Of a DNA stretch of 64,000 nt, positions 1 to 64,000 are shown piece by piece. The stretch comes from Candidatus Melainabacteria bacterium 17Bon1m (GTDB taxonomy: Bacteria > Cyanobacteriota > Vampirovibrionia > Obscuribacterales > Obscuribacteraceae). The notes below the pieces were generated by a model. The model was not told the origin of the DNA. It saw only the letters and a list, made by a program, of their open reading frames with translations, and searched no databases. Numbering within the stretch: position 1 is the first letter of the stretch; every line of letters begins with the position of its first letter. Where the stretch lies: the NCBI GenBank assembly GCA_032128875.1, contig JAVLKG010000003.1:225008-289007 (forward strand), read 5' to 3'. Position numbers and translations under genes: made by a program.

Positions 1-2
1 TG

Positions 3-1214
3 CCGGTCGTCGTGTCTGTTTCTGCGCAGCCGATGCAACCCGGAACTCAACCTGGTGGTCCTGTGCCAGGGGTGCAACCGGGAATTCAACCTGGTGGTCC
101 TGTGACAGGGGTGCAGCCGGGAATTCAACCTGGTGGTCCTGTGCCAGGGATGCAACCCGGAACTCAGCCGAGCCCATCTCGTGCTCCGGCAGACGTACGT
201 ACGTCTGCGCAACTTGTGCCTGGCGTGGCGCTTGGTGATTGTGGTGATGTGACAGAAGCGATGGTCCGCACCTACTTTGCTGGTCGGAGTCCTGCCCGTC
301 CACCCAATCCCGCGACCAAAGCGTGTGAAGGTGGACGCATCCAAATGCGCGTCGAGGCTGCTCGGCACTTCGGTAATCGCATCATGGATCCTGTTCGCGT
401 GACGGTTTTGCTCAATTTCGAGCCGACTACGATCATCGACCTTGACTCGCTGCGGAGAGGAACCCTCACTTTCAACGGACAGGAGTTCGATCTGGTTTGG
501 CCGACTGCGCTGCTCTCCGGTCAGTCGCCCGTCAATGTTGAGATGCGGCATATGCGCAATGGCAGCGTTTTGCTGAAGATAGACCTTCTTCTGCAGAGTT
601 CTGTTCCATCATCGGTGGCACCGTATTTGGTGTTTCGTTTGGACCTTCGCTATGCGATGGGCAACATTCGTGACGCTCAGGGGCAAGCAACGACATCTCC
701 CGATTGGCGTGTTCTCTCGACACCGCTTCTTGGGTTGACCTTGTCACCAACCGCTACAGCCGGCGATCAATTCCGCGATTTCGCAGTTGAGCCTGTTCCG
801 CAAGTCATGCCGTGGCCGACTTTGTGGTTGCTCATCGTGGGTATTGCTTCGGTGCTGTTCCTTCCCGGGCTTGTGGTTGTGCGATGGATCAATCGCCTTC
901 GTCCGGGTCGGCAGGTTTCCCGCGAGGAAATCGCATGGCGCACAATCGACGCAGTGAACGCGTCAGCGAGAGAGAGCGATGGCTATCACAAGCCGCACTT
1001 TCGGCGTATTGCGGATGCTGTCCGTGCATATTTCGGACTGCGGTCGGCAACGATCTCCGAGGTGCAATCGCGTCTTTCAACACATCCGCATCTTGCGGAC
1101 ATTGTGGATGTACTTCGCTCATGTGACGGCATTCTGTTCGAAGATGGCGCCATCAATCAGCGCGAGGTGCAAGCACTTCGACGCAAGCTGGAGTTGATCA
1201 TCCCTCGTCCGTGA
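3..1214 (+). CDS. MxaA/BatD-like single-pass membrane protein with N-terminal Pro/Gly/Gln repeats (5' partial)
   Basis: Frame is open to the window edge. It shows an 'RHFGNRIMDPVRVTV' beta-rich domain, a TM (WPTLWLLIVGIASVLFLPGLVVV) and a C-terminal helical domain (FRRIADAVRAYFG...LRSCDGILF). This resembles MxaA-type accessory proteins of MoxR/vWA operons. Confidence 0.5.
   Translation, partial: PVVVSVSAQPMQPGTQPGGPVPGVQPGIQPGGPVTGVQPGIQPGGPVPGMQPGTQPSPSRAPADVRTSAQLVPGVALGDCGDVTEAMVRTYFAGRSPARPPNPATKACEGGRIQMRVEAARHFGNRIMDPVRVTVLLNFEPTTIIDLDSLRRGTLTFNGQEFDLVWPTALLSGQSPVNVEMRHMRNGSVLLKIDLLLQSSVPSSVAPYLVFRLDLRYAMGNIRDAQGQATTSPDWRVLSTPLLGLTLSPTATAGDQFRDFAVEPVPQVMPWPTLWLLIVGIASVLFLPGLVVVRWINRLRPGRQVSREEIAWRTIDAVNASARESDGYHKPHFRRIADAVRAYFGLRSATISEVQSRLSTHPHLADIVDVLRSCDGILFEDGAINQREVQALRRKLELIIPRP
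33..170 (+). repeat. In-frame 39-bp tandem repeat (3.5 copies, [M/V]QPG[T/I]QPGGPV[P/T]G)
   Basis: Units start at 33, 72, 111 and 150. Confidence 0.95.
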
Positions 1215-1225
1215 TTATCTGTCCG

Positions 1226-1269
1226 GTCGTGAAGTCCTCGGCAGTCTCTTCTGCAGAGGACTTCACGAC
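1226..1269 (+). terminator. Strong hairpin downstream of the first CDS (terminator-like)
   Basis: GTCGTGAAGTCCTC / GAGGACTTCACGAC 14-bp arms plus GCAG/CTGC; U-tract is weak. Confidence 0.6.
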
Positions 1270-1316
1270 TTCACCAATGAAAAGACCGGAGCACTGTCTC
1301 TGGCATTGCGAAGCGA

Positions 1317-1400
1317 AGGGGCGACGCCATGCGTCGCCCTATACGCGTAGTGGCGCATTGCATGCGCCTTTCGCGCGGCCTGTATTAATGCCGCCCCTAC
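1317..1400. repeat. Cluster of three REP-like palindromes (family A, GTAG-type)
   Basis: AGGGGCGACGC-CAT-GCGTCGCCCT; GTAGTGGCGCAT-TGC-ATGCGCC; ...GCCGCCCCTAC. Confidence 0.7.
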
Positions 1401-1700
1401 GGAAAATCGCGCAACATTCGCAGCACCTTCTTTTGGAATTTGGCGTCAATTCTGAAACAACACAGGGCATCAACCCTGTTTGCTGAGTTCATATTTCCTT
1501 GCGCATGCGATACGAAAAGAGATAGTAGAGTTCTTTGTCCGCTCCCGTCAGGGTTTGCTCAATTTAAAGGACAGCGGCGTGGAAGAGCACTGGTAGTGAA
1601 ACAATGAACAGGTGAATCTGGTTCGGAAGAGGATTGCAATCAGAGTTATGCACGCCCAGAGCATGCCCTGATTTATTGGTGTAGAGAATAAGATCAACTA

Positions 1701-2471
1701 ATGACTAAGATTAGTACAGCTGAGTTATCGTCGCGCGAATCACTTAGACGTGAGTGCCTGATTAATAGGCCGTTCGGACAAGAAAGCTATCTGGAGTCAA
1801 TTGCGAAGACAGCGGCTCTCAAAGAAATAGAGTTGGGTGGCACTAAATGTGGCTATGTGCTTGTCAAAGACGAATGTATTGTCGAATTCTTTCTTTTCCC
1901 AAGCTGCGAAGCTAAAGTCCGCGAAGTGATGGTTGCGGTTGTTGAAACCACCGGCGCAAAAACAGCCCTTTGCCAGTCATTCGATGTTCCTCTAAGAGCT
2001 GCTTGTGAAGGGTTTTCTTGGGATTCAAAACCTGTCGGTTTTCTGTTTCGCGAATTCGACAAGTCCCTTTTAGGTTCCAACTTGATTGCCAAATTGGCTA
2101 ATCAATCTCAAATACCTGAGGTATTGTCGATTCATGACGGTTTTTTTGATGACGAGGATGAGATTTGTTTTTACCTCCAGCAAAACGCTAGACTTTTCAT
2201 ATATCGGCACGGTGAGACTCCAGTAGCATGCGGCATCGTCAAACAAGTAGTTGAATGTCGCAATGATTATGATGTTGGTATGGTGGTGGCACCAAATGAA
2301 AGGGGGAAGGGCTATGGAGCTCAGGTCGTCAACCATCTGAAGCATTTCTGTATTGCTCAAGGATGGAATCCCATCGCAGGTTGTAGTGTGGATAATCCTG
2401 CCTCTAAGCGCAGCTTGGAACGCGCTGGTTTCGTCAGCAAACATCAACTCATAAAATTTACTCGTAGCTGA
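1701..2471 (+). CDS. GNAT-family N-acetyltransferase
   Basis: Acetyl-CoA motif VAPNERGKGYG and NPASKRSLERAGF in the C-terminal domain. Confidence 0.85.
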   Translation: MTKISTAELSSRESLRRECLINRPFGQESYLESIAKTAALKEIELGGTKCGYVLVKDECIVEFFLFPSCEAKVREVMVAVVETTGAKTALCQSFDVPLRAACEGFSWDSKPVGFLFREFDKSLLGSNLIAKLANQSQIPEVLSIHDGFFDDEDEICFYLQQNARLFIYRHGETPVACGIVKQVVECRNDYDVGMVVAPNERGKGYGAQVVNHLKHFCIAQGWNPIAGCSVDNPASKRSLERAGFVSKHQLIKFTRS

Positions 2472-2656
2472 GTTCGTTGCGAATCGGGTGAATGATGTTT
2501 GTATTTCTCTGAAGAAACATACCTGGTATAAAGCGTGAATAAACGGCGAAGCCGTCGCTTCGCAGCGCCGGCTCACCTCCCTTTCTTTCCTTTGCAAAAC
2601 CTTTTGCTTAGCGCTTGCGAGTCGCGTTTCGCATCACGCAATCAATCCGTATAAAC

Positions 2657-2689
2657 AGAATAGGCATCGAAGCTGACACCTAGTTGACA
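2657..2689 (-). promoter_or_regulatory. TGTCA direct-repeat promoter, copy 1
   Basis: Minus strand TGTCA-actagg-TGTCA-gcttcgatgcc-TATTCT. Confidence 0.75.
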
Positions 2690-2730
2690 CCATATCCGGC
2701 ACTACGAAGTTTATCTCTCCGCATGCGAAT

Positions 2731-2756
2731 AACCGAGGCAGTAGCCTGCCCCGGTT
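2731..2756 (-). terminator. Hairpin downstream of LysM gene 2824-3870
   Basis: AACCG-A-GGCAG / CTGCC-C-CGGTT inverted repeat with an AT-rich tail. Confidence 0.5.
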
Positions 2757-2823
2757 ATATCCCCTGCTGAGAAATCCGTTTGTTGTTAGTTACTCTTTAT
2801 TAGTTGTGCGTTGTTCTACGATG

Positions 2824-3870
2824 TCACTGGCGGCGCGTGACCCAGCCTGTAACTCTGCCGGTTCTGTCTGTGGCAATCACATGATTGTTGCCATCGCCGG
2901 TGGCGATTGTAGTTGTGTAATTACCAGTGCGCGGATCCATTACCGTTTCTGCAGAGCGCACACCTTGCAACTGACGTGTTCCGTATTGATCGCGAACATT
3001 CATGTCGATGCCTTCGCCGCTGTAGCGGACGTTAGAGCGAACGATTTCGCCTGTTCTGCGATCGGTCTCTTGCATCACTTGCGCTGTCGGCGGGCTGCTG
3101 AATAGGTAAGTGCCGTTTCTGACCGGAGCTTCGTATGTTCTCACATTGCGTTCACCGGCGGGCGCAGTGTAATCGTTCGTGCGTTCTCCTTCCCTCCAGC
3201 GAGCGCCGTTCTCGCGTCCTGGTTCAACCTGACCGGGCAATCGCATCGGGTGGTAATTTTCAGCACTCGGAGTCAGACCTGGATTGGTATCACCGACGCC
3301 GCGAGAAGCTTCCGGGCGTGCCCGGTCTCTAATCGATGGAATTGTCAGCTCTGTTCCGACGCGCACATTGTTGGTGTCGCGCAGGCGGTTGGCTTGACCG
3401 ATTGCTTGAACCTGTTCGTGAATGTCCCGGAGTGACGGTTCAGAGCCAGTTTCTGCTCTCAGTCGTTGGCGTGCGATGTGCGACAGCGTGTCGCCGGGAC
3501 GAATTGTGTAACGTGTCGATCCGTCACCCTGATCTCTAAAGTCACGTTCGCCATTCGGTGTGACGCGACCTTCCGGAGTGCGGCGTTCTGACACGACAGC
3601 GCCGGTTCTGCCATCACGAACTTGTTCGCTGCGACCATCTGAGCTGCGCGTGATCAACTGTCCGTTGTTTGCACCCATAATTTGAATGTCGTCATTGCCT
3701 GCAAATCCAAGGCGGCGCATGTCGACGCGATCGTTGATTGCCTGACGTTCGCGCGCCCACGATGCGGGGTTGCGCTGCAGTTCTTCGACCTGCCTTGTGA
3801 TGGCGCTGATGTCTCGTCCATCTGTTCTTTCGAGTGCTGTTGCAACTCTGTCCACTTCTTGGTTTCGCAT
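2824..3870 (-). CDS. LysM domain protein (paralog 1), no signal peptide
   Basis: LysM YTIRPGDTLSHIA...NRLRDTNNVRVGTELTIP; RBS AGGAG. Confidence 0.85.
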   Translation of the reverse strand: MRNQEVDRVATALERTDGRDISAITRQVEELQRNPASWARERQAINDRVDMRRLGFAGNDDIQIMGANNGQLITRSSDGRSEQVRDGRTGAVVSERRTPEGRVTPNGERDFRDQGDGSTRYTIRPGDTLSHIARQRLRAETGSEPSLRDIHEQVQAIGQANRLRDTNNVRVGTELTIPSIRDRARPEASRGVGDTNPGLTPSAENYHPMRLPGQVEPGRENGARWREGERTNDYTAPAGERNVRTYEAPVRNGTYLFSSPPTAQVMQETDRRTGEIVRSNVRYSGEGIDMNVRDQYGTRQLQGVRSAETVMDPRTGNYTTTIATGDGNNHVIATDRTGRVTGWVTRRQ

Positions 3871-3989
3871 TTGTGACTCTCCTGGTAAATAACTGCCGAG
3901 TGGCTTTCTATGGGGATGTCGGGGTGAGTAGGATCAGCGAACATGTAAGTTGTTCGCTTAGATTGCTGGGGGAAGTGCTTTCGATTATG

Positions 3990-4022
3990 AGATTATCATC
4001 GGTAGTTGCCACCAAGATGACA
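3990..4022 (-). promoter_or_regulatory. TGTCA direct-repeat promoter, copy 2
   Basis: Minus strand TGTCA-tcttgg-TGGCA-actaccgatga-TAATCT. Confidence 0.8.
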
Positions 4023-4080
4023 TGACCGAAAGCAGCTTCCTGCAACCTTTCTATGTTTCCCTGCGCTGCGTCTGCGCTCC

Positions 4081-5190
4081 TTAACGCGATTCGTAGTTGG
4101 TCACGCGACCCGATCTGCCGTCGGTGCGGAAGGTGTGACGACGTCCGCTTTGCTCGACAATCTCGGTTGTGTAGTTACCGTCTTGTCCGCGAGTCGTCGT
4201 TGCTGTGCGCGGTTCTGCAATGACCACATCATTGCGTCCACCGGCTCCTTGTGGAACCTGAACACGAATCGGTTCTACAATTTCCGGATACGTTACTTGT
4301 GAGCGAACGACATTACCTTGCCTGTCGAGAATGCGTTCAACACTGGATGGTGCAAATCCATTTCCTCCAACCGTCACTTGGTACTGTTGTCTAGTGGAGC
4401 CGTCCGGCAATTGTGTTTGACGCACGGACGCTGGATTTAGCCTTTCTTCGGGCAAACCACTGGTAGTGTTGTCGCGACCCGAGCCTGTTCTTCTAATTGT
4501 TTCTTGTCTCGCTGCTCCCGGCTCCGTGTTGAGTCCTGGGACAATCAACGGATGGCTGACATTGCGTGGTAATTCTTGTGCCTGACGTTGCAGGTCTGCT
4601 TGTCTCAGTGGCTGGACTTGTTCGCGCTGTGGTGTGCCGGCGGGCGGAGTTGCTTCAGGTGCGCGTTCTCCCGGTCGTGGGACGCGGATTTCTTGACCCG
4701 GGCGAATGCGATTAGGGTCTTGGATGCCGTTTAGCCTGGCAAGTTCTCTGTAATCGTTAGTAATTTCCTGCGGAGTAGGTGTGCGCCCGTGCTGAGCGGC
4801 CATGCGCTCCCTGGAGATACTCCAGAGCGTGTCACCTGGTCTAACTGAATAACGGGCGGTTCCATCTGGCTGTTGCTGAAACTCGCGCGGCGCTTGCGCT
4901 GAAACTATTTCAAAGGTTCGGCCATCTCTTTCGACGCGACGTCCGTCTGGATTTCTTGTTTGGACTCTGCCACCTTGCCCAAGACCAGTGATCTCGAAGT
5001 CGACGTTATCGGGAAAACCAAGTGCACGCATATCAACACGCTCATTGAGCGCGCGCAAATTCTGTGCAAACGCGCGAGGGTTTTCTCTCTGCATTTGCTG
5101 CAGTTCGGCCGTAACAGCTGAGAAGTCTTGACCCTGGCGGGTGTTTTCCAGGCGTCGTGTAACGTTTTCGAGTGGTTGTTCGGGAGGCAT
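4081..5190 (-). CDS. LysM domain protein (paralog 2), no signal peptide
   Basis: LysM YSVRPGDTLWSIS...NGIQDPNRIRPGQEIRVP; N- and C-termini align with 2824-3870; RBS AAGGAG. Confidence 0.85.
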   Translation of the reverse strand: MPPEQPLENVTRRLENTRQGQDFSAVTAELQQMQRENPRAFAQNLRALNERVDMRALGFPDNVDFEITGLGQGGRVQTRNPDGRRVERDGRTFEIVSAQAPREFQQQPDGTARYSVRPGDTLWSISRERMAAQHGRTPTPQEITNDYRELARLNGIQDPNRIRPGQEIRVPRPGERAPEATPPAGTPQREQVQPLRQADLQRQAQELPRNVSHPLIVPGLNTEPGAARQETIRRTGSGRDNTTSGLPEERLNPASVRQTQLPDGSTRQQYQVTVGGNGFAPSSVERILDRQGNVVRSQVTYPEIVEPIRVQVPQGAGGRNDVVIAEPRTATTTRGQDGNYTTEIVEQSGRRHTFRTDGRSGRVTNYESR

Positions 5191-5296
5191 TAGCGATACT
5201 CCTTTAGGAACGTGAAAGCGGCAGCCTCACTCGAACTGACTCGATGTGTGAGATGCGCTGTAACAGGGGAGAGAGATAAAGAACTTCGATGCCTAA

Positions 5297-5329
5297 AGAT
5301 TACTGTTTGAAGTTGCCACCAAGTTGACA
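5297..5329 (-). promoter_or_regulatory. TGTCA direct-repeat promoter, copy 3
   Basis: Minus strand TGTCA-acttgg-TGGCA-acttcaaacag-TAATCT. Confidence 0.8.
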
Positions 5330-5363
5330 TGGAAAGGGTTGGCGAAGAAAAACTCTCACCACA

Positions 5364-5398
5364 CCAAAAAGAAGAGACGGGTCGCTGGGTCCATCTCT
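5364..5398 (-). terminator. Intrinsic terminator after 5435-6223
   Basis: Minus strand GAGATGG...CCGTCTC stem followed by TTCTTTTT. Confidence 0.5.
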
Positions 5399-5434
5399 CC
5401 TATTGGCTGGTGCATTGGGCTGTCGAACAAAGCT

Positions 5435-6223
5435 TTAGAACTTTTCGCTGAGGGTTCGCGAGAAGGTCGGATTAATTGGCAGCCTGATGCGTGAAGGTGC
5501 ACCTAGCTGCTCGCTGCGCGCGGCAATGCTTTCAGGGCTGATATAGCGCCCTTCATCGCCGTTCCACAGGAAGTTGGCAATCGTATTGAAGAATCCATTG
5601 CTGTTGGCTAAAGCGGGCGCATCATTTAATAGCGTCCTTATCGCTGCGTGCTGTTGCTTGTTGAAATACTCTGGGTTTTGTCCGGCCGCCTCACGCAAGG
5701 CGCCAACCTGAATTTGGTTGTTGTCTGCGACACCGTCTGGATTTATCTTCCTCATCATCGCGACTAGATCATCATATTGTTTCGCCGCAGCTTGCGTACT
5801 GCGTGCCTCCGGCATCAAGCCATCTTTGATGCCGGCACGAACTTCGTCGCGTGTGATGTGGTCACGATTGGTTGCGGTCATGTAATCGAGAGCTCGTTGT
5901 GCTCCCATCACAGCCAAATTGTCGCGCGTCGATTCCGGCTGGCGTTGCTGGTTTCGGATGTAGCTAGTAAGTTCGTCGCGTTCGACAACACCGTTGCCGT
6001 TTCCACCTAAATCGATGCGGTTAAACCGCTGGTTAAGCGTTTCAATCATCAAACCACCAACCAGACCTTGCTCTTGCATTTGACGGGATTGGGCAACGAT
6101 TCTCTCCGCAGCAGAGCCAGGCGCCGCCGGCTGAGCGTAACTCATGGCGGCTAAAGACGCCCACGCGTCGCTGGATGCTGGAGGTGCAGCGCAGTCCTCC
6201 TGGATGTCCTTAAATTTGCTCAT
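5435..6223 (-). CDS. Hypothetical protein with EF-hand-like motifs
   Basis: FNRIDLGGNGNGVVERDEL and weaker repeats (DHITRDEV, RYISPESI); RBS AGGAG before ATG 6223. Confidence 0.65.
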   Translation of the reverse strand: MSKFKDIQEDCAAPPASSDAWASLAAMSYAQPAAPGSAAERIVAQSRQMQEQGLVGGLMIETLNQRFNRIDLGGNGNGVVERDELTSYIRNQQRQPESTRDNLAVMGAQRALDYMTATNRDHITRDEVRAGIKDGLMPEARSTQAAAKQYDDLVAMMRKINPDGVADNNQIQVGALREAAGQNPEYFNKQQHAAIRTLLNDAPALANSNGFFNTIANFLWNGDEGRYISPESIAARSEQLGAPSRIRLPINPTFSRTLSEKF

Positions 6224-6270
6224 CAAATCTCCTCTCAGCGCGAGCTGAAAAACAAGCGAGTGTTCTTGAA

Positions 6271-6573
6271 CTAGCGATACAAGTATGGAATTTCCAGCTC
6301 AGGAGTTTGAACTTGAGACTTCGGTCCACCATCACGCTGAACTTTGATCAAATTACCTTGCTCGTCTTGTTTGAACAAAATTGGATCGCACTTCATCGAA
6401 TATTCAGCTGAAGAGCCGCCCTTTTGAAAGCCTTCTTTCATTTTTAGGTTGAAGTTGGCAGTGGATTTGTCACACATCAGATCTGCTACTTGGTTGCTGA
6501 TTGCCATTGCATCTTCTGGTATGGCAGACACCCCAAGAGCGCATTTTTTCTCGTTGAATTCTAAGTGTTTCAT
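6271..6573 (-). CDS. Hypothetical protein (100 aa)
   Basis: RBS AAGGA before ATG 6573; co-oriented with the next gene. Confidence 0.6.
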   Translation of the reverse strand: MKHLEFNEKKCALGVSAIPEDAMAISNQVADLMCDKSTANFNLKMKEGFQKGGSSAEYSMKCDPILFKQDEQGNLIKVQRDGGPKSQVQTPELEIPYLYR

Positions 6574-6739
6574 TGTTATTTCCTTTATCAGTGTTTGATG
6601 AGCGTGCTTAGTGCGCATGGCGGGGTGTCGCGCACATGCTGCGGTGCATTGGGTTTTGAAGTCTTACTATCGAGCTATCGAAGGAGCGAACGGAGGATGT
6701 GCCTCCAAGCTTGATTGCGTTTAATCCAGCTGTACATGC

Positions 6740-6772
6740 AATTTACGATCCGTTTCTGACATGAACTTGACA
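6740..6772 (-). promoter_or_regulatory. TGTCA direct-repeat promoter, copy 4
   Basis: Minus strand TGTCA-agttca-TGTCA-gaaacggatcg-TAAATT. Confidence 0.8.
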
Positions 6773-7098
6773 CGGCTTGTCGGAAACGCGCGGAGGCTGA
6801 GCGTAGCAGCAAACCGTTGAAGTCGGACGAGAGAAGGGCGCCGAGGAGGCGTCCGTAGCGAGTAGAGGTAGCGCGCGGAAGATGAGCGTAGCGAATCTGG
6901 AGCGCTTATATAATGTCCAAAAGCGCCTAGCTGCATGCAGCCAGACGCTTATGAATGATCCCCGAAAGTTGGTTTTTTGTTTGGTAGGCGCAATCGCGCG
7001 CCTCGTGTAGAGCACCACAAATTTTGGTGCCATTACATATGGTGCCTCGTTTTGTCTAAGTTAGAATGGGGCTTAGTTGCCGAGGTAAGTGCAAGTTC

Positions 7099-7395
7099 TT
7101 AGTCGAGGGGGTGCCAGGCTCCATAACGGTCGCCCATCCAAAGTGAGCTATTCGCTGCGCGGACCATCGTGTAAGAGTCGAGATGGCGGACAAGGGCTCC
7201 AGAATCATAAGAGGCTGCTTTGATCTTGCCGGCTTCATCCTGTTCTACGAACAACTCTTGCATTCGCACTGCATTCGCCGTGTTCAGGTCGAGCGAATAC
7301 CTTTTATATTCTTGCGACTGCGGAGGGACAAAACTCAAGCTGCTGTGTTGAGAAGTTTCCGTATTGCTTGAGTGAATGTCGTTGGAATGAAACAT
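7099..7395 (-). CDS. Hypothetical protein (98 aa)
   Basis: ATG with GAGAGG RBS, downstream of promoter copy 5. Confidence 0.6.
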   Translation of the reverse strand: MFHSNDIHSSNTETSQHSSLSFVPPQSQEYKRYSLDLNTANAVRMQELFVEQDEAGKIKAASYDSGALVRHLDSYTMVRAANSSLWMGDRYGAWHPLD

Positions 7396-7565
7396 CGGGC
7401 TGCCTCTCGGGGTTCTTAAAAACTGGGGGGCTGTTGTTGGTATTTAATCGACTAATTGTTTCCGAGCCGTTAAACGCGTCTTGATGCACTCCAATCAATG
7501 CAACGCCTAGCTTCGCGGCTTGCGAGCGTTTATCAATTGGTGCGCTATCGGTTTTGGACACCCTT

Positions 7566-7598
7566 AACGTATCAAATGAATTTGACATTGAGATGACA
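7566..7598 (-). promoter_or_regulatory. TGTCA direct-repeat promoter, copy 5
   Basis: Minus strand TGTCA-tctcaa-TGTCA-aattcatttga-TACGTT. Confidence 0.8.
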
Positions 7599-7705
7599 TA
7601 GGTAAAAACGCCACCAGCGCCAGAATTCTTTGAGCTTTTGGTCGGACGAGCAATAAAAATGAAACAACCGGCGATTACATTTAGCCTATTACTAGGATTC
7701 ATGCC

Positions 7706-9172
7706 ATGCCCTCAACTCACCGAGCGAACGATAATGTCGCGCCAGGCGGCGATAACTATAGAGCTCCAAACCGTTTGGAGACCGAAGGTGTCGGCTACAT
7801 CTCCGGTGGCTGAGGCGGCGGTGGCTGCCGCCCACCAGGTGGTGGGTCCGAAGTTCCAAGAGGTTCGTTGCCCGGTCTGGAGATAAGCCAGGGCACGATT
7901 AATCCGGAAGCGAATCAGACTTGGTTTGGACCTGACGGTGAGATCAAGTATGGAACTGCCATCGAGAAAGCTCAATTCGACGCAACTGTAGGCGTCCAGG
8001 GTTCTGAGAAAGCAAAGAAAGCGAAAGCAGGGAAGCCCGAAGGCGCCGCGGATGAGAAAGAAGCCGAAGGCGATGGCAAAAACGGCGAAACCGCCACTGA
8101 AAAGTCTGAAGAAGAGAAGCTCCAAGATGCATTGAAAGCCGCTTACGATAGGGGTGTTCCTGCGGTCGTCGCATTTGGTTCGCAATCTGCCAAAGATACT
8201 GAAAAACTTCTTGGCACTCTCGACCAAAACATGAAAAATGGGAAAGCAGACTTTATATATGCCGACACGGACAAGCTTGACCCCAATTCAGAACTGGGGC
8301 AAGTCGCTCGTCGCAGCGAAGAAAAGGGACAGGGGCTTGGTGCTGATGGAAAGGCAGACCTGGCTTTCACTGGCGTCTATAAAGTCGAAAAGGGCGCAGA
8401 CGGCAAGTACCACATTGGAAATTCTGTAGCTACTTTCTGGGGCGGTCGCCCGGAAATCGCCGGAATCATGAATGATCAACTCAAGTATGCGTCGCGCGAT
8501 GTTTCTGAGGGCAACGGCTCTGATGTAAGACCTGCACCGGGAGCCGATGTTCGCCCACCTGGTGGAGACGGTGGTAACGGCTCTTCCAATGGAGAACGTC
8601 CAGCAATTGAACCTCCAAAGACAGAAGAAGAAAAAGCGGCCGCAGAAGAAAAGGCAAAAGCAGAAGCTGCTGAAAGAGCAAAAGCCACTGAAGAGAAAGC
8701 CGCGAAAGAGGCTGCTGAAGCCGAACGCGTAAAACAGTTTTCCGACAAACCTTATTCTATGGACCAGTATAAGGAAGGTTGGGGCCGAGCTTTAGATCGT
8801 GCTGGAATGGAAGCCGGACCTATGAGGGATGCTGTCGATAAGCTCGGTCAACAAGTGTTATCCGGTCAATTAGATGGAAAAGAAATTGCTGGGCTAATGG
8901 GTCAGTTAGAAGGGCTAGAGCGTGGAGAGGCAGCCCAGATGCTGGCTGGTGTAAATCAAGAACTGAAAGATCGTGGTGTTGCGATCAGTGCCACGGTCAA
9001 AGACGGCAAGATTCAATCTATGGAAATGCGCGCTGATAATGGAAACGTTTTGGTGCGTGTCGATCAAAATGGCAACGTGACTGCCACCAACAAGGGAAGT
9101 GCAAATCCGGAAAGCCCTGAACAAATTTCTCTGCGTCTGGCTAAGAAAATTGAGCCGGACGCATGCCCCTGA
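7706..9172 (+). CDS. Hypothetical protein with degenerate thioredoxin-like domain; in-frame TGA at 7811-7813 (candidate Sec codon or nonsense mutation)
   Basis: ATG 7706 (AGGA 8 nt upstream) is in frame with the 7868-9172 ORF and the only interruption is TGA at codon 36. The segment 'LQDALKAAYDRGVPAVVAFGSQSAKDT' resembles a Trx-fold start lacking CxxC. Confidence 0.6.
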
Positions 9173-9299
9173 AACGGCTAGCGACACTTGAAACCGTGCG
9201 TTTCAATAACTAATTTCAAATGAATTATCTTAGACTACCAACGAAGTTTTGCCTTCGCTTGGCGCTAAGGGGTGGGAAGAGTAGAGCATCGTGCGCCTC

Positions 9300-9848
9300 T
9301 CAAGAAAATAGCCGTTCTGCGGTTGCCCAGTAAAGGCACTCTTCGGCATTGCAACGCATAGCATAGTCAACCATCTCTGCAAGTTCTGGGGGAACCAAGC
9401 TTATCAGTTTGCCCTCGCCACAATAAGCAGGGAAATACATTAGCCAAGTATCCCACGGAGGAATATTCTCCAGATCGAAGTATCCGTTACTGACTGAGGC
9501 TGCTGCGCCATCTGAAAGGTTTGTCCCCGGAAGATACACAAGAAATTTGTGGGTTGTATCGTTTACAGAGGCTGTCGCTGGATGTCCGCCCGCATCGGCA
9601 AGGAGTTTCGCACGACGATCTGACAGAGTATCCACCCACGATCGTCGACTATCTTCATTAGCACGTAACTGATTCCAATCAGAGGCAGAACGCGTTACAT
9701 CCCAGGACGGTGCCCAGTCAAATGGTACTGGTGGTGTGCCAAACTCGATGCTCCTCAGGCTGTTGTGCAAATCGTTAACCGAGAGACGCATAGCGCACCA
9801 CTCTCGAGTTTCTGCAACTCGCTGCCAAAATACTTGTTCACTACCCAT
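9300..9848 (-). CDS. Hypothetical protein
   Basis: 182-aa ORF with a globular-looking motif LSDGAA...GYFDLENIPPWDTW. Confidence 0.65.
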   Translation of the reverse strand: MGSEQVFWQRVAETREWCAMRLSVNDLHNSLRSIEFGTPPVPFDWAPSWDVTRSASDWNQLRANEDSRRSWVDTLSDRRAKLLADAGGHPATASVNDTTHKFLVYLPGTNLSDGAAASVSNGYFDLENIPPWDTWLMYFPAYCGEGKLISLVPPELAEMVDYAMRCNAEECLYWATAERLFS

Positions 9849-9962
9849 GTATCATTACTCAGAATCTCGGCTTTGATAAGTTTTGGCTTGCCCGATAGCG
9901 CTGTTGAGATTGATAGAACAAGAGCTTTTAAATCAATCAAAATGATGTTTCGCTTGATGAAT

Positions 9963-11408
9963 TCAGTTCGCCTTCGAGCACGCCACGTCGCGGACTTGTC
10001 CCTTAAGGACGGGAACTAATTTCTCGTCGATCATTTTTTCCGCTTTCTTCAAATCAATCTCTTCTGCACTTTTGATGCCTTTGCAGAGTTCTCCGACAAT
10101 TTCATCAATGATGACGCCTGCGTCGCGACACACAGAATAGGGTGTGTGCGTGAAGGTAACAAGCGCATAGCGAGATGCAAACTTGTCGGGGAAGTTTTTC
10201 TCCAACACTTTTTCTGCGGCTTTCTGAAGCAAGAATTCTGGTTGCCCTACTTTGTCGCGCATTTCGATGAAGTTTTCGATTGCCATTTGCGCAATCGCAT
10301 CGGCATTAGGTTTTCTCGACTCGTCGAATTCGAGAAAGAGAGCTTCCCAATCCAAAACATCATCAGGCTGCAAATATTTTGTCAGCAAATCTTCGAATAC
10401 GGTAAGGTCTTCGAACGCGCAGTTGGCACCTTGTCCGAAGAATGGCACGATTGCGTGAGCGGCGTCACCGACTAGAAGAACTCTGTCTTTGTAGTGCCAT
10501 GGTTTTGTCGTAACGGTGACCATGCTGCCGGTGGGGTTGTGGAAGAAAGTTTCTTCCGGTTTGTCGAACATTCCATAGGCGTCTGCAAAGTCTGTTTTGA
10601 AGAAGTTGCTGACGGCGTGCTCGTCTTTGAGTTTTTCAAAACACGGCGAGCCGTTGATGGATTCATAGGGAAGGAAGAGTGTGCAGGTGAAACTGCCATC
10701 GAAGTTAGGCAGGGCGATGATCATATAAAGCCCGCGCGGCCAGATGTGGAGAACGTTCTTCTCCATGGCAAATTTGCCGTCTTCGAGAGGCAATACAGCG
10801 AGTTCTTTGTATCCGTAATTCAAATAGTCTTGCTTGCACGGATAGCCGGCTTTCTCTGTCATCGTTTCGCGAATCTGTGATGCAGAGCCGTCAGTGCCGA
10901 TGATGAGGTCGAATGTTTCTTCGTGCTGAGTTTTGTCTTCTTCGTTTTGGATTGTAAGTGTGTTTGTTTCCAAATCGATATTTGTAACGCGCTGGTTGAA
11001 TTTAATTGTCACTGCACCGGCTTTCTCCGCAGCGGTCATGAGGGTTTTGTTCAACTCCCCGCGTGAGACTGAATTGCCAAATTCTGAATCATCTCGACCG
11101 TAAGGTTGATAGGTTGTTTCTCCCGTTCTCGAATGCATTAGACGTCCCATCATGGGCACTGAGTCCTTGAGAATTGTTGCTTCCAGCCCTGCTTTCTGAA
11201 GCGCTCGCAGTCCCCGACGCGTGATGTTCAAGTTGATCGAACGTCCCGCGCTGATTTCCGCGACACGCATATCAGGACGTCTTTCGAGCATGGTAACTTT
11301 CATGCCGCGGCGAGCTAGGAAGACCGCCAAAAGCGAGCCTGTAAGGCCGGCACCGACAACGCAGACGTGTGTGTCGGACAATTTCTTCGTGAGTTTTTTA
11401 AGTGACAT
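9963..11408 (-). CDS. kmo: Kynurenine 3-monooxygenase
   Basis: GAGLTG FAD motif, GRSINL, LHIWPRG, GDAAHAIVPFFGQGANCAFED, ENFIEMRD; adjacent to kynU. Confidence 0.93.
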   Translation of the reverse strand: MSLKKLTKKLSDTHVCVVGAGLTGSLLAVFLARRGMKVTMLERRPDMRVAEISAGRSINLNITRRGLRALQKAGLEATILKDSVPMMGRLMHSRTGETTYQPYGRDDSEFGNSVSRGELNKTLMTAAEKAGAVTIKFNQRVTNIDLETNTLTIQNEEDKTQHEETFDLIIGTDGSASQIRETMTEKAGYPCKQDYLNYGYKELAVLPLEDGKFAMEKNVLHIWPRGLYMIIALPNFDGSFTCTLFLPYESINGSPCFEKLKDEHAVSNFFKTDFADAYGMFDKPEETFFHNPTGSMVTVTTKPWHYKDRVLLVGDAAHAIVPFFGQGANCAFEDLTVFEDLLTKYLQPDDVLDWEALFLEFDESRKPNADAIAQMAIENFIEMRDKVGQPEFLLQKAAEKVLEKNFPDKFASRYALVTFTHTPYSVCRDAGVIIDEIVGELCKGIKSAEEIDLKKAEKMIDEKLVPVLKGQVRDVACSKAN

Positions 11409-12714
11409 GCTCGCCTACTGCTTTTGCAAAGTGGTATACATCTTCGAAGGTGTTGTACATCGGTGTTGGTGCGGCCCGCATAATGTCGGGCTCGCGGAAA
11501 TCGCAAATGACGCCCTTTTCGCCAAGTTTTTTGACGAAGTCTTTTGGCTGTGTTTTCAGTTTGATCGAAAGTTGCGAACCTCTTTGTGCAATATCTTGCG
11601 GCGTGATGACTTTGAAAAAGTCACCGCCAATATCGCTCAGCAAGAATTCCAAATATGCTGTGAGCACATCTCCTTTGCGCCGGAGATTAGCCATTCCAGC
11701 CTTGTCGAATAGTTCCATTGAAGCGCGCAATGCTGCCAATTGAAAAATGGGCGGGTTGCTCAGTTGCCAGCCTTCGGCACCAGGGATAGGGTCAAAAGTT
11801 GGTCCCATTTGGAAGCGAGTCTTCTTGTCGTGCCCCCACCAACCGGCAAATCTAGGCAGCGAAGTGTCTCTCGAATGCCGCTCGTGGACAAAACATCCGG
11901 CAAGTGAACCAGGACCGGAGTTGAGATATTTGTAGCTGCACCACATCGCAAAATCGACATCGTCGTCGTGCAATTTTAGATGCAGATTGCCTGCGCCGTG
12001 CGCTAAATTGAAACCAGCTAATGCGCCGACCGAATGCGCTTTCGCAGCAATCGCCTTCATGTCGAATGCTTGACCGGTCAAGTAATTGACGTTGCCCAGC
12101 ATGACGAGTGCAAGTGATTGGCCTTCCTTTTCGATCGCCTGCAAAATGTCCTCGGGGCGTAGCGTATACTCCCCGTCGCGCGGCTTCAGTGCGACGACAG
12201 CGGTGCTCGGATCGAAGCCGTGAAATTTTGCTTGCGAATCTACAGCGTATCTATCAGATGGAAATGCATCTGCTTCGATGATGATTTTGTAGCGTTCTTT
12301 TGTAGGGCGATAAAAGGAAACCATCATCAAGTGCAGGTTTACCGTGAGGGTGTTCATGATCACCACCTCAATCGGTTTGGCACCAACCAATCGAGCTGCC
12401 ATTTCAGTCAAGTTTTCGTGGTATGGCAACCAGGGGTGACGAGCATCCCAATGCCCTTCAACGCCGTGCTTAGCCCAATCATCGAGTTCTGCGCCTATGT
12501 ATTCACGCACTCGCACCGGCTGCAAGCCCAAAGAGTTTCCCGCCATGTAAATCCATTCCTTGCCGTCTTTGGTCTTCGGAATCAGATATTCTTTGCGAAA
12601 CTCCGCGAGTTCGTCCTTCTTATCCAGACTGCGAGCAAATTCCAAATCGTTCTTGAATTGATGCTTTGAAATAGTTTCGGACGATTCTGCTAATTCTGCT
12701 CGCTGACTAGACAT
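11398..12714 (-). CDS. kynU: Kynureninase
   Basis: GNSLGLQP, MNTLTVNLHLMMVSFYRP, AFPSDRY, WCSYKYLNSGPG, GWQLSNPP; start at ATG 12714 with GGAG. Confidence 0.95.
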   Translation of the reverse strand: MSSQRAELAESSETISKHQFKNDLEFARSLDKKDELAEFRKEYLIPKTKDGKEWIYMAGNSLGLQPVRVREYIGAELDDWAKHGVEGHWDARHPWLPYHENLTEMAARLVGAKPIEVVIMNTLTVNLHLMMVSFYRPTKERYKIIIEADAFPSDRYAVDSQAKFHGFDPSTAVVALKPRDGEYTLRPEDILQAIEKEGQSLALVMLGNVNYLTGQAFDMKAIAAKAHSVGALAGFNLAHGAGNLHLKLHDDDVDFAMWCSYKYLNSGPGSLAGCFVHERHSRDTSLPRFAGWWGHDKKTRFQMGPTFDPIPGAEGWQLSNPPIFQLAALRASMELFDKAGMANLRRKGDVLTAYLEFLLSDIGGDFFKVITPQDIAQRGSQLSIKLKTQPKDFVKKLGEKGVICDFREPDIMRAAPTPMYNTFEDVYHFAKAVGEHVT

Positions 12715-12749
12715 CTGTTTGCTCCGTCTCGGCGTGTATAAGTGTCGTC

Positions 12750-13265
12750 CTATTTGCTCGGCGCTTTCGTCTTCGTGCCGCACTTTTTGCAAGTGGAGTG
12801 ATCGCTGTTGTAGAAGCGATCGAAGATCGGCGGAAACTGTTTGACAATATCAGTCAGATGAAAGTGCTCCTCGTAGAGCTTTTCATCGCAGTTTTCACAA
12901 AGCCAGACAAAACCGTCTTGCTCCCCTTCAGCGCGCTTTCTCTCAATAACAAGTCCGACAGTGTTGGCAGGGCGGCGCGGAGAGTGCGGCATATTGGCTG
13001 GGAGGAGAAAAATCTCCCCTTCTTTTATCGGAACATCCTTTGGCTTGCCGTCTTCGATGACGCGCAAGACGATGTCGCCTTCGATTTGATAAAAGAATTC
13101 CTCTCCCGAGTTAACGTGATAATCGGTGCGGCTATTCGGACCTCCGACCACCATGATGATAAACTCGCGGTCTTCCCAAACCAGTTTGTTACCGACTGGC
13201 GGTTTTAACTGGCTGCGATTCTCTTCGATCCAAGATTTAAAATTTAGCGGCATAAGCGCGGGCAT
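12750..13265 (-). CDS. nbaC: 3-hydroxyanthranilate 3,4-dioxygenase
   Basis: LKPPVGNK, VGGPNSRTDYH, EEFFYQ, PHSPRR and two CxxC rubredoxin-like sites. Confidence 0.95.
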   Translation of the reverse strand: MPALMPLNFKSWIEENRSQLKPPVGNKLVWEDREFIIMVVGGPNSRTDYHVNSGEEFFYQIEGDIVLRVIEDGKPKDVPIKEGEIFLLPANMPHSPRRPANTVGLVIERKRAEGEQDGFVWLCENCDEKLYEEHFHLTDIVKQFPPIFDRFYNSDHSTCKKCGTKTKAPSK

Positions 13266-13490
13266 CGCTCTGTTTTCTCCCTGTTGGAAAGGTGACTAGA
13301 TCAGGCGTTTGCGAGCCAAGCCTGTAGTTTCCCGTACTTGAATTAGCGTGTCAAAGGCGATTTATCTGACGCCGGGTTGTGCAAATCCGGCATACAGTAT
13401 GAGAAGAACCGATATCTAATGGGTTTATTTAGGGTAATAAGAGCTAAGGAGCTAGTTATTAGGGCCGTTAGAGTCCTTAACATTTGGTAG

Positions 13491-16400
13491 ATGACTGATT
13501 CGGGACACATGCAAGATTCTGGAGCCGGAGGTGGCGGAGACGTCGTCCGGCTGATTACTCAGGCGCGCGCGTCTATGAAAGCGCGGGATTACGAAGCTGC
13601 CAAGGCTGGGTTCAAAAACATTTATGACTTCTTGAGCCGGCGAGGGCTGGGCGAAGGGTTGGAGGCGATGGAATGCCTCGCGGACCTTGGCGCCAGCCAT
13701 ATGGCTCTTAAGGAGTATGACTCCGCGCTTTCGGAATACGCGCGCTTGGCTTCGATTATGGAGCGTAATCTTGGTGAGGCGAATGCCGAGTTGCGGCAAC
13801 ACTTGCGTCGATACGCACAAGCTTGTGATGTCGCCGGCAAGGTTAATGAGGCGAAACAGCTTTACAGCCGCGCTAATGACCTTGAGCGACGCTATGGCGC
13901 CGTGCCGGCAAGAAGCAATGCAGGCAGTCTGACTGGACGTTCGCAGTCCGGAGCACAGAGTGCGCTATCGCAAGAGGCAGCCTCTGGCGGCGGTTCGACC
14001 TTCGCTGAGGCTATTCAAGATGCTGTGGCTCGCTCTATGGCAAAGCTCGACAACCGAGCTAAGCCTTTCGATCCGGCTACATCTCAGCCACCTAAGCAGG
14101 CCCCGCTGGGACCGCGTCCGTTTGTTTCCTCTCCGCTTCCGCCCTCGCCTTTCCAGAATCTTGTCAGTGAGGTGACGAAACCCAGAGATGCTGGCGGAGC
14201 CGGTCACTCAGGTGGTGGTGTCCCCGGGCAATCCCAGGGGCAGACGCCACTTCAGCCGCAAGGGCAAATGCAGCAGCAGGGGCAAATGCAACCGCAAGGG
14301 CAAATGCAACCGCAAGGACAAAGTCAATCTGAGGCGCAAGGGCAGGCTCAAGGGCAGGGGCAAACTTCGCCGCAGCCGCAAGGTCAGAATGCCGCGCAGC
14401 CGCTTATGCCGCAGGGTTTTACAGGGTCGCCTGCGATGCCGCAGGATGTGGCGATTCCAGCCTTCAAAGTCCCGAGAGAACTTTCCGATAGTCAATTTAT
14501 CTATCGACCCAAAGGCAATGCGGGTCGGCAAACTGGTGACCAGTCCAGCACTAGCACCGGTGGACATTCCGCCACTTCAACCGGTGGACAGTCCGCCACT
14601 AGCACGGGCGGACATTCCGGCACCTCAACAGGTGGTAGTCAAAGCGGACTGGGCCCGACGAGTTCTGGTGGAATGCGAGTAAGCGGCGGGCAACCTGTCG
14701 CTCCGAAACCTCAAGCCAAGGCCGATCCTGAAGCGGTGCAACGCGCGATTGCTGAGCATACCGCTGCCAAACATGCTGCAGCGCAGCAAGCAGAACAACA
14801 AGCCGCTTCGGAGTTTTCATCTGGTTGGGCAGAGTCTGCGCGAAATAATTTTCCACAACAAGCCGAAGAACAAGCATCGTCTATCGTGCAGGAATCTGAG
14901 GTTCCTTGGGCAGACACGCAAGATGCGACTGCGGCCCCTGGCGTTGGTCAGAGTGGAACTCATTGGCGTGCGCCGCGTCAGCCAGGCACCACCAGTGGTG
15001 ATATGTCTTCGATCTCGCAAGATCGACCGATTATAGAAGAAGGCAACTTTGAGCCAATTTCCGGCGCTCGCCCTAATAATCATCAAAGTGTTGAAGAGAG
15101 CCTTGATAAAGTTTTTGGTCAAAATGCCGGACCCGAACAAGAGCGCGGCTCCAGCATTTATGCGGATCAACAAAGCGCGCATCAAGTTGGTCCCGGATCG
15201 GTTTCTGGTGAAGCTGGTAATTCCCCAGTTCGCCGCACCAACCCAAGTCTTAATTCATCGAAGCTAAGACAGATGCAAAACCGAGGCACTACACCAGAAC
15301 CAAGACCTGGTTTGCGCGAAGATGTCGAGGAAACCACCAGTGCTGAATCATTCAATACGTTGGCGCCACTAGGATATGATCCCGCCGACTATGATCCTTC
15401 TGTGCCGACTCATCCTTGGGCAGCTCCTGGTCAGGCGCCGCCCCCGTCGTCCGATGAGTCGCGACGTCCTGGTGCTAAACGCGCTACTGCGGAGTGGCAA
15501 GTTGACCCGGTCGACGACATACCAGAATCCAGTGTCGACATCGCCGATCCGCACCTGCCAACAGAAGCGCACCCAGACAGCGATTCATCAAAGGCGATGG
15601 CGCAGTGGGGCGTCACTATCAGCGATCAACCCGAAGAGCATTACCCACCTATTCGTCAGGACGATCGAAGACAAGGTCTGCAGCCTGTTGAAGAAGCAAC
15701 TCCTGCAGGCGTGCCAAAGCCTTTCGACAGGCGGCAAAAGCCAAAGTCGATGAAGAATTTGCGCAGTCGTTTTGGGCAAATAGACCCTGCGACAGAAGTT
15801 GATGATGCCGAGTTTGCGGAATCGGAAGTGATGAATCCGCACAGCGCTACGGGGCAACCGTTAGTCAGTCCTGTCGGTCCATACGAAGAAGACAGCCCAT
15901 TGGGCGAACCGCGCTCATTGCCGCCACAAACGCCTCCGCGCCGACTCGCCGACAATTCGATTTCCAACATGACACCACCGGAATTGCCACCCGATCAAAT
16001 GTTGACGCAATTGCCACCAGAAATGCCTCCACCGCCTCCTCCTTCTATGAAAGGGCGCGGTCCGCGTGGTTTGCTCGAAAGCAGTGGTTCTTTTGCAGAA
16101 GCAAGCCGGCAATCTGAGTTCGAGCCGCAAGTGCAGCAGGATCAAACGCCTTCTTTTGATGAAGGCGCGCCCGACGACAATAGACCGTCTTCGATGTTTT
16201 CGCGGTTGGTCAGCAAACGGCAGCATGATACTTCGCTACAAAACGCCAACCCGAGTTTTGCTTCAGATGAGCTTCAGGTGCCGCCGCGCATTCGCTCTAT
16301 GGTAGATGCTGCGCGCGCCAACATCAGTGACGGAAAGCACGCTGATGCCGCGCGGCTGATGCAGAAGGTGGTCAATGATTTGGCTGAGGGCGGCTTGAAG

Positions 16401-17861
16401 GATAGCCGCTATGTGGCAGATTGTATGCTGATTTTGAGTGAAGCATATGAAGCCTCCGGACAGCTTGGTCCAGCGATTACTTCTTTCCACCAGCACGCGT
16501 TGATGGTGGAAAAACGCGTCGGTGTCAAAGATTACGAGAGTATCGGCAATTGGTACAGGTTGGCGGTCTTGCTCGAGAAGGCGGGCGAAAAAGATGATGC
16601 ACGCACCATGTACGAGCATGCGCTCGCACTTGCTGTACAACATCTTGATCAAGATGATGAGCTGACTGCGAGCATTAAGTCATCGTACGAAGAGTTTCTC
16701 ACCAATCCCGATAAAGCGACGAGAAAACCTGCGCCTGCGACTGAGTACTCTAAAGAGGAGGTTCTTGCGCAGAATAAAGAACTCCGCACATCTGCGCTCC
16801 AGCAACAAGAAAAACCTCGTAACAACGGTGTGGTCATATGGAGCACCGTATCAGTCATTGTTCTAATCGCAGCTGGGTTCTGGTTCTTTACCCTGATGGG
16901 CAGCATGAACAAATCAATAGGCAATATTGATTCTGTTTCAACCGGCACCATCCCTGAGCAAGTCTTCGCAAATACCGATGGCGACGGGCTCTTGCGCTTC
17001 ACTGGTACCGACAATTTAGAAGTCACCATCGACGGCAAATTGCGTCAGGTCAAATACATCGTTTTGAAAAACGATCTTAGCGACCTGGCGACAATGTTTG
17101 TCAATGCCGGCGCGAAGCAGACCGTCTGGATTCGCAAAGCGGCAGACGGGATGCTGGTTAACGACAACACCATGTTCTTCCAAAAGGACGCTCCTGAGCT
17201 TGCAATGGCTAACGAGATGCGTCGCATCGGTCAGCGCGTCGAAGAATACTATCAACTCAATCGATCGTATCCACGCTATCGCCAAGATTGGTCGGAAGAT
17301 CCAGCCTTCGGTTTCATCAATCCTACAACTCACAAAGGGGAAGCTTCCCTTTTTCATGTCTTTCCGAAATCAGCAACACAAGCGGCATTGTTTGGTGGTT
17401 CCAAAACACCTGATGAAATTGCCAGTTACCTCGAGAGTGGCGAAACCTGGGTTGGAGAGCCCGAGTTAAAACCGTGTTCGATCAGTGTTGCTGTTAAGCA
17501 TTCGGGCGAAAAAGCCAACAACAAGCCGATCGTGCAAGAGTTTTTCATGCACGCCACCGACCAAAACAATAAATACCTGCCTGCTTCAAAGCCAAAGACC
17601 GTGAGCGTAGTGCTTTTGATTCAAGGCCGAAATATCGGCAACTTCGACTTGCATCCTCAGGACTTTAGCAAGTTAGAGCTCCAGCCAATGCCTGATGGCA
17701 TTGCTTACGTCAATATGAGCGAGACGCCGCTGTTTGGTACTGACGTGCTTAAATCGGTCGTTCCAGTTACCTTCATCAGCCTCGCTGCAATATTCTTCTT
17801 TGGTCTTCTAATTACCGTTGCCACCCTTAGAAGCAACAAAAAGGGTACGAAGAAAAAGTAG
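13491..17861 (+). CDS. Large membrane protein: TPR-like repeats, ~800-aa P/Q/S/G-rich disordered region, second TPR block, TM, extracytoplasmic domain, C-terminal TM
   Basis: 1456-aa ORF with kinesin-light-chain-like TPR patterns; TMs VVIWSTVSVIVLIAAGFWFF and VPVTFISLAAIFFFGLLITV; internal 18-bp (QPQGQM) and 24-bp (STGGHSAT) repeats. Confidence 0.75.
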   Translation: MTDSGHMQDSGAGGGGDVVRLITQARASMKARDYEAAKAGFKNIYDFLSRRGLGEGLEAMECLADLGASHMALKEYDSALSEYARLASIMERNLGEANAELRQHLRRYAQACDVAGKVNEAKQLYSRANDLERRYGAVPARSNAGSLTGRSQSGAQSALSQEAASGGGSTFAEAIQDAVARSMAKLDNRAKPFDPATSQPPKQAPLGPRPFVSSPLPPSPFQNLVSEVTKPRDAGGAGHSGGGVPGQSQGQTPLQPQGQMQQQGQMQPQGQMQPQGQSQSEAQGQAQGQGQTSPQPQGQNAAQPLMPQGFTGSPAMPQDVAIPAFKVPRELSDSQFIYRPKGNAGRQTGDQSSTSTGGHSATSTGGQSATSTGGHSGTSTGGSQSGLGPTSSGGMRVSGGQPVAPKPQAKADPEAVQRAIAEHTAAKHAAAQQAEQQAASEFSSGWAESARNNFPQQAEEQASSIVQESEVPWADTQDATAAPGVGQSGTHWRAPRQPGTTSGDMSSISQDRPIIEEGNFEPISGARPNNHQSVEESLDKVFGQNAGPEQERGSSIYADQQSAHQVGPGSVSGEAGNSPVRRTNPSLNSSKLRQMQNRGTTPEPRPGLREDVEETTSAESFNTLAPLGYDPADYDPSVPTHPWAAPGQAPPPSSDESRRPGAKRATAEWQVDPVDDIPESSVDIADPHLPTEAHPDSDSSKAMAQWGVTISDQPEEHYPPIRQDDRRQGLQPVEEATPAGVPKPFDRRQKPKSMKNLRSRFGQIDPATEVDDAEFAESEVMNPHSATGQPLVSPVGPYEEDSPLGEPRSLPPQTPPRRLADNSISNMTPPELPPDQMLTQLPPEMPPPPPPSMKGRGPRGLLESSGSFAEASRQSEFEPQVQQDQTPSFDEGAPDDNRPSSMFSRLVSKRQHDTSLQNANPSFASDELQVPPRIRSMVDAARANISDGKHADAARLMQKVVNDLAEGGLKDSRYVADCMLILSEAYEASGQLGPAITSFHQHALMVEKRVGVKDYESIGNWYRLAVLLEKAGEKDDARTMYEHALALAVQHLDQDDELTASIKSSYEEFLTNPDKATRKPAPATEYSKEEVLAQNKELRTSALQQQEKPRNNGVVIWSTVSVIVLIAAGFWFFTLMGSMNKSIGNIDSVSTGTIPEQVFANTDGDGLLRFTGTDNLEVTIDGKLRQVKYIVLKNDLSDLATMFVNAGAKQTVWIRKAADGMLVNDNTMFFQKDAPELAMANEMRRIGQRVEEYYQLNRSYPRYRQDWSEDPAFGFINPTTHKGEASLFHVFPKSATQAALFGGSKTPDEIASYLESGETWVGEPELKPCSISVAVKHSGEKANNKPIVQEFFMHATDQNNKYLPASKPKTVSVVLLIQGRNIGNFDLHPQDFSKLELQPMPDGIAYVNMSETPLFGTDVLKSVVPVTFISLAAIFFFGLLITVATLRSNKKGTKKK

Positions 17862-17927
17862 CGCGGACGCGGGTATAGTAAACAAAGGAGCGCGAGAAGG
17901 CTTTTCTTGCAGTGTCGGACGGGCTAA

Positions 17928-18608
17928 ATGGCAAAAATTGTCGTTGTAGAAGATGACAAAGACCTGGTCAACCTGATCAAGGGTATCCTTTCGGTCGAAA
18001 GGCATACGATTGACAGCGTGCACGACGGACACGAAGCGCTGGCGATTATTCAAATGCATCCTTATGACTTGGTCATCCTCGATTGGATGTTGCCGGGCAG
18101 AACAGGCACTGAGATTTGCAAAGACTACCGTGCCCGTGGTGGTGCTGCGCCTATTTTGATGCTGACTGCCAAGTCTACGATTGACGATCGTGCCGAAGGG
18201 CTTGATTCAGGCGCAGACGACTATTTGACGAAACCTTTTCACCCCAAAGAGTTCACCGCGCGGGTGCGGGCACTGCTGAGGCGCCCTCAAGCCGTGATGG
18301 CAAAAACAATGAAAGCCGCCGATATTGAACTTGATCCCAGTCAGATCAAAGTTTTCAAAGCGAATAAAGAGATTCATTTGCTGCCGAAAGAGTTCGCGCT
18401 GTTGGAGTTGTTTCTCCGTTATCCTACCCAAGTTTTTTCTGCTGAGGCACTTCTCGACCGCGTTTGGAATACGGATTCTTCCGCTTCGCTCGATACTGTA
18501 CGCACCTACATTAAGACGCTACGCAAGAAGATTGACACGAATCCAAAGGACTCTTTGATTCGCACCGTCCATGGTGTCGGATACAGTCTAAGCAATAAAA
18601 GCGAATAG
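17928..18608 (+). CDS. OmpR/PhoB-family response regulator (orphan)
   Basis: VVEDD, ILDWMLP, MLTAK, GADDYLTKPF, winged helix ...RTVHGVGY. Confidence 0.95.
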   Translation: MAKIVVVEDDKDLVNLIKGILSVERHTIDSVHDGHEALAIIQMHPYDLVILDWMLPGRTGTEICKDYRARGGAAPILMLTAKSTIDDRAEGLDSGADDYLTKPFHPKEFTARVRALLRRPQAVMAKTMKAADIELDPSQIKVFKANKEIHLLPKEFALLELFLRYPTQVFSAEALLDRVWNTDSSASLDTVRTYIKTLRKKIDTNPKDSLIRTVHGVGYSLSNKSE

Positions 18609-18845
18609 TAGTTCTGTTTGCTTGTATTAGTAGCGCATTGTCTGCATCTTGTTCTTTGGGAAACATTTTGTAGCGCCTCGCAAACGCTCAAATGTTAGAA
18701 GGCATTTTGCAAACATCGGGGACCCGAATGAGAGCGTAGATGAGAGTTTTGGTTAACGGTCTGGGAAAAACCCCACTGACCAGCTAGGCATATATGGTTT
18801 TTCCTATATGATCTCATCTGTACGTCAATCGGATTGCGCTTATCA

Positions 18846-19712
18846 ATGAGTACACTCGGACACAGCGGTCAAAGTGGCCACGGTGGACATGGCGGACAGG
18901 GTGGACACGGCGGTCAATCAGGACCCGGTCAACACGGCAACCATGGACACGGGCATCACGGACACTCCGGCGGAAACGCCATGGGTGGCGGCGGGCAGCA
19001 GCAAACGTGGGCGTCTATCTTTAACGAAACTCGCTTCTCCGGCGATGGGTTTCGGTCACCGCTGTTTGGGCTCATCGCGTATGGCATGGTTTTTCTATCG
19101 ATTGTCTTAGTGATTTGCTTAGCTGACAACAATCTTCTCGATTTTGCGGTGAGCCAGCATCGTGAGTCGCAGCAGAAGCACGCGCGCGAACTCGCTGAGG
19201 CAGAGACGAAAGCTGAGGAAGAAGCCCTTGCAAAAGCGGGTGCGACGCAACAGCAAGGTGATGCTCAATCAGCAGCACAAGAGGGTTTTGCTCAGCAAAC
19301 TGCCGCGCCTCAGGACAATGGACAACAAAATCTCTTGCCGCCATCGCAGCAACAAAATGTCGCGCAACCGGACGTGTCGCAGCAGCCATCGCAACCTGGC
19401 TACCTGCAGCAAAGCCTTATGCAGCAAATGCAACCTGGTTATTCTCAGCAAGGTTATGCACCGCAAGCATATGCAGCTCCGAATCAATATCAACAGGCGG
19501 CCGCGCCAGGATTTCCGCAAGGTGGTTTCCAGCAAGGCTTTAGTGGAGCAATGCAACAACCAGGATTTGCTCCAGCGCAAAACGGTGGTGCTGGCTATCC
19601 ACAGCGAACCGGCGCATATCAACACTCAGGCGCGTATTATCAGGGCGGATACAAGACTGGTCCTGACGGTACAACGCAAGTGCCGATGAATCGCATGGTT
19701 GTGAACCGCTAA
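18846..19712 (+). CDS. Single-pass membrane protein with His/Gly-rich N-terminus and Gln-rich C-terminus
   Basis: GH repeats, TM LIAYGMVFLSIVLVICLA, Q/P/G-rich tail. Confidence 0.7.
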   Translation: MSTLGHSGQSGHGGHGGQGGHGGQSGPGQHGNHGHGHHGHSGGNAMGGGGQQQTWASIFNETRFSGDGFRSPLFGLIAYGMVFLSIVLVICLADNNLLDFAVSQHRESQQKHARELAEAETKAEEEALAKAGATQQQGDAQSAAQEGFAQQTAAPQDNGQQNLLPPSQQQNVAQPDVSQQPSQPGYLQQSLMQQMQPGYSQQGYAPQAYAAPNQYQQAAAPGFPQGGFQQGFSGAMQQPGFAPAQNGGAGYPQRTGAYQHSGAYYQGGYKTGPDGTTQVPMNRMVVNR

Positions 19713-19745
19713 ACTGCGATCGAATGTTTTGGATTGAGTTAAAAA

Positions 19746-20807
19746 TCACACTTCACTGACACGCTCGAAAATGCGTTCTGTGATGCGGCTCTTCTCGCCA
19801 CGCGAGATTTGTTTGAAGTAATCTGTGAGAAAACTGGTATAGCTTGGTCGAAGCAAATAGCGTTGCCGATACTCGTCGTCGCTTTGCAAAAGCTTGTGAA
19901 GCTGCGGCAAATAGTAGTGCGGCACAGACGGGAAGAAATGATGCTCTGCGTGAAAGTGAAACTCAAGACCAGTGAAGAAGAGTCTATCTATAAATGATGG
20001 CAGCGGAACGCTAATCAATCTTCCCTCGGAGAGAACTGCATCATCAGTGGCTAAGCGCGCGTGATCGATAAATCCACGGATGTAACCTAGCAGTGTTCCG
20101 AGTGTGAAAATCGGCACAAGCCATAATGCGAAATAAGCCCACCAAAATCCGGTGACTAACCAGAAAAGGGCAAAGACACTTGCTTGCACTGGGATTAGGT
20201 TCAATATTTCCGGATAAGAACGACGCGGCATAACGACAAGCGCGGAAGTGTTTCTGCTCGAATGAATGTTGTTTTCTTCCGATTGCTTATTGTTTTTCTC
20301 GCGCAAAAAGCCGTTGACGATTATTGAAGTCCAGAGCTGACCACCAAGAACGAGCTTTGCTAAGTAAAGCGCAAATTGTGCCGGATCGCTTTTATCTTGT
20401 TCGTTATGAAAATGCCGGTCTGGATCGGCTGTAGTGTTCAGATACTTGTGATGTGCAAGATGCACAGCCCGAGACGATCCCCAGATGGAGCCAACAGGAT
20501 ACGCGCATAACCATGAGCCGACGAAGTCATTCGCCCGCTTGTTTTTTAGGAGTGCAGAATGCTGCGATTCGTGCGAGAGATTGACCAGGACGCCCATGCC
20601 GCTGGTGATTATGTAGACAGAAAGTAAGTATATAGCTGGATTTGGAAACAGTTTGAACAACATCAAACCGCATGCAATGCGAAGATAACCGTTGAAGATC
20701 AAATCAAAAATAGTGCGGTGTGCTTTTGGTTTTGCAGACTTCAGAAACTCATTGATGCTGCCGGAAATTGGCTCGGCTGGCAGATTTGAGTTGACTATCG
20801 ATTCCAT
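19746..20807 (-). CDS. Membrane fatty acid desaturase family protein
   Basis: Three His boxes (HESQH, HLAHH, HAEHH) with TM segments. Confidence 0.9.
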   Translation of the reverse strand: MESIVNSNLPAEPISGSINEFLKSAKPKAHRTIFDLIFNGYLRIACGLMLFKLFPNPAIYLLSVYIITSGMGVLVNLSHESQHSALLKNKRANDFVGSWLCAYPVGSIWGSSRAVHLAHHKYLNTTADPDRHFHNEQDKSDPAQFALYLAKLVLGGQLWTSIIVNGFLREKNNKQSEENNIHSSRNTSALVVMPRRSYPEILNLIPVQASVFALFWLVTGFWWAYFALWLVPIFTLGTLLGYIRGFIDHARLATDDAVLSEGRLISVPLPSFIDRLFFTGLEFHFHAEHHFFPSVPHYYLPQLHKLLQSDDEYRQRYLLRPSYTSFLTDYFKQISRGEKSRITERIFERVSEV

Positions 20808-20921
20808 GTCTTGTTTTGGCTCATAAACAAAAGAGCGTTGGAGCTCCTATCTATTCTAGATGCCAAAACTATTATTGGCGAAAATCGGAGAGCCTAATCG
20901 CTCGACTTTCGCCTGTTTTGT

Positions 20922-20948
20922 GTAGGAGCGATGCCTTGCATCGTCCGG
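20922..20948 (+). repeat. REP-like palindrome, family A
   Basis: GTAGGAGCGATGC-CTT-GCATCG. Confidence 0.6.
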
Positions 20949-21035
20949 CGGATGCTATCTATCCCCCGGTCTAATGCCATGCATCATCCAGCGGATTCAG
21001 TACTAATTTGGAAACGTTGTGAATGCGAGGGATTT

Positions 21036-21206
21036 GGACAGCGGTGGTGCACCGAGAAACTGCTTGATGTATAACCGTCGAAAAACATCCGGGCCAAGGC
21101 AGGAGGAGTAGAGCTTTTAACTCCCGGACACTTACTAAGGCTCGACACTGCATGCCCGGTTTCCCAGGCAAATGGTAGCTCCCGGCGCAACCTCCGTCTG
21201 CTGACC
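21036..21206 (-). ncRNA. Rod-shaped structured RNA, candidate 6S RNA
   Basis: The ends pair (UGCGCCGGGAG/UUCUCGGUGCA, 11 bp with G-U pairs only on the minus strand). There is a central bubble with a GAAA hairpin and inner stems GUCGAG/UUCGAC and UCCGGG/CCCGGA. Confidence 0.5.
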
Positions 21207-21322
21207 ACGTTCCAAATACTACGGATTTGGAGGTTGTAAAGATATGGGGTTTCGCCTAGGTTTTTAAACTCAAAGGCCTAGATGCGCGCTATCATCTGCT
21301 ACGTTTTGACCGGAAAGAAATA

Positions 21323-21928
21323 CTAGTTGTCGACGCCGAGCACTTGCGTGAAGAAGATTTGGCGGAAGATTTTCATTGGCTTCGTGTCGCGCAAAACCTT
21401 CGAGCGCATGACTGCACCTTCGAAGGAGCACAAGAAGAACTCAGCGGCTTCAGATGTTTTGACCGACTTCGGAATTTCTCCTGCAGCCTTTGCTTCATTG
21501 AGCACAGCGGTGAACGTGGCTGCGCGCCTCTGCATGATTTCCTTCAGGCGCATGCGAAAGACTTCATTTTGGTCCGCCATCTCCTGGCTGAGATTGGCGA
21601 TGAGGCATCCGCGACTGCATTGACGCTTTTCTGCTTTCTCTATGGCACCATCTATATAGTTTTTGATGCGCTTGAGCGGCGTGACCTTGGGGTCGGTGAG
21701 TGCTTTGTCCAGCTCTTGAACATAGTGTTCGTCGAAGGTGTTAATGACAGAGAGACCGAAGTCTTCCTTGCTGGAAAAGTAATGGTAAAAGGAACCCTTT
21801 GGCACATTGCACGCGGTCAGCACTTCGTTAATGCCCGTGGCGTTGTAGCCCTTTTCGAGCATGACGTCGATGCCTGTCTCGATGAGAAGGCACTTGGTAT
21901 TTTGCTTGGTTGATACTTTTGGAGACAT
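21323..21928 (-). CDS. TetR-family repressor, NemR/AcuR-like
   Basis: KGYNATGINEVL...VPKGSFYHYFSSKEDFG, GCLIANLSQEM. Confidence 0.92.
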   Translation of the reverse strand: MSPKVSTKQNTKCLLIETGIDVMLEKGYNATGINEVLTACNVPKGSFYHYFSSKEDFGLSVINTFDEHYVQELDKALTDPKVTPLKRIKNYIDGAIEKAEKRQCSRGCLIANLSQEMADQNEVFRMRLKEIMQRRAATFTAVLNEAKAAGEIPKSVKTSEAAEFFLCSFEGAVMRSKVLRDTKPMKIFRQIFFTQVLGVDN

Positions 21929-21935
21929 GATGGAT

Positions 21936-21965
21936 ATATTAGACCAGTCGGTCTAAATATGTCAA
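21936..21965 (-). promoter_or_regulatory. Sigma70 promoter of tetR containing a NemR-type operator (21940-21955); likely leaderless mRNA
   Basis: TTGACA-18-TAATAT, 7 nt before the ATG; operator TAGACCGACTGGTCTA on the minus strand. Confidence 0.85.
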
Positions 21966-22039
21966 TACTTCCTAAGGCTGAGTGGCGGTAGTTTTACGAG
22001 CTTTTTGCACAAGCGTGTAACGCGAGCCAAAAGATCTTG

Positions 22040-22095
22040 TTGACAGGTGGTAGACGACCGGTCTATTATCGGGTGGTTGGTAGACGACTGGTCTA
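22040..22095 (+). promoter_or_regulatory. Sigma70 promoter with two NemR-type operators
   Basis: TTGACA(22040)-18-TATTAT; TAGACGACCGGTCTA 22051-22065 and TAGACGACTGGTCTA 22081-22095. Confidence 0.85.
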
Positions 22096-22133
22096 ATACA
22101 AATTCAAAATCCTAACGGAAAAGGAGGTACGAA

Positions 22134-22307
22134 ATGAATTGCTTTAGTTTTCCAATGGCAATGCAGACGCAACCCGGTTACAACCCGAATGAAGACGGCA
22201 GCTTCGAGGGCAACTTGATAGGCGAAGTGGTCGTACTTCTCTTGGAGGCGCTGGCATCTTTCAAGGCTGAGCTGAGAGCGCGACTCATTGATTGGGTCAA
22301 TTCGTAA
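22134..22307 (+). CDS. Small protein, 57 aa (MNCFSFPMAMQTQPGYNPNEDGSFEGNLIGEVVVLLLEALASFKAELRARLIDWVNS)
   Basis: Near-perfect RBS AAGGAGGT and a dedicated promoter with operators; absent from the ORF track (<60 aa). Confidence 0.75.
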   Translation: MNCFSFPMAMQTQPGYNPNEDGSFEGNLIGEVVVLLLEALASFKAELRARLIDWVNS

Positions 22308-22314
22308 TTCAGAT

Positions 22315-22418
22315 GTAGGTGAGCCGCATGCGGCTCCCTTACCAGGATGGCGCCTGCGCCACCCCTACGAAATCGTTAAGCTCGAGGCACGAGCCGGCGA
22401 GCCGCCGGCGCTCCCAGG
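22315..22418. repeat. REP-like cluster: two family A copies plus one family B copy (22391-22418)
   Basis: GTAGGTGAGCCGCATGCGGCTCCCTTAC; TGGCGCCTGCGCCACCCCTAC; reverse complement of CCTGGGAGCGCCGGCGGCTCGCCGGCTC. Confidence 0.75.
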
Positions 22419-24806
22419 TTAGACGGCACCCAGGGGGACTTGTGAAAGCAGGTCCTCTTTCATTTTGTCTGCGTTAGCGTAGCGCTTTTCCGTGTCGAGT
22501 TGGGTTGCGCGGAATATGATTTCGTCCAGGCTATTTGATACCGTGAGACTCTTTTCCCGTGGGCGCGATGCGGAAATTGGCTCCGGATCTTCACCTATCA
22601 AAGCGAAATAGAGCGAAGCCCCCAGCGCGTAGATGTCGCTCTGCGGCGATGCCTTTCCACGGAATTGCTCGGGCGGAATGTATGAGTGCTTGCCGACCAC
22701 AGTCCGCGTAGCCGTTGATTCCGACTGTCTTGCAACGTTGAAGTCGATCAACTTGGGGGTTCCATCCTCTGCGATTATGATGTTTTCCGGCGTAAAGTCG
22801 CGGTGGATGACGGGCGGTGACATCGAGTGCAAGTGGGAAAGAATGCCCAGCAGTTGTACCGCCAAATCCATTGTTTCCAGATCTGAAAGTGGACCGTTTT
22901 CGTTGACCAGTGTGCGAAGCGAATTTCCTTGCACGTGTTCTAGGACGAGGTAAAACCGATGGTCTTCAATAAAGTTGTCCTTGAGTTTGACTACGTATGG
23001 ATGGTCTATGCTTTGCAGCAACTCGCATTCGCGATGCACTGAATCAAGTGCCTTAGCCTGCGCGATTTGTCCGGCGTGCGACGGAATGATGAATTCCTTG
23101 AGCACGACAAGCTCAGCGTTATCGACTCCGCCTTCGATGCAAGCTGCCTGATACGCGATACCCTGACCGCCGGCACCGATCTGTTTCACCACCTTGTACC
23201 TCCCATCGCCAATGAGGTCGCCAGGTTCAAGCGGTTCTGTTCTGACGCGCTCTTTTGTCAGCGAGCTGAGCCACAGCGATGTGAAATTGTTCTCCACCGG
23301 CGGGTGCAGTCGGTCGATCATTATTGGGTCGATTCGCTCTTGGGGTACGAAGCGCAGGAGAGCCTCGTGAAACATTTTGGTTTGCGCACCATAGAGCAGT
23401 CCGCTTTCAATCAATGTGATACGCACATGATTGCTTGTCGAGAAAAACGGTTGGAAGAAGGAGAAGTAAAACAGTCTTTGCGAGCGTGGCATGGAATCAG
23501 GCTGGAGATGGAAATTGATTAGTTCGTTGACTGCCCAGCTCTTCGCTGGTTTTGAAAAACTCACGAATGAAATGCTGTTCCATGGAATTCCAGGCGAAGA
23601 AAATTTCACCCAACCTCGCTGCCAATTTAGGCGCATGCCCTCTTGCGACAGTGCGATTGTGGAAGGACTTGTAAAACTGAAGAGCAGCAGTAAGAGTGGA
23701 ATACCCGTTATAACGCACACCATCAGCGGAATGTAGGCTTGCAGCTCTAGCATTTGCAGCATTACGCCGAGGAGTATCAATGGCAGTGAAATGAAAAAGA
23801 AAGTGAGTGGACCGCTGCGTTCAACGGTTTCGAGCATTGGGCGCAACATACGCAGTGGCTTGTAGTGAAGAACTACTTCATCGCCATCTGCGCCTGAAAA
23901 GTGAACTTGATGGTCCAACACTTCTCCGGGTTTGAGTCCGAGCGTGTTGCGCACTTTTTCTTTCATGATGGAACGCGGCAGAAGGCGAGCCATTTTCGGA
24001 ATATATTCGCTCAGCTCGGCGATATTAGTCGGGTTTTCGAAGTCGAGAGAATTCCGGCTCACCTGCATTCGTTCTTGTTCGGTCAACATCGAACATGCAA
24101 TATCGAAAGCGTTTCGTTTTTCAACTGAAAGTGGAAAACGTGGGTCAAGAGCACGCAATACATCCGCATGAACGGAGCCGGCTGGAAGATTCTCGTGCAG
24201 CGACTTGGCGAAAAACTCGCGGTCTGCTTGGTGAGTGATGCCGGAGACAAGTACGCGCAATTGAAAATCTGCATTGCGCAAACGCTCTCTCCAAATGCTT
24301 TGCGTCAGAAATTTATATGAATATTCAAAGGGCGAAGTCTTCGGGAGTTTTTTGACCGTTAAGAGAATCGATTCGTTGATTTTGTCATCTGAGTCTTCAT
24401 CAATCTCAGCTTTGGATATCGTCGTCCACGGAATCATTGGTGAGGCTAGTTGGAAAAGAAAATTACTCCAGCCAAGAGACATGCCATTTTGCATTACCCT
24501 GATTTGATCAGGTAGCAAACAATCCATAGCCGTATGGTGAAGCCAGGCGCAAAAGAGCGAAGTCAAAACCATCAAGACTTGGTAGCTGTTCACGTCGTAC
24601 CACATCTTTGCCATCAACAGATAAATGGCGATGTACGTCATCACACCGATTATGAGCGATGACGCTCGCGGCACAAGCGTTGGACGCGCTCTATAGTCGA
24701 GTGTCACTAAGTCGGAAACTTCCTCATCGGTGCGCGTTGTATCGACCTCGGCAAAAGAATTGTCTTTGTCGTCGTATCCGGCACCGTTAAGCATGTATGT
24801 CGACAT
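22419..24806 (-). CDS. Membrane Ser/Thr protein kinase with duplicated TM-pair + PH-like module
   Basis: IGAGGQG, VLKE, HRDFTPEN, DFNVA, PPEQ, SDIYALG. Start placed at ATG 24806 (GGAG); the alternative 24845 lies inside a REP. Confidence 0.9.
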   Translation of the reverse strand: MSTYMLNGAGYDDKDNSFAEVDTTRTDEEVSDLVTLDYRARPTLVPRASSLIIGVMTYIAIYLLMAKMWYDVNSYQVLMVLTSLFCAWLHHTAMDCLLPDQIRVMQNGMSLGWSNFLFQLASPMIPWTTISKAEIDEDSDDKINESILLTVKKLPKTSPFEYSYKFLTQSIWRERLRNADFQLRVLVSGITHQADREFFAKSLHENLPAGSVHADVLRALDPRFPLSVEKRNAFDIACSMLTEQERMQVSRNSLDFENPTNIAELSEYIPKMARLLPRSIMKEKVRNTLGLKPGEVLDHQVHFSGADGDEVVLHYKPLRMLRPMLETVERSGPLTFFFISLPLILLGVMLQMLELQAYIPLMVCVITGIPLLLLLFSFTSPSTIALSQEGMRLNWQRGWVKFSSPGIPWNSISFVSFSKPAKSWAVNELINFHLQPDSMPRSQRLFYFSFFQPFFSTSNHVRITLIESGLLYGAQTKMFHEALLRFVPQERIDPIMIDRLHPPVENNFTSLWLSSLTKERVRTEPLEPGDLIGDGRYKVVKQIGAGGQGIAYQAACIEGGVDNAELVVLKEFIIPSHAGQIAQAKALDSVHRECELLQSIDHPYVVKLKDNFIEDHRFYLVLEHVQGNSLRTLVNENGPLSDLETMDLAVQLLGILSHLHSMSPPVIHRDFTPENIIIAEDGTPKLIDFNVARQSESTATRTVVGKHSYIPPEQFRGKASPQSDIYALGASLYFALIGEDPEPISASRPREKSLTVSNSLDEIIFRATQLDTEKRYANADKMKEDLLSQVPLGAV

Positions 24807-24830
24807 ATCAATCGTCTCCAATTTCACTCC

Positions 24831-24858
24831 ATAGGGGCGGGGCATGCGTCGTCCTTAC
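24831..24858 (-). repeat. REP-like palindrome, family A, overlapping the kinase stop codon
   Basis: Minus strand GTAAGGACGACGCATGCCCCGCCCCTAT. Confidence 0.6.
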
Positions 24859-26450
24859 GAATGACGTCCAGCAGCTGTCCCAGTCATAGCGTCAATCGCA
24901 TCGCTCAGCGCGCGAGCTGATTGAATTCGCTCGCTTGTCGAAAGTGCTGTGCAGGAAGCCACCAGTCGATCGACTTCTTCGGAGAGTTCGCTTCTCGCTT
25001 TGCGTGGATGAGAAGGTGACAGCGGTTCTGGATCATCGCCTGTCAGAAGGAAATTTAGTGTGCCGCCCAGCGCGTAAATATCGCTTGAGGGCTCAGCTTT
25101 CCCTCTGAATTGTTCAGGTGAAATGTATGACTGCTTTCCGATCAGAGTGCCGGTGGCTTGCCCCACGTACTCGTTGGCTGCACCGAAGTCGATTAGTACA
25201 AGCGTGCCATCTTTGCGCAAGACAACATTGTCCGGTGTTACGTCCCTGTGCACCACGGGCGGTGAGAGTTCGTGCAGGTACGTGAGAGTAGATGCAAGCT
25301 CTTGCGCCCATGCGAGCACTTGTTTCTCACCGCATGGTCCGTGCATTCTCACATGTTGTCGCAAACTCGTACCCGGCACGTATTCCAAAAGCATATAGTC
25401 GCGCCCGTTTTCGACTAGATGATCTTTGACCTTCGCGATTGCCGGATGGTCGAGTTTCATCAACAAACTTGCTTCTCTGCGGAATAGCTCTTTCGCCTTC
25501 TCTTTGGTTTTCTCATCGACAGAATGCGGTATAACCGATTCCTTGAGAATTGACAGCCCGCCTGTGTTTTGTTCGACGAGATAAACGGCAGACAATCCGC
25601 CTGATGCAATCATACTGATGACTTTCAATCTGCCATTTTGCAGCGTAGAACCTTTAGTAAGCGGCACAAAAGTCGTCGCCCCTAAATGAGATTGCATCTC
25701 TTCTTCCCACATCGCTGTGTACGTTACAGGAGCGTCGGGCTTCGCTTCCGGCACATCGACTTGAATGACCTTCTTGATCAATTCCATTGCTTCATTGGAG
25801 ATTACTGCTTCTTTACCCCAGTCGCTGAGCGCGCGGCAGAGTTGTTCTAGGTCTTTCTTTGACAGCCGCTTTAGATTTAGCGCGGTGTTGCCGCCGGAGC
25901 GGAAGTACAGTCGCAGCGTCCAGTTCATCATCGACTCCATATCGTAAGGGTCGTTGTTTGCACGTACCATTTTCTTTGAGAGCGAAACAGATCCGAGATC
26001 TGACCAGCTTCGTGTGCGGCGGAAGAGCAGAGACGGTGACATCAGCAACGGAAAGGAGAGCCGAGATTCTGTGAGTAAAATGCGTGTGTGCTGTCCCGCA
26101 ATCATGAACAGAAAAGCCAGCGCTGCAAAAACGCAGTAGGCGCCGGCAAGAACATATTCTTCCGTGCGGTAAGGCTCTGTCATCGATGAATAGCGCGTGC
26201 AACAGACGCAAATGGCACCGCAGTGGCAGTTGCTGCAAGTCATCGGCGCCGAAGTCTTCACCGTCTTCACATGTGAGACGTTGATTCCAGCCTGCGGTCC
26301 GTATTTGATGACATCAAATGTCTTGCGCGCTGCTTCGATTGGCACGGTCTTGATTCCGGCGGCAACCAGAAATAGGCTTATCGTCAAGAACAGCGAGAAT
26401 AGCCAGACAGGCAGTACGTGATACCGAAGGGCAAATTTCTTGCGATTCAC
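24855..26450 (-). CDS. Membrane Ser/Thr protein kinase with Cys-rich loop
   Basis: IASGGLS, ILKE, HRDVTPDN, DFGAA, SPEQ; CSNCHCGAICVCC between two TMs. Confidence 0.9.
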   Translation of the reverse strand: MNRKKFALRYHVLPVWLFSLFLTISLFLVAAGIKTVPIEAARKTFDVIKYGPQAGINVSHVKTVKTSAPMTCSNCHCGAICVCCTRYSSMTEPYRTEEYVLAGAYCVFAALAFLFMIAGQHTRILLTESRLSFPLLMSPSLLFRRTRSWSDLGSVSLSKKMVRANNDPYDMESMMNWTLRLYFRSGGNTALNLKRLSKKDLEQLCRALSDWGKEAVISNEAMELIKKVIQVDVPEAKPDAPVTYTAMWEEEMQSHLGATTFVPLTKGSTLQNGRLKVISMIASGGLSAVYLVEQNTGGLSILKESVIPHSVDEKTKEKAKELFRREASLLMKLDHPAIAKVKDHLVENGRDYMLLEYVPGTSLRQHVRMHGPCGEKQVLAWAQELASTLTYLHELSPPVVHRDVTPDNVVLRKDGTLVLIDFGAANEYVGQATGTLIGKQSYISPEQFRGKAEPSSDIYALGGTLNFLLTGDDPEPLSPSHPRKARSELSEEVDRLVASCTALSTSERIQSARALSDAIDAMTGTAAGRHS

Positions 26451-26563
26451 CGCTCAATCCTCGAAACAGGGCATTCTGTTTCGATAATATGATTGTGCGA
26501 GTCGCGAATACAGATGGCTAGGTGCGACCTAGTATCAGGACTTCGGATAGAGAAGTTCTGGGG

Positions 26564-27379
26564 TTATGGATAGTACCGATGAATTCTGCGGAGTTGAAGA
26601 CCATTTACTGCTTGCGGATCAATGTCGTAAGTGAAGGCGCAGTTGTGGTCGAAGAGCGGAACAGTGTTTTCGTTGCGTACTAATCGCAATCTTCTTTCCA
26701 GCATCCTCACGACTCTGCTGTTTTCATCACAACCGCATTTGTCTTTGGACATTTGCAGTGCAACTGAGAATTCCTGCTCTGCATTCTCCCAGTCGCCAGC
26801 ACGCGAAGCAAATTTGCCTGCCTCAATGTGCAGGTCGCGACTGCGGGATGGCTTGTCGGCTGTATGCTCTTCGGCGCAGGCGATACCGCCGCGGATAAAC
26901 ATTTGTGCCAGCTTGTAATTGTGCTTCCATCCATAAATGCGTGCTGCGCGGCGATATTCGCGCTGCGCCATTCTGTGTCCAAAGACTTTGTGGTCGAAAT
27001 TGATGACCGCGTAAGTGCGGGCGACGCTTTCCGGGCTGCCGTCCAAAGCAAAGTAGGTTAGTCCGGACATGAAAAACAGCGAGTATGCGAGCAGAGGTAC
27101 AGGAAGGAGAAGCCCGAGTGTTCGAATGAAATTGGCTGTGCCAATGGACATGCCGAAATCAGCAGGGTCGATGTATGCCGGAGGACGCTTGAAGTCCTCC
27201 ATACCATGATGCGCGAGGGCGCTATACAGCAAGAATGGAGCGGTCAACAGTAGCAAAGCTACACCGCAACAACTGATCGAGGCATGTACCATCACCACAA
27301 AACCGGTGAGGACTGCTGTGGTCAGGAAATATGCGGATGTGAGGCCGATTGAGATTCTTCTCTTGCGTTCGAAGCTCAT
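26564..27379 (-). CDS. Membrane protein (3 TM) with TPR-like C-terminal region
   Basis: Hydrophobic segments, then AGKFASRAGDWENAEQEFSVALQM; RBS GGAG. Confidence 0.65.
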   Translation of the reverse strand: MSFERKRRISIGLTSAYFLTTAVLTGFVVMVHASISCCGVALLLLTAPFLLYSALAHHGMEDFKRPPAYIDPADFGMSIGTANFIRTLGLLLPVPLLAYSLFFMSGLTYFALDGSPESVARTYAVINFDHKVFGHRMAQREYRRAARIYGWKHNYKLAQMFIRGGIACAEEHTADKPSRSRDLHIEAGKFASRAGDWENAEQEFSVALQMSKDKCGCDENSRVVRMLERRLRLVRNENTVPLFDHNCAFTYDIDPQAVNGLQLRRIHRYYP

Positions 27380-27511
27380 GATGCGTTCTCCATTGTTGGC
27401 CCTGTGGTGCCAATCGGACTTTGACTAGCAGGGACACTGCTGCGTAATCTATTTATGCCCCGATGTACTCGCGCGGCAGCGATTAAGCCAAAGATCTAAG
27501 TATTAAAAGTC

Positions 27512-28504
27512 TCAGCGCTTTCTTGGTCTGCCGTATTCGTCAATTTCCGGGCGCACAAACTGACGGGTCCATTCTTCGGCGTACGCAGAGAAAGTGCCTT
27601 TGCCCCGCAGTTCGCGCAAAGCTTTTAACTGACCTTCAGAGGCATAGATATCGCCTTTGTTGATCCCCAAGACGAGCAATGCACCGCGAAATGCTATTTC
27701 GCCCGCCACCGAACGCTTCGTGTCATCGGAGCCGTCTTCATGCGCTTGAATGGCTTTGGTTGCCTCCTCTGGCGTTTTGTTAATGAGGAAATTTCCGTGA
27801 TAGCCGTCGTCCATGCGGATTAACGCGTGACCGGGATCTTTCACCCCATGCCAACTGTCGATCATCTCTGGTTTTTCATCTTTGTCGAGAAGCGACACGC
27901 CGCCCAACTTCCCTCGAACCTCCGACCAGAGCCGACACTTCTCTACTTCGGTGAGATTTTCCATCTTCCCGATGTCTTTCATGATGTTGGATATGTCATT
28001 GAAGCTGATTTGTCCGTCTTTCTTGCCGTCCGGTGTCAGTCCGTCTTTGTACTTGCTAATCAGACCGTCCGCCTGGCTGTTGACCTGTTTCAGGCGCCAG
28101 TCCGGTATGCCTGAAAAATCGACAGGCAGCTTTGTGATTTTGTTGTCTGGAAAGCGATGCGCTTGCCCTTTGTCGTCATAAGCCACGACATTGTCGACGC
28201 CGCATTCCATTTTTTCGCGGACGACTTTTCCGTTTTGGGAAACAGCTGAAACTACGTCGTTTTTGCCATTGTTATTGGCGTCGCGGCAGGTCGCGCCGTC
28301 ACCCACGATAACTGGCGGACCGTTTTGCCCGTCGAACGCCCTTGTCGCCGCATCCGAGCCGCTCTGACCGGCGGTCGCTACCCGGAGAGTCGTGCCGAAG
28401 TCTTTGGGATTGCTGCGCAGATCGCCACCCAGTTGCAGGTCGCCACTAGGCGCCGGATTGCCAATCCGGGTTTCGGTTGCTTCGTTGCCTGCGTGCGTGG
28501 ACAT
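27512..28504 (-). CDS. Hypothetical protein (EF-hand-like DGKKDGQISFNDI)
   Basis: 330-aa ORF with native-looking codon usage and no signal peptide. Confidence 0.7.
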   Translation of the reverse strand: MSTHAGNEATETRIGNPAPSGDLQLGGDLRSNPKDFGTTLRVATAGQSGSDAATRAFDGQNGPPVIVGDGATCRDANNNGKNDVVSAVSQNGKVVREKMECGVDNVVAYDDKGQAHRFPDNKITKLPVDFSGIPDWRLKQVNSQADGLISKYKDGLTPDGKKDGQISFNDISNIMKDIGKMENLTEVEKCRLWSEVRGKLGGVSLLDKDEKPEMIDSWHGVKDPGHALIRMDDGYHGNFLINKTPEEATKAIQAHEDGSDDTKRSVAGEIAFRGALLVLGINKGDIYASEGQLKALRELRGKGTFSAYAEEWTRQFVRPEIDEYGRPRKR

Positions 28505-28675
28505 AGTAAGGTGATTCCGCGAAGCTTTCTATTTCATTCCCGCAATTGCTTTTGCGGTCACGGCGTTGGGGACTTAACGCACCCTTAGTTTGCATAGAAA
28601 TTGTGGCAAGAGTGTGAAGTCAGATTAGAAAAAGACAGCGCGCAGCGCTCCTCTTTTGCGCTTTATACTTGTGGC

Positions 28676-28948
28676 ATGAACGATTCAAGAGCCAAAACGG
28701 CTAAATCCAGTTTTCTGTGGCAGTTTCTTATTGTGGCCGTAGTCTCGGTAAGCTGTTTTCTTTTGGGGGGCGGATGGCATCTGGATATCAACGACTTTCA
28801 TCCTCATCGTGCCCAAGGTGATGACTTCTTGGATGACATCTTTTCCTATGCCGTTTTGTTTTACTATCGGGGAGGCGCTGCCGCGGTGGCTGGTGGCGCA
28901 CTTGCGGTAATTACTCTGTTTGTAATTCAAAAGCGCAACACGACTTAA
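28676..28948 (+). CDS. Small two-TM membrane protein
   Basis: Two hydrophobic segments; its stop overlaps the convergent gene (TTAA 28945-28948). Confidence 0.55.
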   Translation: MNDSRAKTAKSSFLWQFLIVAVVSVSCFLLGGGWHLDINDFHPHRAQGDDFLDDIFSYAVLFYYRGGAAAVAGGALAVITLFVIQKRNTT

Positions 28949-30162
28949 TCCCAGTCGGGCGCCTTGATGTTATCTAGCTGAGTAAAGACATGTAGAATTT
29001 GGTCTGCATGGGGATTATAGGCGATTATTAGAGCTTCGTTTCGCTCTCCTTTTTCCCAGTGCTTGTTTATGTTCTCCCATGTTTTAGCTGTTATATAGTC
29101 AGGCTTTTGCTTGGTTTCAATGCCATGAATTACATCAGCAAAGTACGCTCCCACGAAAAAAGGCGCGTGATGAAAATCTTCTGCATTGCGCACAGCATCA
29201 GCGACTTCGCCTAACTGTTTGGGATAATCATGCGCAAACCGATTGATATTACGGACTTGAATTTGTGCTGGACCGATAGACTCGCGTTGATCGAATGGCC
29301 AGTTTCCATGCGCTTTTACATAATGATCAGGTCCGGTGTCTTTCACGTTCATGTAATAAAATTGTTCATTCCGAATAGTTGCTGCAATCAAGTCTGGATC
29401 TATTTTTCCAAAACCATCTCCGATGTACTTCTTCAGTGATGGAAAGGCTGTGTTCGCTTTGGAGCAAGCGTCGTAGTCAATAAATTCATCCTCTCTACCG
29501 CGATGCGGATATGCGCTGTCGCCTCCAAACGGTGGCTCTTCTCCTTCTCTCAATTCGGGATTCTGAGCAGCCTGACCAACTCTTTCAATTCCTTTCTTGA
29601 TTAATGCTCTCCAATCTTGAGCAACAACTGCATCCGGTCCCACCTCTACAGAGTCGCCCTGAATCTCCTCAATGTGATGCGTCTGGCCAACATCTGGCGC
29701 TGCCAGCGTTAAATTCGACGCTATCAAAACTTCCTCAGAAGCGGGTTTTTTCAAGGCTGCTAGAGCTTCTTTCCCTTTGCGCTCCATGTACTCGATCGAG
29801 AATCGTCCTTGTGCTTCTTCGTCGTCTCCAATTGCTCTAAGTCCATTAATAAAGGAAGGCCGTGGGTCAACGGAGATTTTCGTCTTTGCGGGCGCTTCAA
29901 TTCCCGCTCCCGTAATTGTGGAATCATCTGTCATCCTAATTCCAAATGACTGATACTCGGCCTTTGCATCAGTCAGACTTTTTCCGTCCTTAATCGTCGG
30001 AAGATTAGTCATAGATTCGAACTTGTTCGGGTTTGTGTTTTGGATGTCCTTTACTTCAGAGGCGCTGGCGTTTCGTGCTGCATTAACATCACCAGTGCTG
30101 AGCGCTTTCTTTTCAGCGCCTTCTTCGACTGCTTGCGATCTCTCTGTCTTATCCTCTGACAT
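28945..30162 (-). CDS. Protein with C-terminal lysozyme/transglycosylase-like domain (possible polymorphic effector)
   Basis: IDPDLIAATIRNEQ ... SIGPAQIQV ... IIAYN match lysozyme-superfamily motifs. Confidence 0.6.
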   Translation of the reverse strand: MSEDKTERSQAVEEGAEKKALSTGDVNAARNASASEVKDIQNTNPNKFESMTNLPTIKDGKSLTDAKAEYQSFGIRMTDDSTITGAGIEAPAKTKISVDPRPSFINGLRAIGDDEEAQGRFSIEYMERKGKEALAALKKPASEEVLIASNLTLAAPDVGQTHHIEEIQGDSVEVGPDAVVAQDWRALIKKGIERVGQAAQNPELREGEEPPFGGDSAYPHRGREDEFIDYDACSKANTAFPSLKKYIGDGFGKIDPDLIAATIRNEQFYYMNVKDTGPDHYVKAHGNWPFDQRESIGPAQIQVRNINRFAHDYPKQLGEVADAVRNAEDFHHAPFFVGAYFADVIHGIETKQKPDYITAKTWENINKHWEKGERNEALIIAYNPHADQILHVFTQLDNIKAPDWD

Positions 30163-30349
30163 AAGACTATTTTTCCCCGAGCAGCCAAAAACGACTAGAC
30201 TGCCTCATCATTATGGAAGAGTGGAGATTTTGCGGATCGCCAATGATAATCCTTCGCACTATTTGGACGATCTTTATGTGATCGCTAATGTGTACGATGG
30301 ACTTCTGTCTATGCCTGGCCTCTCTGCGGAATGACTAATTGCGCAATCA

Positions 30350-30754
30350 CTATTCAGGGCTGTATTCCGGGCGCTGTTTTGGAGCTTTCTCGTCAAGTTT
30401 TAAATGTGGCATCAGCTCCAAAAACAACTCATCAATCGTTTTTGGATTTGAGATAACCTTCTTGGCTCCAAGGTCTAGTGCCTTTTGCTCGTCTTTGCCG
30501 TTTCTGCCAATAAACAAGATTGGAATCACACCAAGCTCTTCATCTGTGCCCAACTCAGACAACAGATCATAGCCGCTACCATTGATCAGCTCTTCATCAG
30601 TAACGATCAAATCAGGCATATTTTTGTTGGTCAGATACAGCGCGAGCGAAAGATCAGCAGCCACAACAACATTGTAATCCAGCGATTGGACTGCTTCTTT
30701 GACAAGCTCGCCAATTCGCTTGTCCTTGCTGGCGATTAGTATGTGTCTGCTCAT
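30350..30754 (-). CDS. Single-domain atypical receiver protein
   Basis: HILIASKD, PDLIVTDEEL, GYDLL, IPILFIG, ALDLGA. Confidence 0.8.
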   Translation of the reverse strand: MSRHILIASKDKRIGELVKEAVQSLDYNVVVAADLSLALYLTNKNMPDLIVTDEELINGSGYDLLSELGTDEELGVIPILFIGRNGKDEQKALDLGAKKVISNPKTIDELFLELMPHLKLDEKAPKQRPEYSPE

Positions 30755-30795
30755 TTGCTTGCCGGATACCTTGATTCTTTGTTGTGGTCGGGGTT

Positions 30796-32358
30796 TTAGT
30801 CGGGCAGCGACCAAACTCGAATTGATTTGTCGTTGCTTCCCGTCAATGCTTGGCGGCGGTCAGGTGTGAAAGCTTCGCTCCAGATGCCGAAGTTGAGCCC
30901 TTTGAATTCAACCAATTCTTTGCCCGAAGAAAGCTCCCAGGTGCGAATCGTTTGGTCCAAACTGCCTGTAATCGCGCGATCTGAGCCCTCTACGAAAGCG
31001 ACTTTTACTACCCAATCTTTGTGCCCGTCGAGCGCTTGAGTTGTTTCTCCCTTATCGACGTCCCACACTTTTGCGCTCAGGTCGCGACTTCCGGTAAGGA
31101 CTTTCATGCCGTCACCCGACACTGCGACTGAGAGAATGCTGTCACCGTGCGCGTTTACCGAGCGAATTTCTTTTTGTGTTCCGAGATCCCAGACCTTCAT
31201 TACACCGTCGTCGGAGCCCGTCACAGCTCTGTTATTGGAGAGAAACGCGACGCAGCGCACTGGTTGTGTGTGCCCAGCGAGCACCATAACTTCTTTGGCA
31301 TCTGGCAGTGAAAGCACTCGGGCTGTGCGATCGAAGCATCCGGTGATTGCGCGCTTGCCATCTGCAGAAATGTCGACGCTCGTTATTAGGTTGTTGTAAC
31401 CACGAAAGCATGCGACTTGATTGCCGCTATCAACCTCGAAAACGCGCACAGTGCAATCGTCTGAGCCTGAGACTATATATCTCTCGTCAGGCGTGAAGGC
31501 GACGCAGTTGACCTGATTTGTGTGGCCCGGATACATGCGAATCTGCTTACCCTGAGAGAGATCCCACAAGCGAACAGAGTTGTCTGCGCCGCCGGAAATG
31601 GCTTTGGTGCCATCCTTTGAGCAGGCGATGCTCTTTACCCAATTGATGTGCCCGTTCATCTGCCTCATCTCGGTGGCCGTCTTTGTTGGCGCAGAAGATG
31701 TTGATGATGAGTCGTAAGAACTGGTTGTTTCCGGCTCGATCTTTGGCTCGGCCGCAGTCGCAGTTGGAGTTGCAATTGCAGTCGGAGTCGGGGCTACAGA
31801 CGTGGTTGTCGGCTCAGCTGTTGCTGTACCTGTATTTGGTGCAACGGTCGCGGAACCATCAGCATCGTGAGTTGCCATAGTCGGCATTGGATACGATGAG
31901 ACCGGCGTTTCTGGATTTGCCGATGTCTTCGCAGCCTCGGCTTTCGCTTCGTTGCTCGCTACCATCCACTCCGGCTTGGGTTTTGCCGCATCAATAGCTG
32001 CTGCTGTTGGCTTCACTCCGAGCTTGGTTTCCATGTCGGCAATTACTTTATTGATGCTTTCCTCTTCCGCTGTTCTTTTCTGCAGCTTGTAGAGCTGAGA
32101 CATTAATCTCAGCGTCTTCAAAACGTGCTCATCCTGCGGACCAAAGAGTTGTGCTTCCTTCATGCAAAGCGTCAATTGCTTTTCTGCTTCCGCTAATTCT
32201 CCGGATTTCAAAAGCCGGTTGCCGAGGTCGTAAAAGGTTTCCCACGCAAGCGAATTGCCTGCGGCCATTGCTTGTACTGCCGGCAACAACGTCATGGTTG
32301 CCGCGAGAATTATGTTGGTGGCGCTGCGTCTTTTGCTAGTCCATCGATTAGAAATCAC
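30796..32358 (-). CDS. Exported WD40-repeat protein with N-terminal TPR-like helices and Pro/Thr/Ala linker
   Basis: Signal-peptide-like N-terminus; seven GH...WD/WE repeats. Confidence 0.9.
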   Translation of the reverse strand: MISNRWTSKRRSATNIILAATMTLLPAVQAMAAGNSLAWETFYDLGNRLLKSGELAEAEKQLTLCMKEAQLFGPQDEHVLKTLRLMSQLYKLQKRTAEEESINKVIADMETKLGVKPTAAAIDAAKPKPEWMVASNEAKAEAAKTSANPETPVSSYPMPTMATHDADGSATVAPNTGTATAEPTTTSVAPTPTAIATPTATAAEPKIEPETTSSYDSSSTSSAPTKTATEMRQMNGHINWVKSIACSKDGTKAISGGADNSVRLWDLSQGKQIRMYPGHTNQVNCVAFTPDERYIVSGSDDCTVRVFEVDSGNQVACFRGYNNLITSVDISADGKRAITGCFDRTARVLSLPDAKEVMVLAGHTQPVRCVAFLSNNRAVTGSDDGVMKVWDLGTQKEIRSVNAHGDSILSVAVSGDGMKVLTGSRDLSAKVWDVDKGETTQALDGHKDWVVKVAFVEGSDRAITGSLDQTIRTWELSSGKELVEFKGLNFGIWSEAFTPDRRQALTGSNDKSIRVWSLPD

Positions 32359-32795
32359 TGGCTGTCAAACCCCTCTGGTCCTGGGAGCCGAATTCCCCAT
32401 ATTTTATCCGGTGGGTATCTTTATTTCTATTGATCTTGGCGCTATTTGAAGAGCGAAAATGCTGCTGGTTTCCCTTTTGATGGTGTTGCATATGGTGGCG
32501 CAAATTTGTTGTGTTGCGAAAATTCTTGTTGTGGTCAGCGGACTTTAGCGAATACTCCGTTTTATCAAGTTGGTATAAAGTTGCGAAATTTGATTGAACA
32601 ATCATGTTCAAATCAAAACAAACCCGCCTCGCATCGGGTATAAAAGAGGCGTTCATATATAAGTGAATAAGCAGTAACGCTGGTTGTCAGGCAGGCGTTG
32701 GTATCCCTCGGTAAGCATCTCCCCGGTAAATTGCTCGTTGAATTGCCGGGACGGTTGTCGAATTAAACATTCAGGTTAGTCCTCAGGGAGGAAAT

Positions 32796-33695
32796 ATGCA
32801 GAAAAGGGTCTTTGGCAAAACCGGCATGGAAGTCAGTGTTCTTGGCTTCGGCGGAGCAGAAATCGGTTTTGAAGGGGCTAATGTGGCTCACGTGCGAGAA
32901 ATGCTCAGCGCGGCTCTTGACGCGGGTTTGAATGTTGTCGATACCGCTGAATGCTACATGGATAGTGAAGAACTCCTGGGCGAAGCCATTTCTTCGCGCC
33001 GCCAGGATTTCTATCTCTTTACTAAGTGCGGGCACAAGTGGACCTATACCGAAGAAGCCTGGGGCGCTGCAGATATCGCTGAAAGTTTGGAGCGCAGCTT
33101 GAAGCGACTCAAGACTGACTATGTAGACCTCCTGCAACTTCACAGCTGCAGCAAGAAAATCTTGCAAAAGGGCGAATGCATCAAAGCGTTGCAGAAAGCC
33201 AAGGAAGAAGGCAAAGTCCGCTTTATTGGATACAGTGGAGATGGCGACGACGCGCTGTATGCCATTAAGACCGGCGCGTTCGATGTTTTGCAAACATCAT
33301 GCAGTATCGCCGATCAAGAGTGCATTGAAAAACTTTTGCCACTTGCGGGTGAAAAGGGCATGGGCGTAATCGCCAAACGTCCAATTGCAAACGCAGCTTG
33401 GCGGTTTGATAGCCGGCCGCAGAACAATTACATTCACGAGTATTGGGAACGTTTGAGAGAGCTGAAATACGATTTTATCAACGGTAAATCCGAAGCCGCC
33501 GGTGAAACCGCGCTGCGCTTCACGCTTTCATCTCCTAACGTTCATACCATGATCGTTGGCACCACAAAACCAACACGGTGGTTGGAAAACGCCAAAGTCG
33601 TCGACAAGGGAAATCTCTCGGAATCGGAATATGAGGCGATTCGTGCGCGCTGGAAGCAAGTTGCAGCAGGCAAAGACTGGGTCGGCCAAGTTTAA
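32796..33695 (+). CDS. Aldo/keto reductase
   Basis: VSVLGFG, DTAECY, TKCG, SLKRLKTDYVDLLQLH. Confidence 0.92.
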   Translation: MQKRVFGKTGMEVSVLGFGGAEIGFEGANVAHVREMLSAALDAGLNVVDTAECYMDSEELLGEAISSRRQDFYLFTKCGHKWTYTEEAWGAADIAESLERSLKRLKTDYVDLLQLHSCSKKILQKGECIKALQKAKEEGKVRFIGYSGDGDDALYAIKTGAFDVLQTSCSIADQECIEKLLPLAGEKGMGVIAKRPIANAAWRFDSRPQNNYIHEYWERLRELKYDFINGKSEAAGETALRFTLSSPNVHTMIVGTTKPTRWLENAKVVDKGNLSESEYEAIRARWKQVAAGKDWVGQV

Positions 33696-33713
33696 GGTTC
33701 TTAGGTCTAAAGC

Positions 33714-33742
33714 GTAGCGGCGATGCCATGCGTCGCCCGGTC
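33714..33742 (+). repeat. REP-like palindrome, family A
   Basis: GTAGCGGCGATGC-CAT-GCGTCGCCCGG. Confidence 0.7.
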
Positions 33743-33765
33743 AAACAAATTCCTGTTAGGCGCAT

Positions 33766-34977
33766 ATGTTTGAACGATTTACTGAATCGGCAATCAAAGC
33801 CATTATGCTGGCTCAAGAAGAAGCTAGGCGGCTCGGTCATAACTTCGTGGGGACTGAGCAGATTCTACTTGGGTTAATTTGGGAGAACAATGGAATTGCG
33901 GCGCAATCTTTGAAGTCGCATGGAGTCACGCTCGCGAATGCTCGAGCGGAGATTGAAAAGATAATCGGTCGCGGGGACGGATTTGTCTCGGTCGAAATTC
34001 CATTTACTCCGCGCTCAAAAAGCGTGCTTGAGACGTCTTGCAGAGAATCTATGATTCTCGCGGACGATGACATAAGCACTCAACACCTGTTGCTCGGAAT
34101 CCTTCGCGAAGGTAATGGAGTCGCATGTCGTGTTCTTGGTCTTCTCGAAGTAGATCGAGAACGTCTTCGGGTTGATCTCCTCAAGGCTATGGGAAAAGTG
34201 GAGCCCAATTTTCCGGACGCACCGGTCGTACCCAAAAATACAGATCTGAGCAGTGGTTACGAATATTCTTGGTATGAGCCAAACGCCATTGCTGCAATTA
34301 AGCGCGCTCGTGGTATTGCTGAAACACTCGGCGCTTCTACGATTGAAGCAGAGCACCTGTGCCTGGCTCTCTTAAGAGACAGTGAACTTCTTCAAATGAT
34401 TCAGGCAGAGAAACGTATTGATTTATCTGCCTTGCGTCAGCAGCTGTTGAACGGTGTTCCTGTGGGCGGCGCAGTTCCTGCGCAATCGATGAGCTTTTCT
34501 TCCGAGGCTACCGAAATCTTGACGAATGCTTGGAAAGTTGTGGTGGAAGAGAAAGCTGTATGGGTCACCAGAGAAGCAATTTTGCTTGGAGCTTTAAGAG
34601 AAGACAACGGAGTGTTTTGTAAATCCCTGCGGGCGGTTAATGAAGTTCCCGACGAAGTTACTAGGGTTGTGATTGAATGCATAGCAGCACGCAAGCGCGC
34701 TGCGGCGCTAGACAAAGTTGCTGCTAAGTTTGCGGCTCCCGTGCCAGATGCGCCGACTTCCAAACCAGAGTCGCTGACTCCTGCATTCGTTTCGCGATCT
34801 CCTGCATCATCGGACGTTGAAGATGGTTCGGTGTCGAGAGGGTGGTCTATCGGCCTAGGGATAGCTGCCTTGGTTGTTGGCGCCATATTTCTAACCGATC
34901 ACGACAAGTTCGTCTTGATAGCGCCTGTTCTCTTGCTTGTTTGTTTTGTCTTGCTCTTCATAAAGACAGATCGTTGA
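33766..34977 (+). CDS. Tandem Clp N-terminal domain protein with two C-terminal TMs, no AAA+ module
   Basis: [37 protein letters not shown], a second degenerate Clp-N and a hydrophobic C-terminus. Confidence 0.85.
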
Positions 34978-35016
34978 TAGCTGTTCTTCGTTGATAGCAA
35001 TTCTGTATGGATGAGC

Positions 35017-36489
35017 CTACGGAATTATTCCGTGTTCGCGCATGACTTTGTCCATGTTGTCGTCGATGACGTGCGCATTTGTCTTGTCGATTTCAGCGCC
35101 ATGTGGAAGTAGTGATGTTTTCAACTCACTCATTCGCTTCGCCGCATCCTTCTCGTTCCGCTCGGTGTACAGCTTTTCCTGTGCTTGCATTTCTTTGAGC
35201 AAACGATGCTTTGCTTTTTCGGTTGAAACTTCGAGGAGTGGAACTGAAACAACAACCCAATTCTCCGCATGCGGCAAGTCGCCGCTCTTGCGTGCGAGCT
35301 CGGCCAACAAAAGATAGGTGTTTAGCCGATCTTCCGGCGTGATGCCAAAGCAATAATCTTGAATATCGAGAATTTCTTGTAGATATGCACCAGCTTCTTT
35401 CAGGTCGTCAACTTCCAAATTGTTGCGCACCATACTTGAAAGTGATCTTACTGACTCGGGATGGCTGTATCCGAAAAGGCGCTCTGTGAGGTCCATTTCT
35501 TGCTTGCGGAAGCGAAGCGCGTCCACGTATTTGCATCTTTCTTCGAGTATGTCGGCAATTTGTTGTGACAGCTCTCGCAGGCGAATTGATTTGCGCGGGT
35601 CGTGTTCTTCTATGTGCTCGAACTCACGAATGAGCAACTCTAAGTGCTCATCATCTGTCTGTTTTGCTTTGTCGGTTGCCGCTGCGCCTTTGAGTTGGCT
35701 GATGCGATTTGTGAGTTTCAAAACTTCGTGTGGTGCTTTCGATTTGTCTTGCTCGAATAGAGTCAATGCCTTATTCAATAGATCGACGGCCGCCGGTGTT
35801 TGACCCATCTGAGAGTAAACTTCGGCAAGTGCTTCTAAGATCAGGATTGAAAGTGGGTTTTTGATGCTGGGTTCGCCGACTAGATTCAGCGCTCGCAGCA
35901 GCAAAACTTCTGCATCGTTATATCTTTCCATGCGCTTCAACAAGTCACCAAGATCAAAGAGTGACTCGGCAAGAGTTGGATGTTCCGAGCCGAAAATTGC
36001 TTCTTTCTTCTTGAGTGCGCGCCGCATCAGGGTTTCTGCTTCCGGTAAATTGCCGAGCATCACTTCAGCTTTTGCTAGTTTTGCAAGAAGATTTGCCATT
36101 GAAGCACTTTTTACTTCGCCGGCTGCCTTTCGTAGAACGGCTGCGCGAGAGAAGAATGTAGCTGCGCGGTAAAACTCCTTACGCAGTAAATAGACGCTTC
36201 CTAATGCTTCCAGAATTGCGCTGATTGCAAGATTGTCTCTAGGCGAGGCGCATTCCAGTGCGTTGAGTGTTTCAAACAAAATCGACTCTGCTTCAGTGTA
36301 TGCAGAACGCTTTGCCAGAAGTTCGGACAAACCTTTTGCAGCCTGCGCGCGCGCTGCGTGAGCTGTTTCATCTTTCTTGCACTCTTCAAAGAACGAGCGA
36401 AAGAGGCGCTCTGCATCTGCAGTTTGACCCTGCGCTAATGCTTCTTCTGCCGCCTGCTGAAACTGTTGCCAACTCATATAATCAAACAA
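35017..36489 (-). CDS. Tetratricopeptide repeat protein
   Basis: FGSEHPTLAESLFDLG-type TPR repeats. Confidence 0.85.
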   Translation of the reverse strand: MFDYMSWQQFQQAAEEALAQGQTADAERLFRSFFEECKKDETAHAARAQAAKGLSELLAKRSAYTEAESILFETLNALECASPRDNLAISAILEALGSVYLLRKEFYRAATFFSRAAVLRKAAGEVKSASMANLLAKLAKAEVMLGNLPEAETLMRRALKKKEAIFGSEHPTLAESLFDLGDLLKRMERYNDAEVLLLRALNLVGEPSIKNPLSILILEALAEVYSQMGQTPAAVDLLNKALTLFEQDKSKAPHEVLKLTNRISQLKGAAATDKAKQTDDEHLELLIREFEHIEEHDPRKSIRLRELSQQIADILEERCKYVDALRFRKQEMDLTERLFGYSHPESVRSLSSMVRNNLEVDDLKEAGAYLQEILDIQDYCFGITPEDRLNTYLLLAELARKSGDLPHAENWVVVSVPLLEVSTEKAKHRLLKEMQAQEKLYTERNEKDAAKRMSELKTSLLPHGAEIDKTNAHVIDDNMDKVMREHGIIP

Positions 36490-36650
36490 TCGCCACTGTG
36501 ATGCCGATAAGATCGCACGTCGACATTAGCTTGCCAGCTTAGCGTGTTGCCTATCGCCAGTGCATAGCCAATGCTTAGAATGAATGTTAACACGGCTCCG
36601 CGCAACGGATCGCAAATACGTTGAAGGCGAACCTTTCGTTTGTCTGTCGG

Positions 36651-37175
36651 CTATTGAAGGCGTGAATAGGCTCTGCCACGGCAGGAAGGCGGGTCAACGC
36701 ATGGGTTGCTTCGCATTCCGTTGCGTCCGACCGCGTGGCTTGGGTCGTCCAACATTTGTCCCGGATAAAGCGTTGTGGGCGCAGCTTGCGTGTAAACCTG
36801 TGTTTGCTGCAGTTGATCAGGCATCATAAGTGGAGCGCCGGCTTGCACATATTGTGGCTGCATCATGCCAGGCTGCATCATTGGTTGCGCCATGGGTTGC
36901 ATCATCTGCTGCTGTTGTAGCGCTGCCGCCTGATTGTATGCGGCTTGCTGGTCATCGGCAACCGCAATCGGTCCGCTGTTTGGCAAGCTTTCCATCGCAT
37001 GCGCTGCGCCTGGTCCAGCGTGGTCGACTTGTGCCGCCTGGGGACCCTTATTCATCATGCCTACTGCGCCGCAGTAAACGAAGGTTACTACTCCACCGAT
37101 AAAAACGCCCAAGAGGAGCAGGATGATTTTGCTGAGGACTTCGCCGTTGTCTTCTGTTGGCTGCATAATGCTCAA
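36651..37175 (-). CDS. Single-pass membrane protein with Gln/Pro/Met-rich tail
   Basis: TM IILLLLGVFIGGVVTFVYC followed by a Q-rich region. Confidence 0.65.
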   Translation of the reverse strand: MSIMQPTEDNGEVLSKIILLLLGVFIGGVVTFVYCGAVGMMNKGPQAAQVDHAGPGAAHAMESLPNSGPIAVADDQQAAYNQAAALQQQQMMQPMAQPMMQPGMMQPQYVQAGAPLMMPDQLQQTQVYTQAAPTTLYPGQMLDDPSHAVGRNGMRSNPCVDPPSCRGRAYSRLQ

Positions 37176-37384
37176 AGCTCATACCATTCAATAAGAGGGT
37201 GACGATAGCCCTATTGTATGGATGAGGTCGTATTTGACTATGGTGAAAACCGCAAGGGCGCCACTGGGAAGGCCTTTTACGGGCGTGCCTATTCAAGCTG
37301 GAAGCCCTGTAGTGCTTGGTGCGCAAGGGGTTGCGGCGTTTTAGAGAAACGCCGAGGTGCAAAGAAACTCTGTTTAAGTCTATC

Positions 37385-37588
37385 TCAGGCGTTAAACAGG
37401 CTGAACGGACACTTCAGCAAGAAGTCTTTGATGCTGGGAGTGTTTTCCATAGGCTTTGTCATTGCGGTGAGCGCGTCATTGAAACCGCGGGTGCCCAAAC
37501 CAAGACCGGAAACCAGCGAAGCGCTGGCGTCTATTGCAGAAGCCGCGTTTATCGCTCCATCGCCGATGGATGCTAATTCTTGAGCCAT
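37385..37588 (-). CDS. Small hypothetical protein
   Basis: 67-aa ORF co-oriented with its neighbours; weak RBS. Confidence 0.35.
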   Translation of the reverse strand: MAQELASIGDGAINAASAIDASASLVSGLGLGTRGFNDALTAMTKPMENTPSIKDFLLKCPFSLFNA

Positions 37589-37689
37589 GAAAAGGGATCT
37601 CACGAGCCGTTGACATCTTGTAGCGTACCAGCGGGCTGAGCTTTTGGCAGCTTAATTTTTGGCGAAGCCGTAACACTGTCTTTTGCGAA

Positions 37690-38970
37690 TCAATCGTTCC
37701 AGTTGATGAACGAAACTTCCAGCGGCTCGCCTTGATTTAGTTTTTCCAGCTTGGCGTCGAAATGCATCATCACATGCGCTTTCGCTAACCCGCTTAGCAT
37801 GTGAGACTCTTGTCCGCGAGTTGGGATGGCGGTGGTATTGCCGTTTTCGTCTTGCTTAAGAGTGCCCCTGACGAAGTCCAATCTGCCGGGACGCTTCTTC
37901 AGTGCAGAACCTGCGGTGAGTTTCAGGGTCTCGTTGCGGAAGAATGCTCCACCTGCCATCTTTCGGAGCGCCGGTTTCACAATTTGGTGGAAAGTAACCA
38001 GGACAGAGACGGGATTGCCAGGTAATCCGAAAACGTATTTGCGTCCCACGAACTTATGCTGGCCGTCCTGGTTGTCGCTGTCTTTGCTATCGTTGTTCTT
38101 TGCGTCTAGAACTCCGAAATATACAGGCTTTCCAGGTTTGATTGCAATGCGCCAAAAAACGGTTTTGAAGCCCAAGCCCTCGAGCGTTTCCTTTACGTAG
38201 TCATGGTCTCCGACAGATACACCGCCGGAGGAAATAACCATATCGCTTTCAGAAAGAGCTTTCTCGAACGCTTCTTTTGTTTCTTCTTTCGTGTCTCTCG
38301 CGATAAAACTCTTGCAGTCGTTAATGCCGAGCGCGTTTAACGCAGCAGTCAAACCGTATGCGTTCGAGTCATAAATCTGACCATCTTTGAGCGGATTGCC
38401 TGGTTCGACTAATTCGTCTCCTGTAACGACGAGCGCGACGCGTGGTTTTTTGAAGACAGAAAACTTGGTGTGTCCAAGCGAGGCTAGGAGCGCGACTACA
38501 GGGGGATTGGCTTTGATGCCTGCTTCGAGAACTGTTTCGCCTGTCTTGTATTCGTCGCCGGCTCTGCGAATGTTTTCGCCCGATTTTGCGCCACACTCGA
38601 TGTGAACGCTGCCATTTTCTTCTCGGCAGTATTCGCGCATAACGACGGCTTCGCAGGAAGTGGGGACGCGGGCTCCAGTGAAGATCTTGACTGTTTCCCC
38701 AGTGCTGATCTGCAGCTCTTTGGGAGAACCTGCAGCGATTGCGGAGACAAGTTTGAGTTGCTTGGGCGCCGCCTCAGAAACGTCAGCCAGATCGCTAACC
38801 TTTATACCGTAGCCGTCAACCGCGGAGTTGTCGAATTGTGGGCTGTTCATCGTCGCGACAACATCTTCAGCGAGATAGCATCCAGCCATTTCGCGGAGGG
38901 CGACTTCTGTCTTGCCTAAAGTCGACACATTCTCTTCGACCAGTTGTAGCGCTTCTTCGAAAGAAATCAT
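37690..38970 (-). CDS. moeA: Molybdopterin molybdotransferase
   Basis: FDNSAVDGY, IFTGA, TGDEL, IYDSN, SGGVSVGDHD, KPGKP, GLPGNPVS. Confidence 0.96.
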   Translation of the reverse strand: MISFEEALQLVEENVSTLGKTEVALREMAGCYLAEDVVATMNSPQFDNSAVDGYGIKVSDLADVSEAAPKQLKLVSAIAAGSPKELQISTGETVKIFTGARVPTSCEAVVMREYCREENGSVHIECGAKSGENIRRAGDEYKTGETVLEAGIKANPPVVALLASLGHTKFSVFKKPRVALVVTGDELVEPGNPLKDGQIYDSNAYGLTAALNALGINDCKSFIARDTKEETKEAFEKALSESDMVISSGGVSVGDHDYVKETLEGLGFKTVFWRIAIKPGKPVYFGVLDAKNNDSKDSDNQDGQHKFVGRKYVFGLPGNPVSVLVTFHQIVKPALRKMAGGAFFRNETLKLTAGSALKKRPGRLDFVRGTLKQDENGNTTAIPTRGQESHMLSGLAKAHVMMHFDAKLEKLNQGEPLEVSFINWND

Positions 38971-39012
38971 TGACGTTTTTACCAAAAGACTATGCCGGAT
39001 AAATCGCTTCAG

Positions 39013-39039
39013 CCGGGCGACGCATGGCGTCGTCCCTAC
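39013..39039 (-). repeat. REP-like palindrome, family A, whose GTAG contains the moaCB stop
   Basis: Minus strand GTAGGGACGACGC-CAT-GCGTCGCCCGG. Confidence 0.75.
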
Positions 39040-39992
39040 GCTTTGCCTTTTGCTTCTTGCAATTTTGGCTCGTCCTTTTTATCGTCGTGACACTCGTCAT
39101 TGAGCATTTTGAATGCGTGGAAGATGAATGGGAACAGCGCTGCCATGCCGTCTTTCACGCCTCCGGTAGAGCCCGGCAAAGTGATAATTACTGTTTTATC
39201 GCGAACTCCTGCGAGCGAGCGGGAGAACATCGCAAACGGATTTCTTTCTTGTCCGTATGCTCGCAAAGTCTCTGCAACACCAGGCAATTCGCGTTCGATC
39301 AAGTTCTTGATCGCTTCTGGCGTCGTATCGCGCGACGACAGTCCGGTACCGCCCGTGGTGATAAGCAAATCGACTTTTAACTCGTCGGACAAGCGAAGAA
39401 TTTCTTTCTTTGCCACTTCCGCATCGTCGGGGATAATCTTGTACTCGTCCACTGACAGCCCTTCTTCCTGAAGTTTGTCGACGATAATTCGCCCCGAAAT
39501 GTCTTGTTTCTTACCGGCTGCGCAAGAGTCGGAAAGAACAATAACCCCTGCTTTCAGAACGCCTGGGCGCTTGTTGCGGAAGTCGGACTTGCCGCCTTTC
39601 TTTTCGACAAGCAAAACCGCCTCGATCTGCATCAGTTCATCAACCATCTTGAGCATATCGTAGATTGTCAGAGCGGCTACGGATGCGGCTGTCAGTGCTT
39701 CCATCTCGACGCCAGTTTTGTAGATCGCTTTTACTGTCGTGACTATGTGAATGGCATCTTCGTCGAGTTCGAATTCGCATCCGACATAATCAACTGGCAT
39801 TGGATGGCAGTAAGGGATGATTTGCGAGGTGTTTTTCGCCGCCTGAATTGCTGCGACTTTCGCTACGGGGAGCGGATCGCCTTTTGGTCCTGTTCCGTTT
39901 TTGATGATCTTGATAGTCTCAGGGCTAGCTTTGAGCGTGGCTCGCGCTGTCGCAATTCTCAGGGTGTTTACTTTACTCGAAACGTCTCGCAT
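39036..39992 (-). CDS. moaCB: Bifunctional MoaC/MoaB(MogA) Moco biosynthesis protein
   Basis: MRDVSSK, IPYCHP, TGVEMEAL, YDMLK fused to TTGGTG...RDTTPEA, LPGS. Confidence 0.93.
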   Translation of the reverse strand: MRDVSSKVNTLRIATARATLKASPETIKIIKNGTGPKGDPLPVAKVAAIQAAKNTSQIIPYCHPMPVDYVGCEFELDEDAIHIVTTVKAIYKTGVEMEALTAASVAALTIYDMLKMVDELMQIEAVLLVEKKGGKSDFRNKRPGVLKAGVIVLSDSCAAGKKQDISGRIIVDKLQEEGLSVDEYKIIPDDAEVAKKEILRLSDELKVDLLITTGGTGLSSRDTTPEAIKNLIERELPGVAETLRAYGQERNPFAMFSRSLAGVRDKTVIITLPGSTGGVKDGMAALFPFIFHAFKMLNDECHDDKKDEPKLQEAKGKA

Positions 39993-40004
39993 TGTTTTTT
40001 CTCG

Positions 40005-40125
40005 TTGTTTCCTGGGAGCGCCGGCAGCTCGCCGGCTTCGGGGGTTGGTTTCCTGGGAGCGCCGGCAGCTCGCCGGCTTCGGTGGTTGGTTTCCTGGGAG
40101 CGCCGGCGGCTCGCCGGCTTCGGGT
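40005..40125 (+). repeat. Three tandem 41-bp REP-like units (family B)
   Basis: CCTGGGAGCGCCGGC(A/G)GCTCGCCGGCTTCGG at 40011, 40052 and 40093. Confidence 0.9.
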
Positions 40126-40139
40126 TTTTCTCTTCACTG

Positions 40140-40166
40140 CGGGCAGCGCATGGCGCCGCCCATACG
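40140..40166 (-). repeat. REP-like palindrome, family A
   Basis: Minus strand GTATGGGCGGCGC-CAT-GCGCTGCCCG. Confidence 0.65.
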
Positions 40167-40171
40167 AATTC

Positions 40172-41206
40172 TTAGCCGCCTATCTCAATCATGGTCCGAT
40201 TGTCGGACTGCGAAAGCTCTTCAGCGGGTGCGTGCGCTTCCGGTTTAAGCGACAGCGAATAGCGAATCATCTCTTCAACTTCCGCATCTGTTGCGCCTTC
40301 TCTCATCTTGTCGCGCAAGTTGATTTCGGCAGGATAGAACAAGCACGATTTGACAGAACCATCTGCTGTCAATCTCAGGCGATTGCATGTCGAGCAAAAG
40401 CTATCCGACATCGAGGTGATAAAACTCACCGTTCCTTTTCCTTGCTTGCCGCTCTCATCTGTTAGAGCGAAATCCTTACCGACAGCCGACGGATCAGCAG
40501 AAAGAGAGGTGAGTTTGTACTTGCTCTCGATCGTTTGCATCATGTCTTTGTAGGTGACAACTTTTTCTATATTCCATTCGTTGTCTTTGAAAGGCATGAA
40601 TTCTATGAAGCGGACATTGATTCTGTTTTCAAAAGCGAAGTCGACGAAATCCAACAGTTCATCATCATTGAAGCCTGCCATCACCACTGAATTCAATTTC
40701 AATTCTTCAAAGTTTTCAGCCAGAGCAGATTGTATTCCGCGCCAAACTTGGTCAAATTGATCTCGTCTTGTCACCTGAAGAAATCGATCTTTCTTCAGTG
40801 TGTCGAGGCTGATGTTGAGCGCTTTGATGCCATTTTCTTTCAGGACTTTGGCCTTGTCGCCAAGCAAGGTGGCGTTGGTTGTCATCGCTAATGTCTTCAA
40901 GCCTTCGAGGCGAGCGAGGCGATAGACAAGCTTTTCTATGTCTCGACGAACCATTGGTTCTCCGCCTGTCAGGCGGATCTTGGTGATTCCCCGTTTGACC
41001 ATGATCGCCGCAACGCGCTCGATTTCTTCAAAAGTCAAAAGCTCTTTCTTTTGCCGATAGACGATCCCTTCTGCGGGCATGCAGTATGCGCAGCGTAAAT
41101 TGCAGCGATCTGTTACTGAGATTCGCAGATAGGTATGTACTCGCTGAAACCCGTCCACGAGAGCGTCTTTGTTCAAAAGCTTGATAGGTGAATCCGAAGG
41201 TATCAT
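40172..41206 (-). CDS. moaA: GTP 3',8-cyclase (radical SAM)
   Basis: YLRISVTDRCNLRCAYC, TGGEP, FCSTCNRLR...SCL, C-terminal IGG. Confidence 0.97.
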   Translation of the reverse strand: MIPSDSPIKLLNKDALVDGFQRVHTYLRISVTDRCNLRCAYCMPAEGIVYRQKKELLTFEEIERVAAIMVKRGITKIRLTGGEPMVRRDIEKLVYRLARLEGLKTLAMTTNATLLGDKAKVLKENGIKALNISLDTLKKDRFLQVTRRDQFDQVWRGIQSALAENFEELKLNSVVMAGFNDDELLDFVDFAFENRINVRFIEFMPFKDNEWNIEKVVTYKDMMQTIESKYKLTSLSADPSAVGKDFALTDESGKQGKGTVSFITSMSDSFCSTCNRLRLTADGSVKSCLFYPAEINLRDKMREGATDAEVEEMIRYSLSLKPEAHAPAEELSQSDNRTMIEIGG

Positions 41207-41766
41207 GACTTTGCACCTTTGGATTTTGTTGTGGTCAGATCAGAGCGTTTTTCAGCTTGATGAACATGTCCATTGCACTGTTCATGTTCACTCTCTGGTT
41301 CGTGCTTGTCTTTACTTGCGTGCGTCTGCCCCTGTCCATGCCCGTGCGCGCAGTTCACCCATGATGTCGTACCATCAGCGTAAGTTTCACGCTTCCAGAT
41401 CGGAACACGTTTTTTGATCTCGTTGATGATGAATTCACAAGCTATAAAAGCTTCTTTTCTGTGCGCCGACGAAACCATCACAACCACCGCCAATTCCCCA
41501 ATCTTGAGTGGTCCTGTTCTGTGTACGCAACATGCTTTCAGAATGTCAAACTGGCGCGCTTCCTCGAGAATGCGCTGCCCTTCTTTGACAGCCAACTCTT
41601 CATACGCTTCGTACTCGAGCGCAGTCACTTCTTTGCCTTCGTTGTTTTCGCGCACCCAGCCTTCGAAAGCAACAAAGCCACCGGCTTCAGGCGTGCTCAC
41701 CTGGCACTTGAGCACAGCCAAATCAATCGCGGTATTCGAGATGGAAAACGTCACATCACCCACCAT
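41203..41766 (-). CDS. moaE: Molybdopterin synthase catalytic subunit with His-rich tail
   Basis: FEGWVR, LEYEAY, HRTG, SAHR, VPIWKRE. Confidence 0.93.
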   Translation of the reverse strand: MVGDVTFSISNTAIDLAVLKCQVSTPEAGGFVAFEGWVRENNEGKEVTALEYEAYEELAVKEGQRILEEARQFDILKACCVHRTGPLKIGELAVVVMVSSAHRKEAFIACEFIINEIKKRVPIWKRETYADGTTSWVNCAHGHGQGQTHASKDKHEPESEHEQCNGHVHQAEKRSDLTTTKSKGAKS

Positions 41767-41770
41767 GCAC

Positions 41771-42028
41771 CTATCCGCCCGCGACTGGCGGTATGAAAAC
41801 AACTTTGTCGCTTTCGCTTAGAGTTTTGCTCCAGTCTGCGAATTCGTCATTGAGCGCGACTGCCACTGATGAGTGTTTTAGCGAAAAGCCGTATTGCTTT
41901 TGCAACTCTTCGTACAGTTCCAAAACCGTTGTGCACTCTGTCTGTAATTTCTCGCTAGCCAAGCCGCGCTGCTCTTTGAGCAGTGCGAAGTAATCCACGC
42001 GGACCGTCTTGCTGTTACTTGCTGACAA
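41771..42028 (-). CDS. moaD: Molybdopterin synthase sulfur carrier
   Basis: VDYFALLKE...FIPPVAGG C-terminus; TTG start is uncertain. Confidence 0.9.
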   Translation of the reverse strand: MSASNSKTVRVDYFALLKEQRGLASEKLQTECTTVLELYEELQKQYGFSLKHSSVAVALNDEFADWSKTLSESDKVVFIPPVAGG

Positions 42029-42179
42029 GTGCGCCAATGCCTCTTTACCCGGGCTTTTCAGTCTGATTCTCGCATATGCGGAGGCTATTGTCATTGCTGC
42101 CGCGTTGCCGTTTAACAACTCCGAAATGAGCCGCGACTATTGTGACCGTAGAACCGCCAGAACGGATGAGGACGTCGGC

Positions 42180-43694
42180 ATGACAATGAGAGCGAAAGTG
42201 GCGTCGGAGTGTGAGACGCCGCTCTACAAGCAACTCGAAGAGTCGATTATTGCCGATATCGTCGCTGGGCGCCTTAAGCCCGGCGACGTCGTTCCGTCCA
42301 CGTATACTTTGGCTGAGCAGCATGGCATTTCACGCGTGACGGCTGTGCGTTGCTATGAGGAGCTTAAGGGGCGTGGATATCTGACCGCGCGCCGCGGCGG
42401 CTCAACTATTGTCAATCCTGGGCTGGTTTTGACCGGTGGTGGAAGGTTGCAGTCGTTTGAACCAGATGAGCAAGAATCTGGTCGCTTTGACAACCGCCTG
42501 GGTGAGTTGTTGCTGAAGCCTCCGGCTCAGATACTTCCAACCAAAGCCTGGATGAAGGCGATGCAGGCGGTTTGCGAGAGTAATGCGGCGGAATATTCTG
42601 GTGGCGCTGAGAGGCGCATTGCGCCACGCTTGCGCTCTGCCGTGGCGGCTTTTTTGATGAGGATGCGTGGTCTGTCTGTCTATCCGCGCAACATTCTTGT
42701 ATTTGACTCGAAGTGGCAGGCATTGGCGTTTGTTGCGGAAAACTTTCTCGAAGTGGGTGACACGGTTGCGGTGGAAAACCCCGGAGAGCCGCTGTTTGTC
42801 CATGAGTTTTCGCGTCGAGCGTTGCAGTTAAAACTAATGCCAATCGACAGAGAGGGCGCTGTAATCGAACATCTTGAGCCTCGCTGTGGCGCGAGGTTGA
42901 TTGCTGTGAGTCCTTCGGCGCACTTTCCTACAGGCGTTATCATGTCTGAGCGAAGGCGCCAACAATTGGCTCGCTACGCGGGGAATAACGAAGCAATAAT
43001 TCTTGAGGATGATGGCTATGCCCTCTTGCGCTTCGGAAAACAACCGGAACCGTCCCTCTACAACAAGTTTAAAGATGCTCTCCATCTGGGCTCTTTTGGC
43101 ACTTATCTCGGCCACTTGTGCCAACTCTCTTATCTTGTCGTGCCGGATCATTTACTCGAAAGGCTGGCTCCCCGTCTCGATGAGAGAGCGTTTAGCCTGC
43201 CCACATTTGTTCATCTTGCGCTTGCAAGCATGCTGGAATCAAGCGCTCTCGAATTGGCGATCTTCAAGCAGCGTGCGACATTGCAGAAGCAAAGGCAGGA
43301 GATTTTGTCGGTTTTGGTCAATGAATTCAAAGACATATTGTCAGTGAATGCCGGATCGACCGGGTGTGATTTGCTGCTGCGGTTTCATTCGCATCTTTCT
43401 AAAGAGCTGGTTCTTCAAGCTCTGGATGCTTGTAGGATTGAACGCAGTTCGCTTGAACGATGCTATGCAGAGTTCGCAGATGCTCAGCGTGTTGAAATAC
43501 TTTTGCCATTGATTGGGTGGCATGACCCTTTGGGCAACTCTGTGGACAAATTACTGGCTGTAAAACGGCATCTGGCGATGTGCGATATTCCGTCGAACTC
43601 TTTGTCTGATGTTTCCCCCAGCGCACCCATCGCTGATTTCTTCGTTACATCAACGCAATTTCAAAGTCCGAGTTTAATGTACACCGGGCAGTAA
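42180..43694 (+). CDS. MocR/GabR-family regulator (GntR wHTH + aminotransferase-like domain)
   Basis: LYKQL...LKPGDVVPSTYTLA...SRVTA, VENPG, HFPTG, ILEDDG. Confidence 0.9.
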   Translation: MTMRAKVASECETPLYKQLEESIIADIVAGRLKPGDVVPSTYTLAEQHGISRVTAVRCYEELKGRGYLTARRGGSTIVNPGLVLTGGGRLQSFEPDEQESGRFDNRLGELLLKPPAQILPTKAWMKAMQAVCESNAAEYSGGAERRIAPRLRSAVAAFLMRMRGLSVYPRNILVFDSKWQALAFVAENFLEVGDTVAVENPGEPLFVHEFSRRALQLKLMPIDREGAVIEHLEPRCGARLIAVSPSAHFPTGVIMSERRRQQLARYAGNNEAIILEDDGYALLRFGKQPEPSLYNKFKDALHLGSFGTYLGHLCQLSYLVVPDHLLERLAPRLDERAFSLPTFVHLALASMLESSALELAIFKQRATLQKQRQEILSVLVNEFKDILSVNAGSTGCDLLLRFHSHLSKELVLQALDACRIERSSLERCYAEFADAQRVEILLPLIGWHDPLGNSVDKLLAVKRHLAMCDIPSNSLSDVSPSAPIADFFVTSTQFQSPSLMYTGQ

Positions 43695-43756
43695 TAAATC
43701 CCATCGAAGCTGGTAGAGTGTTGCTCTTCGCCAGACTTCTGCATGAGGATTTCAAC

Positions 43757-45754
43757 ATGTCAGTTGAGAAAAGACCTTTTGGTTCGTGGACTTCGCCCCT
43801 CGCCGCGTCGCAAATTGCCGCGGGAGTGATTAAGGTGGGTCAGCCTCAGTGGGATGGTGATGACCTGTACTGGCTAGAAGGTCGACCGCTCGAAGGTGGG
43901 CGCAACGTCATCGTGAGGCGCTCCGCATCCGGCGAAGTCGAAGACATGTTGCATGCGCCATTCAATGCGCGCACTCGTGTTCATGAATATGGCGGCGGCG
44001 ATTACATGGTGGTCGATGGAACGATTTACTTCTCCAACTTCGAAGACCAGCAGATTTACATGTCGAAAGCGGGCGCGCTGCCCACATTCCTGGCAGGCAA
44101 CAAGAGCACTCGCTTTGCCGATTACAATTTTGACCGCAAAAGAAAACTTGTTTTCTGCGTGATGGAAACACATGGAGCAACAGAGCATGATGTCACCAAT
44201 ACTGTTGTTTCGATCAGCGAGAAGGGCAAGATTGCTCAAATCGCTGGTGGCTCGGACTTCTACATGTCACCTCGCGTTAGTCCGGATGGACGCTTTGTTT
44301 GCTACGTTCAGTGGAACCATCCAAACATGCCATGGGATGAGAGCGAGCTTTATCTTGCGGAACTCGATGCGGAAGGAAAAGTTTCCAGAGTCGAGCGAGT
44401 CGCAGGAGGTAAGGATTTATCAGTGTCTTCACCTCAATGGGGGCATGACGGCACTCTATATTTCGTAAGCGAGGAAACCGGATTTTGGAACCTGCACAAA
44501 ATTGATGCGGAAGATTTGAAAGATTCCGTTAGCAAAGATCTTTATGCGAAAGCAGCAATCGTTCTGAAGGAACAGCGCGAACATGCTTTGCCCGCTTGGG
44601 TTTTTGGCATGTCCAACTATGCTCCTCTAAAGGATGGCAATGTTCTTCTCTCTGCGAACGATCGCGGGACGTGGGAGCTTGTTCTTTTGGAGCAAGATGG
44701 AAAAGGCGGAATGAAACCTTTGCGAATCAACTCGCCCTATGCCAATTTCGCATACGTGAAGGCGGGCAACAAGCAGGCGGCGATGTGCGCTGGATCGCCC
44801 GATGCATTTTCTGCACTAGTTTCATTCGACTTGAAAGAACATACTCTTAAGGTCGAACGTGCGACAACTGAAATGTCCGTGGACAAAAAATACATTTCAA
44901 AACCACAGACGATTGAATTCAAAACTGAAGATAACAAGACGGCCTTCGCGTTCTTCTATCCGCCAAAGAACGATGACTTTGAAGCACCGGCTGGCGAATT
45001 GCCGCCATTGATCGTGTTTAGTCATGGTGGACCCACCGGTCAAACTTCGAATGATCTTCGACTTTCAATTCAATATTGGACAAGTCGTGGTTTCGCAATT
45101 GTTGATGTGAATTACGGTGGCAGCACTGGCTTTGGCCGTGAGTACCGCGAGCGACTCAAGAAGAGCTGGGGTATCGTCGATATGCATGACTGCGAAAATG
45201 CAGCTCGCTACCTTGCAGGCAAGGGTTTGGTCGACAAAGACAGAATGGCAATTGCTGGGGGCAGCGCTGGCGGTTATACAACTCTCTGCGCGCTTACCTT
45301 CGGCGACGTTTTCCGCGCGGGCGCGAGTCACTTTGGTGTGAGCGATTTGGAAGCTTTGGCACTTGATACTCACAAGTTTGAATCGCGCTATCTCGATCGC
45401 CTGGTGGGAGATTACCCCGCCGATAAGGAAACCTACATCGCGCGCTCGCCAATTCATCATACGGATAAGCTTTCCTGCCCGATCATTTTCTTGCAAGGAA
45501 CAGAGGACAAGGTTGTTCCGCCATCGCAATCTGAGGCTATGGTAGATGCTCTTAAAGCAAAGAAACTTCCTGTTGCCTATGTTCTCTTCGAGGGTGAACA
45601 GCACGGTTTCCGCCAAGCGAAGAACATCGCGCGTGCGCTCGAAGCAGAGTTGTATTTTTACTCTCGCGTGTTTGATTTCGAACTCGGCAATCCTGTCGAG
45701 CCGGTCGAAATTGTCAACGAAGATGCTTTGCGCAAGGTGAGTAGTAGCCGCTAG
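43757..45754 (+). CDS. S9 family peptidase (acylaminoacyl/dipeptidyl peptidase-like)
   Basis: HGGPT, VNYGGSTGFG, GGSAGG, QGTEDKVV, EQHGF. Confidence 0.93.
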   Translation: MSVEKRPFGSWTSPLAASQIAAGVIKVGQPQWDGDDLYWLEGRPLEGGRNVIVRRSASGEVEDMLHAPFNARTRVHEYGGGDYMVVDGTIYFSNFEDQQIYMSKAGALPTFLAGNKSTRFADYNFDRKRKLVFCVMETHGATEHDVTNTVVSISEKGKIAQIAGGSDFYMSPRVSPDGRFVCYVQWNHPNMPWDESELYLAELDAEGKVSRVERVAGGKDLSVSSPQWGHDGTLYFVSEETGFWNLHKIDAEDLKDSVSKDLYAKAAIVLKEQREHALPAWVFGMSNYAPLKDGNVLLSANDRGTWELVLLEQDGKGGMKPLRINSPYANFAYVKAGNKQAAMCAGSPDAFSALVSFDLKEHTLKVERATTEMSVDKKYISKPQTIEFKTEDNKTAFAFFYPPKNDDFEAPAGELPPLIVFSHGGPTGQTSNDLRLSIQYWTSRGFAIVDVNYGGSTGFGREYRERLKKSWGIVDMHDCENAARYLAGKGLVDKDRMAIAGGSAGGYTTLCALTFGDVFRAGASHFGVSDLEALALDTHKFESRYLDRLVGDYPADKETYIARSPIHHTDKLSCPIIFLQGTEDKVVPPSQSEAMVDALKAKKLPVAYVLFEGEQHGFRQAKNIARALEAELYFYSRVFDFELGNPVEPVEIVNEDALRKVSSSR

Positions 45755-45770
45755 TGAGGCAGAGCAAGAG

Positions 45771-47048
45771 GTGTTTAACGTTCGGCGAAAAAATACTTTG
45801 TTCGTGTGCGTCTGGAGCGTTTTCTTTTGGGCCGAGTCTGCTCTGTTCGCAGTTGATATGAAAGTCGAGAAAACACAGACAAAAAACATAGATAGCCTTT
45901 CCCGCAGCGCCAGTGGGGACGACAAAAGTAGCGTAGATAGACGTGTAATGCTCGTTGTCGAGAATCTGATGACGATGGGAAGGTATCAGCGTGCAGCTAT
46001 CGTTCTAAAAAAAGAACATGATTGCTTTACTAACCAGGCGATTTTTTTGCCTTACCTGATTAATTTGTATGCATCGCGTGACTATAGAGCGCTTATCCAA
46101 GCCTGCGATCAATGGCTAAAAGCAAACTCTACTCGTCCTTCCAAGTTTGACAGCGTCGTGTACGAGTTCATGGGAACGATTTACACGGAAGGCGAGTGGT
46201 ATGAGAAAGCGCGGGAAGCTTTTGATAAAGCCACTGCAATTGATCCTCGCGATCGCATCGCCAAGTCTAGAGAAGAGTGCGATTTGGGATGTAACAGGGC
46301 GCAAACTGGTTCTGATGCGTCTAGTAGTTCTATTCGGCGTTCGGCAGGTCTTGAGTCCGATTTGAATATGTTGATAGCCCAGCAGTGCATTATTCCTGCG
46401 GTAGAAACCATGCTGCAGTCTGATTCTAATGCATCCAAAATTAGCGTCTCGACGCGCGACTACGTCACGCGCGCGGAAGAGTTTGAGAATCTTGGGGAAT
46501 TTAGAAAAGCTAAAACCTTGTATGCGCGGGCATCTAAGAATAGTGATTTCGATGCTTCAATGTGGAATGAATATGCTCTTTGTTTTTTCACTGTGATCGG
46601 AACTGAAGCCCAAGCAAAAGACGACAAGAAGCTTGAGCCAAATAAGAACAGTCGAACACAACTATCCAAGCGTTTAGCAATGCAAGCTACCCGCCCTATA
46701 GACTGGCAGAACGCCTTAAAAAAAGCCGGTCGCCACGGCAAACCTGGAGCGCAAGCGCGTTCGGAGATCATAGATTACTTTCCCGCTGAAATCCATGAAC
46801 TCAGGAAAGTACAAGAATTTCTAGATAGGGCAATTTCTTTGGATAAGGATGATTGGCGTATTTGGAGCAATCTTGGATTGGTGCGGTACAGTCTCGGTGA
46901 GAACGAGCTTGCTATGGAGGCACTCGACAAGGCTCTTGCGTTTAAGGAGATCACCGTAGGTCAGCGGTATGCAATTGGAAAGAGAAAGTCATTCATTAGG
47001 CGTAGAGACTTACTCAAGCAGCGTTTTAGCGACCGAGTCGAAGAGTAA
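45771..47048 (+). CDS. TPR protein, possibly exported
   Basis: TPR motifs (IWSNLGLVRYSLGENELAMEALDKAL). Confidence 0.7.
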   Translation: MFNVRRKNTLFVCVWSVFFWAESALFAVDMKVEKTQTKNIDSLSRSASGDDKSSVDRRVMLVVENLMTMGRYQRAAIVLKKEHDCFTNQAIFLPYLINLYASRDYRALIQACDQWLKANSTRPSKFDSVVYEFMGTIYTEGEWYEKAREAFDKATAIDPRDRIAKSREECDLGCNRAQTGSDASSSSIRRSAGLESDLNMLIAQQCIIPAVETMLQSDSNASKISVSTRDYVTRAEEFENLGEFRKAKTLYARASKNSDFDASMWNEYALCFFTVIGTEAQAKDDKKLEPNKNSRTQLSKRLAMQATRPIDWQNALKKAGRHGKPGAQARSEIIDYFPAEIHELRKVQEFLDRAISLDKDDWRIWSNLGLVRYSLGENELAMEALDKALAFKEITVGQRYAIGKRKSFIRRRDLLKQRFSDRVEE

Positions 47049-47065
47049 AAGAAAACCATTGGTTG

Positions 47066-47272
47066 TTACTCAACCTTGAACATTTTGCGAGCTTTCTTGA
47101 GATTGTCTTCGTCGAGCCACTCTTCAGTGAAGCCGCAAGATAGGCATAGATAGCGCGTGATGAAAGCTTTCGCAGAAAATATCTCAATCTGCAGACAAGC
47201 GCCATCGATAGATGCGCCTGCACTTACGTCCCGCATTTCGGTGGAACATTTAGAACACTTTTTATCGCTCAC
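47066..47272 (-). CDS. Small zinc-ribbon protein
   Basis: CSKC...CLSCGFTE. Confidence 0.65.
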   Translation of the reverse strand: MSDKKCSKCSTEMRDVSAGASIDGACLQIEIFSAKAFITRYLCLSCGFTEEWLDEDNLKKARKMFKVE

Positions 47273-47280
47273 GATTTCGC

Positions 47281-48231
47281 TTAGCCTTCAGCGGTTGCTT
47301 CTTCTTTGACTTCAAGCATGCCGGAAATTTGTTCGAGCATTTGTCTGCGCTCGCCTTCATTTGCCTTTTCATATTGGCGGAAGACGCCTGCGATTTGCAG
47401 CCAGCGAGAGTCATTCGAATCCGGCACCGAAAGACGCATAGCCACATCGCGCATAAGTTGTGAAAAAGAGAAGCATTCGCCTTCGAGATTTTGGAAGCCT
47501 TCGTCTTTCTCGATTGCGATACCAAGGCGTAATGCGGAGACGTACGCGTCGACGGATGGTTCGATCTTGAGAAGCTCGCGTTCGAGTAGCACTAAATCCG
47601 ATGCCATGAACATTTGCTCTTTCATTGAAGAAGTCGGAGTAAAAACGTCAGGCACCATAAGCGGTGCGTCGTCGTCCTCTTCTTCGTTGCGTTCTCTGTC
47701 TCTGCGATCTTCGTCTTCATGACCAGAGTACACGTGCGTTCTAAATGGATGTCTGCCTTCGTGCTGCTCGTCTTCGCGCTCGAAGTAGTAGTCTGACAGA
47801 GTGTTCATGCTGAAGCGCTGCTCTCGGCGCGCCAGATCGATACAGAGGAAGGCAGCCATGATGATGGTTAATACTGACGCAAATGGCACAAGCCATGCGG
47901 AGTGTTCGCTGTTGGTTGGCAAGAATGCTGCAATGAGTCCTTCGTGCCTTGCGGTAAGTAGTGAGCCGCACCAGGTCGCAGTCAACAGACTCATTACTAC
48001 AGCGGTCGGAAGCTTGTGAGTCGGTGCCGCCTTGGTGCCAAGCAAAATGAAAAGCCCAGCTGAAATTACTGCGCCAGAAACCCAAGCTGCGTCGTTAAGG
48101 AAGGCAAGCGGTGGGACTACGGCTGCTGCATCTTTCCATGCGCAGAACAAAAACTGCCCAATAGAAAAGCCGATAGCGCCTCCCGGCAATACGAGAAGCC
48201 ATCTAAACGGTGATGTGTAATGTCCTTCCAT
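47281..48231 (-). CDS. Membrane protein (4 TM) with acidic linker and soluble C-terminal domain
   Basis: Hydrophobicity pattern. Confidence 0.7.
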   Translation of the reverse strand: MEGHYTSPFRWLLVLPGGAIGFSIGQFLFCAWKDAAAVVPPLAFLNDAAWVSGAVISAGLFILLGTKAAPTHKLPTAVVMSLLTATWCGSLLTARHEGLIAAFLPTNSEHSAWLVPFASVLTIIMAAFLCIDLARREQRFSMNTLSDYYFEREDEQHEGRHPFRTHVYSGHEDEDRRDRERNEEEDDDAPLMVPDVFTPTSSMKEQMFMASDLVLLERELLKIEPSVDAYVSALRLGIAIEKDEGFQNLEGECFSFSQLMRDVAMRLSVPDSNDSRWLQIAGVFRQYEKANEGERRQMLEQISGMLEVKEEATAEG

Positions 48232-48331
48232 TGGTGTCTTTACTGACCTGAGCTACCTGACTTGTAAAGATAACATAGTTAATCTATATATCAAAACTCT
48301 TGAGAGCCAATTAAATAGAGTGCCTAATTCG

Positions 48332-49135
48332 TTAGTTTCCCCGCCCCTCCCTGTTTGAACCCATTGCCTCACCCGTCATGGGTACGAAACGAACTGGAAT
48401 TAACCGATTTGCTTCCATTCGGCCTTCCTCGAGTTTGAAGACCATAAGTTCTTGGGTCGACTCGCCTATGGGGATAATCATCCGACCTCCCTCAATCAGT
48501 TGTTCGAATAGATGCTCGGGAAGGTGGTCTGGGGCAGCTGTCACAATGATTCGGTCGAACGGAGCTTCCTCTTTCCATCCACGATAACCGTCTCCTGTGC
48601 GAATCATCACGTTTTCTATGCCCAGGCTAGCTAGCCGCTGTCGCGTTTCCTCTGCCAAACTCGGAACGATCTCAATTGAATAGACCGATTGGCAGAGTGA
48701 TGCCAATACAGCCGATTGATAGCCGCAGCCGGTTCCGATCTCCAGAACCCGGCACTGTTTTGTTAGCTGCAGTGCTTCTGTCATAAGCGCCACGATGTAG
48801 GGTTGCGAGATTGTTTGCTCATTGCCAATTGGTAACGCGCCATCTTCGTAGGCGTGATCTTTGATGTTTTGAGGGACAAACAGGTGACGGGGGAGTCGTC
48901 TCATAACCTCGAGAACATCAGGATTTCGAATGCCCCGAGCAACAATCTGAGTCGTGACCATCGACTCTCTTTCGTTTGCTCGTGCTGGTTCTGAGTTGAA
49001 GTCGTCTGGCTTACATTCAACCGATGTCTTCGCAGGTGCACTCGCTGTGCTCTCCTTCGCGGACGCCTTTGACTGCACCCATGATTTCAATGGTGCAAAT
49101 GCTTTGTCTAGTCCTGCTTTTAGTCGGTTAGACAC
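48332..49135 (-). CDS. pcm: Protein-L-isoaspartate O-methyltransferase
   Basis: PRHLFV, QTISQPYIVA, LEIGTGCGYQ, APFDRIIVTAA, VRFVPM; GTG start with GGGAG is inferred. Confidence 0.94.
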   Translation of the reverse strand: MSNRLKAGLDKAFAPLKSWVQSKASAKESTASAPAKTSVECKPDDFNSEPARANERESMVTTQIVARGIRNPDVLEVMRRLPRHLFVPQNIKDHAYEDGALPIGNEQTISQPYIVALMTEALQLTKQCRVLEIGTGCGYQSAVLASLCQSVYSIEIVPSLAEETRQRLASLGIENVMIRTGDGYRGWKEEAPFDRIIVTAAPDHLPEHLFEQLIEGGRMIIPIGESTQELMVFKLEEGRMEANRLIPVRFVPMTGEAMGSNREGRGN

Positions 49136-49362
49136 GTCAGGCTCCCGCAAATATGTTTGAAGTCGATTGATTTTCTGGTTAGACAAGGGGAAAACCGGTA
49201 AGTTCCGCGATGAAAAATCAGACTTTCTATTTCGATTGTACTCTTGGACGCTTCCGAGGACAAAAAATGGGCGCAAATCGCATATGATCACGTTTACCAA
49301 ATTTGTGGGCGCGTCCGGCGTCCAGTTGTTGTATTTCAGCAGTACAGGAGTTTGACGGCGAT

Positions 49363-50184
49363 ATGAGTCTGAAAGGCAAGACCATTTTCATTACCGGGGC
49401 ATCACGCGGCATAGGCAAAGCGATTGCCGAGCGGGCTGCTAAAGATGGCGCGAATATTGTGATTGCGGCAAAAACGGTTGAGGAGAATAGTCGACTTCCG
49501 GGCACCATATACAGTGCCGCTGAAGATATTGAAAAGCTCGGTGGCAAAGCCTTGGCGTTGCAGGTAGATGTGCGATTCGATGATCAAATCAAAGAAGCTA
49601 TCGACAAAGCTGCTGAAACTTTCGGTGGATTGGATATTCTCGTAAACAATGCATCTGCAATTAGCCTCACAAATACGTTGGACACCGATGCAAAACGTTT
49701 TGATCTTATGCATCAAGTCAATGTGCGCGGGACATATCTCAATTCTCGCGCTGCAATTCCGCATTTGGAAAAGTCAGCAAATCCGCATATTCTCAATCTT
49801 TCGCCGCCGCTCAACATGGATCCGAAATGGTTTGGACCGCACGTTGCTTACACCATGTCCAAGTATGGAATGTCGATGTGCACTTTGGGCATGTCGAAGG
49901 AATTGGCGAAAAAGAAAATCGCCGTCAATTCTTTGTGGCCCGAAACCGGCATCGCCACAGCCGCCGTAAAGAATTTGCTGGGTGGCGATGATGCGATGAA
50001 GATGTGCCGCAAGCCCGAGATTGTTGCCGACGCTGCGTATTGGATATTGACTCGGCCCTCCACTGAATGCACTGGCAACTTCTTCATCGACTCTGAGGTT
50101 TTGAAAAACACTGGAGTTAAAGACTTGGATAATTATGCCGTAATGCCCGGTCAGAAGCTGATGCCCGACTTCTTTCTCGGATAA
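49363..50184 (+). CDS. Short-chain dehydrogenase (HSDL2-like)
   Basis: TGASRGIG, NNASAI, NLSPPL, YTMSK. Confidence 0.92.
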   Translation: MSLKGKTIFITGASRGIGKAIAERAAKDGANIVIAAKTVEENSRLPGTIYSAAEDIEKLGGKALALQVDVRFDDQIKEAIDKAAETFGGLDILVNNASAISLTNTLDTDAKRFDLMHQVNVRGTYLNSRAAIPHLEKSANPHILNLSPPLNMDPKWFGPHVAYTMSKYGMSMCTLGMSKELAKKKIAVNSLWPETGIATAAVKNLLGGDDAMKMCRKPEIVADAAYWILTRPSTECTGNFFIDSEVLKNTGVKDLDNYAVMPGQKLMPDFFLG

Positions 50185-50202
50185 CGATTTCTTGCAGGGG
50201 CT

Positions 50203-51396
50203 CTAGTTTTTCGCTCTTTCTGTTTTCACCGCCGCGAGATCTTCCGAGAAATCATCAGCATCGGAATACTTCGGTTCGATGGCGATTTTTCCGTTGTGAT
50301 CAAGGAAACCTGTCTTGTCATCTGCGACTACGCGAGCCATTCCGCCGGCGAATGGGTAAGCATCATCGAAGGTTAGAGGCACAATTACTTTGCCTTTCTT
50401 GTCGATGAATCCCCATTTTGCAGCGACGAGAGAAGGCGACATGCCCATCTGCCATCTACCCTTCGCGACCGGTGCAAGACCTTCAGAGAACGGCAGTCCA
50501 AAGCTGTACTTGCCGTCGATTGTCTTGTTGCCCTTGGCGTCGATGTATGTCCACGTGCGCGGGCGTCCATCTTTTTCCTTGGCTCCCGATGCAACGCAGG
50601 CAAGCCCTTCTGAGAAGGGTGTCGCGCCATCGTAAGTCGGTTTGATAATTGTTTTGCCATTCGAATCGAGGAAGCCGAAAAGACCGCCCGTGACAATCCA
50701 GTTGTGACCCATTCCGGTCAGTCCCATGACACTGCCGCTCAATTTGAGGTAAGTCAGAGTGTTGTCTGGACTTTGCAATATCAATTGATATGAGGGTTTG
50801 ACGAGAAACGTTCCATCGCGATCAATAACGCCGTAGTGCTGTCCGTTTTGGATAAGTGCCAGACCTTTGTTGAACTCATTTGCATCGCTAAATTGCGGTT
50901 TGATGACAGTCTTGCCTGTTTTATCTATATAGCCCCACTGCGCGTCAGAACCAACTCCCTCACCGCGTTTGAATTTCACAGCCGCAACGCCTTCCTGAAA
51001 TGAATGTGCATCCTCAAACGCGGGTTCAATTACAAACTTGCCCTCCTTATCAATAAAGCCGTAGAGTTTTTCCACGGCGGACGCATCGACAACTGCTGCG
51101 AGCCCTTCTTTGAAAGAACCAGCCTCTGAGAATCTAGGCTCAATTTTCATCGCGCCCGTTTTATCTACAAACCCAAACCGCTCACCTATCTTTACCGCCG
51201 CAAGTCCCTCCGAAAATGGACCCGCTTCGTCGTAGCCTGGCTGGATCACCATTTTTCCGTTGCGGTCGATGTAGCCATAAGCTTCTTCGCTTTTGGCACT
51301 CGCGGCCATAGCTTTTAGACCGGGCATACCAAAGTTGAAACCAGAACACAGAAGCCCGACTTGGGCTGTAATTGCCAGAGCAATAATTTTTCGCAT
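50203..51396 (-). CDS. Exported WG-repeat protein
   Basis: Repeated (W/Y/F)G(F/Y)ID..G...I.P.F..A..FSEGLA.V; signal peptide; RBS GGAGG. Confidence 0.92.
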   Translation of the reverse strand: MRKIIALAITAQVGLLCSGFNFGMPGLKAMAASAKSEEAYGYIDRNGKMVIQPGYDEAGPFSEGLAAVKIGERFGFVDKTGAMKIEPRFSEAGSFKEGLAAVVDASAVEKLYGFIDKEGKFVIEPAFEDAHSFQEGVAAVKFKRGEGVGSDAQWGYIDKTGKTVIKPQFSDANEFNKGLALIQNGQHYGVIDRDGTFLVKPSYQLILQSPDNTLTYLKLSGSVMGLTGMGHNWIVTGGLFGFLDSNGKTIIKPTYDGATPFSEGLACVASGAKEKDGRPRTWTYIDAKGNKTIDGKYSFGLPFSEGLAPVAKGRWQMGMSPSLVAAKWGFIDKKGKVIVPLTFDDAYPFAGGMARVVADDKTGFLDHNGKIAIEPKYSDADDFSEDLAAVKTERAKN

Positions 51397-51455
51397 ATTG
51401 CCACCTCCAAGGTCTTTTAACTTGGAGGTTCTGGGAATTAGGGGGCTGCTTAAAC

Positions 51456-51504
51456 AGCTTTCTCAAGAGCTTTCTCAAGAGCTTTCTCAAGCAGGTTTCT
51501 CAAG
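51456..51504. repeat. Intergenic 12-bp tandem repeat AGCTTTCTCAAG x3 plus one variant
   Basis: Copies at 51456, 51468, 51480 and 51493. Confidence 0.9.
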
Positions 51505-51519
51505 CCAGCTACTGAGTGC

Positions 51520-52122
51520 CTAGACCTTTGCAGCTAGTTCGGAATCGAGAATCGCCTTTGTCAAGCTGGCAACGCGTTTGCCAATGTTTGCCACAGCGGC
51601 TTGGCTCTTTTCGTCCTTTAGTTTGCCATCTTCAGTAAATGCTTCATTTGCCTTGGATATGGCTTGTTGTTCGGGAATGACGATCACGGCGATGTTTCCG
51701 AGAATTGAGCGTAAAGTGACAAGTCCTCTCAGTCCACCAAGCGCGCCGGGTGAGCATGCCATGATGCCTGCGACTTTGCCTGCAAACGCTTCAAGGCTCT
51801 TCTCGCCTTGTTCGGGGCGCGAAGTCCAGTCGATGAAGTTTTTCAGGGCGGCGCTAACCGAGCTGTTGTACTCGGGAGAAGCTATCAGCAAGCCCTGATG
51901 TTCTTTCATGATTTTCTTGAGCTTCTTGCCATTCTCTGGTATGCCGCTCTCCGCCTCAATGTCGCCGTCATATATCGGCATCGGGTAGTCTTTCAAATCG
52001 ATGAACGTGCAGTCTGCCCCGGCTTCCTGCGCTGCTGCCATCGCGACTTTGACCAACTTTTTGTTGAACGAGTCTTTTCTTAAACTGCCTGCTAGACAAA
52101 GGATTTTCGGGCGGCTGGACAT
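51520..52122 (-). CDS. NAD(P)H-dependent FMN reductase (ChrR-like)
   Basis: GSLRKDSFN, SPEYNSS, LKNFIDW, SPGALGG. Confidence 0.92.
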   Translation of the reverse strand: MSSRPKILCLAGSLRKDSFNKKLVKVAMAAAQEAGADCTFIDLKDYPMPIYDGDIEAESGIPENGKKLKKIMKEHQGLLIASPEYNSSVSAALKNFIDWTSRPEQGEKSLEAFAGKVAGIMACSPGALGGLRGLVTLRSILGNIAVIVIPEQQAISKANEAFTEDGKLKDEKSQAAVANIGKRVASLTKAILDSELAAKV

Positions 52123-52241
52123 GACTTCTCCCTTCTGTTTGATGCGGTTGAGTATTATCACACGGCATGAATTTTTCTGGGATACCTCAAGTAGTCTAGA
52201 ATTGCAGTAGTGCCGGAAGTTCAAGCGCAGGATGTGGCGTT

Positions 52242-53210
52242 TTGGCGAAATTGGAAGGACTGTCTTTTTTAAAACCGCACCTCGCCGCTGCGATCCTTTC
52301 TCTTTGCGTTTTGTCTGCCACCACACTTCCGCTGTTTGCAGGTGATGGTGTCTCTACCTCTCAGTTTGTCAATGATCCCGAGCTGCACCCCATTCGTATG
52401 ATCATGCGTGACAAAAACTACAGTGCCGCCAGGCCGCTGCTGGACGCGTTTCTCAAAAAGAAGCCGAATTCACCGCTCGCTCTTGTTTATCGCTCTCGTT
52501 GTTACGTTGATGAAAACAAACCTAAGGAAGCGCTCGATTGTTTGCGCCGCGCTGCAGCTATCACACCAGCTAATTCCGAAATCTATGCCGATGAAGCAAA
52601 CATCTATGCGGCGCAAAAGCAGTATCAAAAGGCGATTGAGTTAGCCACCATCTCGTTAAAGTACGGAAGCGGAATTAGTCAGAAGCATATGTTTCACTTG
52701 CGTTCGATGATGTATAGCAATCTTGGGCAATACAAGAAAGCGATTGAGGATATGAATTCTTATCTCCGGATCGATCCGATGAAGCATCGGGGCTATAGCT
52801 GGAGAGCTACTGCCTATGAGCAAGACGGGCAGCTTGATAAAGCGCTGGCAGATTATCGAATCGCAATTCAGAAGAGCAACGACTATGAGTATCGGTTTCA
52901 CAGTGCTCGTGTTTTGCAAAAACAAGGAAAGTTGAACGAAGCCGTTGCGGAAATGACTTCGATCATCAAGTTGAATCCCGAAGAGGATGAAGCTTGGAAT
53001 AAGCGCGGTACGCTCTATTACGCGATGGGTAAGTACAAAGAAGCCGTTAAGGATTTCACCGAAGCACTGGCAACTAATTTTGGTTCGAGCGAAACGCTTT
53101 ATCGCGCACGCGGGAGAGCATATGAAAAACTCGGACAAAGAGAACTGGCTCAGAAGGATTTCAAAAAAGCTGAAGAGCTGCAGAAGAAGCCTATAGTCGA
53201 GCCTATTTGA
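52242..53210 (+). CDS. Exported TPR protein
   Basis: Signal-peptide-like N-terminus; multiple TPRs. Confidence 0.85.
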   Translation: MAKLEGLSFLKPHLAAAILSLCVLSATTLPLFAGDGVSTSQFVNDPELHPIRMIMRDKNYSAARPLLDAFLKKKPNSPLALVYRSRCYVDENKPKEALDCLRRAAAITPANSEIYADEANIYAAQKQYQKAIELATISLKYGSGISQKHMFHLRSMMYSNLGQYKKAIEDMNSYLRIDPMKHRGYSWRATAYEQDGQLDKALADYRIAIQKSNDYEYRFHSARVLQKQGKLNEAVAEMTSIIKLNPEEDEAWNKRGTLYYAMGKYKEAVKDFTEALATNFGSSETLYRARGRAYEKLGQRELAQKDFKKAEELQKKPIVEPI

Positions 53211-53309
53211 TTCCGCATGAATTCATAATCCATGTGACACCATTCGTTTCTGACACTGCTGGTAATACTATGTTTTGTGTTCGTGTCGCAAAGTTATGAC
53301 TTGGACTAT

Positions 53310-54341
53310 CTATTTTGCTTGAAGCGTGCTGACTCCATCTAGCTTCTCTTCCGGCTTCGCATCAGCGTTGCCGCGTACATACTTGTTGAGGAACTCAACA
53401 GAATAGTGGCAAACCAATTCTCTTCGTTTGCGGCTGATGTTCAGATCCGTCCATGCAAAGTGTGATGCATCTTCGAACTCGACATACACCGAGGGTGATG
53501 AAGTTTGACTGAACGCACCATTTCTGCCTTTGACAAACATATTGATGAAAGTATCTCGTGTTCCACACTGGTACATTACAGGCACATTGAGTCCGCTCAA
53601 TCTGTCTCGTGTTAAGTACGGATTGGTGTACGGAGCAAGCGCAAGAACAGCTTTGACACCCGGCAGTTTCCAGCTCGGCCAGGCACCTGCAAGTCCCAGC
53701 ACGGTGTATCCACCAAGTGAATGACCTACCAGTGCGAGTTTCGACCAGTCGATTTTTGCATTCCAATTGGCGTCGTTGTGTAAGGCAAAAATCAATTGCT
53801 GGATGTCGTGTTCTCTATCCTTGTATGTCGTTTCGCTCCAGTCGTTTGGGCGATTGAATTGAATTTGCTTTCTTGTACGCCCGTTAAAAAGTGCATCTCT
53901 GTGGTTTGGAGCAATGACCAAATAGCCTTCTTGGGCGAGTGCTTTCATCAAGAACGCGCTGCCGGAATTTAGTCCGTGATACCCGTGAGAAAAGATCACC
54001 ACAGGTGATGGAGTTGACGAACCAGTTATGCGCGTCGGATCCCAAACAACAACGTTGATGCCGCCGATGACCATTTTTTGCCCGCTACCCCGTTGGCGGT
54101 CACCAAGCCGTACACGTCCAAGCCCCTCTTGTCCAAGCCCCTCTCGTCTAAGCCTCTCTCGTCCAAATCGCTCTCGGCCCGGCCTCTCTGGGCTTGGTCC
54201 TTCTTCACCAAGTTTTTCGCGCTCGTCCAGTATCAGTGGGTTGGGAGCCTGTGGAGATGGGGAGTAATTGGCTGCATAAGACGGCGCCGAAAGTATGGCG
54301 CACGCATTCCATATAAGAAGTAGGCGAAAAGCTGTCGACAT
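53310..54341 (-). CDS. Exported alpha/beta hydrolase (dienelactone/PAF-acetylhydrolase-like)
   Basis: FSHG, APNH, GHSLGG, GTRD, ASHF; 15-bp ERxGR repeats near the N-terminus. Confidence 0.85.
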   Translation of the reverse strand: MSTAFRLLLIWNACAILSAPSYAANYSPSPQAPNPLILDEREKLGEEGPSPERPGRERFGRERLRREGLGQEGLGRVRLGDRQRGSGQKMVIGGINVVVWDPTRITGSSTPSPVVIFSHGYHGLNSGSAFLMKALAQEGYLVIAPNHRDALFNGRTRKQIQFNRPNDWSETTYKDREHDIQQLIFALHNDANWNAKIDWSKLALVGHSLGGYTVLGLAGAWPSWKLPGVKAVLALAPYTNPYLTRDRLSGLNVPVMYQCGTRDTFINMFVKGRNGAFSQTSSPSVYVEFEDASHFAWTDLNISRKRRELVCHYSVEFLNKYVRGNADAKPEEKLDGVSTLQAK

Positions 54342-54501
54342 GTTTTGGGGTTTCTGTTTGTGTGTTGTGTTAGGGGCGTTATGCGAGGACAGAATTTGTT
54401 GGCGAAATCAATTTACCTATTGGCTCAATCTATTGGACACCAACCCCTGTAAAAAAGTTGTGCACATCGCGAACTTTTCTCCAGTTTGCAAATGGGTTCT
54501 A

Positions 54502-54544
54502 TTGACTCCCTCCATTAATGAGTGTATACTCACTCATTAATGGA
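54502..54544 (+). promoter_or_regulatory. Sigma70 promoter with perfect TetR operator palindrome
   Basis: TTGACT-17-TATACT; TCCATTAATGAGTG-tatact-CACTCATTAATGGA (54511-54544) is centred on the -10. Confidence 0.88.
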
Positions 54545-54550
54545 GGTTGA

Positions 54551-55120
54551 ATGGCTCGACCGAAGAGCGAAGAAAAGCGGAATACCCTTTTGTCGGTCGC
54601 CACGCAAGTATTTGCCAAAAACGGACTAACAGCATCTACCGCCTCGATAACGAGCGCGGCTGGTATGGCTGAGGGTACGCTTTTCATTTACTTCAAAGGC
54701 AAAGACGAATTGATAAACGCCTTGTACGCCGAGATCAAATCAGATCTCGCGGACTCGATGCTCGTCGGTATCCCAAAAACTGGATCCGTGAAGGACAAGA
54801 TGCATCACGTATGGAACAACTACGTTGATTGGGGCGCGAAAAACCCCGAACGCATGACTGTAATGCACAAGATCAAAGTGTGGGAAGGCTTGAAGCCGGA
54901 AGTGCGAGATGAGCTGATGATGCGCTTTTCTGAACTTCACGAACTGATTGAACTCGCCATAAAAGAAAGTGCAAAGGAAACACCCTACGATTTTCTGATG
55001 GCAGTTTTTTCCGCTCAAGCCGAGACGACCATGCAATTCGTAAAGCAAGACCCCGCGCAGTCGGAGCTGTACAAGAGTCGGGGATTCGAAATGTTTTGGA
55101 ACGGCGTCACCACAAAGTGA
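54551..55120 (+). CDS. TetR/AcrR-family regulator
   Basis: MARPKS...AGMAEGTLFIYFKGKDELIN. Confidence 0.93.
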   Translation: MARPKSEEKRNTLLSVATQVFAKNGLTASTASITSAAGMAEGTLFIYFKGKDELINALYAEIKSDLADSMLVGIPKTGSVKDKMHHVWNNYVDWGAKNPERMTVMHKIKVWEGLKPEVRDELMMRFSELHELIELAIKESAKETPYDFLMAVFSAQAETTMQFVKQDPAQSELYKSRGFEMFWNGVTTK

Positions 55121-55299
55121 ACGCGTAGTGTAACCCCAAATAAGTATGTGCGTTTGATTCGGATTTTGGAAACATAATCCGCAAGTTAGGCGCGTAATAA
55201 AAACTGCATACACGCAGTGAGCAACTGCAAACAGCATGAATTAAACAACTTCTACAAACTGCAAGAGAACAGCAAAAGACAGAACAAAGGAGTTCGACA

Positions 55300-56373
55300 A
55301 TGAAATACAAAACCCTCGGCGACACCGGGTTGCTGGTGTCTACGCTTTGCTTTGGCGCGATGACTTTCCATGGTGGACAAGGTCTATTCAAATTCATGGG
55401 CGGCACCCAGCAAGACGAAGCCGACCAATTAATTAAGAAGTGCGTCGAAAAAGGAATCAATTTCTTCGACACCGCCGACGTCTACTCGGAAGGCGGCAGC
55501 GAAGAGATGCTTGGGCAGTCGTTCCGCAATCTCGGCATTCAGCGCAAAGATGTGGTGATTGCCACCAAGTGCTACGGCAGAATGGGACCAGGTCACAACG
55601 ATATCGGCGCATCGCGCAAGCACATTATTGAAGCTGTTGATGCCAGCCTCCGCCGATTGCAAACCGACTACATCGACCTTTATCAAATCCATGGCACCGA
55701 TAGTGTTACGCCGCTTGAGGAAACTCTGCGTGCACTCGACACCTTAGTGCAGCAAGGAAAAGTCAGATATGTCGGTTGCTCGAACTGGGCAGCGTGGAAA
55801 CTTCAGCGTGCTCTGGATGTTTCGGAATTCAAAAACTTGGCTCGCCTCGACACCCTGCAAGCTTATTACTCAATTGCCGGTCGCGACCTCGAAAGAGAAC
55901 TCGTGCCGTTGATGGAGAATTCGAAGACAGGCTTGCTCGTTTGGAGTCCGCTGGCTGGTGGTTTGCTCTCTGGAAAGTTTGATCGTGATAATCAGAAGCC
56001 GGCAAACAGCCGTCGATCTGAGTTTGATTTCCCGATCGTCGATAAAGAGCGCGTCTGGAACATTCTTGATGTGATAAGACCAATCGCCAAGGAGCACGAT
56101 ACAACTGTCGCAAGAATTGCGCTTGCGTGGTTGCTTGCGAAACCAGTCGTGACATCAGTCATCATCGGTGCGAAGAATATGAAGCAGCTCGAAGATAATA
56201 TCGGCGCTGTCGATATTGAATTGACTGACTATCAGCTCGGAGCGCTAGATGAAGTAAGCGAATTGCCGCCGGAGTACCCGGGTTGGATGATTCCTTTCCA
56301 ATCGGCAGACCGCTTGGACCCTACTTACGACAGATGGGCTGCTGTGAAAGAACAGCTGGCAACTGCGAAGTAA
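55300..56373 (+). CDS. Aldo/keto reductase
   Basis: FFDTADVY, IATK, SLRRLQTDYIDLYQIH, WSPLAGG. Confidence 0.94.
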   Translation: MKYKTLGDTGLLVSTLCFGAMTFHGGQGLFKFMGGTQQDEADQLIKKCVEKGINFFDTADVYSEGGSEEMLGQSFRNLGIQRKDVVIATKCYGRMGPGHNDIGASRKHIIEAVDASLRRLQTDYIDLYQIHGTDSVTPLEETLRALDTLVQQGKVRYVGCSNWAAWKLQRALDVSEFKNLARLDTLQAYYSIAGRDLERELVPLMENSKTGLLVWSPLAGGLLSGKFDRDNQKPANSRRSEFDFPIVDKERVWNILDVIRPIAKEHDTTVARIALAWLLAKPVVTSVIIGAKNMKQLEDNIGAVDIELTDYQLGALDEVSELPPEYPGWMIPFQSADRLDPTYDRWAAVKEQLATAK

Positions 56374-56380
56374 GATAATC

Positions 56381-56447
56381 GTGGGGGCGCGTTGCACGCG
56401 CCCTCATTTTTATATTCGCCTCGGTGGGACGCATACAATGCGCCCCT
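56381..56447. repeat. Two REP-like palindromes, family A
   Basis: GTGGGGGCGCGT-TGC-ACGCGCCCT; GTGGGACGCAT-ACA-ATGCGCCCC. Confidence 0.65.
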
Positions 56448-56491
56448 TCTGTCGCCCGGCGTCTGCGAGCCGCCGACTTACCGTCTGTCTT

Positions 56492-57766
56492 CTAGACCTT
56501 TTCTAATTCAAAGGCATCGTGAATGAGTTTCGCGGCTTTGTCGGCTTGACCGCGTGATACGACGCATGTGATTTTCATTTCGCTGGACGAGATCATTTTG
56601 ATGTTGATTTTCGCAGCGCCCAATGTTTCAAACAGTCTTGCTGCGACATCCGGCTGACCTGCCATTCCTGCGCCAACGAGGCTGACCTTGGCTATATCTT
56701 CGTCGGCATGAACAGCCTTCGCGCCCATCTCCGTTTTCAATTCTTCCAGCGTCTTGATTGTCTGCGGAAGGTCGGTTGATGCAACAGTGAATGTAATGTT
56801 GTTCAATCCAGCGGTCGGGTGGAAAGCCTGCATGATCATATCGACGACAATGGCTTTCTTTGCTAAGCCGCCTACGACCCGGGCTGCGATGCCTGGTTGG
56901 TCCGGCACATCCATGATGGTGACGCAAGCTTGATCTTTATCCGTAGCCACTCCGCTAATGCTGCGGTAGATTTCCATGTCCTCTCCTCCGTCAATGCTTG
57001 TGCCTTCGTGGTCCGGTTTGAAAGTGTTGCGTACTCTCAAGATGACGCCATACTGCCGTGCGAGTTCAACCGCGCGCGGGTGAATTACTTGCGCGCCGAG
57101 TCTTGCCATCTCAACTACTTCGCCATATGAAATTCGATCGAGCAATCGAGCTTTCGGAATTTTGTTGGGGTCGGATGTATAAATGCCATCGACGTCTGTA
57201 TAGATGTCGCAGTACTTAGCTCCGGCTGCCGCTGCGAGTGCAACCGCTGTTGTGTCGGAGCCTCCACGACCCAGGGTTGTAATGTCACCATTGGCGGTGA
57301 CACCCTGGAATCCGGCTACGACTAATGCGTCACAAGTTTCGAATGCTTTTGCAAGGCTGTCGGTTTTGATATCGATAATTCGTGCTTTGTTATGTACGCT
57401 TTCTGTAAAGATGCCGAGCTGGTAAGCAGTTACGGAGCGTGCTGAAACATCCAAAGTCTTCAGCATCATCGACAGCAGTGTGATAGATATGTGTTCGCCG
57501 GTCGAAAGCAGCGAATCCAATTCGCGCTGATCGGGAGTCTTTGCACATTGGTGAGCCAGTTTCAAAAGGTAGTCGGTAGTGTCGCCCATCGCCGATACAA
57601 CTACCAGTACTTTGCCCAGTTTTAGCCGTTCTTTGACGATTTCGGCGACGTGTTGAATACGGGCAATATTCTTGACTGAAGTTCCGCCAAATTTGAGAAC
57701 AGAGATTGCGTTCAATTTTTTTTCCGGTGTTTTTTCTTGCTTTGCTTCTGTGCTTGATTGGCTCAT
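56492..57766 (-). CDS. lysC: Aspartate kinase
   Basis: KFGGTSV, VVSAMG, TLGRGGSDTTA, two ACT domains. Confidence 0.96.
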   Translation of the reverse strand: MSQSSTEAKQEKTPEKKLNAISVLKFGGTSVKNIARIQHVAEIVKERLKLGKVLVVVSAMGDTTDYLLKLAHQCAKTPDQRELDSLLSTGEHISITLLSMMLKTLDVSARSVTAYQLGIFTESVHNKARIIDIKTDSLAKAFETCDALVVAGFQGVTANGDITTLGRGGSDTTAVALAAAAGAKYCDIYTDVDGIYTSDPNKIPKARLLDRISYGEVVEMARLGAQVIHPRAVELARQYGVILRVRNTFKPDHEGTSIDGGEDMEIYRSISGVATDKDQACVTIMDVPDQPGIAARVVGGLAKKAIVVDMIMQAFHPTAGLNNITFTVASTDLPQTIKTLEELKTEMGAKAVHADEDIAKVSLVGAGMAGQPDVAARLFETLGAAKINIKMISSSEMKITCVVSRGQADKAAKLIHDAFELEKV

Positions 57767-57812
57767 GGTTCAATACTTGAAGTGGTAAGTGTATTTCAGT
57801 TAGATGGTCTTA

Positions 57813-58775
57813 CTAGTTGAACGATTCAAAATCCGCTCTCAAACCTTTGGTGTCTACATCCAGGTTGAGAACTTTATAGCCCTGGCCCTGGCGTTCGCAC
57901 CAATCATTCAGCTCGTTAATCATGTCGCGCTGATCGCGTTGATTGACCATGACCAAAACTGATGATCCGGCGCCGCTCAAGACGCAGCCAAGCCCGTGAA
58001 AACCACGGACAAGTGCCTTTAATTTGTTGAGTTCGGGGATGAGAGATGCGCGATACGGTTCGTGCAAATTGTCGATAAGTGATTCGCGTAACGCGTCATC
58101 GTCTTTGGAAGTGACTGCTGCGACGAAGAGAGCAGCCCGTTGTACGTTGGCGGTCGCGTCTTTGAGCGGAACTTTCTTGGGCAGCACGGCGCGAGCCTTT
58201 TCGGTGGATAGCTTGTAGGGCGGAACCACTACAATTGTTTTCCATTTGTCGGGCCACTGTAGTTGTTTTACGACTGCTCTGCTCCCATGAATTGATGGTG
58301 CACAGACCACCAATCCACCAAGCAAGCTGGCAGCTACGTTGTCTGGATGCCCTTCAATTTCCGCAGCGGCAGAGAGAACACGCATTCGCTCGGGAGCCCG
58401 CCCTTTCAATATTTCGGCAGCCCACAGTGCGCTCAACACGGCAGTTGAAGAACTTCCGAGTCCTCGCGCGAGTGGGATGTCTGTTTCAATTGTTATGTTT
58501 AAGCCGTTGAGTTCGTCTTCGTTTTTCCCCAGCGCATGGAGCAAAACGCTCAGCAAGAGGTTGTTCTTCTTGTCGGAAAGGTCTCCTGCACACGATCCTT
58601 TTGCATCAATTTTGAGTTTGTCGCCTTCCGTGAAAAAGTAAGTGAATCGGCTGTACACATTGAGTGCCAGTCCTATGGCATCGAAGCCTGGTCCGAGGTT
58701 TGTTGTGCTTCCCGGGACGCTGATGACCAGGCGTCTTCCAATGAGCGTATTGGCGAACTCGGGGATGCTTTGCAT
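57813..58775 (-). CDS. thrB: Homoserine kinase
   Basis: NLGPGFD, PLARGLGSS, EGHPDN, SGAG. Confidence 0.96.
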   Translation of the reverse strand: MQSIPEFANTLIGRRLVISVPGSTTNLGPGFDAIGLALNVYSRFTYFFTEGDKLKIDAKGSCAGDLSDKKNNLLLSVLLHALGKNEDELNGLNITIETDIPLARGLGSSSTAVLSALWAAEILKGRAPERMRVLSAAAEIEGHPDNVAASLLGGLVVCAPSIHGSRAVVKQLQWPDKWKTIVVVPPYKLSTEKARAVLPKKVPLKDATANVQRAALFVAAVTSKDDDALRESLIDNLHEPYRASLIPELNKLKALVRGFHGLGCVLSGAGSSVLVMVNQRDQRDMINELNDWCERQGQGYKVLNLDVDTKGLRADFESFN

Positions 58776-59852
58776 TTAGATTCCCATCACTTTGCGAAGA
58801 GCATCAAGATTTGCTTCGACTGGACTCAAATCGACTTTGTTTACTTTTTGCGGCGTCTCCGGGTCTTTCAAACCGTTGCCGGTAAGTACGCAGACGGCGC
58901 TTGAGTCTTCCTTGATGAGCCCTGATTTGAGATGCTTGATCAAACCAGCGACACTCGCCGCGCTTGAAGGCTCGCAGAAAATTCCTTCGCTCGTGCCGAG
59001 AAGTTTGTACGCGTCCAAAATCTCCTCATCCGTAACTGAGTCAATTTTGCCACCTGAGTCGACAGCCGCAGCTTCAGCCTCTTTCCAGCTGGCTGGGTTG
59101 CCGATGCGAATTGCTGTTGCGATTGTTTCTGGATTTTCAATCGGCTTTCCTTGCACGATCGCCGCAGAGCCTTCCGCTTCAAACCCGTGCATTTTTGGCG
59201 CTGAGGTTACTCGTCCAATTTCGTGGAAGAGTTTGAACCCTCGTCTGTAAGCGCTGATATTGCCTGCGTTTCCGACAGGGATACACAGATAGTCGGGTGC
59301 TTCGCCAAGTGCTTCGATAACTTCGAATGCTGCCGTCTTTTGCCCTTCCAGTCTATAGGGGTTGATCGAATTGACAATCGTGACTGCGCATTTGTCTCCG
59401 ATTTCTTTCACGAGTTCGAGCGCGCGATCGAAATTGCCTTTGATTTGTACCAACTTGGCGCCGTAATGGATGGCCTGCGCGACCTTTCCGAGCGCGACAT
59501 GTCCGTGCGGCAAGAGGACAAAACAATCCAAACCTGCTTTTGTTGCGAAGGCTGCAGCAGATGCGCTGGTATTACCGGTGGAGGCGCAAATAACTGCGCT
59601 CGCATTTTCTTCGACAGCTTTCGAAATCGCTAGAGTCATTCCTCTGTCTTTAAAGCTGCCAGTCGGATTTAGCCCTTCGAGCTTGAAATAGAGTTTTAAA
59701 TTCGGAAAGCCGAGCTTCTTCGTAAGCGTTGCGGCTTCGACCAGCGGCGTGTTTCCTTCACCGAGCGAGACGATAGGTGTTTCCAACGTCACTGGAAGAA
59801 ATTCAGCATACTTGCTGATCAATGACAAAACTTGTGGCGCTGTTTTATGCAC
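58776..59852 (-). CDS. thrC: Threonine synthase
   Basis: [42 protein letters not shown] start after AGGAG is inferred. Confidence 0.95.
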
Positions 59853-59853
59853 G

Positions 59854-61137
59854 TTATGCACTCCTGAAAATTCTGATTGCATTGCCGAGCGAACTGAGGA
59901 AATCACAGTTCTTGAGTTCTTCAAGTGCGGCGTCCATATCTTTGCCGAGCACATCATGCGTCAATATGACTACGGTTGCTTCTTTTCCTTCGACGCCACG
60001 CTGAATGATTGTGGAGATGCTGATGTTGTGCGTGCCGAAGATATTGCCGATTTTTCCGATTACACCAGGTGTATCTTTGACGACGAGGCGCAAATAGAAA
60101 GGGCACTTCCATGCCAGAGGTGGTGCTGCGGAGGCGGGCGAAGCGTCAATAGCTGGTTGGAAATAACTTGCGAAATCAGGTAGTTTCAATGCTCCGGCAA
60201 GATTCATCAAATCACCAACCACAGCAGAGGCGGTCGGCAGTTTTCCCGCACCAGGACCGATCAGAGTCAGTTGTCCGACGGCATGACCGCGCACGAGAAT
60301 TCCATTATTGGGGCCGGAAACAGAAGCGAGCGGATGTTCGAGTGGAACCAGAGTTGGATGTACTCTTACATCGAAGCCTGTGTTGTTCGAGCTGCCATTG
60401 CTGCTGCCCTTCGCCGCGGTGCCTAAAAGTTTTATCCTGTATCCGAATTCTTTGGCGAGCGCCATGTCTTCTTCTGTGATACTTCTGATGCCTTCTTTGT
60501 AGATGGTGTCCGGCTTGACGAAATGACCAAAGCCGAGCGCCGCCAGTACTGAAAGCTTGTATGCGACATCAAATCCATCTACATCTGCTGTCGGATCTGC
60601 TTCGGCAAAGCCTAGATCTTGAGCCTCTTTCAATGCAGCTTCATAGCTGTTGCCCGCTTCCATGTTTGAGAGGATGAAGTTGGTTGTACCGTTTAGAATG
60701 CCGGTGACGGATTCAATTTCGTTGGCTTCCAATCCTTTGTGAATCGTCGATAAAAGCGGCACCCCGCCTGCGACTGAAGCCTCGAAGAATATCGCGACAC
60801 CGTGCTCCTTCGCCAATGCGAACAGCCTCGGTCCATGTTTTGCGAGCACTTCTTTGTTGGCTGTGACGATGTGCTTGCGCTTCTTTATCGCTTGTTCCAA
60901 GTAAGAAACAGTCGGGTTTTCGCCGCCCATTACTTCGACAAGAACTTCGATTTCTGGATCGTTGATAATCTCATCGACGTCTGTCGTTAGCGGACAGCTC
61001 GGCATTGCAGATCGATCCTTGTCGAGACTCTTAACTGCGACTTTCTTGAGAGTCAGGTGGCGATGTTTGCTAAGGAGTTCGACAACTCCCGTGCCTACGG
61101 TACCAAGCCCCAACATTCCCAGCACAACTCGTGCCAT
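59854..61137 (-). CDS. hom: Homoserine dehydrogenase with ACT domain
   Basis: [40 protein letters not shown]. Confidence 0.96.
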
Positions 61138-61329
61138 ATTTCTCCTTGTGCGCAATGCGCAATTGTCCGAACGCTGCGACGCGCGCGTGCAAGTTTCGCG
61201 CTTCGCATCCATGACCTTTCGTGCCGCCACAGGCAGCTCTTTCGGCCGGAAGCAAATTATCCCTTAGACAGCCGTCCTATTGGGCATTTGCGAACTCGCC
61301 TGTAACGCCCGGTTACACTTGACTTGGCT

Positions 61330-61551
61330 TTAATTGAAATAAACGCCAACTGCGCCAGTGACGCGCCTGACCAGCCGGACGGTGTCGAATTCGATCTCCT
61401 GTCCGTACTCGAGCTCTTCCGCGCCTTTCTTTTTCAAAAGGTCGATGACCATTTTGCGCTCCTCCTCGCTGAGGGTGATGCGCTTGTGATGATTGTCGGC
61501 TGCGAGCTTGAGAAGCTCCTCGGTCTTTAGGTCCGCGCTGATGTCGGCCAT
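61330..61551 (-). CDS. Small hypothetical protein (73 aa)
   Basis: RBS AGAGGA; native-looking codon usage. Confidence 0.65.
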   Translation of the reverse strand: MADISADLKTEELLKLAADNHHKRITLSEEERKMVIDLLKKKGAEELEYGQEIEFDTVRLVRRVTGAVGVYFN

Positions 61552-61826
61552 CTTTCCTCTTGAAGGCGATTTCTATCTGTTGGGACCCCGTTTGCCCTAT
61601 TTTACATCAGTGCGCAGAGCTGTTCGAGAGGTGTTTGCGCTACCCCATAAATCGCTTTGGAGAGGGCGGATTGGAAGGAAGCGCGGGCTGTCTGAGTGGT
61701 GTTTTAAGGCGAGCGCCAGTGTGACAGTAGAAGTGGATTGCCTGAGCAACGGACAGGCGGACGACGCCCGTCTTACATACTTTGCCGGATTATGATCTCA
61801 GAATGCAGACTTTAAAATAAGCTGTT

Positions 61827-63212
61827 TCATACACGTTGGTCTAAGGGGCGTGCAATATTTCCGACCCGAATTGGCTGGCGGGTTGGTTCGAAGAAAGACT
61901 TGCCTTGTGATACCGCCGACAGTGCAACGGCTATATGCGAAACGACGATCGAAGCGACAACACCGTTCATTCCTCCGTTTGAATAGAGCCCTATCCATGC
62001 CGCTAAAGGCATGCGGAGTAAAAATAGTCCGCCGAGTACCGATAGCATGGGTTTGAGTGTTGAGCCGGCCCCTTCCAGTGCGCCGAACATTGTCATGTAA
62101 AACGCTGTGATCGGAAAAACAACAATCGACGCCATGAGTAGCTCTTGTGCAAACCGGGCTGAGAGAGCTGTTGTAGCGTAGTCTTTTGCCAGCCATTCGC
62201 TGTTTGCAAACACGATCACTCCAACGATAAACATCACTGCCGCGGCCGCAATTGAAGCGTTGCACGATGTTTGGCGGGCGGCGATTTTGTCGCCGGCGCC
62301 AATTCGCTGACCCACTAAAGAAGCGGCTGTCATCGAGAAAGCCAGAATTAGAGGAGTGGCAACAATCTCTTCTATTTTCAATCTGATTGTCCATGCTGCT
62401 TGTGTTTCATTTGCGAATGGCATTTGCGAAAGAATTATGTACATGGCAAAGTTCGAGCTCAGCCAAGCCGCTTCTGTTGTTGCTATTGGCAGTCCAAGTT
62501 TTAAGATTTGCATTGATTTGTTTTTGAAATCCGAATCAATTAGATTCTTAATACCGAGTTTGCTGAGCAAATGTTGTCCGACAAATGCGGCGACGATCGC
62601 TCCCACGTTCCAGCCCAGCGCAATGTATTCCAGCTGATGTGCAGCTCCGTTCGGCATTAATTGTGGCAATGATATAGACAGAGTTATGCTGATGGCTGCT
62701 GCGACAAACCAAGGAATAATTGTTGAAAAACTTTTTCCACACGCTCTCAAGATTGCTGATTGGGTGAGCATCAAACAGTAAGGAGTGTTGGCGATTGTGC
62801 AGAGCTTTAGATAGGTCGCGCCTGCATTTTGAACTCTAGGGTCTTGGCTGAACAAGCCAAGCAAATAATCTGCGCTGAGATAAGTGATGACGGAAGAGCT
62901 TACTGCAAGCATCACTGCCAACAGAATTCCGGCGCTGGCGAAGGAATTTGCTTCGCGCTCCTTGCGTGCACCGGTGGCGCGTGCAATCAATGACCCCGCA
63001 CCTTGCGCGATGCCGGTACCGACTAAAGCTGCGAAGAATAAAAACTGATCGCCAATGCCTACACCGGCTTGGACGGCTGGCCCAAGTGAGCCGGCGAGGT
63101 GCACGTCGACCATGCCGATTGTTGCCGCTATCGCCACAGCAACGCAAACCGGCATGGCATCTTTGACAAAAGGAATTAGTTTGGCTGCTGCTTTCATGTC
63201 AATCGTTTGCAT
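61827..63212 (-). CDS. MATE-family efflux transporter
   Basis: About 12 TMs; LRACGK, LKLGLP, LVGQRIGAG, LEGAGST. Confidence 0.9.
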   Translation of the reverse strand: MQTIDMKAAAKLIPFVKDAMPVCVAVAIAATIGMVDVHLAGSLGPAVQAGVGIGDQFLFFAALVGTGIAQGAGSLIARATGARKEREANSFASAGILLAVMLAVSSSVITYLSADYLLGLFSQDPRVQNAGATYLKLCTIANTPYCLMLTQSAILRACGKSFSTIIPWFVAAAISITLSISLPQLMPNGAAHQLEYIALGWNVGAIVAAFVGQHLLSKLGIKNLIDSDFKNKSMQILKLGLPIATTEAAWLSSNFAMYIILSQMPFANETQAAWTIRLKIEEIVATPLILAFSMTAASLVGQRIGAGDKIAARQTSCNASIAAAAVMFIVGVIVFANSEWLAKDYATTALSARFAQELLMASIVVFPITAFYMTMFGALEGAGSTLKPMLSVLGGLFLLRMPLAAWIGLYSNGGMNGVVASIVVSHIAVALSAVSQGKSFFEPTRQPIRVGNIARPLDQRV

Positions 63213-63433
63213 CTCTTTGTCCTGGGTCGATTGCGGGAGGTTTGTTCAGGGTTGGACTTTGATCTGGGCGCGCGGAAAAGACGACCGTAGAATGTCTCAA
63301 TCGTTACGGCGGCGCCAGTTTCGCGAAAGGAAACCGGGGTCGGGGAATTTCTGTATAATTACAACGCTGAAGTGTGGTAACGATACCACGGTGAAGCGTG
63401 GTAGTCAAATAGAATTGCGACAAGAAGCTGGAA

Positions 63434-64000
63434 GTGCCGAAATTACATTGGATTGAGACTTTGAACGAAGAGACGCAATGGACGTCTCACGCGGACGCTT
63501 TGGACTGGCTATATAAATTGACCGGGCGGAAGCTCTCGGTATCCGCTGAGGATCTTGGCTCGTTTTTTGAGCAGCTTCAGTTCATCCGCGAGCAAGTGAC
63601 GTCCTTGCATTTCGGCGAAACCCTGGCACTGGATGCGTTGCAGAAAAGGCTCGAAGGTGTTGGTCTGGCTATTCACGAGGGATATGCGAATGATGCATTG
63701 CCTCTATTAATGGCGCGAAGGGCAAGCAATTCCGACTCAGACGTATTAAGATCTGTTTGCGATACGCTGCTTGTGCAGTTTGCTGCCTTTCTGTCGCAGG
63801 CGGTTGAAGCCGATTCTGCGCCGGGAATAGTGCGCTGTGAGGGGCTCTTTCGCGAAGGGAAAAAGGAGCGCAAACGCTTGGGCGCTCTTGTGAACGAGCG
63901 AGAATCAGCCTGGCGAGCGGAACTGTCTTTGCTTCAAGAAGCAGAACCAGATGTGGTGGAAGAGATTCAAAGGTGCGAAGATCTATTTATCTTTTCTGCC
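63434..64000 (+). CDS. Hypothetical protein, possibly CGNR zinc-finger family (3' partial)
   Basis: Open frame from GTG 63434 (MPKLHWIETLNEE...) to the window end; VRCEG...QRCEDLFI. Confidence 0.55.
   Translation, partial: MPKLHWIETLNEETQWTSHADALDWLYKLTGRKLSVSAEDLGSFFEQLQFIREQVTSLHFGETLALDALQKRLEGVGLAIHEGYANDALPLLMARRASNSDSDVLRSVCDTLLVQFAAFLSQAVEADSAPGIVRCEGLFREGKKERKRLGALVNERESAWRAELSLLQEAEPDVVEEIQRCEDLFIFSA

Follow-up and report, generated by a model that had tools for sequence, protein, structure and literature searches.

The question raised by this locus is whether an in-frame TGA near the start of a long reading frame is decoded as selenocysteine (Sec, U), and where the encoded protein then ends. 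The locus lies in a window of 64,000 nucleotides, the whole stretch of DNA that was analyzed. A preliminary description had read the gene from an ATG at 7706, with a well-spaced AGGA upstream, across a TGA at 7811-7813 and on to a second TGA at 9170-9172. The start codon, the AGGA 8 nt before it and the first TGA as codon 36 in the context GG-TGA-GGGG-C were all verified in the sequence, and the frame was open up to the TGA at 9170-9172. What probably does not stand in that description is the second TGA as the end of the gene, this codon being more likely a second Sec codon. The tail of the gene reads TGA-AAC-GGC-TAG (9170-9181), which would give Sec, two residues and the true stop.

With a probability of roughly 0.72, the segment 7706-9181 is a single gene encoding a 491-residue selenoprotein of a Candidatus Obscuribacterales bacterium, in which two UGAs are read as Sec; the protein may act as a thiol/selenol oxidoreductase. 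The features of the locus are listed in Table 1.

Table 1. Coordinates of the proposed two-Sec gene and its elements (window numbering).
Feature	Position	Strand	Basis or remark
Shine-Dalgarno-like AGGA	7694-7697	+	8 nt 5' of ATG 7706; direct sequence reading
Full proposed selenoprotein gene	7706..9181	+	491 codons including Sec36 and Sec489; translated with TGA=U
Very probable first Sec codon U36, motif G-U-G-x3-C	7811..7813	+	TGA kept in 19/19 loci; Cys-aligned; reads
Cys41 (TGC), putative partner of Sec36 in U-x4-C	7826..7828	+	Invariant column, 17-sequence alignment
SECIS-like hairpin 1	7830..7847	+	7-bp stem; AGGU loop 7837-7840, 23 nt past the first TGA
Thioredoxin-fold core (predicted), about residues 135-262	8108..8491	+	SQSA where CxxC expected; AF2 and Foldseek
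C-terminal domain, about residues 346-491, ends A-C-P-U-N-G	8741..9178	+	Predicted fold
Cys487 of the C-P-U motif	9164..9166	+	Invariant in 15/15 sequences
Probable second Sec codon U489	9170..9172	+	TGA 21/21, 7 genera; annotated as stop everywhere
Proposed true stop, TAG	9179-9181	+	End of the 491-codon gene
SECIS-like hairpin 2	9188..9206	+	7-bp stem; CGUGC loop 9195-9199, 22 nt past the second TGA; entirely beyond the TAG

Conservation of the First TGA

The first TGA was found together with an invariant U-x4-C in 19/19 orthologous loci with a readable N-terminus (11, then 8 more), and an ATG start was located 34-53 codons upstream of it in 17/17 orthologues. The preliminary description had proposed looking at this column in relatives, and these carried TGA or Cys, never Gly. 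Cys was present in three Cys-form orthologues (G-S-C-P-G-G-V-C-P), which belong to another genus, and in one in-genome paralogue, in an alignment built with U written as C, which biases toward that column. Over the 20 codons from the first TGA to the TTG at 7868, dN/dS ranged from 0.035 to 0.81 in 12 pairs (0.1 or lower in 5 of them), while dS across these codons was 0.32-1.21 as compared with about 1-3 or saturation elsewhere. Judged by these comparisons, the first TGA is very probably a Sec codon. The candidate selenoprotein proposed earlier is thus supported: among the contrary observations looked for, namely a genome lacking the Sec machinery, Gly or no conservation at this column, and reads with another codon, none was encountered.

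A SECIS-Like Hairpin Downstream of the First TGA

The hairpin previously drawn after the first TGA, CCCACC (7831-7836), AGGT (7837-7840) and GGTGGG (7841-7846), was confirmed with a G at the second loop position, and an additional G-U pair lengthens it to 7830-7847. An upstream hairpin that had been regarded as its competitor occupies 7814-7829 and co-forms with it in the minimum-free-energy fold. The bSECIS criteria, as quoted in a 2026 review (PMC13188914), are a loop of 3-9 nt on a stem of 4-16 bp, a G as first or second loop nucleotide, a UGA spacing of 16-37 nt and an energy of -7.5 kcal/mol or lower; hairpin 1, at -12.1 kcal/mol, agrees with all four. This genome also encodes an MsrA of the Sec type, and the SECIS loop of that gene lies at +21-23.

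Across 18 sequences, 84.9% of the alignment cells were paired, three pairs showed changes in both partners, and none of 500 shuffles matched the observed value by any of three measures. The covariation was located at synonymous third positions, with one pair seen as A-U, G-C, G-U and U-A, and synonymous divergence was lowered across the hairpin. The hairpin was missing from the Cys-form orthologues (3/3). When only the 10 closest sequences were used, no excess over shuffles was observed (78/500 reached the value). Hairpin 1 consists of codons for Pro and Gly, which are naturally able to pair, and chance hairpins do occur, as one all-Cys paralogue carries a hairpin (-11.2 kcal/mol) that passes loose criteria.

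The Second TGA and the Hairpin Beyond the Stop

To the question of where the protein ends there are two main answers. The first TGA alone may be Sec, with the TGA at 9170 a real stop (...D-A-C-P) and hairpin 2 an RNA element of the 3' end with a role in stability or termination; or the second TGA may also be Sec. The former is unlikely, although several observations speak for it. Cys was found at the site of the second TGA in 0 of 40 family members, and nearly every known selenoprotein is described as having Cys homologues (PMC12013277). In this genome, hairpin 2 is weak (-4.3 kcal/mol, in a range of -4.3 to -9.2 over 16 species), and the bare hairpin reaches the -7.5 kcal/mol criterion in 6 of the 16 species; the three other bSECIS criteria agree with it here. 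Bacterial SECIS elements are described as usually lying within the coding sequence (PMC13188914). In addition, within this genus a kynurenine 3-monooxygenase (KMO) gene is convergent with this one, and a hairpin placed between two such genes directly after a stop could serve some other purpose.

Against a real stop at 9170 stands the codon itself. TGA occupied this position in 21/21 profile matches reaching the end of the domain, drawn from 7 genera and in the context A-C-P-TGA-N-G, while the stop downstream of it varied between TAA and TAG. In 14 of 16 sequences, the TGA was followed by N/H-G and then a TAA or TAG stop, with one synonymous AAC/AAT change; coding conservation on that side, which comprises only 2 codons, is barely measurable. 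Among the 40 library relatives of the domain, 20 end exactly in CP. Selenoprotein families with a U-x-x-stop ending are also on record (PMC13188914).

Hairpin 2 points in the same direction. In 16 sequences, 98.2% of the cells were paired, three pairs changed on both sides (9 cells), and 0/500 shuffles reached the observed value; a G as first or second nucleotide of the loop (16/16) and a spacing of 19-22 nt from the TGA were constant. The hairpin holds its position in genera without the convergent neighbor. It does not resemble an intrinsic terminator, as it lacks a T-run and was not called by a terminator scan. In another genus with a shorter gene architecture, a hairpin of unrelated sequence occupies the same 22-nt spacing, and there the frame runs 19 codons further. 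Read together, these comparisons suggest that the second TGA is likely a second Sec codon. A competing ACGG/CCGU pairing past this TGA was rejected, with 0 both-side-changing pairs and shuffles equal to the observed value. Rfam contained no match to 7600-9400 at E up to 1.

Selenocysteine Machinery of the Genome

The presence of the Sec machinery, a check raised in the preliminary description, was confirmed. The genome, with a completeness score of 93%, encodes selA (497 bits), selD (370 bits), selB (286 bits) and a tRNA-Sec (67.5 bits, anticodon tca), each above the curated cut-off, and a tRNA-SeC was also called by ARAGORN. At least one Sec component was detected in 21/21 carrier genomes: selA in 16, and tRNA-Sec in all of the remaining 5, 4 of which also had selB.

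These findings bear on the reading in which something other than Sec insertion carries translation past the TGAs, for example near-cognate read-through with Trp or Cys or a lineage-wide reassignment. The sequence data require passage of the first TGA without telling which residue enters, and to that extent agree with it. Such a mechanism is nevertheless very improbable, since standard stop codons terminate the ordinary ORFs listed for the window with table 11, the Sec machinery is complete, both sites are followed by hairpins with SECIS geometry, and homologues carry Cys at the first. In the preferred two-Sec reading, the SelA/SelB/SelD/tRNA-Sec system would read both UGAs as Sec, with the hairpin whose loop lies 22-23 nt past each UGA (AGGU; CGUGC) recruiting SelB and Sec-tRNA. 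The ribosome would then insert Sec36 into the arm G-U-G-G-G-G-C and Sec489 into the tail A-C-P-U-N-G-stop, and hairpin 2 would act wholly from the 3' untranslated region.

Public Annotation, Reading Frame and Sequencing Reads

All 21 database homologues were called from starts past the first TGA and were labeled 'hypothetical protein' or unnamed. In the 27 sequences inspected, the C-terminus was ...ACP or this tail was missing. The records are trimmed at both ends; therefore, the residues likeliest to do chemistry, both proposed Sec residues, are absent from every record.

The public annotation assumes that TGA 7811 is a true stop, which would leave a 35-codon upstream ORF and a main ORF initiated internally, for instance at TTG 7868. 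This start, with AGAGG 4 nt upstream, does exist in the sequence, and independent initiation from it had been considered earlier; it was abandoned here, as the codon is CTG in other species and the starts assigned by gene callers are scattered. From the TGA to these starts, the codons are conserved in frame as protein; purifying selection also acts in this frame on the region upstream of the TGA, where dN/dS was 0.03-0.25 in the 9 computable of 12 pairs; and the Cys-form homologues translate straight across the TGA column. A division into two ORFs is very improbable.

A pseudogene with a nonsense mutation, such as the TGC/GGA>TGA change suggested earlier, or a sequencing or assembly error has nothing in its favor but the in-frame stop itself and is refuted, its residual probability being close to nil, by the same TGA in 19/19 independent assemblies, by strong purifying selection on both flanks and by the reads. 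The latter showed the first TGA in 4/4 public runs, one of them from an independent, divergent strain that differs at 11 other places in the stretch, and the suspicion of a sequencing error at this codon was thereby removed. The second TGA was likewise present in 4/4 runs.

Domain Organization of the Predicted Protein

Of the three parts predicted for the protein, the N-terminal arm is glycine-rich and disordered, the core has a thioredoxin fold that lacks CxxC, and the C-terminal domain is confidently folded. The core was modeled by AF2 with a pLDDT of about 65-85. Nearly all of its top Foldseek matches were thioredoxins, with a probability of about 1, a target TM of 0.55-0.71 and E of about 0.02, none reaching E 0.001. 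The core superposes on thioredoxins (Chlamydomonas thioredoxin h1, 6i19; poplar thioredoxin-like 2.1, 5nyl), from which it differs in having SQSA in place of CxxC. The segment F-G-S-Q-S-A-K-D-T is located at the active-site place, and no Cys was found there in any of 17 sequences. The Pfam thioredoxin model did not match the protein at E up to 1, and among the sequences of solved structures none was matched by profile at the same limit. The 17-sequence alignment contains an invariant signature, DTD-x-LDPNS...GLG-x2-GK-x-D...FTG-x-Y, which is not known from thioredoxins.

When the C-terminal domain was folded alone, a pLDDT of 93.9 and a pTM of 0.89 were obtained. Against the PDB, Foldseek gave it a probability of at most 0.35 and thus no structural relative; with VIA-align, the best Z was 3.7 and 0 of 48,161 chains reached Z 5 or higher; and the ESM Atlas returned no usable match. 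For this predicted model, the result is a missing match and not proof of a new fold. Relatives of the domain numbered 40 among 1.84 billion representatives. Pfam and NCBIfam scans of the whole protein produced chance rows only.

All-Cys Relatives and a Possible Redox Function

All-Cys relatives were found in Obscuribacterales, namely loci L033, L060 and L062, protein P0022 and a paralogue on contig C2 of genome G000 near 174919. They have the CxxC-less thioredoxin-fold core in common with the present protein (31-58% identity) and share its N-terminal arm region and INPE-x-N segment, except for P0022, which as called shows neither. L033, L060 and L062 carry C-x4-C instead of U-x4-C; the paralogue near 174919 has Cys at the Sec column but lacks it at the column of the second Cys, and P0022 as called shows no C-x4-C motif. 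In place of the C-terminal domain, the all-Cys relatives have a canonical thioredoxin with WCGPC or WCPKC.

The idea put forward earlier, that the U-x4-C supplies redox chemistry which the CxxC-less thioredoxin-like domain lacks, is plausible; the all-Cys relatives retain C-x4-C and add a WCGPC thioredoxin. A redox function of the protein, as a thiol/selenol oxidoreductase, is favored, with some reserve; the thioredoxin that replaces the C-terminal domain in the Cys-form relatives and the thioredoxin fold of the core speak for it. Sec36/Cys41 on the N-terminal arm and Cys487/Sec489 at the C-terminal end would each form a selenenylsulfide redox centre, and the core would serve as a scaffold or a substrate-binding module. 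A further proposal is offered tentatively and is rather doubtful: the C-P-Sec-N-G domain might be a new redox module that replaces thioredoxin, being swapped with the WCGPC domain on one scaffold, and its tail might pass electrons to and from the Sec36/Cys41 arm, either within one molecule or between partners, which would make the protein a two-armed selenium relay round a catalytically silent thioredoxin fold, with the SECIS of the tail wholly 3' untranslated, a location that PMC13188914 gives for archaea and eukaryotes but not for bacteria. A direct and testable functional hypothesis follows from the exchange of the C-P-U domain for a WCGPC thioredoxin.

Comparison with Known Selenoproteins

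The locus probably belongs to an unannotated family of two-Sec selenoproteins that occurs in non-photosynthetic bacteria related to cyanobacteria, and this would be a new family of a known kind. It resembles bacterial SelB/SECIS selenoproteins in its in-frame UGA, fitting hairpin, nearby Cys, Cys homologues at the first site and Sec machinery. It differs from them in that U-x4-C and C-x-U-x-x-stop are not the usual UxxC/CxxU, in having no Pfam or NCBIfam model and no Cys homologue at the second site, and in a second SECIS-like element wholly past the stop.

The closest layout is that of the 'UXX-star' selenoprotein families NF041114 and NF041211, tabulated in PMC13188914 (citing Haft & Tolstoy 2025), which likewise end in Sec, two residues and a true stop. 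With such a layout, automatic gene calls stop at the UGA. The present family differs from the UXX-star families in a host domain of different fold, in the Cys two residues before the probable Sec (C-P-U) and in the extra N-terminal Sec. A search of NCBIfam, including the UXX-star HMMs, with P0001 (without the final Gly) as query gave no match at E up to 1 except for a chance TolA row.

Animal thioredoxin reductase has a C-terminal Gly-Cys-Sec-Gly arm. The proposed protein would share with it a Cys/Sec pair in the last five residues and a tail that is possibly a mobile redox centre; in contrast to it, the pair is C-x-U and not C-U, the SECIS is of the bacterial type, and a pyridine nucleotide-disulfide oxidoreductase domain is absent. 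The comparison of the tails is an analogy and implies no homology.

The family was not found in the available text of the selenoprotein reviews searched, and it may be included in the supplementary family lists of BSepDB or deep-Sep. As far as the available text of these sources extends, the string 'Cyanobacteri' is absent from the reviews PMC13188914 and PMC13326102 and from the deep-Sep paper (PMC12013277), and 'Melainabacteria' is absent from the two reviews. The papers found on selenoproteins together with Melainabacteria all dealt, by their listings, with animal gut microbiota, and none was found on selenocysteine together with Obscuribacter. The bacterial selenoprotein catalogue would gain a two-Sec family from Obscuribacterales (Melainabacteria), a lineage unmentioned in the reviews searched, as far as their available text goes, together with a confidently predicted C-terminal domain without a structural relative. 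It would also gain a natural example of a bacterial SECIS wholly past the true stop, of a kind missed by finders that demand a SECIS within the ORF or a Cys homologue.

Gene Neighborhood

In the other genera, the neighbors at 7 loci were unrelated (serpin, TPR proteins, kinase, patatin, bestrophin and rhodanese), and genes of the kynurenine pathway (KMO, kynureninase and 3-HAO) adjoin the gene only within this genus. The neighbors differ between genera; therefore, no function was read from the gene context, and no specific function was indicated by a conserved neighbor or a known family in the neighborhoods, Pfam or NCBIfam. The convergent arrangement with the kynurenine 3-monooxygenase gene is likewise seen within the genus, the two genes being roughly 40 nt apart in one relative. 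Three RNA-Seq libraries also contained the stretch, but the contigs concerned are 21-38 kb long and may derive from DNA.

Organization of the selenoprotein gene

The open reading frame, which would be read through two in-frame TGA codons (TGA1 and TGA2, the latter annotated as the stop) to a TAG, is a genuine, unannotated gene of a new family inside a well-known kind, and the proposal of a candidate novel selenoprotein in the preliminary description was upheld. Selenocysteine (Sec) is very likely at codon 36 (probability about 0.9) and likely at codon 489. The AGGA upstream of the ATG, TGA1 in the context GG-TGA-GGGG-Cys, the frame open up to TGA2 and the hairpin CCCACC/AGGT/GGTGGG (hairpin 1), with its loop beginning 23 nt past TGA1, were confirmed in the sequence, from which the Cys41 codon was also read; hairpin 1 was lengthened by one G-U pair. 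One point of the preliminary description differed: the hairpin called competing coexists with hairpin 1 in the minimum-free-energy fold. The TTG listed there as an alternative, independent start is not conserved in relatives.

Features of the selenoprotein gene and its surroundings (window coordinates; pLDDT from the predicted structure)
Feature	Coordinates	Strand	Residues	pLDDT
LysM-domain proteins (348, 369 aa) and 263-aa protein	2824-6226	-
AGGA	7694-7697
Selenoprotein gene, 491 codons	7706-9181	+
ATG start	7706
Disordered, contains Sec36 and Cys41			1-65	<50
TGA1	7811-7813		36
Hairpin called competing	7814-7829
Cys41 codon	7826-7828		41
Hairpin 1 (lengthened)	7831-7846 (7830-7847)
TTG	7868
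Conserved segment			about 66-100	about 50-70
Alpha/beta core			about 135-262	about 65-85
Glycine-rich loop of core	about 8327-8356		208-217
Low-complexity linker and long helix			core to C-terminal domain	low over 265-305; about 60-90 over helix
C-terminal domain			about 346-491	85-97; last residue about 55
TGA2	9170-9172		489
TAG stop	9179-9181
Hairpin 2	9188-9206
182-codon ORF	9300-9848	-
Kynurenine-pathway cluster	9963-13265	-

Conservation of TGA1 and hairpin 1

Same-genus orthologues were recovered by a search of 41 related genomes; in all 11 loci containing the N-terminus, a TGA aligned to TGA1 and Cys followed five residues on. A further 8 Sec-forms (TGA at this site), more distant at 37-61% identity and with G-U-G-x3-C, came from a profile-guided scan of named genomes, and an ATG was present 34-53 codons 5' of TGA1 in 17 of 17 genes. 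The dN/dS 5' of TGA1 was 0.03-0.25 in the 9 of 12 pairs for which it was computable, dS being saturated in the other 3. Over the 20 codons 3' of TGA1, dN/dS was 0.035-0.81 and dS was low (0.32-1.21 versus about 1-3 or saturated elsewhere), which is what an overlapping RNA structure would produce.

Cys, named in the preliminary description as the usual counterpart of Sec, was found in homologues of another genus, which read G-S-C-P-G-G-V-C-P at this site. MAFFT placed the first Cys of these Cys-forms and one Cys of an in-genome paralogue on the Sec column, in an alignment made with U written as C, which favours that column; the column is anchored by conserved flanking motifs (FGDP..L upstream, LPNLEI..INPE.N downstream).

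Hairpin 1, with an AGGU loop, a 7-bp stem, a 23-nt spacing and -12.1 kcal/mol, agrees in every value with the bSECIS consensus quoted in the accessible part of PMC13188914 (loop 3-9 nt, stem 4-16 bp, G in the first two loop positions, UGA-to-loop distance 16-37 nt, energy <= -7.5 kcal/mol). Among 10 close sequences, 95.7% of cells were paired, one pair was changed on both sides and 78 of 500 shuffles reached the score. Across 18 sequences the hairpin covaries: 84.9% of cells were paired, three pairs were changed on both sides (8 cells) and no shuffle of 500 matched the score, with three rows of this alignment shifted by one column. Covariation falls on the third positions of Pro/Thr/Phe and Gly/Glu codons, and the hairpin is retained while the peptide past Cys41 varies (PPGGG, PTGGGG, TPGGE, FPGGE). 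It was absent in 3 of 3 Cys-form orthologues (one had no candidate, and the best in the other two were -1.0 and -2.7 kcal/mol); in the all-Cys paralogue a chance hairpin reaches -11.2 kcal/mol, which illustrates how readily Gly-rich coding sequence folds.

Among same-genus orthologues the most divergent one (L034, genome G012), which was left out of the TGA1 alignments, reads ...H-T-M-G-U-N-G-N-I-C near locus position 1146. An ATG lies just two codons before the TGA, with a further TGA upstream, and a candidate hairpin (CCACA/GGT/TGTGG) has its loop about 38 nt 3' of the TGA; both start and SECIS are putative. Another orthologue (L031, genome G008) keeps the Sec arm and core and ends after 267 residues (...YEPPFKRK); the C-terminal domain was not found anywhere in this 86%-complete genome, and the short form could reflect gene truncation or faulty assembly.

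TGA2 and hairpin 2

All orthologues end in D/A-A-C-P-TGA. In 14 of 16 sequences this is continued by N-G, or in one case H-G, before a TAA or TAG; the remaining two extend one or two codons further. When 107 genomes of the order were scanned, the C-terminal-domain profile matched 22 genomes of 7 genera, with exactly one TGA in each of the 21 matches reaching the profile end and none in the 4 partial matches, which are without the tail. When 1.84 billion representatives were searched exhaustively by HMM, only 40 relatives of the domain were obtained at E <= 0.001. CP is the exact end of 20 of them and CPC of none, so that the TGA2 site is without a Cys variant, which counts against Sec there.

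Hairpin 2 (TTGAAAC/CGTGC/GTTTCAA) lies 22 nt past TGA2 and 6 nt past the TAG. In 16 sequences, 98.2% of cells were paired, three pairs had changes on both sides (9 cells) and none of 500 shuffles reached the score, with the same picture in a 10-sequence set. A G occupies loop position 1 or 2 in every case (loops CGUGN, AGUUU, AGUCU, CGGUG, CGGCG, CGGGC), the spacing from TGA2 to the loop is 19-22 nt across species, and conservation stops directly 3' of the hairpin. On its own the hairpin is weak, at -4.3 kcal/mol here and between -4.3 and -9.2 across species, with 6 of 16 reaching -7.5. A competing pairing was rejected, as it showed no covariation.

As to a terminator, hairpin 2 has no T-run and was not called terminator-like. 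The same C-terminal domain is borne by a shorter architecture of about 300 residues (L090 and L091; genomes G116 and G115 of genus g3), without the N-terminal arm and the thioredoxin-like core. It reads L-A-C-P-TGA-N-G, after which the frame runs 19 codons more, and an 8-bp hairpin with a GGA loop, unrelated in sequence, is again spaced by 22 nt; such a hairpin within a continuing frame is more in keeping with a SECIS than with a terminator. Sec so near the C-terminus has precedent in the 'UXX-star' families (Sec, two residues, stop) of the prokaryotic family table in the accessible part of PMC13188914, which also includes C-x-U motifs. No U-x4-C entry was found among the families tabulated there, and no selenoprotein family from Cyanobacteria or Melainabacteria in the accessible parts of the selenoprotein literature searched.

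A sequencing error had been considered in the preliminary description; both TGAs were unchanged in contigs of four public runs, one of which, from an independent drinking-water study, showed 11 differences elsewhere in the stretch. The RNA-library contigs covering the stretch are 21-38 kb long, may be DNA, and are not taken as a sign of transcription.

Selenocysteine machinery

The assembly (7.55 Mb, 93% complete; window on contig C3), whose relatives are Candidatus Obscuribacterales/Melainabacteria MAGs, contains selA (497 bits), selD (370 bits), selB (286 bits) and a tRNA-Sec (67.5 bits; called tRNA-SeC, anticodon tca, by ARAGORN). Among 107 genomes of the order, 86 have selA, as do 16 of the 21 carriers of the selenoprotein gene; the five carriers without detected selA, 64-93% complete, all had tRNA-Sec over the cut-off, and four had selB. 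A methionine sulfoxide reductase gene of the same genome also has a TGA in its frame (G-U-F-W-G), with a hairpin after it whose loop, GGC, is at +21-23. In this Sec-type MsrA gene (contig C1:605245-605728 of G000), the PMSR profile was matched in two pieces in different frames, covering positions 1-82 and 83-151.

Predicted structure and all-Cys relatives

An AF2 model made from 17 sequences had a mean pLDDT of 68.7. The core matched thioredoxins by Foldseek (probability about 1, target TM 0.55-0.71, E about 0.02), with SQSA occupying the CxxC site. Its invariant glycine-rich loop, G-x-G-L-G-x2-G-K-(S/A)-D, has a Walker A-like pattern but is modelled as coil before a strand, not as strand-loop-helix. 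The C-terminal domain folded alone gave pLDDT 93.9 and pTM 0.89, and no PDB relative was found by Foldseek or VIA-align (best Z 3.7); the selenoprotein had no match among Pfam, NCBIfam or solved-structure sequences.

The core is kept in the all-Cys relatives (loci L033, L060 and L062, database protein P0022 and the paralogue on contig C2), and so is the arm region, except in P0022 as called. In place of the C-terminal domain they have a WCGPC or WCPKC thioredoxin, and this swap is taken as the best hint that the C-P-U domain may be a redox module. A redox mechanism for the selenoprotein is inferred and somewhat probable. In genus g3 an all-Cys long form ending in a thioredoxin also occurs.

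Gene neighbourhood

The 182-codon ORF between the selenoprotein and kynurenine 3-monooxygenase genes had no Pfam match and no counterpart in the 17 related loci searched; since these two genes are separated by roughly 40 nt in relatives, the ORF looks like a genome-specific insertion. The kynurenine-pathway cluster (kynurenine 3-monooxygenase-like FAD protein, kynureninase, 3-hydroxyanthranilate 3,4-dioxygenase) is convergent with the selenoprotein gene and conserved in the genus. Upstream, the two LysM-domain proteins and the 263-aa protein, which has weak EF-hand similarity, showed no obvious N-terminal signal peptide by eye, and they are kept upstream of the selenoprotein gene in two close relatives.
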